Assembly: GCA_951406725.2 (NCBI GenBank)
Contig: OX597821.1
Location: forward strand, 114,204,001 to 114,268,000
DNA length: 64,000 nucleotides
Direction of reading: 5' to 3'
DNA from: Octopus vulgaris
Lineage: Eukaryota
The notes beneath the pieces were generated by a model, which saw only the letters and a program-made list of their open reading frames with translations, had not been told where the DNA came from and ran no database searches. This document shows positions 1 through 64,000 of this stretch, one piece after another (position 1 is the first letter of the stretch; each line of letters opens with the position of its first letter). Position numbers and translations under genes: made by a program.

Positions 1-131
1 TTTCTTCTAATTTTTCTAAATTTAATTATTTAATCGTTACAGTTGAAAAGGTCTCAAAATGACCGAAACCGGTACTGAAATGTTCACTATAAAATTATTT
101 TAGCATTTTCTATTTTTGACTTGTTTTTTCA

Positions 132-171
<40 letters not shown>

Positions 172-187
172 TGTATATATATACATT

Positions 188-286
<99 letters not shown>

Positions 287-402
287 AAAAAAAGTCAAGG
301 GAGGAAATGCTAAAATCATTTTTAAAAAAACATTTTTTCAGTACCGGTTTCGGTCACTAAGACTTTAAAGTATGAAAAACAATTAAATTTTGGAAAAATT
401 AA
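1..402. repeat. Inverted-repeat element whose arms converge on a (TA)n(TG)n tract; Penelope pLTR-like
   Basis: 60-80 TGACCGAAACCGGTACTGAAA is the exact reverse complement of 336-356. Weaker complementarity at 98-130/286-316 and 7-31/378-402. The loop is the microsatellite at 131-284. Confidence 0.75.
40..77 (+). ncRNA. Degenerate type-I hammerhead motif (U3, G8->A; probably inactive)
   Basis: cag-TTGAAAA-GGTC-tcaaaat-GACC-GAAAC-CG-GTA-ctg: stems I, II and III in canonical order, core mutated. Confidence 0.6.
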
Positions 403-521
403 GTGAAAATTCTATTACAATATTTGCATAGTATTCAAAGACAAGGGGCATTTTCTTTCTTTCTGCCTGTCTCTGTCTCTCTTGTTTACTCGACGTATGT
501 ATATGTACATATACATATACA

Positions 522-670
522 TTCCCAACTACATGGTTCCAGGTTCAGTCCCACTGCGGAGCACCTTGGGCAAGTGTCTTCTACTATAGACACGGGCCTA
601 CCAAAACCTTGTGAATGGATTTGATAGACGGAAACTGAAAGAAGCCCGTCGCATATACATATATATATAT

Positions 671-745
<75 letters not shown>

Positions 746-920
746 TGTATGTATGTATGCATGTATGTATTTGTATGTATGTATTTGTGTATCTGTGTTT
801 GTAGCATCGCTTGATAACCGATGTCGGTGTGTTTACGTCCCAGTAACTTAGCGGTTCGGTAAAAGAGAGAATAAATCATGGCCGCAGTCAAATGACTGAA
901 ACAATTAGAAGAATAAAAGA
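522..920 (+). mobile_element. tRNA-derived SINE, family B (internal microsatellite)
   Basis: B-box GGTTCAGTCCC, CCTTGGGCAAGT core, and CATGGCCGCAGTCAAATGACTGAAAC tail; similar to 33864-34265. Confidence 0.85.
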
Positions 921-931
921 ATGTGTGTGTG

Positions 932-1117
932 TAGGGAGAATTCACAAAAAAAAAACACAAGATGAAGGCAGGTGGTGTAGACAACAAACAGATGTATTAG
1001 TATAACGCTCGGGAAGCGAAAAAGTCTTTCACTTTTCGAGCCTAAGCTCTTCCACAGAAAGGAACACAGAAAGAAACAAGGAGAGAAAATAAAGATTGTG
1101 TAGCGGCTAGTGATCAC
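932..1117 (-). mobile_element. ~185-bp repeat with variant hammerhead-like motif (copy 1 of 3)
   Basis: Reverse complement of 19935-20125 and 43400-43583; motif at 1026-1061. Confidence 0.8.
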
Positions 1118-1657
1118 GCTGCGCCCAGTTACATACGCGTATGTGTATGCACGTAAACATACTTATCACATACACATTGCTCATGCCTACACACACAAAT
1201 GTATACGCACATGCAGTCACATATATATATATATATACACACAAACGCATGTATTGCACTGACACATACAAACGTTCACAGGTTCACAGGCAAACCACCC
1301 TCGCGTGTAACCGTTCTACTAATGTTCTCCCAGTTAGATTCCACTGTCTGCTAGATACCATTTAATATTACAATTGGCAGCGATTGCATCCTTCTATTGG
1401 CATCGAATTCTTGTGAAATACTCCGAATTACAAGTATTTAGAGCCCCGAACTAGTTACACCTGTTGAAAGATAACTGCTGAGAAGCGGTCCTTCCTCTGT
1501 GATGCATTGCAGCTGGATACCTACCAACAATCTGTCTTATTTTTATGTGTCCCAACACTGTTACCTTCTCATGTACACACTCACACATACACTCACGCAC
1601 ACACTCTCACACATACATACACTTAGACACACAGACACACAGACACACAGACACACA

Positions 1658-1695
<38 letters not shown>

Positions 1696-1855
1696 AATAC
1701 ACATTTTACTTAGCAGGAGTTATATAAACACTCAGCATAGATCAATGTTAAACTCTACATCCTAGCTCGTTCTGTCAGAAATAGCAAGCAAATCTCTCTC
1801 TCTTTTTCTCTCTTTATCTTTATCTCTCTCTTTCTCTCTCTCTTACTCTCTCTCT

Positions 1856-1899
<44 letters not shown>

Positions 1900-2727
1900 T
1901 TCTCTGTCGTCTTAAAAAGAAAAAATGAAAGCACTGGAAAATTTAGACCTAGAAACTCTGTCTGAAAAACAAAGATGGGATGGTCACGACTAGAATTCCT
2001 TTGATTATCAGAACATAGAACTGGCCTAGGGCTAAACAGTAACACTAACAAATTACATGTGCCTCGATTACAATATTAAAATTTCAATTATTTCAATCAT
2101 GTTCTTTGATCACTAACAAAAGACTATATCGTAATGCCTGGTTACGAACAGAAAACTATATTGTAATGCCGGAAATCGTGGATTTTTGTAACTCATTGAT
2201 GAACAAACCTTTCTGAAATTATGACCAGAAACTAATTTAAACAGACCAAGAGAAAAATTAGAACCTTAATGGTTTGTGTTCTATTGTAGATCAAATATCC
2301 TACAAGACCAGTTATTTAACTGTGATTCCCAGGATATTAAATGAAGGCGGGATAAATGTTAAGATTAGATTTAAGTCAATGGTAACTTCCCCTGAATATC
2401 TTGGTATTAATCCCGGTGCCAGAGAAATAGAATTAAGAGATATAATCGGAACAGTTGGGGGAAAATGGCTGAGATATAAATCGTCGTTAATAAGGCAATT
2501 TATTTTATTAATTTTTGTCTATGGAATTTTTTAATTACTTTCAGAAGCAGCAAAAAAGTAATTATTAATTTAGTTGACAAGGATATTTAATTGAATTCTG
2601 AGTATTTTGCGGATGTTGGATGTAAAAAGGACATTAGTTTAAGTAAACAGCTTTTAATATATTGATCTATCGATTGTTTCTGACTGAGGGGAAGAGAATT
2701 GACTGGTACATATTTTGTTCCTACTCG

Positions 2728-2994
2728 AGCCATGCCTGGCTCATTAGGGCCATTTTCCTGGTTTCCGTGAAGTATAGGTTCCCCACCTAGACGGGACGCC
2801 GGTTTGTCGCAGGTGAGCTGCAAGATGCAAGAGAAAAGAGTGAGAGAAAGTTGTGGCGAAAGAGTCAGCAGAAGTTCTCCATTACCTAAGCTGGAGCTTA
2901 GGTGTTTCGCTCATAAACACACACATCGCCCGGTCTGAGATTCGAACCCGCGATCCCTCGACCGCGAGTCCGCTGCTCTAACCACTAGGCCATG
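2728..2994 (-). mobile_element. tRNA-derived SINE, family C variant
   Basis: Minus-strand head TGGCCTAGTGGTTAGAGCAGCGGACTCGCGG...GGTTCGAATC (A/B boxes); body shared with 60350-60706. Confidence 0.8.
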
Positions 2995-3222
2995 TGGTAC
3001 ATATTTTCCGTCTGACTGATCAACAGCTCTCGAAAACAACTATGACTTGGATACCATTTGACGGCAGGCGTACAAGGGGCAGGCCGAAGATCACTTGGAA
3101 GGGACAAATATTCCAAGATCATCTGAAGACAGCCAACGTGGAATGGATATGCAAGAGCAGTAGCCGACCAAATCTTGCCGCCCAATGCGCTGCGCAGCGC
3201 AAGAAGACCTACAACTAAAGTT
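2995..3222 (+). mobile_element. RTE-clade LINE 3' end fragment
   Basis: Translation HIFRLTDQQLSKTTMTWIPFDGRRTRGRPKITW matches the RTE C-terminal 'R.RGRP..TW' motif. Confidence 0.7.
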
Positions 3223-3639
3223 AAAAACTTGATTGGTACTTTATTTTATAGACCCCGAAAGAATGTAAGGCAAAGATGACCTTGGCGTAACTTGAACTCA
3301 AAATTTAAAAACTTCGAACAAATACCTTGCCAGCTCCCGACTTAACGTTTATAAAGTTATGGTTTTACCTCAAGACGATCTGTAGTTGCTGACATACAAA
3401 GAAGAATTAGGTTTTCTTAGTATTCAGCAAAATTTTTATATCAAAACTAGTTGTTAAAACAATATCTGACCTTAATATAAATTCAATGCTCAGAAAACGC
3501 TTAAACGACTTTCTTGCATTTGTTATACGCGTGACGTTTAAGTCAACGTTGCCTTCCAGAATACCGAGATCGAAAAAATATAGTACTAATTAAGTACTGG
3601 GTTCACATTATTATTTCTATAAAGCAGAATTGTGGATTG

Positions 3640-3830
3640 GCGGAATCGTAAGAGGTTCGGCAAAAATACTCTGCAGTATTTGTTCTGATCCTTTAAAGTT
3701 CTGATTTCAAATCCCTCTAATGTTATCTTTGACTTTCGTCCTTCCAGAATCAAAAGAACAAAATAAAGTATCGACCAAAAACTGAAGTCGATGTAATTGC
3801 TGGCCTTGTGTCTAAATTGAAAGCCATTAT
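3640..3830 (+). mobile_element. SINE family A (degenerate)
   Basis: Diverged match to 22239-22470. Confidence 0.65.
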
Positions 3831-5188
3831 TTTCGAAAAGAGCATCCAGGAATCCTGGGAAGCTGGAGACGTGTGACTTAGGTGTTGCACTCACGATCGC
3901 CTGGATCGGGTGGCGTGTAGTGTTTTTCTCGAGCAAAACACTTCATCTCACGTTATACAAGTGCTGTGTGGAGACTGGCACGAGAAATAATAGAACCAAA
4001 GTTTCCTCTGCATGTCATAAAAATAGGCGACTTAAAGAGGTTCAAGTAGGATTTGCACTCCGACCTCGTAAAACCCTCACCGACTACCCAAAAGGACCCA
4101 TGGGTTGAAATGCTGCAGCCTGAGAGGTGCAAAGGTGTCATCCACCAGGAATAGTAGGGACTCACCAACAAATGATGAATGCAGCGCCACGCTGTTACAG
4201 TGCATTACCCCATACTAATTCTAGTACATCTTAGAGGTAGATGGAATTACTGTCGTTGATGGCATCAAAGACGTTTTTTTTTTTCCAAAAAATGTACTCG
4301 AAATCACCTCGAGTCCTATATGCGAAATAGGGCCTCTCATAAGCTTTAATGCATTAAAGTTGTTTTTCCTTGAATATTTGCTGCTGAAATCAGGGCGCAA
4401 CTAGTATAAACGTGCGTCTTTTATGTCATCAAATACTGTGTGCGTTTTATTGTACGACTTACCGTCAACACCAACGGATGTATCCATTTCTCATCATATC
4501 TATTCTCACAGCTTAAACCCCATTCAAAACGCGTTCAACAGCCCTGATTCCTCCTGCAACCCTTTAAAATCCCTTCCCCCAATCTCTTACCTTTTATCCT
4601 TTATTTTTCATTTGTTTCAGTATTCAATTGCGTTCATACTGGAGCACAACATTGCAGAATTTATTCTTTCTTAATCGCATGAATCGGCACCAGTACTTTT
4701 TCCTAAAAAAAACTGGCACTTATTCTATCGGTCTGTTTTGCCGAACCGCTAAGTTACGGAAACACAAACAAACCAATACCGGTTATTAAGCGGTGGTGGA
4801 AGAAAAACACCGACGCACACAAAGTGTAAGCCGAAGTCGCCTCAGTCTAAAGAAGATTTCTTACATTGGCACAAGACCAATCGTTTCCGTAGTAAGGAAC
4901 GGTCATTTAAACCGAGTTCTGCGTGATCTTCACTCAGAAGCAGAAGAATCTAATTAAGTACTGGAAGGAATTTTGTCCGACGCTTTTACCGATTCCAGCC
5001 ATCCACCGCCCACTCCACCAACCAAAATATAGCACAATACGCACTACGCATGCGCATACACCCACACGTACATAAACACGTATTGTATGTGTATATGTAA
5101 GCATGCAGGCAAGCAAGCACGCATACATATATATATATAAATGTATACACACACACATATACATATACACACACATATATATATATAC

Positions 5189-5219
<31 letters not shown>

Positions 5220-5523
5220 CGTGCATATACACACACACATATATATGTACATAAATATATATATATATTTAGATACATATAGCTATACATACATACATAC
5301 ATATATATGCATATATACATATATATACATATAAATGTATATTTATCCACACACACACACACACTGTTTTATAAACTACACGCTTCATATATTTACATAC
5401 ATGTTTATATGTGAACAGGATGTAGGAATGATCTCTGCCCAGAATTATATACAAAACACAACTTCAAAACGATCTTATACGCACGCTTAGTAAAACAGTC
5501 ACACACACACACAGACAAAATAT

Positions 5524-5572
<49 letters not shown>

Positions 5573-5972
5573 TTTCCCTTGCTTGTAGGTGCTTTTGCTA
5601 GTATGTGTGTTAACAAATGTCAATGTTACAATGACGAATGGTTTGCGAGGATGAAGTATTATACGGTTTAAATCAAACGAAATGCCAAAACACAACACGA
5701 AAAGGGAGACCACCCAAAGAATTCAAGAGAAGTTTACTTCGAGCAGGCGCAGATGAGGCTATTGCAATATTTTATTTTATTGAAGAATTTTAGGTTGCCC
5801 AAGTACTGGCTCCTTCTTCATCGTATTTTTTTATTCAGGAATCTCATTCACTTTGTTTATTCACGGACAAATGCCTAATAAATAACACATAAAAATATAT
5901 ACACGAATAATCATACACAAGTAAGCATATACACACGCATGCATACCTATGTGTCTGTACATATATTATATA

Positions 5973-6030
<58 letters not shown>

Positions 6031-6148
6031 GGCACGTGGCTTAGTGGTTAGGGTGTTCGGCATCTCCTCCAGCTGGTTTATTCAGTGCGCTTCTCGAACC
6101 CAATATTTATTACAAGCAGGAGATAACCCCTGCCACCCTAGCTTCAAG

Positions 6149-6198
6149 CCCACCAGACCACACTGTTTCTACCTGTATTGGATTTCATCAGTGGTGGG
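6149..6198 (-). ncRNA. Type-I hammerhead ribozyme, intact core
   Basis: Minus strand reads CCCACCA-CTGATGA-aATC caataca GGTa-GAAAC-AGTGTG-GTC-TGGTGGG: perfect 7-bp stem I, canonical core, GUC site. AATAAA lies about 45 nt downstream (6106-6111, minus strand). Confidence 0.85.
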
Positions 6199-6295
6199 AA
6201 ATCGTTGCCAAACATGGGAGCAGTTTAACTTCGCTTGCAATATATTAGAAAATAATGTCATACAATTACTGATTATGAAACTAGGAAACTAGCCC

Positions 6296-6372
<77 letters not shown>

Positions 6373-6615
6373 ATTTAAGAATGGTCATTTTGCCAGTTTA
6401 GCCAATAAAAATGCACGCACAATATATTACTATATATTACTAAATATTACAGGCACTCCCCCCCACACACACACACACGCACTAACTAAACATAGACACA
6501 CATAGAGGTATACGCATGCACAAATGAAGACACACAATAGGAATACAAAATACAAAAAAGCTGACCGTTAGTAAGGAGGGACACACAAATAAAAAAAAAA
6601 GAAAGCAAAGGACCA

Positions 6616-6666
6616 CTGATGAGGTCACAAGAGTGTGACGAAAGAACTCTGGCCGAAATAATATTA
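6616..6666 (+). ncRNA. Hammerhead-like motif with eroded stems I and III
   Basis: CTGATGA-GGTCA...TGGCC-GAAAT, with stem II pairing and internal GAGT/ACTC; stem I partner missing. Confidence 0.5.
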
Positions 6667-7720
6667 AGATTAATGTAAAAAATAAATAACGCTGAAGCAA
6701 AGTAACACCAAATATATAATTCCTAAATACAACAAAATCTGTTTCAACACACGATTTCACATCAAAAATCTTGCAAAACAAATATTTATATATATAGTGT
6801 TAATAGTCTAGTTTCCAAAATTTTCCAAACTTTTTGGTTGATGAGGATACCGATATGCACTGCTACCGATTGATAATGCTGGTTAATATTTTAATATTCG
6901 TGAGCTTATGTACTTTCAGTCGGTTGGTTTAACCTATTCTTCGTTTAACCTGTTCTTACGCCTGAAAACTCAGTTGTCTCTAAAGAGACTGCGTGCTTTT
7001 CGGTAGAGGAGAAACGATAAGGAATCAGTTTCAGGAAAACAGAGAATAGAGAATAACCAATGATTTATTATGCACTCATAGGTGGACAGAATATGGAGAG
7101 ACGCGTGAAGCGAGGGTGCTTGAGTAGCAAAGGTACAACACCACCCGGATTCGAGGAGAAAGTTCACGGATCCTAAAAGAAATTTCTCTAAAAGTCATAC
7201 CTTACCATCTTAAGCAAAGGAATGAGACATTCAAGGCTATAGATTTCCTATGTCCAAGAAATTCGGCAAGTTGACGGCTCGAATTCTTGTTGAGCGTAGA
7301 TCTGGTTATTAACAACAACAACAACAACAACAACAGCAACAGTAACCTCATCGCTCGACTATATACACACATAACAAGCCATTCACTTTATAGACGCACA
7401 CAAATGAGAGTATCTGCGTTGTATATATAATTCGGAATATCTGCAAATCTAACCAAATATGTTATTTCTCTTCCACTTCTTATCTTTCTTATCTGGCCCA
7501 TTGTTTATAGCTTCCATAGCTACCGGTGAAAGCTGACTGTAAGAACAACATTAGAACGTTCTCTAAGGAAGTTTCGTTTCATAGAAGTTCTTTTTTTTTT
7601 TTTCAATTTATCTTAGAATAAAATCTTTTTGATAAAAAAAAACAAATGCGCTCGCGCGCGTTTGTGTACGCGCGTCGGAGTGTGTGCGTATGTAGCGTGT
7701 GTGTATTCATGGATATGTAT

Positions 7721-7782
<62 letters not shown>

Positions 7783-8520
7783 TATTTTCTTATCTCAAAG
7801 GTATTTGAAACAACTTCCGTGTTTTGAAAATCTTACGTTATTCATCTACTATTTCCACCAATGGTTTCTCTCTTATTCCTACGTTTTCAACCCCCGGTAA
7901 ACACTATTTTGCAAGGACACTACTCACATGCAATACAGTGCTTATTTAACGTGAACGTGTTTATTTACTTTGATATTAGATGAGTAGATAAGCCAGGTTG
8001 TAGCTAGTGTTTTTAATACGTTAATCTGATTGGTTGAAATTGTTTAGTATGACAGGAAAACTGTCCTTTTTTAACTTTCACTGTTTGCGTGTGTTAGAAA
8101 TTAAAATATGTTATTGTGGAATAAAGGAATCGCAAATTAATCCGAAAACCCAGTCTTCAGTGATGTGATAGTGCTAACAATAATGAGTTCTAATTCAGAC
8201 ACAAATCAGAAATTTTGAGGATAGGGTTAAGTCGACATCATTGATACCAGTAATTTACTGGTGCATTATCTTCATCCAGGATCTTTTCAATCTCAATCAC
8301 AGATTTTTTAATTAAATTTTTTTTAACTAAACAGTTTGGAACTTCGGATACTGGTTGAATGTGTCACGTAGAACAGGGTTTACTCTTAACGTTTTTGACA
8401 AAATTTTGTATTTTAGAAGTTATTTCGTGTTAAAGTTGTCGTATTTGGGTAATTTTAAGCCAATCAATGACGTGTATTCAGCTGAAGAAAGTTACTGCTG
8501 TTTGCGGCGGCGGCAGCGGC

Positions 8521-8629
8521 GAAGAAGAAGAAGAAGAAGAAGAAGAAGAAGAAGAAGAAGAAGAAGAAGAAGAAGAAGAAGAAGAAGAAGAAGAAGAAGA
8601 AGAAGAAGAAGAAGAAGAAGAAGAAGAAG

Positions 8630-8660
<31 letters not shown>
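8521..8660 (+). repeat. (GAA)n-(CAA)n microsatellite
   Basis: Direct observation. Confidence 0.95.
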
Positions 8661-9185
8661 GACATATAAAAGAGCAGAAGGCAATGGTTTAAGGTATGCA
8701 GCGTGAATAAAGTAGAATGCAGAGTCTCTGGTGAGGTGCGTCAGGAAAAAATGTATGCAGGAAAATTGTCAAGTTTGATTAATTTGTTATGCCATGGAGA
8801 AAAGAAGAATCTGGCTTCTAAAAATGTCTTCAATACTTTCGTTTTTTTTCTTTTCTGCTTTTGTTTTTTTTATATATATATTAGCTGAGTCTGCGAGATG
8901 TAGTGCCATTCACCTTGGCAGGACCTCCGCGACCCATTGGAGTGATACTGTTAAATGTTATGTTTAAACCTGTGGTAGATCAACACCTGAATGAAAGAAA
9001 AGAGGAGCAGGATGAGGGAAAGCCTTCGTTAAGCTTCTCCAAACTCACCAACATCACAATATAACGCTGATTAGGTTGGAGCAGTGTTGTTGTTGTTGTT
9101 CTTTATATCCAGGCCACTCCTATCGAACTGGCCCTCACTCCTTAATCGAAACAGTTTTGATTATACCCGACTTGTCTTTAACACA

Positions 9186-9491
9186 CTGGCTCTCCGTCGT
9201 TTACGACGACGAGGGTTCCTGTTGATCCGATCAACGGAACAGCCTGCTCGTGAAATTTACGGGTAAGTGGCTGAGCACTCCACAGACACGCGTACCCTTA
9301 ACGTAGTTCTCAGAGAAATTCAGCATAACGCAAAATGTGACGAGGCTAGCCCCTTTGTATTACATGTAGAACTCATTTTTGCCAGCTGAGTGAACTAGAG
9401 CAATGTGAAATAAAATGTCTTGCCCAAGGACACAACGCGCTGCCGTGACTCGATCGTGACTCGATTTTCCTAACCACTAAGCCACGTGCCT
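9186..9491 (-). mobile_element. tRNA-derived SINE with family C tail
   Basis: Head GGCACGTGGCTTAGTGGTTAGG; tail GCAGGCTGTTCCGTTGATCGGATCAAC shared with 60350-60706. Confidence 0.8.
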
Positions 9492-9739
9492 TCACACTAA
9501 AGTCTTTAATATTGGTACATAATCTAGTGTCTAGATGTATAAACACACGCTTGCATACTGGTCCTTTTCTACGTGTTCCTGTTCTCAGAAAAAGATAGCG
9601 AAACCTCAAATTTTTCATATTTCTTCAATCTTATTTATGTGAGATTCCTCCGGCTCATCTTTCGGGGGCATTTTGAAGTCCCTCCCCCACTACCGTTTCT
9701 TTCTTTTTTAAATAGAAGTATATCATTTTCATCTTCATT

Positions 9740-10051
9740 CTTTCTTGAATAAGGCTTTCGAGCAAGGAACCACCATCTTTGTAACGTAAATCATCCATTT
9801 CTCCTCCTTTCTTTCGCTTAGAATCAATCATTTTAACTCATAACGTTTGCAAAACATGGCACTCACCTCAGAACTTTATATCCTGGATCGTTTTGTGGTT
9901 TTATTGTATCAAGAGGACTTGGGTATCAAGAAGACACATCGCCAAAGGTTACTCCAGTGTTGACTTACTTGTATAATATTGTGCTACGAAAAAACTGACC
10001 ATCAACTGGACGTCAACGTCGTTAATAATGGTCGTTCTCACGGTGATTCTA
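9740..10051 (-). mobile_element. Old repeat, possibly a LINE AP-endonuclease relic (inverted paralog of 12463-12770)
   Basis: Reverse complement aligns to 12463-12770. Peptides RITVRTTIINDVDVQLMVSFFVAQ and RITVKDVIVNDDNV*LVVIFVAQ loosely resemble the APE 'SAYAPQ' region. Confidence 0.45.
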
Positions 10052-10344
10052 GTTATTTCGATTAAGGAGTGAGGTCTGTTCGATAGGAGTGACCTGGATA
10101 TAAACAACAACAACAATAACAACACCAACAACAACAACAACATCCGCAACAGCAATAACAACTTCAGCAACAAAGAGGTATTAGTCCGTGGGCAATGTGT
10201 GCCATACACTTAGTCTGTTTCTTCATCCAGTCTTCAGTTTGAGTATCATGTGTCTTCCTCCGCACTTGAACCTGTCACTAATTTACTGTATTACTTTATC
10301 AAATATATTACATCTTATTGTAGATGTGTAATAGCTTTGTCGGT

Positions 10345-10703
10345 CTTTTATCTTTCCTGTTTCAATCCTTGAACTGCGGTCATGCTGGAGCATTGCCTTG
10401 ACGGGTTTAGTCAAACAAATCGACCCCCAGTAATTATTTTTCTGAAGTCTGTTGCTTATTCTACCAGTCGCTTTTCGCTGAACGGCTAAACTGCAGGGAC
10501 GTAAATAAACCAACTCATGTAGCCAAACGATGATGGGGACAAGAACAAAGACACACACACACATAAGACGGGCTTCCACACAGTTTCTATTTAGCAAATT
10601 CGCACACGAGGCATTAGCCACTCCGGGGCTATAGAAGAAAACACTTGTGCAAGGTGCCACACCGTGGAACCGAACTCTAAACTACGTGGCTGCAAAGTAA
10701 GCT
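10345..10703 (-). mobile_element. SINE family B
   Basis: Reverse-complement similarity to 33864-34265. Confidence 0.8.
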
Positions 10704-11240
10704 AGAACTTTATATAATTTTCACTCCAGTCCTTTTCCAGTTTTAAAAATATCCATTCTTCACTCTCAGACTTTATATTTTATTTCCTTATCCATAATGT
10801 ATCCACACCCAACCCATTCTCTCATCTCACTAAAAACTTCCCAAACATTTAAATTTCCTGCCAAAATCTCTTCTGTCTCCACCCGAATTATCCCGCTATC
10901 ATACTTTCTTCTCTACCCTTCGTTATTTTAGTTTTTCTTATCTCTACCACCAGCAGTTCTACATTATTATTCTTCACGTACCAACTACACTATTGTGATC
11001 ACCCTGTATATATTTTTCATGTACGAATTATCCTGTTCCCTCTTTTTTTGTTGTTGTCAGTTTTTGTTTTGCTTTATCTTGTATTCTTTAGTGGAATCTA
11101 TTAAAACCACGTTTACAATGCAATGCTCCATATTTAGTATTGTTTCTCGAATGTTCCAATCTAAGCAAATCCCTTATTTGTTCCATTTTAGAGTTCCTGT
11201 TACCCATATATTAATACGTCTCATTATATTATGCAAAAGA

Positions 11241-11450
11241 AGGCGGCAAGATGGCAGATCCGTTAGTACGATGGGCAAAATGTTTAGCGGCATTTCGCCG
11301 TTATTACTTTCTGAGCTCAAATTCCGAGGCCGCCTTTTCATCTTTTCGTGGTCGGTAAAATAAGTACCAGTTGAACACTGAGGTCGATGTAATTAACTCA
11401 TCCTTTCCCTCAAAATTGCTGCCCTTGTGGCAAAATTTGAAAGCATTATA
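11241..11450 (+). mobile_element. SINE family A
   Basis: GGCGGCAAGATGGCAGA head plus central core similar to 22239-22470. Confidence 0.75.
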
Positions 11451-11670
11451 TTATTATTTAAAATATACATCATGGACTTTAAATTAACACCTGAAACTAC
11501 TTTGACTTAACCCTTTCCAAAATATCCCTTCATCTGAAGTCCTTTATCTAATCTAGTTATGTCATACCTCAGTATATGTAACCTGTATCTATCTCGTAAT
11601 TTTTTTATCTGGTTATTATCATTTCCATTATGTTATTTTCTTTTTCTTTCATTTCATTATTAAAACTTCT

Positions 11671-11880
11671 CAAGCTAGCAGAATCGTTAGGATGCTAGAC
11701 AAAGTAATTCGAGACGTTTCTACTAGCTTCACGTTCTGAGTTCAAATTCTGCCGATGTCGATTTTGCTCTTCATCCTTTCGAGGTCGATAAAATAAGTAC
11801 CAGTCAAGTGCCTGGATCGATGTAATGGACTAACCCCTTTCCCACAAAGTCCAGGCCTTTCTACTATAAGTAGAAAGAAT
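11671..11880 (+). mobile_element. SINE family A
   Basis: GAGTTCAAATTC B-box; TTCATCCTTTCGAGGTCGATAAAATAAGTACC core. Confidence 0.8.
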
Positions 11881-12462
11881 TCTTAAAAACTTCTCATGCT
11901 TTCATCCAAATCCAAGCAAATATCTTCACGAAATATCTGGACTCTATGTGATCAGTAAAGTTTTAAGTCTTCATGCATTTCAAACAGTTTAAAGCCAACC
12001 AGAAAGACAAAATGGTTTACTTCATCATGGCAGTCTTTAAAACTTATGACATCCTTTGTCATATTTAGTCGCAGTTATACAAGTCACAAAAAGCAAAGGG
12101 AACAAGTTTATTTTCGTGAAAAATTCTTTTGATATAAATACTTTCTATTCTTATTGCAGAATAACTCAATTTAGTTTTTCACTGCAGATGGAACTATATC
12201 GACAAATTTGTGCAACAAGATTCATGGAGATTAAGTTACCAGTGAATTTTCAGTCGGAAGCTCTTTCCTTGCGACTTCCAATGAATGATATAAGCAACTC
12301 TTATCGATACGTGGAAGGAAATTTCCTACTTCGGTTGACAGAAAGCCTATGACGCAGTATAATTTGTATTCTAAACTGAAGACGGAACGTAGAAACAAAC
12401 AAGGTGTGTGGACCACGAGACTATAGACTGATATCATTATATTAGGGATGAAGAAACACATC

Positions 12463-12770
12463 AAGGATTACTGTAAAGGACGTCATTGTTAACGACGATA
12501 ACGTCTAGCTGGTGGTCATTTTCGTAGCACAACATGGGCATATAGTCGGCACTGACGTGGTTTGTGGTGATATGCAGTCGGTTGGGATCTCTGTGAATCT
12601 ACAAATCCTCACAGGAACACGAAACGATCCTGGGGAGTGTGCTATTTTTTGCAAACGTTTATAAGTTAAGAAGGCTGGTGCTACACGAAAGGAAAAGAAG
12701 GAACTGGTGATTAATGTCTCACTGTTGGTGCTTCCTTGCTCGAAACCTTAATGCAGGAAAGGGTAATGAT
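12463..12770 (+). mobile_element. Old repeat, paralog of 9740-10051
   Basis: Shared blocks TTAACGACG, TTTTCGTAGCACAA, TTTTGCAAACGTT and TTCCTTGCTCGAAA. Confidence 0.5.
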
Positions 12771-12828
12771 ATTTCGAATAGGGTAGAGACTCCCATTTGC
12801 CCTTAAAACAGGAAATGGAAAAACCTCT

Positions 12829-12870
12829 ATAGTAGTAGTAGTAGTAGTGGTGGTGGTGGTGGTGGTGGTG

Positions 12871-12923
<53 letters not shown>

Positions 12924-12939
12924 GGTGGTGGTGGTGGTG

Positions 12940-12988
<49 letters not shown>

Positions 12989-13058
12989 AAGTAGTGGTGG
13001 TGATGGTAGTAGTAGTAGTAGTATTACTGGTGATGGTGGTGGTGGTGGTGGTGGTGGT
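12829..13058 (+). repeat. (TAG)n/(TGG)n compound microsatellite
   Basis: Direct observation. Confidence 0.95.
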
Positions 13059-13289
13059 AAAAATATTACTATTACTGCTACCACAACTGCTAGAACAACG
13101 TCAATAATGACGGCGAGTGTTTTACTAAACTGTGTGATAATTACATTTTAACTTGTATGAATGAATATTCGAAATTAACACTTGGAGCTATTATTGAAAA
13201 ATGTACATGATGAGAGTTGATGTGAAAAAGAAGAAAATTAATTTTGATCACCAGAACTTATCATTATTATTATCATTGTTGTTGTTTTT

Positions 13290-13732
13290 TTCCTTCTTTC
13301 TTCAAAGTTTCTTCCGTTTCTCGCCGAGTGTTTTCCGTACACCTAGGGCAGAGAAGCTCATTGTATGCATTCCCAGATTACACACGTAAATTCATAGGTA
13401 AAATATGTATTTAAAAAATAAATAAATTCACGAATGGATGTTGTTTTCACAGCGATAATGATCTTCTCAGTACACGAGCCGTTCCAGTTAACGAGATTTT
13501 TTGCACTTCCTGTAGGGATGGTAAGTCTGGTATCATTTTCAAATATGTTTCAGTAACTTTTTTAATCATTCCTAGAGATCCTGCAATCACTGGTACTGTA
13601 GTCGCCTTGAGATGCCACATTTTTTCAATTTCTATTAACAAGTCTTTATATTTACTGATCTTGTCAAATACCTTCGCCGCTATATTGTGATCGCATTTCA
13701 ATTAATAAACACACATTTTTTGTCTGATCTTT

Positions 13733-13733
<1 letters not shown>
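13290..13733 (-). mobile_element. R4/Dong-type LINE, second subfamily, 5'-truncated RLE end
   Basis: KISKYKDLLIEIEKMWHLKATTVPVIAGSLG is an RLE C-terminus; its 3' UTR differs from the main subfamily. Confidence 0.8.
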
Positions 13734-13772
<39 letters not shown>

Positions 13773-13785
13773 TCCGGTTTATTTA

Positions 13786-13867
<82 letters not shown>

Positions 13868-13872
<5 letters not shown>

Positions 13873-14337
13873 TAGTTTTATTTTTATAGCGTGCTTTCAC
13901 TTCACTACCGAGCGCAGCTCTGTGTGCCTTGGGTATGTGCTGTGATTTGTTGTGATGCTCTGATGGTTATTGTATGGAAAGTGTTCTGCGTAGGATGTGT
14001 GCAGTGCCTAGTAGTGCAATTTTCTGTATGTTATATGTGTTTGTAAGTCCTGGTGTTTTTGTTATGTATTTGTCTGAATATTTTTTTATCATGCCTAATG
14101 CACCTACTATGATAGGAATTGTTTCTGTTTTCAGATTCCACATTCTAGTTACCTCTATTTCCAGGTCTTTGTATTTTGAAAGTTTCTCCATTTCTTTTAG
14201 AGACACGTTGTCATCAGCCGGTATTGATACATCAATTAGAAAGCATTTTTTTCTTCATGGTCTCTGACAACTATATCTGGTCTGTTGGCCTTAATTTCTC
14301 TATCTGTGTGTATCGGCATATCCCAGAGTATGGTTGC
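13868..14337 (-). mobile_element. R4/Dong LINE, 5'-truncated copy in (TAA)n
   Basis: Near-identical to 14776-15248; ATILWD...RPDIVV...KLSKYKDL; (TAA)n on both sides. Confidence 0.9.
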
Positions 14338-14409
<72 letters not shown>

Positions 14410-14429
14410 CATTATTATTATTATTATCA

Positions 14430-14534
<105 letters not shown>

Positions 14535-14553
14535 CCACCACCACCACCACCAT

Positions 14554-14607
<54 letters not shown>

Positions 14608-14775
14608 CACTACTAAGGCAGCGAGCTGACAGAAACGTTAGCACGCCGGGCGAAATGCTTAGCGGTATTTTGTCTGTCGCAACGTTGTGCGACAGACATA
14701 TATATATTTGTAAGTCCTGAATATTTTTCTGAATATTTTTTATCATACCTAATGTGCCTAATATTATTATTATAA

Positions 14776-17487
14776 TTCAGTAGTTTTATTTTTATAGCGT
14801 GCTTTCACTTCACTACCGAGCGCAGCTCTGTGTGCCTTAGGTATGTGCTGTGATTTGTTGTGATGCTGTGATGGTTATTGTATGGAAAGTGTTCTGCGTA
14901 GGATGTGTGCAGTGCCTAGTAGAGCAATTTTCTGTATGTTATATGTGTTTGTAAGTCCTGGTGTTTTTGTTATGTATTTGTCTGAATATTTTTTTATCAT
15001 GCCTAATGCACCTACTATGATAGGAATTGTTTCTGTTTTTAGATTCCACATTCTGGTTACCTCTATTTCCAGGTCTTTGTATTTTGAAAGTTTCTCCATT
15101 TCTTTTAGAGACACGTTGTCATCTGCCGGTATTGATACATCAATTAGAAAGCATTTTTTTTTCTTCATGATCTCTGACAACTATATCTGGTCTGTTGGCC
15201 TTAATTTCTCTATCTGTGTGTATCGGCATATCCCAGAGTATGGTTGCTTTCTCGTTTTCTGTGACCTTTTCTGGTGTGTGCCTATACCATCTTTTTTCTC
15301 TTGTTATTCCATAATGTTGGCATAGCTTCCAGTGTATGTAGGTTCCAACTCTGTCATGTCTGTGAATATATTCCTTCTTAGCCAGGACTGGGCAGCCAGA
15401 GATAATATGATTTATTGTTTCTTGTCCATCTCCACATATTCTGCAGTTACTTGTTATATTTCTTTTCATTACATGTTTTTGGTAATTTCTGGTGGGGAGG
15501 CTTTGGTCTTGTGCTGCAATTAAAAATCCCTCTGTCTCTGCTTTGAGTTCTGAGCTTCTCAACCATTGCTGGGATTTTTCTTTGTCTATTTCTTTTGCGT
15601 TTAGTTTAGTCCAGTATTTACCATGAAGGGGATTTTCTTGCCATCGTTTTGTCATGGTTCGTTGCTGTTCTATTTTTAGTTTGGATTTCATTTGTTTTAT
15701 AGCTTTTGTTGTTTCTTCATCTTCTTCTTCTTCTTTTTCATATTTATTAGGTGGTATGATTTCTTGTTTGTATTTGTCAGCTTCCTTAAATACTGAGAAC
15801 AGTTTTTTGTTTTTCTCGTGTTTTGCCGCTATTTGTATCAGTTTTCCTTCCTTCTGAAGTAGATATTTTTGCAGTCCTATGGTGGTTATTTTATAGTAGT
15901 ATTCCAGCTGTATAAGGCCTCTACCACCTTCTATACGTTGTATATATAGTCTTTCTATGTCAGATTTTGGGTGATGCATCCTAGATCCTGTCATTATTTT
16001 TCTTGTTTTCCTATCTATTTTGGTCAGTTCATTTAGTGTCCAGTCAAGGATATTGTAGCTGTAACTTATAACTGGGACAGCTAAAGTGTTAATACCTGTT
16101 ATCTCGTTTTTAGCATTGAGCTCTGTTTTTAGTATTGATCTAACTTGTCTATAATATTCTTTTTTTATTTTCTCTTTCATTTGTGTGTGTTGTGTCTTAT
16201 CTAGTTCATGGATTCCTAAGTATTTGTAAGTTTAGCTTTGGTCTAATTCTTTTATTTCATTGGTTTTATCTAGTTTGATGTTGCTGCTCTTAACTAGTTT
16301 TCCTCTTTTCATGGTTACTTTGGCGCATTTTTCTAATCCAAATTTCATATCTATTTCTTTGGTAAATCCAATGAACTGTCTTTAATAGTGTTTCCAGCTG
16401 TTTGTCATTTGCAGCGTATAGTTTTAGGTCATCCATATATAAAAGGTGGCTGATCGTTTTGCCGTAACATTTATATCCGCATCCAGTTCTATTTAGCATA
16501 TCAGATAGAGGTGACAGTGCCAAGCAGAAAAGGAGTGGAGAGAGCGTGTCTCCCTGGAATATTCCTCTTCTAATAGTGATGGCTTTGGTTTTCATGAGTC
16601 CCTCCTTTGTTTGGAGGTGTAGGACTGTCTGCCATTTATTCATAGAGTGTCCTATGTATTTTATAATGGTTGGTGCTACTTTGTTAATGGCTAGTGTTTC
16701 GAGGATCCATGTGTGGGGGATGCTATCAAACGCCTTTTTGTAGTCGATCCAGGCCATACTGAGGCCTTTCTTCTTTCTGTGGCTGTCTTCAGTTATGGCT
16801 TTATTAATCATTAGTTGATCTTTACAGCCATATGAGCCTTTGAGGCATCCTTTCTGCTCTTCTGGAAACAGGTTGTTTTCGTCCAGGTGCTTGTTCAACC
16901 TTTGCGATATCACTGCAGTAAATGCCTTGTACATTGTAGGGAGACAGGTTATTGGTCTGTAATTTTCTGGTTTTGCTGTCTCATTTGATTTGGGAATTAA
17001 GATGGTTTTCCCCTTCGTGAGCCATTCAGGCATTGTCTCTGGTTCTGCTAGTATGTTGTTAAAGTTTTCAGCCAGCTTTTTGTGCATTCCTGTTAGATAT
17101 TTCAACCAGAAGTTGGGGATCTTGTCATGCCCAGGTGCTTTCCAGTTGCTTAGTCTTTGCAGTGCCTGGGTGACCTCTTCAGTTGTTATGAGGGTCCAAA
17201 GTTGCTCAGATGCTGAGTTTGTTGTTTTAATACTCCTTTTTTTTTGGTTGTTCGTTCGCCGACCATATCTCTCTCCAGAATTCTTCCACTTCTTCTGCCG
17301 TTGGTGCTGCAGTGATTTCTTTTTTTTTTTTTTCCAAGTTCTTGGTAGAACTTTTTGAGGTTGGAGTTGAACTTTTTGTTTTGTTCAAAGAAGCGCTGGC
17401 GTTTCTCGTACCGGCGGATCCTTTGTGCTTTGGCAAGGATATCTTGCTTCAGCTTTTCTTTTATCTCAGGTAAATCTTTTTCTGTGA
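14776..17487 (-). mobile_element. R4/Dong-clade non-LTR retrotransposon, 5'-truncated, inserted in (TAA)n
   Basis: RT motifs NYRPITCL, WIDYKKAFDSI, GIFQGDTLSPLLF and YMDD; CCHC CRICG...HIISGC; RHD; RLE RPDIVV..LIDVS..KYKDL; TAA tracts at both ends. Confidence 0.93.
14875..17487 (-). pseudogene. Disrupted RT-zinc knuckle-RLE polyprotein
   Basis: Split over ORFs 17227-17436, 16290-17105, 15140-16180 and 14875-15180 by frameshifts (several at homopolymers) and an in-frame TAA near 16232 (QS*TYKYLG). Confidence 0.85.
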
Positions 17488-17550
<63 letters not shown>

Positions 17551-18638
17551 CATCATCATCATTTTGAAATAAGTGCCATGGAAAGACAGAGATGGTAGTG
17601 TGTCAGACAAAATATAAAGCAGATTTTCATTTCGATCCTCTGTATTCAAGTTTCAAGCTTAAATATAGTGAGTTATCTACCGTTCATCCTTGAAACTTAA
17701 ATAAATATAACACAGTCAAGTATTGCCTGTGTTCATTCAGTTATATTCTCCCACAAAACAGTTATAGGTTTGTTCCAGTTTAAAAATAAACCTTTTGCCA
17801 TCACTTATATTGTTTTAGTTAGGCTCAGAGCGACCAAACACAAAGTTGATTTAGTGCAGCACTCTAGAATTTTCTTTAAATGTTCGAAGTTTTGGTTTTG
17901 CTAGAATAGTTAAACCCAGCAGTGTATAATGGCTAAGTCCAGAAGTATATCAGAGCCATTAATAGCAATTCTTACGCCTAAAATCCAAAGATAATTAAAC
18001 CAGACTAAATATAGCGAAAATGGAAAAAAATTACGTTCTGGAATTTACATGGAGTTATGCTGGGTTAGTTTAGAGTTTGGAAGTTTTTCAGCAATGACAA
18101 AATAAAAAAAAGAAAACCCCTTTAATGACTAACCAATATTATCTTATCTGTTGGAACCAAAACCTGTAAAAATGTTGGGGATTTTTCTTTGATGGCTAAG
18201 AACATTTTGCCATTATTCTCTGCATAACCGAAAATATTCTCGTTAACCTGGCATACTTTTAGATTTCAAGTCCGATCCGCCCACTAGAATATTACAGGGC
18301 CTATTGCTTTTGACTAAATAAATAATTAACCACAGGTTTCCTTAGTCCTGCTGATTCCTACAACTTAATTATGCCAAGCCTTTCTCCTAAACAACCTAAT
18401 CTCCCCCACACCACCTCCCTCCATCCCATGAGGTGTTCAACTAAATAAAGTTCCAGCACTCGAAATTCTGTTAGCTTGTCAAGAACGAGTTAGCAAATGT
18501 TTCTAAGTTCACGCCCCGACCGCGGGAGATTGTGTGATGATAGTCGAAGTGGTGTTTGCCGATGTAAAAGTAATGGTGATAGGGGTGCTGCTGGTTGTGT
18601 GTGTGATAAAGGTGGCGCTTGTATTAGAGTTGATAGTG

Positions 18639-18670
<32 letters not shown>

Positions 18671-18829
18671 GGTGGTGGTGGTGGCTATATATTAGAGGGC
18701 GATGCTAGTAGTCACATTATTGTTGTTCATTGTGTTGCTCTTGATGATGATGATGATGATGATGATACTGGTTGTAATGGCGGTATATATATATATGAAT
18801 GCATGTATTTATATGTATGTATGCATGTA

Positions 18830-18877
<48 letters not shown>

Positions 18878-18895
18878 AAAATATATATATGTGTA

Positions 18896-18942
<47 letters not shown>

Positions 18943-19372
18943 GTATACACGCATACTCATGTTGGTGATCATGATGGCCCTGCCGTTAATGCTGAACATG
19001 GTGGCATTGTTGTTGCAGTGGTTGATGGTGGTGAAGGGAATGATGTTTCTGATTACGCTATTAGAACTTTCAAATTTGCCACAGCATGTGTGTTTATATA
19101 CATATATCTATGCACGTATGTAGGGATTTGCATATATATATATATAATATGAGGGAATTTCATTCCAAACTTACAGGGAAAATTCAATTTAGAAATACTA
19201 AATCAACTTTCACAATTTGAAGGATATTCCTATACCATCTAGAAAGGAATATATTTTATTATATGTCATTTTCTAGATGGTGTAATTTAATTTTTCATTT
19301 TCATTTGATAAAAGGTGGTTTATATATATATATATATAACCAAAAAATAAGCAGCAAGAATGGATCGGTAAT

Positions 19373-19454
19373 TTAGTACAATTGTTTCATACTATAACAA
19401 TTTATTAAAGCTGCAAATATTACTGCAAATATATGTTAAGTAATCTTCAGCTAA
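19373..19454 (-). ncRNA. Type-I hammerhead (left arm of palindrome)
   Basis: Mirror of 19665-19746. Confidence 0.75.
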
Positions 19455-19664
19455 TTTCATATAGGTTTTCCAAACATCTTAGAGAGTGTAAATATATTTA
19501 TAAAGTTGTAGATGTGAGCTCCAGAAACTTGAAGCAGGATTCCAAGCAGACCATATATGCATATATGGTCTGCTTGGAATCCTGCTTCAAGTTTCTGGAG
19601 CTCACATCTACAACTTTATAAATATATTTACACTCTCTAAGATGTTTGGAAAACCTATATGAAC

Positions 19665-19746
19665 TTAGCTGAAGATTACTTAACATATATTTGCTGTAAT
19701 ATTTGCAGCTTTAATAAATTGTTATAGTATGAAACAATTGTACTAA
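19665..19746 (+). ncRNA. Type-I hammerhead with long stem II (right arm of palindrome)
   Basis: TTAG-CTGAAGA-t TAC tTAACA..GCTGTAA tat TTGCAGC..TGTTA ta GTA t-GAAAC-AATT-GTA-CTAA. Confidence 0.78.
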
Positions 19747-19934
19747 ATTACCGATCCATTCTTGCTGCTTATTTTTTGGTTATAATCACCCCACATCATT
19801 TTATGGGTAATACCATAAAAAATTCTTGTGCATCTAAGTTAAGTACCATATTCATTTGAATCTAAATTGTTTTGCTGAAATTATATATATATATATATAT
19901 ATACATATGTATATATGTATATATATACGATAGA

Positions 19935-20121
19935 TCGTCGCCATGATTGATCGTTAGCCACTACAGGCATTTTTTTCTCTCCTTGTTTTTTTTGTGTACC
20001 TTTCTGTAGAAGAGCGTAGGCTCGAAACGTAAAAGACTTTTCTATTCCTGAGCGTTATACTAATACATCTGTTTGTTTTGTACACCACCTGTCTTCGTCT
20101 TTTGTTTTTTTCGTAAACTCT

Positions 20122-20125
<4 letters not shown>
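19935..20125 (+). mobile_element. ~185-bp (TA)n-flanked repeat with variant hammerhead-like motif (copy 2 of 3)
   Basis: Motif at 20000-20035: CTTT-CTGTAGA-A-GAGC GTAG GCTC-GAAAC-GTA-AAAG; TA-rich tracts on both sides. Confidence 0.8.
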
Positions 20126-20207
<82 letters not shown>

Positions 20208-20292
20208 GTATATATGTATATATGTATGTATGCGCATGTGTGTATGTATATATGTAAATTAATTCTTTATACAACACAGTATTGTAGTCTAA

Positions 20293-20723
20293 TTTCAGCC
20301 AATTTTGCTAATCTGTTTCGTACGCAAGAATTTGAAGAAAACAAGCAACCACACCACACATAGAAACTGGCTGGAAAAGTAGCACCAGGTGATCTCTAGT
20401 GGCAAAAAGACCGCGACATACTTTTCGAACTTGCCTTTCTCATGAATGCCGTGATTGGTTTTCTCGAATTCTTGTGTACGAAACCAATTGGTAAAATCGA
20501 CCACAGTTGGGTCTATAGAACTGTATTCTACAAATAATTAATGTAACCAGCTTAAAATCAAATATAAGTGTGTCTGATTTTTCTGATTCTTCGATTTCTG
20601 CCAATTTGACTAATCTGTTTCGAATACAAGAATTTGAAGAAAACAAACAACCACAGCACATAAAAACTGGCTGGTAAAAGATAGCATCATGTGATCTCTC
20701 GTGGCAAAAAGACCGCGACATAC
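20293..20723. repeat. Direct duplication (20293-20421 / 20595-20723) with an inverted partial copy between (20450-20499)
   Basis: Shared GTGGCAAAAAGACCGCGACATAC and CAAGAATTTGAAGAAAACAA; the inverted copy carries GAAAC-CAATTG-GTA. Confidence 0.8.
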
Positions 20724-20729
20724 GTTCTA

Positions 20730-20921
20730 AAGCCCCCTGCGATAGGTGGAAATCCGTGAAGTAGAAACAGTACTATACTGTTTATATATATTTTTTTGTT
20801 ATTATTATATTTTGTATATATCTATTTTATTATAAATGCAAAACAACACCACAGAAGAATCGACGTAAGTTTAGATGATAAACGGCGATAAGTGAACCGC
20901 GAATAGCAAAGGATTACTGAA
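20730..20921 (+). mobile_element. Tigger/pogo-like non-autonomous DNA transposon end
   Basis: GCGATAAGTGAACCGCGAATAGCAAAGGATTACTG resembles TcMar-Tigger terminal repeats (from recall). Confidence 0.5.
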
Positions 20922-20937
20922 TATATGTGTGTTTTTA

Positions 20938-21016
<79 letters not shown>

Positions 21017-21094
21017 ACACTTACATAGACAAACACACATATATATACATTTATACACACACACACACACATATATATATATAGAGAGAGAGAG

Positions 21095-21137
<43 letters not shown>

Positions 21138-22238
21138 AATATAGATAGCTAGATAGATAGATAGATAGATTAGTAAGTGTATGTGCTTAATTATGCGACA
21201 CCCAACACTGTATGCGCGTTATCCCAATATCACAGAGCTTTGTATGTATGCATGTCTATGTATACTGTATAAAATATATGTATGAGTGTACGTACGAATG
21301 TATGTATATCTATTTATATTTACATATATGTGTGCGTGTGTGTGTGTGTGTGTATGTATGTATGTGTGTGTGTGCGTGTATGTCTGTGAAGTGACGTGCA
21401 CATAAATAATGCTGTTTGATAAGAATTTTGCAGCGGTCGTTGACCTGGTAAGCACGTACCCCACCCCCACCGTCTTAACGCTTTTTCCAAACTTTACAAA
21501 AAAGCATTGTTGCTGCTTAGCGACCGGTCACTTGCGTAAGAGTAGAACTCTGATCAGAAGTGTTCAAACTTCTACCCAGTTGTTGTCTGAGATATAATGT
21601 ATCCAAAACTAAATTCCACACGATATTTTTTCAAAGATTGTAAGGAGCATGGTGAGAGATTTGACTGCTATTCCTAACAGATCTAGCTACTCTCTAGTGG
21701 TTATTACATCAACATCGTTATGGGGTAATTTTCCTGGAACTGTACCCGTCTATGCTAAATCACTATAAACTTTCAACTTCTCGATTTTCTTGATTTCCTC
21801 CTATTTATATATATTTTTAATCTCTCCTGTATAAATATTCTACAAAAGGTCTTATGCCTTGCAACTATCAGTTCATAATTTATTCTTTTACTCCTAAATT
21901 GATTTCCATAAATAATCTATCAGCTGATAAACTATTCAAATCTCTTTCGTCGAGTAAAATGCTTTCATTTTATAACTTTCCTATATCTCTTATTTTGTAA
22001 TGTAAATTATGTAAAGTAGATCCTTAATTATCTCGTACGAAAGAAAATAGACTAAATTAAAATGGCAACTTCTGTATAAAAATAGATATGGCGACTTCTG
22101 AAGGAGTTTATAGTTAAAAGGCGAAATTAAACTGAATTAACTCATTACAACCTTCAAAAAAATTTTCATTAAAATTCGCATCTCTGTAATGATTTCTTTA
22201 CAGGACAGACATGTATGACAGAAGACATCATTATAAGA

Positions 22239-22470
22239 CGGCGAGCTGGCAGAATCGTTAGCACGCCAGGCGAAATGCTTAGCAGTATTTCGTTTGGCGC
22301 TGCGTTCTGAGTTCAAATTCCGCCGAGGTCGACTTTGCCTTTCATCCTTTCGGGGTCGATAAATTAAGTACCATTTACGCACTGGAGTCGATGTAATCAA
22401 CTTAATCCCTTTGTCTGTCCTTGTTTGTCCCCTCTATGTTTAGCCCCTTGTGGGCAATAAAGAAATAAGT
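22239..22470 (+). mobile_element. SINE family A, near full length (tRNA head, Deu/Nin-like core)
   Basis: GGCGAGCTGGCAGAATCGTTAG (A-box), GAGTTCAAATTCC (B-box), GCCTTTCATCCTTTCGGGGTCGATAAATTAAGTACC core, AATAAAGAAATAAG tail. Confidence 0.9.
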
Positions 22471-23342
22471 AGACATCATTAGTTATCTCCCTTATATTAA
22501 AGAATGAATGTAAACAATGTTAGTACTGTTCTTGTGAGGTCGGGCATTTCAGAATTGATTGATTGATACAGTCGATTGTGGTACCGTGCCTTATATTAAT
22601 TTAAGATTTAAACAATTGTGCAAAGATTATGCAGTCTAATTCATTCCATTCAAAATAAACTACATTAACATAAAAAATATGATAAAACTGACATCTGTCA
22701 CGTCGATGGTCTCCCTTGCGATAGAAATGAACGAACCGATTACAATCAATAGCTGATTCTTTTGAATGAGTGGCATCAATCTTTTGATAAGGATTATTGT
22801 GGTGCGCGGAATAATATTTTATAATAGTGCAACATATAGGTGCAGGTGTGACTGCATGGTATGAAGTTCGCTGGCAGAATCGTTAGCACACCGGGCGAAA
22901 TGCTTAGCGGTATTTCTCTGCCGCTACGTTCTACGTTCTGTGGATAGCTAATTGGGCCTGTGACCCAAAACTAAAGCGAAAAATACTAAAGCATTTATTG
23001 GTACCCTACTTTGAATTCAGTTTAAATGAAAAGCTTGTAAGTTCACAAATTTTTGGAGTTCATTTGAAATTTGAATTTTCAACTGTTAGCATGCAACAAA
23101 TCCTCATCCAGACCTGATCCCAATGCTGAATGTCCAAGAACCGAATGAAGGGCAGACTTTCAATCCCGGGATCATCCTGATTCCAAAGAGGTATAATATG
23201 TCTATGTAAAGCAAATGTAGATTGAAATACAGGGGTCCTGGACGAACAGACAGACAAACAGAATTTCGCATTTATTGTTATTATTATTATAAGAAGTAAG
23301 ATTTTATTCAGTTTCAGAAAAGATAAACGAAAGTTTATCGTA

Positions 23343-23506
23343 TGAGTTCAAATTCCGCCGAAGTCCACTTTGCCTTTCATCCTTTCGGGGTCGATAAATT
23401 AAGTACCAGTTACGCACTGGGGTCGATGTAATCGACTTAATCCCTTTGTCTGTCCTTGTTTGTCACCTCTATGTTTAGCCCCTTGTGGGCAATAAAGAAA
23501 TAAGAA
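23343..23506 (+). mobile_element. SINE family A, 5'-truncated
   Basis: Near-identical to 22308-22470. Confidence 0.9.
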
Positions 23507-24226
23507 ACGATAAACGAAAGTTGTGGTGGAAGAAAAGTGTTACAACAAAAGCAGAACGGTAGAAATATTTTTTCTGTTAATTCAAATAATAATGGAAAGG
23601 CTTAAAATAAATGGGGTGGGGCGGAAACGAGCGAATTTATCTGACAAGCCAAGGTATTGAAAATATTAAGAACAACGGCAGTACATAAATAACAATAAAA
23701 TTACTCATCAAGGTTATTCGCTCCACCTTTACTTAACATTCTTTAGTATAGTGTAAGTAAAGTAATGTGGTTGGCTGGCATCAATTGACGACGAGCGGAT
23801 ACACATCAAAATCTATTCAGTGTTAATACATCTGGCGTTCAAAGCTGTTGTTACGGAGCATGAGAGGCTGTGAACAAGATAACAATTGCATTAACAGGCG
23901 TTGCTTGCCGTATTGTAGTATAATAGACAACCGCGCGAAACAGAACCAGTTTGGGTTTAAAGGAAGTCTAAACAGATATTTCCATATGTCAACACAAAAA
24001 GGGTGTGTAACAATGATGGTTACATCAACTGATTACTTTAACAACAGTGGTTCTCTTTGCCTGTTTGTTTGATTGTTTGTTGTTGTTTCATAGAAGATAT
24101 TGAAGAAATCTCAACTCGTCACAAGGAACAACACGACAAAGACTAAAATATAACGTAATGCTATCAGACTTATCGTTTTAATCGCCCTTGTCGTCGTTGC
24201 TGTCTTTGATGTTACTATCAGCAACA

Positions 24227-25460
<1,234 letters not shown>

Positions 25461-25469
25461 AACTAATAA

Positions 25470-25626
25470 TTTTGTCACAAGAGCAGCAATTTGGGGGAAT
25501 GGGATGAGTCGATTACATCGACTCCAGTGTTTAACTGGTACTTATTTTATCGACCCCCGGAAGGTTGAAAGGAAAAGTCGACCTCGGCGGAATTTGAACT
25601 CAGAACGTGAGGACGGACGAAATGCC
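25470..25626 (-). mobile_element. SINE family A
   Basis: Reverse-complement core and B-box. Confidence 0.75.
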
Positions 25627-25740
25627 ACAATATTGTTGGAAAAGAAAAATAGTAGAGATTAAATGCAAGGTATACATAATTGAGTTTTTAAATGACTGAA
25701 ATAACAATTAAGAATGCGACATTTCATGTGAAACAATCTA

Positions 25741-25770
<30 letters not shown>

Positions 25771-25771
<1 letters not shown>

Positions 25772-26609
25772 GGGAGAATTAGAGAACGATTGGTAAACTG
25801 TCGCCATTTTATATTTTTAATTTTGCGCATGCACATTGTTTGTTTTTGGTTTTCCCGACCACACAGTATAGCATGGGCAGTTAGGCACCGTCTGAGAGAA
25901 AAACAGCACAATGATGCAATTCACTGTGCCAGAAATTTGGAAACGACGTGCTATACTACTTGGCATTCGCGCTGGAAGCTCCAATACGAACATTTCAGAG
26001 TATTTGCGTGTCAATCTGGGAACAATGCAATCTCAGGATATGTACTGAGAGTGATAAAAATAAAACATATAGTCAACATTATGGTGTTTGGAGTTACCTC
26101 CATTCATCTTACCTCAGACTCAACATGGAGACTTACATCAAGTGCTGCCCTGGATCAAGAGGATGTCTGCTGGAAGACCCTATGTCTGACAACAGGACTC
26201 TGTACCATGCCACACAAGCAAGAGAACACAGTCGTGGCTATCAGACAATTTCTGCGACCACATCATCCCTAACATCTGGCTACCTAACTCTCTAGACAGC
26301 AAAAAAAAACTCTAGATTATTGAGTGTGGGGCACAGTTGAGTGAGAGACCAACAAAACTGCTTGTAACACCTAAGATGAACTGAAGGCAAGGATTATGGC
26401 AGCATTCACCAACTTCAACAAGGAGAACGTCCAGAAGAGTTGCATGAGATTCCGAAGTCGTTGAGAAGCCAATGGTTGAAGCCAATGGCGATTTTATCAG
26501 ATAAATTTACTCTTTAGTATTTCAAGATATTTTATATGTAATTTTGGTAAAATAAGATGTCGGTGTTAACTTCATTTTTGCGTAATTTAGACGACAGTTT
26601 ATTCACCGC

Positions 26610-26613
<4 letters not shown>
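25771..26613 (+). mobile_element. Tc1/mariner superfamily transposon relic (maT/DD37D-like), internally deleted, in (TA)n
   Basis: QDSVPCHTSKRTQSWLSDNFCDHIIPNIWLPNSLD resembles 'QD.AP.H...WPPNSPD'; then DELKARIMAAFTN..SCMRFRSR. Partial TIR TAGGG...AAACTGTCG; TA flanks. Confidence 0.8.
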
Positions 26614-26651
<38 letters not shown>

Positions 26652-26665
26652 ACGTATATACGATG

Positions 26666-26761
<96 letters not shown>

Positions 26762-27272
26762 TACATATATATGTTCTTAAGTTGTATCGTAAAAACGTCT
26801 TTTTTGTTTTCCTTGTTTTTTTTCATTCACAGGAATGAAAGTGAATCGTGTTTTAATTAATAAACATTTTAAATAAGAGATACCATCGAGAAGTGGTTGG
26901 GTGGCTTCTGTCAGCTACTAACTAATTAGGACAAATCTAAAAGAAAATAAATTAACTTCTACAGAAAAATAACGAAATCTAATCTTTAAATTACAAAAAT
27001 ATACGAGACCGGAGTGGAAAAGACTCAAAGAAACTAAAAATGTCAAAAACAGTCATTTTAACAATTTTCACATCAACAGCTGAATAAATTTGTTTTCTGC
27101 AGACATTTTCAGGGTTTTTTTATATATATTTAATTCTTTTTTTTTTATATATATAAGTTATTATAATTCATGTTAGAATTTAATTTAATTTAATTTTAAT
27201 TAAAATAAAAGAAAAGACTATGAAGGAAAAATAAAGAAAACATTATTACTGTGATAATTGTTGTTGTTATAA

Positions 27273-28167
27273 GGGCGGTGAGCTGGCAGAATCGTTAGCA
27301 CGCCGGGTGAAATGCTTAGTGGTATTTCGTCTGTCGTTACGTTCTGAGTTCAAATTCCGCCGAGGTCGACTTTGCCTTTCATCCTTTCGGGTGTCGATAA
27401 ATTAAGTACCAGTTACGCACTGGGATCGATGTAATCGGCTTAATTCCTTTGTCTGTCCTTGTTTGTTTCCTCTATGTTTAGCCCCTTGTGGGCAATAAAG
27501 ATTTAAGAATTGTTAGCATGCCGGGCATAATGCTTAGCAGCATTTCGTCCGTCTTTATATTCTGAGTTCAAATTCTGCTGAAGTCGACTTTACCTTTCGT
27601 CTTTTCGGGGTCAATAAAAAGAAATACTAGGGGTTAATGTAATCGACTACCACACTTACCCCTATACTTCAGGCCTTGTTCCTATAGTAGAAAGGGTTAT
27701 TGTTATAAGGGCGAGCTGGCAGAATCTTTAGCGCTGTGGGCAAAATGTTTTGCGATATTTCGTCGGTCCTTTACGTTCTGAGTTCAAATTCTGCCGAAGT
27801 CGACTTTGCCTTTCATCCTTTCGGGGTCGATGAAATAAGAACCACTTAAACACTCGGATCGATTTAAACACCTTACCCCTCCCCTAAAATTGCTGGTCTT
27901 GTGCCAAAATTTGAAACCAATTATTTTTGTTGTTGCGGTTATTTCTTAAGGTAGCGTGATGCCAGAATCGTTAGCACGCCGGACGAGATGTTCTACAGAT
28001 TTTGTTCGGCTATTTATACTCTGAGTTCGCATTCTGCTGTGGTCGAATTTTTCTTCCATCTTTTCGGAGTCGATAAGTACAACTTGAACACTGGGGGGAG
28101 GGGGTCTATATAATAGACTAGCTTCACCCCTTGAATATCAAGCATTGTGCCTGTTGTAAAAACGGAT

Positions 28168-28211
<44 letters not shown>

Positions 28212-28270
28212 TGGCGATAAGCTGGCAGAATCGTTAGTGCGTTGGACAAAAGGTTAGCAGTTTCTTTTCC
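27273..28270 (+). mobile_element. Tandem cluster of about 5 family A SINE copies
   Basis: Heads near 27273, 27508, 27710, 27950 and 28212, all in the same orientation. Confidence 0.85.
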
Positions 28271-28322
28271 AGCGCCCTCCGTGCAAAGCTGAAATCCTAG
28301 CGATTTACTCTCAATTACAAAG

Positions 28323-28716
28323 TCCATCCCCTCCTCAACGTAGACGCTGGCAACGGGTAGTGTCAGAGCTATGCCGTCGGGAACTTCGGTTCCTGGTAGG
28401 GCCACCCAAGGCGGATTGGTCTGACACCGAGTGGTATTAGGGTCACAACCCGGCAGACGGGGCTGTGGTGAAAATCCTCGGAGTGTCTGTTTCGGCAACC
28501 GGTCGTTCTGTCCTTGCGTCTGCGGACAATCTGCGGCAAACAGGATGTCTCTACATGCGGGATTGTTGGGGACCGCTTGTGAAATTCATATTCCCACGAA
28601 ACTTCTTCCACTGCCATGGTTCGAGATGCCTCGAGGGTGGTGGAAGAAGCCGACTCAACCCGCCCAGGGTGAATGTCGCCACAAGTACAAGTAATTCCAT
28701 ACCTATTACTATTGGA
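28323..28716 (+). mobile_element. Probable RTE-type LINE 5' end (structured 5' UTR plus ORF start)
   Basis: GC-rich island with a compact RNA fold at 28360-28427. ORF 28465 reaches 'IPITIGA', like the 'TIGTWNVR' start of RTE AP endonuclease, then breaks off. Confidence 0.5.
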
Positions 28717-29399
28717 GCAACAGATAGGTACCAACCCGTCGAGGGCAAAGTATGGCAGAACTTAGGTTCTTGGGGAGAGAACGCAACTTATTAATGCATA
28801 CCCTACAAGTGGACACGATATGTGGAACTGTAAAAATCTTCAAAACCTTTTTTAAGATTTGACGGATGATGAGCAAAGCAGTTCTTTCCTTCCCAGACTG
28901 ACTACCAAGCGGGTGGCCAGTTAAATTTAACTTTAAAGTTAAAAAAAGAAAAAGAAAACATGTATGTATGATGCATACTTACACATACGAACATACATGC
29001 ATACATATATTCAGACACACAGACAGACAGACAGGCGGTCTTATATGCATACATATGTACATACGTACATATACAATCCGTGCATACATATTGACATACG
29101 GGCACGCACACACAGATATGTACATCCATACATATATACATACATACAAACATATATACACACATATAAATGTACACACATACACGCGTACATTCATATA
29201 TACATACATATAAACATATATACATACAATCATACATAGTAACATACATGCATACACACAAACATACATGCAAACATACATACAGGCGTACATACATACG
29301 TACGTACGTACATAGATACATACACACATACACATACACTACACACATACATACATACATACATACATACATACATACATACATACATACATACATACA

Positions 29400-29790
29400 A
29401 ACAGACAAAAATACCATGTTGTGTATGTCGAAATTCCAATAAAGGAGCCTTGGATCTAGGTTCGAAACCTGCTCTTTCTCTATTGGCAAGAAATCTTGAA
29501 ATAAAACTAAATAGTGACATACATACATACATACATACATACATACATACATACATACATACATACATACATGTACGCATGTCTAGATATGCAATTATAT
29601 GCAAGAGAAAACATACAAAGCATACAAATTTGCGTATATACATACATAGATACATACATGCATGCATACAAACAAACAAAAATACCCTGATGTTGATGTT
29701 GAAATTCAAATGAAGGAGACTTGGATCTAGGTTCGAAACCGGTTCTTTCTCTATTGTCAAGAAATCTCGAAATAAAACTGAATCATGACA
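29400..29790 (+). repeat. Two ~120-bp direct copies (29400-29520, 29670-29790) embedded in (ACAT)n
   Basis: Both contain TTGGATCTAGGTTCGAAACC and CTTTCTCTATTG.CAAGAAATCT.GAAATAAAACT. Confidence 0.85.
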
Positions 29791-30374
29791 TACATACATA
29801 CATGTCGATTTTTTTTCACCATTTTCTAGACTCATTAAACATTTAATGTGCATACATAAACATAAATGCACATATCTTATTGTGTGTGTGTGTCTAACAC
29901 ACAAACACTTAACCTCACGTCTATATGCATGTGTGTGTGTGTAGGTAAGTATGTTTGTGTGTATGCTCATATCTATGCATATTTAGCTGCACTTTGCTAA
30001 ATGTCTGCATTCTGAGTGTTGTGTGAAATCTAGAGAAAGCAACACACCCACGCCAATGTATAAATATATGCGTGTTTCTGTATGCATTTATGCGTATGCA
30101 ATTATCTCTAGCTTAGCGAGCAGCAACGCTTTGGTAACGGAAAAAAAAAACAAAGAACCACCCCCCCCCAAAAAAAAAAAAAATTGTATCTAGACAGCTG
30201 TATTCATATATACATGGGTACTGTTTTTTTTAATGTTTTATTTATAATTGCTACACACACACACACATACACACACATGCACTAATACATACATACAATT
30301 GTATGTGTGTGTGTGTGTGTATAGCAATTACAAATAAAACATAAAAACAGTAGCCCTGTACATATGAATACAGC

Positions 30375-30432
<58 letters not shown>

Positions 30433-30449
30433 TACATATATATATATAT

Positions 30450-30484
<35 letters not shown>

Positions 30485-30622
30485 ATCTACAAATGCATAT
30501 ATGTGTGTGTATGTGTAAATATATATGACATATATATACATACGTATAATCAAGTGTACTATATATATATATATTTATTTATATATATATATACATATAT
30601 ATATATATTTATATATTGACTG

Positions 30623-30702
<80 letters not shown>

Positions 30703-31224
30703 CCGTTTTATGTTGTTTTATGAGAAAGCGGTGAACGTCGTAAGTAGACAAATGACAAATGATAATTTACCGTCGGAGCTGCGCACGTCACATTTAATGA
30801 TTCTAAACATTTTCCTTTCATTGTCTGAAGGTTTTCAGATAAACGCATTCACATTTTAGAAGAAGGCGCTGAACATAAATGTGTATCAACTGATGCTTAA
30901 AACTATAAATTCCTTAGTTGTGAATAAGGAGGGGTTTTTCAAACCAAATATTAATATGAGAAATTTAGTTTAGAGTCTAAGATTCTTACCATGCTACAGT
31001 AAGTAACGTTTTGTTGTTTTTTCCGCGGTCATTGCAACATTTAATGTTACAGTTTATATTTATACTTGCGCTTGTAATATTTATGGCTGTTTATGAGAAT
31101 TTATCATGCATATTTGCAGCAGAACAAATAAATTTGTACTGTATTTTCTTTGTTTTTAGGTTTTTACTTGCGTTCATCTAGTGGTATGCGTACCTAATCT
31201 GGTAAATTCTTACCAGGGCGTTTC

Positions 31225-31597
31225 GAATATTCGTTTGTTTCATTCATCAGACTGCGGTCGTGCCAGGGCACCACTTTATTGATCCAAGTGCTTATTTTCT
31301 TTTTTTTAATCTTGGTCTTTCGCCACACTGCTAAGTGACGGAGACATAAACACATCAGCACCGGTTGTCAAGAGGCGGTGGGGAACAAACATAGTCACAA
31401 AGACACACATACACATACACGTACATACAGACACACTCACACATATATATATATATATGAGCTTCTTTCAGTTTCCGCCTACCAAATCCACCCACAAGGC
31501 TTTGATCGGCCTGGGGTAGAAAACACTTGACCAAGCTGCTACGCAGTGGAACTGAACCTAAAGCCATATAGTTGTGAACCAAAATCTTACCATACAA
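31225..31597 (-). mobile_element. SINE family B (diverged)
   Basis: Reverse-complement similarity to 33864-34265. Confidence 0.75.
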
Positions 31598-31717
31598 CCA
31601 GAAGAGTTGTTATAACGTTTGCTTATTTCATAGATTATGACTAAAGCAGTTTTAATGACTACTAATGCAACCCAAATGGACAGCATCAATAGTCATCATC
31701 ATCATCATTATCACTAG

Positions 31718-32170
31718 GCTGCATTGAGATGTTAGCCGAGTGTGTGATTCCAAAATAACAGAAAAGTGGTACAAACACGAACCAGAGTCTGTGATGGAGA
31801 ATGAAGATTACAAGATCATGCAGGACTTCATCGTAATAACTGAGCATACTGCTGTAGCAAACAGTCCGGATATGATGATAGAGGACATATTAATCGGACG
31901 GTACGAGATCATAGATTCGGCGATTCCCTGTGATAGCAAAGTCGATACCAAAAGAACTGAAGAAATTGAGAAATACCAGGATCTAGCCAGAGAGCAGAGA
32001 AAATCGCAGAAGACCAAGACAACAAATAATCCTGTAGTAATTGATGCACTTGTGCCGTGGGCAGCAATTAACAAAAGACTGAAAGAAGTTGGAATTGAAT
32101 CTCACTTTGTCGATCTGTAGAAAAGTACCGTTCTATGTTCTGCAAGAATCCTAAGGAAGACTTTTGAGAT
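31718..32170 (+). mobile_element. Old R4/Dong-like RLE fragment
   Basis: KWYKHEPESVMENE..SPDMMI..IIDSAIP..EKYQDLARE..PVVIDAL. Confidence 0.75.
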
Positions 32171-32372
32171 TTGAAGAAACTCGTTGTCACCAAACATCGA
32201 GATAAATGCCTCCTGATTAAATGTTGTGTTGCATGAAGATATTTCACTACTGCCCCTGCCACTCCCACTCCCCAAGCTTCGGTCATACTGTAACGTCTCT
32301 TATCCTTCACTCACCCAAGGATGCTGGGTGTGTTCCGGTAAGTGATTGTAACAAACACGCAGATTAAAAGTA

Positions 32373-32432
<60 letters not shown>

Positions 32433-32954
32433 CCCTGATGCGGTGCGGTACCAGACATTGGCTCTCATGGCTTCTGATCTTAACTGATTGGAAGTGTTAT
32501 CATGTTCATTGTTTTGTCTTGGTATAAAAGACGGGCTACAGCAAATATTCTGCTCAATACTACAGATTTGCATGTCAGTTGTTTGAACTTAACCAGTTGA
32601 GCATGTCCCTTTGTGGCTGACGGCATGTGCATCTCTGATCACAAGCAGAAGTAGTGGGAGAGCATCATAGCCATGTGTTGATAGGGATTCTTTGGGGTTT
32701 GAATAGTTCACCTCTGGAAACATGGGTGTTTCGTTCAACATCCTTAAACATCCCTTTTGAGCGGGATGGGTTACTCGACCTGAAGAAAATTCTAACTGGG
32801 CCCCACTTGCAAGGTCATGTGCTGTTTATCTTGATATGAGATCACCATGTCACGCACATATGGTTGTGATGCATGTGCATAGTGTACTCTTATCAGATGG
32901 GTAGTCATGATGACTATACTGGGGTCCGTATATTTTACCCCACTACTCTCTCAC

Positions 32955-32955
<1 letters not shown>
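32433..32955 (+). mobile_element. ~520-bp non-coding element inserted in (TAA)n (copy 1; strand arbitrary)
   Basis: Reverse complement of 37937-38466; TAA tracts on both sides. Confidence 0.85.
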
Positions 32956-33027
<72 letters not shown>

Positions 33028-33056
33028 CAACAACAACAACAATAATAACAACAACA

Positions 33057-33580
33057 AAAAGAAAAAGATAGTATAGGCACACCCCAGAAAAGGTCACAGA
33101 AAATGAGAAAGCAGCCATACTCTGGGATATGCCAATACACACAAATCGAGAAACCAAGGCTAATAGATCGGATATAGTTGTCAGAGATAGGTAAAATAAA
33201 AGGATGCCTTCTAATTGATGTATCAATACCAACAGATGACAACGCTTCTCTAAAAGAAATTGAGAAACTTTCAAAATACAAAGACCTAGAAATAGAGGTA
33301 ACTTGTACGTTGAATCTAAAAATAGAAACAATTCCTATCATAATAGGTGCATTAGGCATAATAAAAAAATATTCAGACAAATACATAACAAAAACACCAA
33401 GACTTGCAAGTATATATAGCATACAGAAAATAGCACAACTAGGCACCGCACAAATCCTAGTAAAATACTTTCAATATAATAAAAATAAGAGCATCACAAC
33501 AAACCACAGCACATGCCCAAGGTATTTAGAGCTGCGCTCGGTAGTGCAGTGAAATCACGTAATAAAAATAAGACTTCTAA
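33057..33580 (+). mobile_element. Dong LINE 3' end (diverged copy)
   Basis: RHTPEKVTENEKAAILWD..LIDVSIP..KLSKYKDL plus homologous 3' UTR; follows a (TAA)/(CAA) tract. Confidence 0.88.
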
Positions 33581-33863
33581 ATTATGATGATGATGATGAT
33601 GATGACGATGATGATGATGATGATGATGATGATGCTGATGATGATAAAGATAATGATGATGATAATAATAATAATAATAATGATGATGATGATGATAATA
33701 AGAATAATAATAATAATGATGATGATGATGATGATAGTATCAATAATAATAATAATTATTATTATTATTATCATTATTATTATTATTATTATTGTTGTTG
33801 TTGTTGGTGTTGTTGTTGTTGTTGTTGTTATAACTTTACTTACAAGTAAAGTTATACAAGTAA

Positions 33864-34265
33864 AGGCGCAGGAGTGGCTGTTTGGTAAGTAGCTTGCTAA
33901 CCAACCACATGGTTCCGGGTTCAGTCCCACTGCGTGGCATCTTGGGCAAGTGTCTTCTGCTATAGCTTCGGGCCGACCAATGCCTTGTGAGTGGATTTGG
34001 TAGACGGAAACTGAAAGAAGCCTGTCGTATATATGTATATATATATATAAGTGTGTGTGAATATGTTTGTGTGTCTGTGTTTGTTCCCCTAGCATTGCTT
34101 GACAACTGATGCTGGTGTGTTTACGTCCCCGTCACCTAGCGGTTCGGCAAAAGAGACCGATAGAATAAGTACTGGGCTTACAAAGAATAAGTCCCGGGGT
34201 CGAGTTGCTCGACTAAAGGCGGTGCTCCAGCATGGCCGCAGTCAAATGACTGAAACAAGTAAAAA
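33864..34265 (+). mobile_element. SINE family B, full length
   Basis: GGCGCAGGAGTGGCTG..TGG A-box, GGTTCAGTCCC B-box, TTGGGCAAGT core, GCTCCAGCATGGCCGCAGTC tail. Confidence 0.9.
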
Positions 34266-34640
34266 GAGAGACAAATGCTGCCAGATCATTGATGTAGCTA
34301 TACCAAATGGCATGAATTCTGTGAGTAAAGAGGTTGAAAAAATCACCAAGTACTCCGAACTGAAAGTGGAAATAGCAAGACTGTATGGAATACCAGAGGG
34401 AAATGCAAAAGTGATACCAGTGGTGATTGGAGCGTTGGGCTCGATCCCATTGAAACTTCAAGAATTCTTAAGGCAACTGGAAATCTCATGCAAAATTGAT
34501 GTCTTGCAAAAAGCAGCCCTTATTGGGCACATTGCACATTTTAAGGAAAGTATTATCTGTCTGAATTCCTGTTGTAGCTTGACAGATGAATAAAGACTCC
34601 GGTGCATTTTAACCTACACTATGTTACGAAGGAATAATAT
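34266..34640 (+). mobile_element. R4/Dong-like RLE 3' fragment (third subfamily)
   Basis: CQIIDVAIP..KEVEKITKYSELKVEIARLY..IPVVIGALG..LQKAALIG. Confidence 0.8.
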
Positions 34641-35074
34641 GTTAGTGCAAAAAGTGTTGTGTTTATTGACTATCTTCAAAATGATTACATCATCAATGGA
34701 AAGTTCAATGCCAGCTTACTAAGGCAGTTATGAAAGGCTATCAAGACCCAGCGCCCAGAAAAACTGATGAATGGGATTCTTGTTTCATTAGGACAATGCT
34801 GGTTATTTGGTTCCATCTGGTTATCATCTGTTTACCGAACATGAAAAAACACTCAGCTGGGCACCAGTATTGTTGTGATGATGACGTCTCACCTGCTGTT
34901 GGTAACTTTTTTAGACCAACAGAATAGCTTCTTCACCAGTGCAATCCAAGCACTGCAACTACTGATGGAAGTGTGTGGACAGTAAAAGGAACTATGTTAC
35001 TAAATGAACTTCATTTGGTCCCATTCCATGACAGTGTCTTGCTCAGCCCGTGAACATTTCAGCAAACCCTCATT
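34641..35074 (+). mobile_element. mariner transposase relic
   Basis: VVFIDYLQND..SLLRQL..QDNA-like..LPNMKKH..DDDV; mariner-like terminus AACATTTCAGCAAACCCTCA. Confidence 0.7.
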
Positions 35075-35290
35075 GTATTTAAAATTATTATGATGCCTGC
35101 ATGTTTTAATGTTAACTTTGAAAACTCCACTTTTTTCGTAAAAATAAAAGTTGAACCTGGGTTTGAACCCCATAAGGAAACTTTGTTCCTGGTTGAAATA
35201 TTAAATTCCGAATCAAAGAGTGATTGTGTTTATTTTCATATTACCCACGCACATTTGTAATCATATCTGAAGAAAACATCCCTTTCATAA

Positions 35291-35347
<57 letters not shown>

Positions 35348-35401
35348 CACTCATGAAAAGGGTATATACATACATACATATATATACATATATGTATATG
35401 T

Positions 35402-35488
<87 letters not shown>

Positions 35489-36667
35489 CTACAGCGGTGG
35501 TGCATTTTCTAGTAGCTCGCATGTATAATTTGTTGATGTACTAACGAGACTGTTGAAACGAAAGTTGAAAACATCCACTCTTCATTTGATTTGATGTAAA
35601 GAGAATAAATTTAATTACATCCACCCATTTTGACAATCGATCTTTCATTTACTTAACTAATTTGACATATATGAAGGGTGGAGTTAAATCCATCTCAAGA
35701 CAAGCTTGAGCGGAACATTGAAATACGAACAAATAAACAAAATTGGCGACATTCCAGGTAGACAGTTTTCAGAAATTAATACAGGTGTAAAGTGGATAGA
35801 TTTGTCTGCTTCAAAATAATGAAATTATATTTGATATGTGACACTAACATTGAGAAGCTTTCAAGCTTCTTTCATTGCTTATATATACAAAGAAACAATC
35901 AGATATGAAATATAAAGTAATAAAATATAGATTTATTTTTAATTTTCTTTTGATGGATGAGTAAACCTAGCATTAGTTGACGCAAGTGTGGGTGTGGGCT
36001 GAAAAAGCTTACTTGCCAGCCATTTTGTCTTGGATTCAGTTCCACTACACGGCATTTTTGGCATGTATCTTTTACAATAGTGTCGCGACAGAAAATGCTT
36101 TGCGAATGAATTTGAAGAACGGAAACTGAATAAAGCCGAACGTATATATACGGGAGAGTGCAGGAAAGTTCCTAGCTGTAAGGGTATTTCGGAAGACGTC
36201 GTTGGAGAGCCCAACCTTCCGAGTTCTTTTACATGGATTTTTAAAAAAAACTGAAGAATCGTTGCGATGCGTGTTCTTATCGATTTATATAATATTTTTG
36301 TATGCTTTTGATGTTCTCATTTGTAAAATGAATAAATAATCCAACATTATAATATCCGTAAGTTGATGAACAAACCAAATTTGTTTCTCCATTTTCTTAT
36401 TTGTATTATATATATATCATGAGTCCAAAATATATATTAAAAGCACAAACAGACACGGATGGTCGCCAATTCCTCATCAGTTATCGGCCAGCGGGCCAAT
36501 CGCAATTTCGCGCCTAACCGATAATATTGCATTCCTACTGGTGGCGCAGACACCGCCGGGAATTGGCAAGACAAAAAACAACAGGATAGAAAAGGAACAA
36601 ACAGGCAAGAAGACGATATAGAAGATTAACGTACAGATGTGGAATAAATGTAATCCAATTCGTGACA

Positions 36668-36708
<41 letters not shown>

Positions 36709-37299
36709 GCATGTGTGTGTTCGTATGTATATACATATGTATATATTATTGTGTTCGTGTTTTTGTGCAGCGAGAATGAAGTGCTTTTCTCAATATTACA
36801 ACAGCCCGCTCTATCCGGGAATCGAAACTACGAGTGTAACACCCTAACCACTAGGCCGTGCACTCTCAGTGGAATGATTCGAGGGGTGGGGAATTTAAAA
36901 GAAGCACCGAGAAAGATACAGCAAAAGAAATCTGAGATATACATTTGAACAGTAAACAAGATTTTAAAAATAAGAACATAATTAAGATCTACAAAATAAA
37001 CCCAGAAATAAGTTTGCAGGCATTTGAGGGTTTTCTTGTTTTTATTAACAACATATTAACCATTCTAAAACCAGTTAAATGTTGCATATGTCTAATATGT
37101 TTTTTTTTCTTCCACGACACACTCTAAACTTCCAGAAAAATTTTCAGTTGCAATTTTTTTTTTTTTTTTGTTAGACCGGTTAAAATTATCTGGAGATACT
37201 TAAAGACCATTTATTATTGTTTATCTACGTCAGCTACAGAAAGTCACTTCTGCAATAGAGAAATTGTTGTTATTGCTGTTGCAGTTGTTGCTGTTGCAG

Positions 37300-37346
<47 letters not shown>

Positions 37347-37384
37347 CTTGTTCTTGTTCTTGTTCTTGTTGTTACTGCTGTTTG

Positions 37385-37722
37385 CTGTTGAGCGAACGGT
37401 CTTCGTCCCAGAGCTCGCAAGATGGGAGAAGACCGAAACGTAGTCCTTTGCTATTCATAAAACCCGCAGAAGAGAAAGCAGGTCAACCCCCGACACCGAG
37501 AGCATCGACGGATGGATGAATGCGCATCCGGGATCAGCGGTTGCGTATGAAGTCGGGGACAAGAAGCAGGAAGAAAGAGAGAGAAAAGTTGGAGCGAAAG
37601 AGTACAAACAGGAGTCGCCACCCCCACCCACCCCCCTGCCAGAGCCTCGTGGAGTTTTAGGTGTTTTCGCTCAATAAACATACACAATGCTCGGTCTGGG
37701 AATCGAAACCGCGATCCTCCGA
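37385..37722 (-). mobile_element. SINE family C variant with an alternative stem-loop tail
   Basis: 37570-37722 matches the family C head and body; tail hairpin at 37397-37435, followed by (CAA)n on the minus strand. Confidence 0.7.
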
Positions 37723-37936
37723 CCTGTTGTTGCTGCTGCTGCTGTTGTTGTTCCCATCAGCTGTTCCCATTCTGAGTTCACCGAATTCAACTTTGCCTCC
37801 CATCCTTTCGGGAGTTGATAAAATAAAATACGAGTCAAGCATTAGGTTCGACGAAAACGATTAATCTCCAACAGTGCTGGCCTTGTGCCTAATCAGAAAC
37901 GAATTTTACTTTTATCATTGTTGTTGTTATTATTAT

Positions 37937-38464
37937 TGACAGAGGGCAGCTCGTGCCATCAAAGTAACTAAACCCAATATAATCATCATGATTACTCGTT
38001 TGATAAGAGTATATCAGAGACGTGCATCACAACCATATGTGCACGATACGGTGATCTTTTATCAAGATAAACAGCGCATGACCTTGCATGTGGTGCCCAG
38101 TTAGAATGTTCTTTAGGTTGAGTAACCCAACTTGCTCAAAAGTTCCCTGAATAAGGGTTGTTTAAGGATGTAAACGAAAGACCTATGTATCCAAAGGTGA
38201 ATTATTCAAACTTCAAAAAATTCCTCTCAACACATGACTATGATACTCCTCCAGTACTCCTGCTGATCAGAGATGCACATATCGTCAGCCACTAAGGAAC
38301 ATGTTCAACTGGTTACGGTCAAGTAACTGACAAGCAAATATGTGGTATGGAGCAGAATATTTGCTGTAGCCGATCTTCTTTACACCAAGACAAAACATGT
38401 ATATGTTAACACTTCTGAGTTAAGATCAAAAGCCATGAGAGCCACTGTTTGGTATTGCATCAGG

Positions 38465-38466
<2 letters not shown>
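37937..38466 (-). mobile_element. ~520-bp (TAA)n-inserted element (copy 2)
   Basis: Reverse complement of 32433-32955, with the same orientation relative to TAA. Confidence 0.85.
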
Positions 38467-38561
<95 letters not shown>

Positions 38562-39503
38562 GGTAGTGGGCCGACAGAATCGTTAGCGCAGCAGAAGACA
38601 GGCTATGAGTCTCCATCTTTTAGGGATTCATGTTTCTGTAGTCTTAAGGAATAAAACTGATTCCCTCACTCAGGTGTTGTATCTGGCTCCTGTAGTCTCT
38701 TACTCAATAGCTCTGCTACCACTTTCTCTGTTCCTCCTCTGAATATTCGAACCAGAATTTTTGTCATCTTATCCTTTCCTGCTGTTTTGTTTTTGTAGCG
38801 TCTGGGCTACTCCTTGAATTAATATCCTCTCCGTCGTTTATAAGTAACATCTGAATATAGATTTAAAGTTATGGCTTCAAAAACATGTTTGGCAGATAAA
38901 AATTGAAATTTAAGATTAAAAATAAATAAATCATGAAATAAATACGTAAATAGCTAAATGACTAAAGACAGAAAGGAAAGAAGAAAAAAACGGGAAGAAA
39001 ATAATGATAGAATTTATTTGAAAATGTCCAAGTTCTGCTGCACCTGTTTCAGGAAACGTCAAAATATCAGCAGAATGTCACTTCAACTTAATGCTGGGAA
39101 GAAAATTGGGTTTCAGTTTCTCAATTCAGAAATATTCCAAGCAAACTTTCACCAAAGAACCAGCCCACCAACCAGACAACCAGCCAGCCAGTCAACATAC
39201 CTACCTACCTACCTATCAACCAACCTGCCACCCCTATTAAATAGCAGAAGATAATTAATTGCAGCATTACCATTTTCACGTAAACCGGGTGTTAGAACAT
39301 GAAATATTCACCGGAAACCTTATGTATATATTTCTGTAAAAAAAAAAATATGATAGTTAGATATTCTCAGATTTCACACACACACGCACAAGCGCGCACA
39401 TTCACACACATACGAATACATACATATATACACGCAAAAACATATATTTATTACGTAATAAGATATAAACTATTTCATATATATTTATTTACACACAACC
39501 AAA

Positions 39504-39541
<38 letters not shown>

Positions 39542-39549
39542 TTACATAA

Positions 39550-39610
<61 letters not shown>

Positions 39611-39666
39611 TATATATACATATATATATATATTTACATATATATATATATATTTACGTATATATA

Positions 39667-40405
<739 letters not shown>

Positions 40406-41239
40406 AAAACTTAACTCTTCTATTCATTAATGCAATCGCATCAAATAGGTACAAAGCCTGCCCACGTTTTCTTGGGCTTTGAAAGAAACAAGCTAAATCA
40501 CATTCAAATGCAAATGGTTTGTTCTAGAACACTCTATACATTGTACGCACGGCTTCTTCCGCTCAAATTTGTGTTGTCAATTCTACTCAAAATGTAAAGT
40601 ATCCTATCATCTTTCATGCTTCGTCCGACTTGAATCTGAGGCTCGAGATGCTGGAATCTCATCGTCATGCATCGAAACATTTACTTTGTAACTATAAAAC
40701 TACTAATGGCTTATCTCCAGGGTTTTTATCTTCTTTTAGAAGAATTGTTTATTTTCATTGCTATTTTTACCTGTTCTTTTTTACAGATTTTTATTATTTT
40801 TTTTTTTGTTTTTCATTGTGGTATTTTTAAGATATTTCCCTTGCTCAGACTTTCTTATGCAGCCATCATTACAAATATCCTGTTTTTAAAACTCGCTTAC
40901 ATTCATTCTGCTCCATTTCTTGTCTTCATTCACTGACAAATCTGCCTCCCTCATTTCACCCATTTACTTACCTATTTTCAAATAACGGTTAAATTGTCAA
41001 ATAATGACATTTCATTCATGAAAATTTACCATGATATTTATCTATTTTATTAATGTTAAATAGATGGCATTTTTCATTTCTTTCATTTTTTTCAAATCAT
41101 TGACCATCCAACAGTTTTCTAACATTTGTATTATTTGGCAAGTAACAAAAAATATCTCGACAAATGATGCTGCACCCGCTAAACGATTTTGTTTTCTTTT
41201 AATCGTAGTTATGTAGTCTGCTCTACGCTCTTTTGCACA

Positions 41240-41915
41240 AGAAAAGCTATCCATTTCTTGATTACATTGTAATAAGAACCAATGTATAGCTTCTGTACAT
41301 CAAACAGCTGTGTCCTGTGCAGCAGCTGGATTGGGTAAAACATCAGAACATTTTAAAGTTTTCCCATTTTGAAGTTGTGTCAAGAACATGGTCACTGTTT
41401 GGTGGTCGGAGAGTGGAATCGTCCGCTACTTTTTGTTCCAGTTTAATCCCACTGGTTTAATCCTGACATAACAGAAAACTATTACCAGAAAAAAGGACAA
41501 AATGCATCAAGAATTGCAAAGCTTACAACCAGCATTGGATAAAGACTAATTCTTCCCCATGGCAATTCCCGATCACGTGTCTCACAGGTGACAATGTGGT
41601 ACATGAATGAATTGAAATATGAAACTCCACTGCGTCCGGTTTCCGCATCCGGTTCCCACAACCAGGCGTATTTCTGACCGATTACCACCTTTTAAAGAAT
41701 CTCTGTAACGTCCTGCAAAAAACAAAACGTTTTCGATAACCAAGAGGCAACTGAAAATTTCTTTGAAGAATTTATCAGTTCCACGATTCTATTTTACCAA
41801 AGTAAATGGAGTTATTTCTTGTTGGTATAATGTTCAATATTTCGATTCAAGGAATTTATTTGAGTTTTCTGACTTAAAATGTGATTGTTTAAATCTACAA
41901 CTATTTTCGCACTAA
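41240..41915 (+). mobile_element. mariner transposase relic
   Basis: Fragments PFLDYIV, MVTVWWS, NELKYET, TDYHLLKNL and FFEEFISS resemble mariner DD34D transposase. Confidence 0.7.
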
Positions 41916-42303
41916 ACTGGTATTTCATTTTTAAAATTTAATAATTTGAAATGACACAGTTCTTAGTCTAACTCTTGACATACGTCTCTCTAAAATGTCT
42001 GCAGACATTATTAAAACCAATTCATTAGTCTAGATATCTTCATTAGCCTTAATTTAACGCTAATTTTCAAATATATTAAAGTTCAAAGGCTAAAATGTGT
42101 TACTTCTCATTAATAATCCGATTTCATAAATTTCAAATAAGAAATTTCACATTTTGAGTAATTATTTCAGTTATTGACATTTGCATTTAGATAAGTTTTT
42201 GCGCGCACACTCGCACCCACATGCACATACGTGCAATTGCTTTTGCAGGCATTCGTGTATGCATGCACGTGTGTTTCTACGTACAAGTTTATATATCTGA
42301 GAA

Positions 42304-42545
42304 AGCACGTGGCCTAGTAGTTAGAGTGTTACACTCACGATCGCAAGGTTGTGGTTTCGATTCCCAGACCTGGCGGTGAGTTGTGTTCTTGAGCAAGACA
42401 CTTCATTTCACATTACTCTAGTTCTCTCAGCTTCAAATGAGTAAACTTGCGACTGACTGATATCCCTTTCAGTAGGGAATATTGTGATCTGGGTCGCTTA
42501 CAGAAACCAGGTAACCGGCCCAGTAAGTCTTCGGAGTCGAGACAG
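42304..42545 (+). mobile_element. tRNA-derived SINE
   Basis: GCACGTGGCCTAGTAGTTAG...GGTTTCGATTCC head, TTGAGCAAGACACTT core; related to 46382-46620. Confidence 0.75.
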
Positions 42546-42672
42546 TCGTGTCCAGAGGTATCAATATGTGGGCCGTGTTTATCTGTCTATGATTCTGCAT
42601 GTATCAATGTATAGACACTAATTTACGAACGCTTTAGAACGGCAGTAAACTTCTGAGAAACCAAGACTGTGT

Positions 42673-43046
42673 AGTAAAGATTGTTTGCCAACATAACGTG
42701 GCAATCCTGGTTTAGGACAAATGTTGCTGTAATTTAGCCCCAGGAGACATCGTCTCCAGCTGGCTATACGACACGATTTGTGTCGTTATATTTTCGAACA
42801 AGGGAATCTAGCACCCCCACTCAGCTCAAAACAATATCTGTGTATCGCGATTCCTGGGTAATTTCCCTTCATCACCACAGAATAATTGCTCGGCTAGAGT
42901 GGGAGTGCTAGATTCCCTTATTCGAAAATATAAGGACACAGATCGTGTCGTATAGCCAGCTGGATACAATGTCTCCTGGGGCTAAATTACAGCAACATTA
43001 GTCCTAAACCAGGACTGCCATGTTATTTTGGCAAACAATCTCTACT
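42673..43046. mobile_element. Fold-back element / MITE with ~150-bp inverted arms
   Basis: Arms 42673-~42823 and ~42895-43046, e.g. TGTTGCTGTAATTTAGCCCCAGGAGACAT / ATGTCTCCTGGGGCTAAATTACAGCAACA. No clear TSD. Confidence 0.85.
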
Positions 43047-43399
43047 CCAAAGTACTGTTGCTGAATATCTCACGTGAGATTTAAAAATAGTAATTTTCTA
43101 ATTTATAAACCAAGTCTGTGTTGCATGTTTGGTTCCATGTTAAGTTATTTCTCTATCCTAACGCAACATAACGACGCTTGTCCGTAATCAGTAAACTGGA
43201 CAGTGATTGAGTCTTGACACACACTATTTAGGTGTTGTGAATTTCCTGTTTTTTTTAAACATTCTACAAAGTTTTCTTCCATTTAATATATTTTATACAA
43301 GAGGGAGATTTTTATGTTTTTTTCAGCCAACTTTAGGTGCCTTCGCTTTAAAGAGGTATGTATGTGTAAGTATATATGTATGTTTGTATATATATATAT

Positions 43400-43579
43400 T
43401 TCGCCATGATAGATCGCCGGCCAAGAAAGCTTCTTTTTTTATTTTCTCTCCCTGTTTATTTCTGTCGAAGAGCGTAGGATCGAAATGTAAAAGATTTTCT
43501 CATTTCCCGAGCGTCGTTAAAATAATACATCTGTTTATTGTTTACACACCCGTCTTCGTCTTTTGTTTTTTGTAAATTC

Positions 43580-43583
<4 letters not shown>
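43400..43583 (+). mobile_element. ~185-bp TA-flanked repeat with variant hammerhead-like motif (copy 3 of 3)
   Basis: 43458-43493 ATTT-CTGTCGA-A-GAGC GTAG GATC-GAAAT-GTA-AAAG. Confidence 0.8.
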
Positions 43584-43611
<28 letters not shown>

Positions 43612-43614
<3 letters not shown>

Positions 43615-43976
43615 TCGTGGAACTCTGTCGGTTACAACAACGAAGGTTCCAGTTGATCCGATCAACGGAACAGCCTGCTCGTGAAATTAACGTACAAGTG
43701 GCTGAGCACTCCACAGACACGTCTACCCTTAAAGTAGTTCTCGGGTAGATTCAGCGTGACAAGGCTGGTCCTTTGAAATACAGGTACAACAGAAACAGGA
43801 AGAAAGTGTGGGAGAAAGTTGTGGTGAAAGAGTACAGCAGGGTTCGGCAACCCCACCAGCCGGAGACTCGTGGAGCTTTAGGTGTTTTCGCTCAATAAAC
43901 ATCCACAATGCCCGGCGTGGGAATCGAAACCGTGATCCTACGACCGCGAGTTCGCTGCCCCAACAACCATTGCGCT
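43612..43976 (-). mobile_element. SINE family C, near full length
   Basis: Reverse complement of 60350-60706. Confidence 0.88.
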
Positions 43977-43981
43977 TCCAC

Positions 43982-44012
<31 letters not shown>

Positions 44013-45106
44013 GTGTGTGTGTATATATATGTATATACATACGCATATATATGTACGTATATGCGTGTGGGTGTCTATGTGTGTGTATGTGTCTGTGTAT
44101 GTGTGTAATAATTTGTTTCTACTTCATCATGTCCCTGTAAAATATTAGGCTTAATTTATTTTTTCCTGTGGTAATCGGAAAGATAAGTTAAACGGTATTA
44201 CTAGACATTGTCTGCCCTTCCGTTAAAGCAATACTCCATTAATTCACTGGGAGATTGGTTACAACGAAACTATCTAAGGAAGGTCGCCATTATATACTTC
44301 ACCGTATGTTTTGGCCTTTACTGCATTGCACGTGACCTTCTTTCCCTCTTTCATTCTTTCGTTGCAATATTTTCTGGCCTTGATGAATGACCCCTGTCTG
44401 AAACGTTAATTTTCTACTCTTTCTTTTTTACCCTACGCTCTCCTCAAGTCACTTTATTGATTTTTAGGCATAAACCGTCAAATATTTTCAGTGAAGAACA
44501 GGCTTCACTGGTCCTTATTTTATCGATTTTGGAAAGAGAAAGGTGAAAATAGATCGCCACCTGGTGGCAACATGTTTCTTGGAATGTCAACGTGTCATCA
44601 TCAGGGAAGAAAGTCACATTGGAAAGTGATTTCTTTGGTTGGTCCAGGGCTATAGTAGAAAATACATATCTAGGGTACCGCGCAGGGAGGCTAAATCCAA
44701 GCCCACACGATTGGGAGGCAAACTCCTTAACCATACAGCCACGCCAGTACCTATGAGAATGTTCTTAAAATATCGATTTTGAAATTTCAAACGTTTTAAG
44801 AACCATTTCACCTGGCCATTATAGTCTTGCAAATTCCTGCGTCCATCAGGGACTGCTGTCGGTATATTTATTACAAGGACTGTAAGCATGTATATGTGTG
44901 TGAGTATAGATGTGTCTGTGTGTGAGTGTGTGTGTGTGTATATATATAGATGTGTCTGTGTATATAGATCTGTGTGTAAGTGCATGTGTGTGTATATATA
45001 CACACATCCATATATACACACACACATATATATATATAGATGTATATATATTTACATACATATATGTATATGCATATATACATGTATATATGTATGTATA
45101 TATATG

Positions 45107-45148
<42 letters not shown>

Positions 45149-45177
45149 CATATATGTGTGTGTATATATATATATAT

Positions 45178-45388
45178 ACTCTTTTACTTGTTTCACTCAT
45201 TTGACTCTGGCTATGCCGGAGCACCGCCTTTAGTCGAGCAAATCGACCCTAGGACTTTCTTTGTAAGCCTAGTACTTATTCTATCCGCTAAGTTACGGGG
45301 ACGTAAACACACCAGCATCGGTTGGCAAGCGATGTTGGGGGGGGGGGGGGGCGGACAAACACAGACACACAAACATATAAACACGCAT

Positions 45389-45440
<52 letters not shown>

Positions 45441-45603
45441 TTATACGACGGGCTTCTTTCAGTTTCCGTCTACGAAATCCACTCACAAGGCTTTGGTCGG
45501 CCTGGGGCTATAGTAGAAGACACTTGCCCAAGGTGCCACGCAGTGGACTGAACCCGGAACCATGTTGTTGGTAAGCAAGCTACTTACCACACAACCACTC
45601 CTG
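45178..45603 (-). mobile_element. SINE family B, full length
   Basis: Reverse complement of 33864-34265. Confidence 0.9.
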
Positions 45604-45804
45604 TATATATATATGAATATATACATTTGTGCATATATATTTGTGCAGCATAGATATTTGTAAAAAAAAACGAATGCATAATAACGAAAGGTTAAGACAA
45701 TAAAAGGCAAATTCCGCATCGTGAAGACACTGATAACAATTATTTTGGTCGATTTTTAATGAAGGGTAAAACGTTAGGTGGAAGTAAAGAATAATAATTA
45801 CAAA

Positions 45805-45880
<76 letters not shown>

Positions 45881-46021
45881 CAATAATAATAACAGTAGAA
45901 AGATGTTAGTGTACAGCTGTATTATGAAAAGTGAAAAAAATTGTGAAGGTTTGGTGAAGTGAACAGCGTCTGGGTGTGTCCACATAATAACATGTTTGGC
46001 AAGTTGATTAGATATGTGTGT

Positions 46022-46078
<57 letters not shown>

Positions 46079-46157
46079 TGTGTGTATGTGATATATGGCT
46101 GACTGGCAGTTGTTGGAATGGAAGGGAGAAATAACTGCAAGTATGCATCTTTTTTAT

Positions 46158-46194
<37 letters not shown>

Positions 46195-46381
46195 CATATG
46201 TGTGCGCGTGTGTGTGTGTGTGTGTCTTGTGTGTCTGTGTATGTATGTGTGTGCGTGTGTTATGTGTGTATTGTGTATGTGTTTGTGTGTGTATGCGTGT
46301 ATGTGTGTCCGTGTGTTGTGCGTGTATGTATGTGTGCGTGTGTGCGTGTACGCGCGTGCGCGCGTGCGTATGTGTGTGAAA

Positions 46382-46620
46382 GCGCGTGGCTAAGTGGTTG
46401 AAGCGTTGGATTCCTAATTGTAAGACTGCGGTTTCGGTTCCTGGACCAGGCGATTCTTTGTGTTCTTCAGCAGAAACATTTCATTCCACATTGCTGCAGT
46501 CCACGAAACTGTTAAAAATGAGTAATCTTCCGATGGGCCCTAGCGTCCCGTCCGGGAGGGAAATGCGTCCTCAGAAACCGGGAAACCCACCCTATGAATC
46601 TATATGACTCGGGAAGGACC
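46382..46620 (+). mobile_element. tRNA-derived SINE (diverged)
   Basis: GCGCGTGGCTAAGTGGTT...GGTTTCGGTTCC head. Confidence 0.65.
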
Positions 46621-47138
46621 TTCATCTCGTTTAAATATATAACAGACCCTATTCTCTAGTCTTAGATTTGATAAACAAGACTAATAAATTAAAACTGAAC
46701 CAAAATCCGTGACAAGCTATGACCCAAACTGATTTTTCCTGAGGTCTTAGAAACTTCTAAGCTGAAGTGACAACAGCATGGACTTTATCTTTCTTACCTT
46801 CTTAGAGGATTTAAGTAAAAATTATACAAATGTGTCCAACTTATTTATGCAGCTGAGGATAGCCCTACATTTAAATGATGTAATGGTTACAGTGTTCAAT
46901 TACATTGGAGCCGCTTGAAACGGTCGATTTTGGAAAGAGAAAGGGTGAAAATAGATCGCCCCTTGTCATCATCGGTGAAGAAAGTCACATTGGAAAATCT
47001 ACTCCTGAATAGATCTATCACACAGGAGGTGGGGGTCATTGTTGTGATTTCTTTGGTTGGTTCGGGACTATATCCTGTTGCTTATTTTGATTATACACAC
47101 ACACATACGCATACACACATATATACATACATACATAC

Positions 47139-47186
<48 letters not shown>

Positions 47187-47206
47187 ACCTTTATGGATTT
47201 GCGTTG

Positions 47207-47252
47207 CGAGATTCCTGATATGAAACCATGTGTTGAAACATGTTGTATTTCG
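47207..47252 (+). ncRNA. Minimal hammerhead-like motif with 2-nt core insertion
   Basis: CGAGATTC-CTGA(TA)TGA-AAC catgt GTT-GAAAC-AT-GTT-GTATTTCG; stem I 7 of 8 pairs; next to (TA)n. Confidence 0.55.
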
Positions 47253-47561
47253 GAATAGTCTTCTTTTTTTTTTTTTGTTTTGTGCTAAATAAACACACGC
47301 ATTATATATTCGTTCCTCACTCATTTATTACACATACAAAAAAATAGAAATTACAGACGCAAACGCATGCGCATATAAGGATACACATCATAGAATAACA
47401 GAATAGACTAAGCGGAGCAGGAGCGCACACGGGGATGGAAAATGTCGCCCAAGAAGGCACAGATGTGACAAAAGATTTCCTGACATTAGTTAAAATAAGA
47501 ACAGTGATAAACGAGTGAAGAACGAATATATAGAGTGTGTGTTTATTTAGCCAAAAAAAAA

Positions 47562-48080
47562 ATGGCCGGCTCTGTGGTAAGTAGCTTGCTTACCAACCAC
47601 ATGGTTCCGGGTTCAGTCCGACTGCGTGGCACCTTGGGCAAGTGTCTTCTATTATAGTCTCGGGCCGACCAAAGCCTTGTGAGTGGATTTGGTATCGGAA
47701 ACTGAAAAGAAGCCTATCGTATATATTGTGTATGAGTGTGTGTGTGTGTGTGCGTGTGTGTCTGTGTCGTGTGTGTGTGCGTGCGTGTGTGTGTGTGTGT
47801 GTGTGTTTGTCTGTGTTTGTCCCTCCAACATAGCTTGACGACCGATGCTGGTGCGTTTACATCCCCATAACTTAGCGGTACGACAAAAGAGACCGATAGA
47901 ATAAGTACTAGGCTTACAAAGAATAAGTTCTGGGGTTGATTTGCTCGTCACACATTGTGTCACGCTGAATCTACCAGAGAATTACGCTAAGGGTACACGT
48001 GCACATTAATTTCATGAGCAGGCTGTTCCGTTGATCGGATCAACTGGAACCCACCTCGTCGTAACCGACGGAGTGCCACG
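47562..48080 (+). mobile_element. SINE family B joined to a family C 3' tail
   Basis: Family B to ~47947, then GTCACAC..TGTGTCACGCTGAATCT...GTTCCGTTGATCGGATCAACTGG tail. Confidence 0.8.
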
Positions 48081-48081
48081 A

Positions 48082-48121
<40 letters not shown>

Positions 48122-48124
48122 TAA

Positions 48125-48308
48125 ATATGAGGGTAATAAATTAAAATATTTTATTACCAGCGGTTAACGTGTATGTTCGTTCTGGTGTTATAACAGCGTG
48201 CCACATGAATCCTCTTTTATTTTCATGGTTTGGGTTCTAACTGCCCTTTCTAGCATGTAAGGAGTCCTGTCAAGGGTCTCCTCTCTCTGTATAAAAATAT
48301 TTTATACC

Positions 48309-48315
<7 letters not shown>
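48125..48315. mobile_element. ~190-bp (TA)n-flanked element with ATATGAGGGTA terminal inverted repeats
   Basis: 48125-48135 / 48305-48315; internal TAACTGCCCTTTCTAGC shared with 52826-52842. Confidence 0.7.
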
Positions 48316-48347
<32 letters not shown>

Positions 48348-48463
48348 CTTTAGGTCGTGCTGAATTTTATTTTATTTGAGAACAAAATCTTTGTGGAGAA
48401 TGGCGATTTGACGTCTATATCTAGCATGTTGACTGTCCACTTTTTCGTGTTCAGTCCTTAATT

Positions 48464-48520
<57 letters not shown>

Positions 48521-48524
<4 letters not shown>

Positions 48525-48698
48525 GAGGCGGTAGAAGGAAGATAGGAGAATTTTTATTAATCACTACATCTGTTTCGACCCATTTAACATCTATCCTTCA
48601 TGGGTGGGATAATTAACAACAGGGATCGATGCTAAATGGGTCGAAACAATTGTAGTGATTAGTAAAAAGTCACGTATCTTCATTCTTCCGCCTCTCAT
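48521..48698. repeat. Fold-back next to (TA)n carrying hammerhead 3' halves
   Basis: ~70-bp imperfect arms; GAAAC-AATT-GTA at 48643-48654. Confidence 0.75.
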
Positions 48699-48751
48699 TA
48701 ACCAAACATATAACGAAACACTATGAAAGTGATCGTGCTTTACCAGTAAAT

Positions 48752-48846
<95 letters not shown>

Positions 48847-50003
48847 ATGTTTCATCTGTGCCTCAAATGGAAGTTAAAAAACTATGAATGAAAAGGATGT
48901 TGGTTGAGTCACACGAACCGTCTACTCTTGATTTGATATTTCCGATTCCTTACCAACTAGCGCCACGTACTCGCAAAAAATAAGGATGAAACAGTTATTG
49001 CAAAAATAAGCGAAAACAAAAACAAACAAACAATCAAGTAACCAGCATCTGAGAACACTTAATTGAGATCGTTGTTATAACGTTATAAAAATAACTTCAA
49101 TTCTTTCATCTGAACTAAATCTAAATTTTGCCCAAAGATATTGTTACCCTGTAAAACGAAAGTTACATTGTTTAAACAATTCAAATTATAGAAGACCTCA
49201 GGATAAAATTTGGTTGTGAAAAGGTTCATGACCAAAACTGCAATTTCAGCGGGTGGGGTTTGTTTCATACAACTCAAAGAATTTATTTACTAGAAATATC
49301 GTTTAATTAGTCTTTCTTCTCTCATTCTCTTTCTTTTTATATATTAAAATAGAGAATAAAAATACCTCACAGTGGGATTGTTTGATAGAAAATACATTAT
49401 TTACCTTAAACTATAAACTCCGCTTGTTTTTCTTAACAGTAAGCAAACAGAAAGAGCGCCAAAAATATTGTTTTTTTGATGTGGTTGTCTTCATTTTTAT
49501 TTATTTAAAGCTCCGAAAACTAACATTCCGAAGGAATACCCACACCCATAAAAGGTGAAGCAGCCATATGTTGATTAGAAACGCACAACAACAACAACAA
49601 CAGCAACAGCAACAACAAAGTGTTGTGAAGTATTGTAAAACGGAAATACGAAATCCTTAAACGTTTGATGGACGGCTACGAAGGAGGAAAGCTTTGACTT
49701 CAAGCACGATCTTGAAAGAGAAAATAACGACATTAATAACACAAATAATAATAATAACTATTATAATAACAATAATAATTGAATGATAATACAAGTGACA
49801 TCATTTATTACATGACATTTGTTTATTCTAGATTGGAAACAAAAATAAGAACAAAATAGTTAAGTATGTATTAATTAGTTTCATGGAGGTAGATATGGAG
49901 GCTGTTTGCTTTGTTTCAATTAAGAGTTTGTTTTTTTAATGGAGTTACTTCCCTTGAAATAATCCAAAATATGCCGCCTCTAAATAGATATAAAGACTAT
50001 GTA

Positions 50004-50034
<31 letters not shown>

Positions 50035-50549
50035 ATGTATGTATGTATGAATGTATGAATGTATGTATGTATATTCAGTGTGTGTATGTGTGTGTGTATG
50101 TGTGTGTGTGTGTGTGTGTGTGTACACGCCTCCCACACAGAGATTAGCAGTATTCCTATAGTGGGTAGAATGCCTCCTGGCATTTGCTCCAGTTCCAAGT
50201 TATCTAAGTTCAAATCCTCTCATAGTACATATTTTCGGACTTCTTAAAACTTATAATAATCCTTGGCGATGAGTTGCTGGAAATTCTAGAGAACCGGAAT
50301 AAAATTCGAAAGGTACTTATTACGGTTCTTTGGCTTCTGGCGGCAACGACAGTCAAAGACGCTGGTGCCAAACTGGTATCCATAACTTTTCTCTTGCTCC
50401 ATATCCATGACATAGGAAATGGAGACTTCCAGCCATGCCCAACCGCAAACCTAACTAAAGAATATGTTGCTCAAGCAGATGAACACTGAATCTTAAACGA
50501 TGGGATCCACATACACACTCACGCACGCACGCACAGCTAGCAATCTAGC

Positions 50550-50711
<162 letters not shown>

Positions 50712-51120
50712 CCTTGCTGGCGCCGTTGTAACATAAGGTGAGTCTTAGGCATTTTCATACCTGGCAGACACCACCTCTCTTCAGAACTGACAACAGTCGA
50801 TTTCTTCTTGAGGATAGAAAGACAGACAAAGAGAGAGTGAAAGAGAAGAATCGACCCAGTAGACGACTGGTACTGTATTTATTTACCCCATAACTATGAA
50901 AGGCAAAGTTGTTTTCAATGTTAAAAGGGATTTCACTAAATCACAGCTTAAATTTTAATATCTGCGATGATAAGTGGATCAAAGAAAATGACTGTCTATC
51001 TCAGTTAATTAACACCCATATATACATACATATATACATACACATATATGTATATATACATACATATATACATATATACATATATATATATACATATATA
51101 CATATATTTAAACATATATT

Positions 51121-51196
<76 letters not shown>

Positions 51197-51437
51197 ACTT
51201 ACAACTTTACTTCCTTACTTTTTTGTTTTGTGCTTTATTTATATTGTTATTTACACTATAATTTCTATTTATTTATTCATTCATTTATTACTCTAATTCT
51301 ATTTACCTAATCTATTCTACCTCCAACCAATCTGCAAACCCCTCACCCAAATACATATAAATACATACCACAACAGTATCATTCATTGTGCTGCCATGAA
51401 TTTACAGAAAAAACATACATAACATCTAACATGTTAC

Positions 51438-51516
51438 CCTCTGAAGAGATTATGCTCTGAAATATGAATTTAATATTTAATTAACTTCACTGTGTGTAAA
51501 TGAAACGGTTGTAAGG
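51438..51516 (+). ncRNA. Type-I hammerhead, long stem II
   Basis: CCT-CTGAAGA-gaTTATGC...GTGTAAat-GAAAC-GGTT-GTA-AGG; AATAAA at 51541. Confidence 0.65.
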
Positions 51517-51556
51517 AATAATGATCGATTTGTTGCTGATAATAAACTCTTATTAA

Positions 51557-51967
51557 CCTCAAAATCTCATACTTAAAAATACTTGTGAATTCTTAAATAA
51601 ATGTAAAACTAAAAACGTAATCTATCAATGTGATGTACTCTCAAATAACTACAAGAAAACTTATATTGGGACAACTAAAAATGCAATGAAACTTAGATAT
51701 AGTTCCCATCTCTCAAGTTTCAGAAATAGAAGTAAAGCGAACTTTATCGGACAAAGTAGTTACATCTGGGAACTGAAAGACAAAAACTGTAATTTATGCA
51801 TAAATGAGAAATTCTTCATTTTAATGGCGAAATCAGAATTACTTAATAAACGAGACGAGAAAAATAAACATGTTTGCATAAAGATATATTCTTATTCTCT
51901 AAATACCACTAATAGCCACATTACAGGTTACCAACAGATCTGCATAACATCTTATTACCTCCCCTAA
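51557..51967 (+). pseudogene. Penelope-type GIY-YIG endonuclease fragment
   Basis: In frame upstream of ORF 51686: CEFLNKCKTKNVIYQCDV..TYIGTTKNAMKLRYSSHLSSFR...YIWELK..CNLCINEKFFIL..LLNKRDE. Confidence 0.88.
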
Positions 51968-52560
51968 CCATCCCACTTACCACATAGCAGAATTTAACAT
52001 CACATCACAATTTTAAATTAAATTACCCCGATTAACTGATCTATTTAAAATTCTACGTTGTACACCAGGACATATAATCCTCTATAGTATATTCACTTTA
52101 AAACTTACATAACACGTTGTATTTTCGACTCACATAAAACGTTATATTTTTGATTTTTATTGATTTTTATTTATTTACTGTTTACCTTTTTTTTACTTTT
52201 CCTTTACGTAGCCCATATATATATACATTATGTCGTACTAACTTTTAAAAAGCATCCTAAGTTTTTAACAAGAGCATTATTTGTAACCATAGGGACTAAC
52301 TTAGCTGACACTAACAGTGTTATATATCATAATTACCAACACCGGATATCTCCACCAGGTATAACTCCGGCTAACACCGCCGGTCAACTAGTCATTTCCC
52401 TCACATACTGCTCCATTCATCAAATTGAAGAAACGTACGTACACGTAGGACCCAATAAGTTACAAAAATGTAAGCCTAAAGACTTAACTAACGTTTTCCT
52501 TTTTCTTTAGCCTTTTCCGTTTCCTTTTGTTTCCTTTTTTCTCCTATTTATATTCCTCTA

Positions 52561-52645
52561 AATCATTCTAACGATGTTTGTTAAATGGAACGAGATAAAT
52601 GTAAATTAACTTCGATTTGATAAATGGAAACAGCTGTAAATGGTT
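52561..52645 (+). ncRNA. Type-I hammerhead with G5A core mutation
   Basis: AATCATT-CTAACGA-12-bp stem II (with wobbles)-GAAAC-AGCT-GTA-AATGGTT. Confidence 0.7.
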
Positions 52646-52730
52646 CTGAACCACAATTAAACTATGACCTTTTAATACCAATGATCAACTTCTCATTGTT
52701 TATTATCACTCCATTTCTTTTCTTTCCCAT

Positions 52731-53386
52731 AAAAAAAGTCTGAAACCATTGATCCAGGAGTTACATGGTAAATGATTTTATTTTTCATTCCCTTCAATTT
52801 TTATCTTTGATAGTGGTTCGGAATTTAACTGCCCTTTCTAGCGTGTAGGTAGTCCCATGATGGCTACCTCTTAAGTGTTTAAATATACACTGTATTTATA
52901 TGAATAAGATATAGTCTATTGACTAAATTTTTACACGCTAAGCCACTGGTAATTGAAACTTATATTTCCGATTACCCTTTGATAATATTAATTATTGATA
53001 ATTTTGGGGGATAATTTTCGAAAGGAAAAAGCCAGAATTTTTATTTACTGCCGACAGAGGGCTGCGCTTGCATGGTAGTTTTGAAAAATTAGAATGTATA
53101 AGCACAGAGCATATACTGGATTGCCTCGTATATATATATTTAATCTAAGGTGTACATGCTGAAGAAGGCTTCGCCCAGCAAATTATTTTATTTGCTAAAA
53201 AAGCCTGAAACCATTGGTCCAGGAGTTAGATGGTAAATGTTTTCATTTTTCATTCACTTTGATTTCTATCTTTAATAGTGGTTCGGAATTTAACTGTCCT
53301 TTCTAGCGTGTAGGTAGTCCTATGATGGCTAGGCCACAGGTAATGGAAACTTCAAATATTTTCGATTACCCTTTGATAATATCAAT

Positions 53387-53388
<2 letters not shown>
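52731..53388 (+). repeat. Tandem pLTR-like repeat (52731-52995 / 53197-53388) ending at (TA)n
   Basis: Shared CTGAAACCATTG.TCCAGGAGTTA, TAGTGGTTCGGAATTTAACTG and CGATTACCCTTTGATAATAT. Confidence 0.85.
53155..53223 (+). ncRNA. Type-I hammerhead, intact core
   Basis: CATG-CTGAAGA-AGGCTT..AGCAAAT tatttt ATTTGCT..AAGCCT-GAAAC-CATTG-GTC-CAGG; stem I has one mismatch. Confidence 0.8.
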
Positions 53389-53469
<81 letters not shown>

Positions 53470-53519
53470 TTTAAATTTGTTTACGGGAACAGTCTTGAAT
53501 ATGCAAATAAAGTTCCTGT

Positions 53520-53742
53520 TCCATTATGCCGCCACCTCAATGTAGTTCGCAGGTAGATTCAGCGTGACACAGACTGTGATAAACCTGGCCCTTTAAATTA
53601 TAGATACTACTCATTTTTGCCAGTTGAGTGGACTGGATCCAAGTGAAATAAATGGTCTATCTAAAGGACACAAAAATTCGCCGGGAATCGAGCTCTTCAC
53701 CTTACGATTATGAGCCCAGTACACTAATCACTCAACCATGCA
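53520..53742 (-). mobile_element. tRNA SINE related to 9186-9491
   Basis: Shared ACTCATTTTTGCCAG.TGAGTG and ATTCAGCGTGAC blocks. Confidence 0.7.
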
Positions 53743-54839
53743 CTATCACTCTACATGCATTTAATTCATAATTAAAATTGATTAGAAAAGTTCGCATTTT
53801 ACAGCAAAACAGTTAACAACAGAAAAAATTACTTTAAATGTTTTAATATGTTAAAATATATTGAAACCCTTTCGTGAGTTCATTACCATACTCATGTGTC
53901 GTCTGATTATAATACCGCATACATAGGAGCAGGCCGGAAAATCGTCTGGCATACATATATGAACTGTTGAAGGTCCAAATATATATTCAGAAGGAAGTGA
54001 GGAAAAGGACAAATATATACGCAACATTTTTAAAGATTTAGAAGCCAGAAACCTAGAAACAGTAACCGGAAATAGCATTCAGGTTGCCACGCTCACATAA
54101 TATCGGATAAAAGGATGGTAATATTACTGTAATTCCATTAAAATAAGTATGAAACGAGAAATATATTACATATGGTTTTCATTGGGTTAACGAATTTTTT
54201 CTGTTATTTTTAGTTTGTAAATTGTTTTTCAAGTTATTCTGCCACATTGAGTTTTTTGTTTGGTTGTTAGAGTTTATCATAGTTAATGAAAATGGTTAGT
54301 TCTGACGGCGGGCAAAGATATTCTCCCTTTGATACCAATGTATTTGTCTCCTCTGGAAGTATTTCCGACAGAATAGAAGATATTTTAAAACTCATTTTCT
54401 ATTTTTTCTTAGTTATAGTTTCTTTGTTTTTCAGTGACTTCAGTTATCATTGTGGTATTCTTATAAACGCAAAGAAAAAAAGCGGTGACAAGCTCTTTTA
54501 AAATGGTTGCATTCAATCATTCTATTAAAGATTAAAGAAAGAATTGACAGCAAGTTTGTTTTCAAGAAACACAAAACATCTTTTAAGAAATTCCATTTGT
54601 AAATATTTATAAAACCTATTTTAGCAAAAACTTTGTGACTTGATGATAAATTCTCTAAGTTCTACACAACTTTTAATCGAGTCCTATCGTCTGCGATTCT
54701 GAATTTTGTCAACTTCCACGTTGTTTTAATCAAATTTAAAACAAATAAAAAACTATATAATCACGACTCATGCGCTAGTGCCTTACCAAAAGATGTTACC
54801 TACAGGACTGTGGAAACTTAGTCTTTGTCGATTATGATC

Positions 54840-55010
54840 TTAGATGAACTTGGATGGGAGGCATAGACCTTCCTATAGGATTTGATGGAATCGGGGTTCA
54901 TTCGAAGCTTGGGAATCTTAGACAAGCTACAAAGGAGAGAATAAAACGTTGCCAGAAAAATGTCAGAAGCTACTGAGAAAGCAAGCCATTACATTAAGCT
55001 TAACAGACAG
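54840..55010 (+). mobile_element. Possible Hero/NeSL-type RLE LINE 3' end relic
   Basis: Frameshifted GWEA*TFPI..RGF and MSEATEKASHYI resemble the Hero 'GW....PVEVGCRGF...EAAE.AS.WIW' C-terminus. Confidence 0.4.
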
Positions 55011-55386
55011 GACGAGCAGAGCACTGAGGGCGATAGAAACAGCTGACCCAGAGGGAGTCGAAACATTTACAGAGTTACTTCCCCGTCCGGCAAGACATTG
55101 GTTTAGCATTTAGAAACGAAGTATAGTAGTAACCTCAGCACACAAGTGTTGCCCTGATTAAGAACGAGAGCCACTGATAAATATACACTGGCGAAAATAA
55201 ATTTAAGACCGACGATAAAAGTTCTATTTCTTACAAAATATTTTGTTACTAACACCATACAAATTATTTTTATCTTTTACACCTTATGCAGAATTTATTT
55301 CTCTTTCGAATAATGCAGACAATAGCTATTTTTATACAACTTGAAGAATTCTAATGCTAAATTAATATAAACGTTTCAAATTTACC

Positions 55387-55555
55387 GGCGGTATTTCGTC
55401 TGCCGTTACGTTCTGAGTTCAAATTCTGCCGAGGTCAATTTTGCCTTTCATCCTTTCAGGGTAGATGAAATAAATACCAGTTATGCACTGGGGTCGATAT
55501 AATAGACTAGCCCCTTTCTCCAAAATTTTCAAGGCCTTGTTCCTAGAGTAGGAAT
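55387..55555 (+). mobile_element. SINE family A
   Basis: B-box and core. Confidence 0.8.
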
Positions 55556-55990
55556 AATTATTAGTAATGGTACAATTTGTAATATAAAATAACATGTCTT
55601 ACAAACTTGTTAATTTGCTGGTCTTTGGTTTAAAATGTCTGAGAAACTAGATATCATTTCAGTTCTTTGATTGTAATATTTTCTTCTTGATTGGCGCTTC
55701 TTTGATGTTTGTGAGTTATTTTTGTTGGTTTTGTGTTTAAAATATGATAAATTGTTACACACCAACAATCTCCTGTTAATTTGTGATCTGTAAATATGAT
55801 CCAATGAAAAGGCACCAAGATTATTGCGAAATATGCTCAGGAGCTGCAATGTTTCTGGGTAGTTTTGTCTGGGCCACACTGTCTTCGTCTTTAGGAGAAA
55901 TAAGTTGTGGCCGTTACCTGCAGAAAGATTACCTCTATCGGGCTGAGGACACAGGGCAAAGTAAAATAATCTAATATGGCTGCATTAAAA

Positions 55991-56195
55991 GGGCGGCGAG
56001 ATGGCAGAATCGTTAGCACGCCGGGCGAAGTGCTTAGCGTTTGTCTTTATGTTCTGAGTTCAAATTCCGCCGAGGTGGACTTTACCTTTCATCCTTTCGG
56101 GATTGATAAGAAAAATAATTACCATTTGAACACTGGGGTCGATCTAATCGACTAGCTCCTTCCTAAAAATTTCGGGCTTTGTGCCTAGAGAAAAG
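55991..56195 (+). mobile_element. SINE family A with apparent target-site duplication
   Basis: Head and core; flanked by direct repeat AATATGGCTGCATTAAA (55973-55989 / 56196-56212). Confidence 0.85.
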
Positions 56196-56370
56196 AATAT
56201 GGCTGCATTAAAGAAATTTGCATTAGATATAGGGAAATGCAATTGTTTTATTGTTAAACTATATTTATAATTATTAAATAAATATTATAATATATGAGTT
56301 AGCATTTTATGAGATAGATAGAAAAATAGTTTACCCACACACACACCATTCAGACACACACACATACGTG

Positions 56371-56442
<72 letters not shown>

Positions 56443-58257
56443 TGAATGTATGTATAAATGTATATATATAAATATAAATGTATGTAATGAGCAAAACCGT
56501 AACTGCTTAGCATAATCGAGACATTTTTCCAAAACCTAATACTGTTGACAGCCAACTTCATCTCTCTCTCCCCCCCACACACACACACACACGCGCGCTG
56601 TAATATACTTAAAAATAAAAATTTTGTTATGTTTCCGCAGTTTGTCAGGAGTATCTACTCCCACTCAAAGACGAATAAAGCAAATATTTTCATATAAAAA
56701 ATCACAGCAGCTAAAGAACATGACGTGAGAACTAGGAGGACAAACAGAAAGCGGAAAAAAAAACAGTGAGAGGGAAAGAGAGATGAAGAGGTACGGTAAG
56801 GAAAAATGGGAGAAAAAGAAACTTTAGAGAAGTCGTTTATTTTTGTATATAAAAATAAAGAAACAATTGTATGGTGACTTGAAATGGGAAGTGGTTTTAA
56901 GTCAATTCAAAACAGACAAATATTTGTTTAAAACAAACTAGTAAATGAAATTAATTCTAAGTTAATATTACGAGTGAAAAATGACCAAAACGCTTATTGA
57001 CATAATGATGATGCAAATAGAAAAGTAGAATTTGTCCAGAAATACAGATGTTGTTTGGAAAGCGAATTCATTGTGAAATATCAGACAAGATTTTATAATT
57101 ATAATTTTGTTTATAGATCTGTTAATTGAAGTCTCTAGTCAGGATTAGTTTTCTGGGTATTTTCCTTTCAATCTCTGACTCCATTTTATGAAAATATAAT
57201 ATTCAGACAGAACTCAAGACTTCCAGTTCTATGAAGTAGAAGGCATTAAATTTGTCCTGAAATCTCTCTCTCTCTCTTTCTTCTCTATCTATCTATCTTT
57301 CTATATCTCTATCTACCTATCTCTCTATCTATTTATCTATCTATCTATTTCTATCTATTTATCTATCTTCGCTACGTTTATTACAAGAATTAACCCTCTT
57401 TCATATCTCATGGCGTTTAAATTAGCGATTCTTAATATGCTGTCAATGGAACGATACAAAAATTTGTGGTGGCTTCATGAAAAAAAAAACGGGACATCCT
57501 ATGGTCAACAAAAATGTCTGATTTCTGACGAAGTCACACATAGGCTTACAAGACCGACAAATGATCGCTGTATTACAGTCTTCATATTTCTTTCTTTGTG
57601 CTAATTTTAACAGCATAAATAATAAAAATAACAACAGTATTCTGCTAAATTTTATTTAGGTCCTAAAAGATAAGAAAAACTCACATATGAAAAAAACATA
57701 ATTTCATCATTTTTCGTTAAGATATTTAACAATACAAAAGGTAGAAGAAACAACAGCACAAGATATCTAAAAGTGACTAACCTCCGTTTATTCTCGCTTC
57801 ATTCGAGATTTTTCTTCCAATTTGGTTTAAATAAATTCTCATTTAAGTCTTCAATAAGCATTCTTAAAATTTCCTACATAATTAACTTACCTGGGTCTAA
57901 GATTAATGCCTGCGTTCTCTCTTTATAAATTCTCTTACATCCTACTTAAATTACCACATATGTAACATACCAAGAAATCATCTCCTCACTAACCTTTAAG
58001 CTGATCCAAGCTACTCCTTAACTATTGCACTTTGATTCAATTTAACTATAGTAAACCTATCATTTCTTTGATTGGACTATAGACGTAGATAGCTATCGTG
58101 TGCAACCTTCATTTATTATACACTCAGTAAAACCAACCCCGCTCTTTCTTCGTTTTGCTACTTTCAAATCTTTCTCTGTCTGAACTCATATAAATACCAC
58201 TTTCCATACCTTACTATAGTAAATGTATAGTGAGAATTTCTTTTATCTTTTTTCTGT

Positions 58258-58553
58258 CATTTTTACTTGTTTCAATCATTAGACTACGACCATGCTGAGG
58301 CATCGCCTTGAAGAATTTTAACCCAAGGAATCGACCTCAGCATTTATTTTTTCTTCAAGTCTTGTATTTATTCTATCGGTCTCTTTTGACGAACCTCTAA
58401 GCTATGGGGATATAAACACACCAACATCGGTTTCCGTCTACCAAATTCACTCACAAGGTTATAGAAGAAGATACAATCCTAAGGTGCCACGCAGTGGGAC
58501 TGAACCCGGAACCATAACCATATGGTTGGAAACAAACCACACAGCTGTGCCTG
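58258..58553 (-). mobile_element. SINE family B (deleted)
   Basis: Reverse-complement tail and B-box. Confidence 0.75.
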
Positions 58554-59117
58554 TGTCTTTCTAAATTGCTTTTATTCTTGCTGACACCCTGACCTCCCAG
58601 GACTGTGAATTTAGCAAGTTTATGATTAATCAACATAGGTCATTTGATATGCTCATTATCTGGATGAAGAATTCTTGTATTTTTATAAGTCCGTGACTAT
58701 GCTGCCCACTTCTGCTAATAGATATATTAGTTGGAAACCCTGAAAGATGTACCCGAACTTTAGAGTCTAAGGGAAATGGTAAGGATATAACTTTTTCATT
58801 TATTAATTTATCAGTTATGCATATAAGCCTATGTGTAGCGAGGAAACGGTTCCTCTAACCATCCGAAAACGATCCTAACTTCGAATAAAGTGATGTAACA
58901 AATAATCTTAATTTCTTTTTGTCCTATTATTATTAGATTCTGCTATTAATGCACCAACCAATCGATTGGTGAATAATCCTAGTCTATATGGGTCGACCTG
59001 TGGATTTAGCCTATAAAGAGTACTGTATTCCTCACTTGACATTTTGTTAGCCAGGTTTTTTCGCATAAAGTGCTTACTAAGGTATACGCTTGAATCTCTT
59101 CATTCCGTATTTTTATC

Positions 59118-59204
<87 letters not shown>

Positions 59205-59243
59205 ACAGACAGATAGACAGATAGACACACAGACAGACAAACG

Positions 59244-59323
<80 letters not shown>

Positions 59324-60349
59324 TCACGTGTATACGGTATATATTTAGTCATGTTTCAATGTTTCATTGTCATAAAAGAAAAACGATAGTATATAAATAA
59401 GTTTCTCAAATTACAAATGCCTGGTAGAAACTCATTTTTTAATTAAAACTCATTCGTTTGATTTTATTTTCGCCAAACAACTAAACCCAAGTTTTTCCTT
59501 AATTTCAGTGTACTTAATCAGTGCCTCAGAGTTATAATTTGAAGCTGACATTAAACTCTGGAACTGATTGCATATTCTGGCTTTCCACTGCTACCTAATG
59601 AGCGAATGCCAAACTGCAAATAAAATGTTTAATGCGTCCCTTATGCATAGTCAGCCGTAGACGAACATAACGTTTGTAAATTTACGGCACAGATTTAAAC
59701 CGATTGGCAAGCCACTTAAAATAATTCCATTTATTGCTTTATATGTATTTGAGTGTCGTTATACAGGAATAAGTGTGTATCGTTGACTGTGTGATATCAA
59801 AAATAAAACTAAGAGTAGATTTTGAAATAAAATGCAAGAAAATTTATGGAAGCCATTTTAAAAGACAAACCATCTTTTCTGCCGTCGGGTAGATATATTT
59901 CTTTACTATCCACAAGAGGCTAAACACAGAGGGGATAAACAAGGACAGACAAATGGATTAAGTCGTAGATAAAAAGCACTGTTATTGAGGCCTTAAAAGA
60001 GCGATACTCTTGCACATGACATCGGTTCTACACGAAAAATATGTCGGCGGGCATATGGATTTATGAAATAAAGTCTGGAGAGAAGTACTTAGCAAACCAG
60101 ACATTTTGAGAAATTGCTGTACAGTTATTAATGGTGCTTTGCGGAAAAAAAAGAGAAAAAAATGAAGTATCTGTAGACTTAAAAATCCTAACGGAAATAC
60201 TTTTCGAATTATTTATAGAAGAGCTTCAAAGAAGAACCACTCCCCGATATTGGTGTGTGTGTATGTGTACAGGAAAATACAGACACACGTACACACCCAT
60301 GCACATGCACACACACACACAATTATATATAAGTATTTGTGCATGTGAA

Positions 60350-60706
60350 GAGACGCAATGGCCCAGTGGTTAGCGCAGCGGACTCGCGATCAAAGGATCG
60401 CGGTTTCGATTCCCAGACCCGGCGCTATGAGTGTTTATTGAGCGAAAACACCTAAAGCTCCACGATCCTCCGGCAGGAGGTGGTGGCGAACCCTGCTGTA
60501 CCTGTTCACCATAACTTTCTCTCACTCTTTCTTCTTGTTTCTGCTGTACCTGTATTTCAAAGGGGCCAACCTTGTCACACTCTGTGTCACGCTGAATCTC
60601 CCCCGAGAACAACGTTAAGGGTACACGTGTCTGTGGAGTGCTCAGCCACTTGCACGTTAATTTCACAAGCAGGCTGTTCCGTTGATCGGATCAACTGGAA
60701 CCCTCG
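60350..60706 (+). mobile_element. SINE family C, full length, followed by (GTAT)n
   Basis: TGGCCCAGTGGTTAG A-box, GGTTTCGATTCC B-box, tail GTTCCGTTGATCGGATCAACTGGAACCCTCG. Confidence 0.9.
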
Positions 60707-60948
60707 TATGTATGTATGTATGTATGTATGTATGTATGTATGTATGTATGTATGTATGTATGTATGTATGTATGTATGTATGTATGTATGTATGTATGTA
60801 TGTATGTATGTATGTATGTATGTATGTATGTATGTATGTATGTATGTATGTATGTATGTATGTATGTATGTATGTATGTATGTATGTATGTATGTATGTA
60901 TGTATGTATGTATGTATGTATGTATGTATGTATGTATGTATGTATGTA
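60706..60948 (+). repeat. (GTAT)n microsatellite
   Basis: Direct observation. Confidence 0.95.
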
Positions 60949-62117
60949 CGTACGTACGTATGTGCGTATGTATGCATGCATGTATGTATGTGCGCGCGTG
61001 TGTGTTCTCTTTTTTATTTAGAATCATTATTAACCGGCCACCTACTCGGGAGCAAGATTCTAAAGGAAAGTATCCTGTTTTAAATAATGGTCCTTTAAAT
61101 TTTAAGAAAGCCTTATAGATTTTTATAGTCCCAGATGTCGCGATCATTTGTAATATATGAATTAAAGATGTCTGTTCTCTCTTCCCAAGACCCCAAGTTC
61201 AGCCATACTTTGCTTCAAACGTGTTGGCATTTATCCTGCTACTCCACTAACAATAGATATGAGGCTGAAAGGGTATCTTGGATAAAGGATTTGCGAACTT
61301 CTTATCAAAAGGTCCATAGATAATCTCTTTCTCTTGTACTTTCCTAATCACATTATTGTCTAACCATATGTTTGTGTGGGGGGTTGCATGTGCATAGAAA
61401 CGTGAGCTTTTCCTCACATACTCTCATATACCTAAATGTTCACGTATTACAGCATAGACAGGAAATACGGTTCTCCTGCTGTAAGGTGAAACATTAAAAT
61501 TATTGCAACCTTCATAAGCGTTTTGTTGGTTTTATGTACATTTAGAACATATAACACATTCTTTAAAAATATTAAAATTTGTAACTTTTAGTTTACGTTA
61601 TTTCTGACAGGAATACCATATTGTTAACATTTGCAACTAAACTTCAATTTTTTAATGTCACAAAGTCATAAGTTCATATTGTAGGCTACACTTTTGCTTT
61701 CATTCACAAACAGTGAAAAAAATTTAGCACCCCAGGCAAAATGCTTAGCGGCATTTCGTCCGTCTTTGCGTTTAGACTTCAAATCCCGCCGAGGTCGATC
61801 TTGGCTTTCATCTATCGGAGGCCGATAAAATAAGGACCCGTTGAACAATGGGGTCGATGTAATCGACTTCCTCCTAAATTGCTGGCCTTATGTCAAAATT
61901 TGAACCCAATACTTAAAAATTTTATTTCGATTTCTTTTCATTGAATAGAAACGAATGAGTACTCGACAAAATCAAGAGCCGAATATCATTTGTAACCCTG
62001 GAGAAATATAAAGGTCAAAGTCAAGACAACATTTTAGTAATGACAGACTAAAATTTATTGAATATTCTGCAGTATTATAACTGGTATCTCTTTTTATTAA
62101 CTCTAATAAACATTAAT

Positions 62118-62315
62118 CCTTTCTACTATAGGCACAAGGCCTGGAATTTGGGGGCAGGGGATAAGTCAATTACATCGACCCCAGTTCTCAACTGTTACTT
62201 AATTTATCGACCACGAAAATGATGAAAGGCAAAGTCAACCTCGGCGGAATTTGAACTCAGAACCTACGCGAAGCATTTCGCCCTGCGTGCTAACGCTTCT
62301 GCCAACTTACCGCCT
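62118..62315 (-). mobile_element. SINE family A
   Basis: Reverse-complement head and core; flanked by direct repeat CTAATAAACATTAAT (62103-62117 / 62320-62335). Confidence 0.85.
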
Positions 62316-63037
62316 TAACCCTAATAAACATTAATGACAAGGTGACCTCGTGACGATTTGAGCCAAGAGAACTAAATCAACCAAATTATCCTTCCGCTTT
62401 TTTTTAATAGAAATGGATATGGCATAATTTAGCTGTGATTCTATCTTGGTTCTAATAGATCTGGTGACCAAATAGTGGTTTCCTTGACAACTCGTGACTG
62501 TATCATATTTTTGGTTAGATATGAATTCACTTTAACTTGCCAAATGTTGACACGCATATAAATCTTTTCCACATGTCCTTTGCATTGATTTGTCTATTTT
62601 TATTTTATTTTGCTTCATCTTCGTTCTTCATTTTAATCGCACTCAAACTGAACACTTTACATCATTTGTTTTCAATCCCGTTTTCTTTCAGCCAACCCGT
62701 TTGCCAACTTCAGTTGCTCTTCATCCTTCGAATTCTTCACTTATTTTCTATTTAGTGATACGCTTAGTCTGTTTAATCCTTTAAATCGCCTCTTTTCTAT
62801 TTTCATGTCTGCGGTAATTTTCTTTCATCGTACTCAACTTCACAATGTCAAGAGTGAAGAGAAGTATAACTTCCTGTAAGTTAAATATTTCCAGACGAAA
62901 TCTTGCTGCCAGATGTAACATTGATCCAGTTTAAGACCTGTTCGAGAAAATCAGTAGGGAAAATCAGGATAATCGCGGCGTTAAGATGATCGCTCCGTGG
63001 CCATCACATGGAATTTTATACTTTCGCACGAGTCTCT

Positions 63038-63039
<2 letters not shown>

Positions 63040-63069
<30 letters not shown>

Positions 63070-64000
63070 ATTTGGCTCAAAAGCAAATAGCAAGGCCATG
63101 TAGGGGGACATGGAGTTAAGTACAGGGTGGTGTTCATGTAAAGAGTTCAGGCCACTTGAGGTCAGGGAGGCTTTGAACAAAGCGGTCGTCGGCATCTTCA
63201 CCATCTCGTCTGGCAGCTTGTTCCACGGATCCGCAACCCGGACGGAGAAAGCTCCTCTCCTTCGATTGAGATGAAATCGTCGCAGGTAGAGCTTTTCGGA
63301 ATGACCCCGCAGCCGACGCTCTGGAGCAGGAGTGAAGAACAGCTCTTTCGAGAGGTTACACTTCCGCTTATGATGTTGTGGGCGAGAATGAGATCACCAC
63401 GGCGGCGGCGTTTTTCAAGAGAATAAAGGTCGAGCGTCCTCAGCCTTTCTTCGTAGGACAAATTTTTGAGACCATGAACCATGCGGGTAGCCAGCTTCTG
63501 GACTCTTTCGAGATGCTGTATGTCTTTGAAGAGATAAGGAGAAGAGGCTTGAATCCCATACTCCAATATGGGTCTCACCAGCGTGACATAGAGTGGCAGG
63601 AATATGGCTGCTGTGAGCATTCCGAATGGCCGTCGAATCAAGAACAGAATTCCGCGTGCTTTGTTGGCAGCATGGACGCACTGGGCCGAAGGCGAAAAGG
63701 AGGAATCCACCAAGATACCTAGGTCCTTTACCTGATCGGTCCTCTCCAGCAGCAGACGACCCGGCTCGAAATCAAGTTGAGTTGCAGGAGTAGAGCCGAC
63801 AGGCAGATGACAGCACTTTGACACGTTCAGACACAGGTCCCAATTGTTAGACCACTTCCAAATTTGGTGGAGGCATCGACGAAGATCCTCTATATTACCG
63901 CGAGGAGCGACCAGTTTGATATCGTCGGCAAATAGAAGGGTGTGTTGCGTGAGGTCGTCGGGCAAGTCATTTATGAAGACTAAGAACAACAAGGGCCCAA
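63040..64000 (-). mobile_element. CR1-clade LINE 3' part (RT C-terminus, 3' UTR, (TAAC)n tail); continues beyond the window
   Basis: LFLVFINDLP..LLFADDIKL..KDLGI..RPILEYG..LERVQKLATRMV..LSYEERL..LEKRRRRGDLI; tail (AGTT)n at 63040-63069. Confidence 0.92.

What the first reader, a model, noticed from the sequence alone, without database searches (positions are those of the whole stretch)
20000..20035. Variant hammerhead core CUGUNGA-A in a three-copy repeat family
The three copies read CTGTGGA (1051-1057, minus), CTGTAGA and CTGTCGA (43462). The variable base falls exactly at N7, U replaces the conserved A6 in all three, and an extra A precedes a 4-bp stem II (GAGC/GCTC). In the best copy GAAAC-GTA has no stem III loop (self-complementary ACGT), and CTTT/AAAG forms stem I. 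An extra A after A9 is known from the CChMVd hammerhead. A loopless stem III could only pair intermolecularly, implying an obligate dimer. This is a candidate new HHR variant, or a fixed dead ribozyme in a successful repeat.
Basis: partly seen in the sequence, partly recalled or inferred. Interest (0 to 1): 0.75.

Follow-up and report, generated by a model that had tools for sequence, protein, structure and literature searches.

The report
Penelope retrotransposon hammerhead with fixed A6U
This is the small hammerhead-ribozyme motif at the end of a young, very abundant Penelope-like jumping gene, a known arrangement, but the whole family carries U instead of the normally fixed A at core position 6 and likely still uses it as a slowed self-cutting RNA.

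Summary
The copies are 5'-truncated 3' ends (pseudo-LTRs) of a Penelope-like retrotransposon (RT, CX4CxxC linker, C-terminal GIY-YIG; Neptune/Nematis type). The genome holds 17,610 exact matches to the U6 25-mer. Of 14 long-ORF loci I selected, 12 carry the identical U6 motif in both pLTRs.

The extra A, the loopless palindromic stem III and the dimer model are already published for PLE minimal hammerheads (PMC4209133). Only U6 departs from that consensus. Two other families in this genome have A6, so U6 is likely derived.

In 83 copies sampled without regard to the core, U6 occurs in 80 of 82. No constrained hammerhead position varies between lineages (0 of 30, against 20 of 65 flank positions, p=2e-4). 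Only N7 and H17 vary, the two positions the hammerhead consensus leaves free. The motif therefore stayed under selection after U6 arose. Selection for U6 itself is not shown.

Best reading: a slowed, dimer-dependent, possibly protein-assisted ribozyme. The main rival is a non-cleaving structural element. Cleavage is untested.

The parts
19937..20124 (+). 5'-truncated 3' end (pseudo-LTR) of a Penelope-like retrotransposon; N7=A subfamily
   Evidence: 94-97% identical hits genome-wide with shared 3' end and variable 5' end; homologous longer copies lead upstream into a GIY-YIG frame
20000..20035 (+). minimal type I hammerhead motif with U6; intact copy
   Evidence: sequence; matches the PMC4209133 consensus except at position 6
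20000..20003 (+). stem I, 5' strand (pairs with 20032-20035)
   Evidence: pairs kept in 88-99% of 136 family copies; outer pair C-G here, G-C in 3 of 5 family B copies
20004..20011 (+). core C3 U4 G5 U6 N7 G8 A9 plus extra A; U6 at 20007
   Evidence: U6 in 80 of 82 core-blind copies; N7 T24 A23 C19 G16
20012..20023 (+). stem-loop II, 4 bp, G10.1-C11.1, 4-nt loop
   Evidence: sequence; centroid fold; same stem with 3-nt loop in family B
20024..20031 (+). G12 A13 A14, palindromic ACGU (loopless stem III), H17; predicted cut after 20031
   Evidence: sequence; H17 A64 U15 C1 G1; cut site inferred from hammerhead numbering
20032..20035 (+). stem I, 3' strand
20125..20195 (.). (TA)n microsatellite at the 3' junction, likely the insertion target; a TA-rich run also lies at 19882-19927
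   Evidence: the 14 long-ORF loci end at one site followed by TA-rich sequence
932..1116 (-). older copy (N7=G), motif at 1026-1061, decayed: A15.2, G17
43401..43587 (+). older copy (N7=C), motif at 43458-43493, decayed: stem II broken, T15.2

Best explanation
The motif is the minimal type I hammerhead in the pseudo-LTR of a young Penelope-like retrotransposon family that has U at core position 6 throughout, and it likely works as a slowed ribozyme that would cut after position 17 only when two copies pair through their ACGU palindromes. SHOWN: host element, position in both pLTRs, near-fixation of U6, and constraint on all hammerhead positions except N7 and H17. PREDICTED: U6 lets U4-G5-U6 pair with the stem III strand, holding the single copy in an off fold. 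INFERRED: the two pLTR motifs about 4.5 kb apart in one transcript, or two transcripts, form the dimer, possibly helped by the element's protein. INFERRED: because insertions span the motif and end about 100 nt beyond the cut site, the template is uncut or re-ligated RNA, so a slow ribozyme is tolerated and may even raise copy number. The window copies are solo remnants and likely do nothing.
For: Host: GIY-YIG frame upstream of U6 copies; Pfam RVT_1 above cutoff, GIY-YIG just below; 13 of 14 selected loci have open frames of 1065-1202 aa and 12 of 14 have the identical U6 motif on both sides; 12 proteins 98.4-99.7% identical over 963 aa. Constraint: 0 of 30 constrained positions lineage-variable against 20 of 65 flank positions, Fisher p=2.4e-4, CpG decay excluded. 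On a flank-only tree of 77 copies, internal-branch changes were N7 7, H17 3, position 6 0, the other 34 motif positions 7 in total (6 at CpG sites), flanks 181 over 95 sites. H17 moved between A and U, not G. Stems differ but pair in families B and C. P(6-A15.1 pair) was 0.41-0.98 in 5 U6 fragments and 0.00 in 4 natural A6 fragments. A natural A6C hammerhead cleaves slowly (PMC3088659; PMC7151607). A PLE hammerhead was protein-assisted and dispensable for insertion in vitro (PMC11167929).
Against: No cleavage evidence: no raw RNA reads were available. In a full mutant scan, single mutants of the CUGA turn had low activity (PMC9901934), and minimal PLE hammerheads are weak even with A6, so U6 may bring the rate near zero. 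U6's own constancy is not significant: 25 of 95 flank sites also show no internal change. No compensating change for U6 was found. The predicted off fold could equally mean an inactive motif. Flank variability is inflated by T-runs and truncated ends. Within the U6 family the stems are invariant, so there is no covariation there.
Confidence: 0.55

Rival explanations
1. The motif no longer cleaves but is kept as an RNA structure or sequence that the element needs, such as a binding site for its RT-endonuclease or part of the pLTR promoter.
For: A6 is normally needed. Cleavage was dispensable for insertion by another PLE in vitro, and whole PLE clades lack the motif (PMC8557442). Loop II is also invariant, as a protein contact would be. 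U6 favours a rod-like fold.
Against: The only free positions are the two that catalysis leaves free (chance 1 in 630 if two of 36 were picked at random), and H17 avoided G. A plain binding or promoter site need not follow that pattern.
Confidence: 0.3
2. U6 is a near full-rate variant, tuned to other conditions such as Mn2+ or the element's protein.
For: A6C hammerheads cleave well in Mn2+ (PMC7151607). The family went through all four N7 states without an A6 lineage taking over.
Against: No compensating feature was seen, and there are no rate data. A6 reversion may simply be neutral.
Confidence: 0.09
3. A dead ribozyme carried along without selection; similarity is only common descent.
For: The subfamilies are still 75-97% alike, and many flank sites are also unchanged.
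Against: Motif positions are far less variable between lineages than flanks.
Confidence: 0.06

Closest known systems
Minimal type I hammerheads (min-HHR) of metazoan Penelope-like elements (Cervera and de la Pena 2014, PMC4209133)
   Same: In both pLTRs; U-rich 5' flank; extra nucleotide between 9 and 10.1; G10.1-C11.1; palindromic 15.2-16.2 with no loop III; short stem I; thousands of solo copies; dimer model.
   Different: U at position 6 against the consensus CUGANGAH; none of the CUGU hits in that paper's supplement was a core. Its reported core variant is U3-A8.
Neptune / Nematis clades of EN+ Penelope-like elements (as described in PMC8557442)
   Same: Single ORF, RT then CX2-5CxxC linker then C-terminal GIY-YIG; pLTRs; partial tandems and inverted truncated copies; microsatellite insertion bias.
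   Different: Neptune versus Nematis was not resolved here (no named reference sequences). I found no description of this family in the searches made.
Bcep176 A6C hammerhead (PMC3088659, PMC7151607)
   Same: Natural change at position 6 of the core.
   Different: C rather than U, a single phage sequence; here the change is fixed across a retrotransposon family of more than 17,000 copies and is not yet assayed.
Non-LTR retrozymes (10.64898/2026.07.22.740005, first fifth read)
   Same: Type I hammerhead repeats derived from PLE pLTRs.
   Different: Retrozymes are non-coding tandem arrays; these copies are dispersed truncations of a coding element.
Families B and C in the same genome (this work)
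   Same: Same minimal architecture; B shares the stem II sequence and pLTR layout.
   Different: A6 in 97 of 100 listed B matches and 19 of 20 held C copies, which were mostly fetched with an A6 pattern.

Membership tests
PLE minimal type I hammerhead | Located in the pLTRs of a Penelope-like element | tested here: met
   12 of 14 selected long-ORF loci have it on both sides of the ORF, 4449-4573 nt apart
PLE minimal type I hammerhead | Stems I and II, G10.1-C11.1, extra nucleotide after 9 | tested here: met
PLE minimal type I hammerhead | Palindromic 15.1-16.1 without loop III, UH cut site | tested here: met
   ACGU then A or U in 79 of 81 copies at position 17
Hammerhead ribozyme (consensus core) | C3 U4 G5, G8 A9, G12 A13 A14 | tested here: met
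   89-100% in 84 copies, the lowest being G12 at a CpG site
Hammerhead ribozyme (consensus core) | A6 | tested here: not met
   U 17,610, A 226, C or G 497 exact matches
Hammerhead ribozyme (consensus core) | Self-cleavage after H17 | not testable with these tools
   only assembled contigs, no raw RNA reads
EN+ Penelope-like element | Single ORF with RT and C-terminal GIY-YIG | tested here: met
   RVT_1 E 1e-7 above cutoff; GIY-YIG E 4e-4, just below cutoff; relatives share these Pfam families
EN+ Penelope-like element | pLTRs, 5' truncation, partial tandems and inverted copies | tested here: met
Neptune/Nematis | CX2-5CxxC linker between RT and endonuclease | tested here: met
   C-x4-C-x2-C before the GIY-YIG domain in P0002
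Neptune (as against Nematis) | Placement in an RT tree with named references | not tested
   no named reference sequences among the hits

The most novel reading that the evidence does not exclude
U6 is an adaptive self-lock. It turns the hammerhead into a switch that stays folded shut as a monomer and opens only on dimerisation or on binding the element's own protein. This balances cutting against keeping uncut templates, and helped the family outgrow its A6 sister. It would be a natural, active A6U hammerhead, amplified to tens of thousands of copies.
Probability: 0.2. Interest if true: 0.75.

Novelty: new variant of a known kind. Interest (0 to 1): 0.48.

Why it matters
What PLE hammerheads do is unsettled: they cleave poorly, one was dispensable for insertion in vitro, and some clades lack them. 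Here a recently active family has lost a consensus core base yet kept every other constrained position through a succession of subfamilies, and an A6 family with the same stem II sits in the same genome as a natural control. Assaying the two would show directly whether cleavage or structure is what is selected. A6-based descriptors would miss such families, so elements scored as lacking hammerheads may hide similar variants.

Tried and rejected
Rfam: no hammerhead match seen; uninformative, since canonical A6 minimal motifs were missed too. Single-strand folding z-scores were not significant for the U6 copies. Expression and cleavage: no RNA holder listed; contigs cannot show ends. A separate large A6 lineage inside the family: not supported. 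A6 is 226 against about 109 T-to-A matches at control position U4 (30 of 100 listed, of 363), and the single A6 copy in the tree nests among U6 copies; a small A6 sublineage is not excluded, since position 6 shows about twice as many non-U matches as position 4 (723 against 363). Other independent U6 families: the 100 of 644 matches listed looked mostly like decayed copies of this family or of family C. Full ORF of family B: only one 50-aa fragment (58% identity) in 30 loci, so its sister status rests mainly on pLTR similarity. No ORF remnant of the element in the window. Retrozyme or SINE reading: rejected, since copies are truncations of a coding element. Earlier scan findings: none returned. 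A natural A6U hammerhead was not found in searches or in finds 34, 66, 82-84. Lunse et al. 2017 (PMC5785218), the most relevant paper on PLE hammerhead variants, was not held; I saw only its title, and it may already report such cores.

Full report
Observation. The motif at 20000-20035 has stem I, the core CUGUAGA plus an extra A, a 4-bp stem II with a 4-nt loop, GAAA, the palindrome ACGU and A17; the predicted cut is after 20031. It lies in a unit of about 190 nt between TA runs, with two older copies in the window (84% and 77% identical). Only the middle copy is intact.

The family. The window comes from a 2.8-Gb genome. The U6 25-mer has 17,610 exact matches, against 226 with A6 and 497 with C or G; reversed-pattern controls gave 0. 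A downstream anchor motif has 27,221 matches (control 5). Copies mostly share a 3' end next to TA runs and vary at the 5' end, the signature of target-primed reverse transcription with truncation (established knowledge).

The host element. Longer copies continue upstream into a GIY-YIG frame. Searching the genome with that peptide gave 150 scored matches at 96-100% identity. I fetched 14 of them, chosen for long open frames or tandem layout. Thirteen have frames of 1065-1202 aa, and 12 carry the identical U6 motif on both sides, 4449-4573 nt apart. Twelve proteins are 98.4-99.7% identical over 963 aa, so this subfamily is very young. [quoted passage not shown] That layout defines the Neptune and Nematis clades in PMC8557442 (passages); I did not separate the two. 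All 14 loci end 102 nt past the predicted cut, where the element's own sequence continues TATATAT, matching the TA target. The window copy belongs to an older subfamily (N7=A) for which I did not fetch a full-length copy.

What is already known. Cervera and de la Pena 2014 (PMC4209133; parts 1-3 of 4 read; supplement passages) define this architecture: extra nucleotide after 9, G10.1-C11.1, palindromic loopless stem III, weak cleavage only as dimer or trimer. The motif fits their consensus except at position 6. The same genome has 14,122 matches to the A6 version of a relaxed pattern. They include family B, with the same stem II and a similar pLTR (4,844 matches, A6 in 97 of 100 listed), and family C. 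U6 is therefore likely derived.

Is it under selection? I sampled by the downstream anchor, blind to the core: 96 of the first 100 listed matches on one contig, of which 84 reach the core and one was dropped as an inverted duplicate. U6 is in 80 of 82 with a base there. N7 is T24 A23 C19 G16 and H17 is A64 U15 C1 G1. At a 10% minor-allele threshold, CpG decay excluded, 0 of 30 constrained positions vary against 20 of 65 flank positions (p=2.4e-4; 5e-5 and 2e-3 at 8% and 15%). A tree built on flanks only (77 copies, midpoint root, supports not examined) shows a ladder of subfamilies. Internal-branch changes were 7 at N7, 3 at H17, 0 at position 6, 7 over the other 34 motif positions (6 of them at CpG sites) and 181 over 95 flank sites. 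Flank counts are inflated by T-runs and truncated ends. The motif was thus constrained in hammerhead fashion after U6 became fixed. Selection on U6 itself is not shown, since 25 of 95 flank sites were equally still. A6 copies are of the order expected from decay, about twice the control position U4. Stems are invariant within the family; covariation appears only between families (only 5 B copies). Contigs from four runs under four other coded organism labels showed no other letter at position 6 above 3%, while N7 and H17 varied. This is weak: the labels are coded and two runs had about 50 contigs.

How it likely works. A6 matters: the natural A6C hammerhead is slow in Mg2+ (PMC3088659 passages) but good in Mn2+ (PMC7151607 part 1 of 4), and CUGA-turn single mutants were of low activity (PMC9901934 passages). 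Folding 38-nt natural fragments predicts that U6 pairs with A15.1 (P 0.41-0.98 in 5 fragments; 0.00 in 4 A6 fragments), tying up the core and the palindrome in the monomer. Since insertions span the motif and run about 100 nt past the cut, the template must be uncut or re-ligated (inference). That agrees with PMC11167929 (passages), where a PLE hammerhead needed protein to cleave and was not needed for insertion in vitro. I therefore favour a slowed, dimer-dependent and possibly protein-assisted ribozyme (0.55) over a non-cleaving structural element (0.30), a full-rate variant (0.09) and an unselected relic (0.06). No step of catalysis was tested here.

Novelty. The architecture and host type are known. 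A family-fixed natural A6U was not found in my searches (finds 34, 66, 80, 82-84). The key paper on PLE hammerhead variants (Lunse 2017) was not available and was seen only as a reference and through a review passage (PMC6765202). One supplement file of PMC4209133 was not searched, and figure images were not visible. Other papers seen: 10.64898/2026.07.22.740005 (part 1 of 5) and PMC10085705 (passages). Hammerhead numbering and the rule that G17 blocks cleavage are partly recalled. Verdict: new variant of a known kind, interest 0.48.

Noticed in passing
window 6609-6660 (+): A canonical A6 hammerhead-like motif of another kind: 3-bp or longer stem I, CUGAUGA plus extra G, 5-bp stem II, GAAA, tiny stem III, C17.
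   Followed up: no
window 53151-53225 (+): Another hammerhead-like motif with A6, long stem II and a short hairpin stem III, next to a TA run; stem I is weak.
   Followed up: no
window 19500-19619: A perfect palindrome with 60-nt arms and no loop, 320 nt upstream of the finding; possibly a fold-back or MITE-like insertion.
   Followed up: no
window 14899-15308 and 33050-33459: Two inverted copies of a 410-nt repeat, 88% alike.
   Followed up: no
window 43614-43980: A different repeat between TA runs directly after the third copy; its end looks like a reversed tRNA-derived head (by eye), and similar sequence lies near L124:8340.
   Followed up: no
family-wide, position N7: N7 changed more often than nearly any flank site (17 changes, 7 internal) and passed through all four bases; rate tuning or escape from small-RNA silencing are untested ideas.
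   Followed up: partly
L257-L284: Family C: an abundant A6 minimal hammerhead with a longer stem II and a different stem I; it makes up most of the listed A6 matches. Host element not identified.
   Followed up: partly
L046, L061/L062, L078, L213: Closely spaced inverted pairs of truncated copies, as described for Penelope-like insertions.
   Followed up: no
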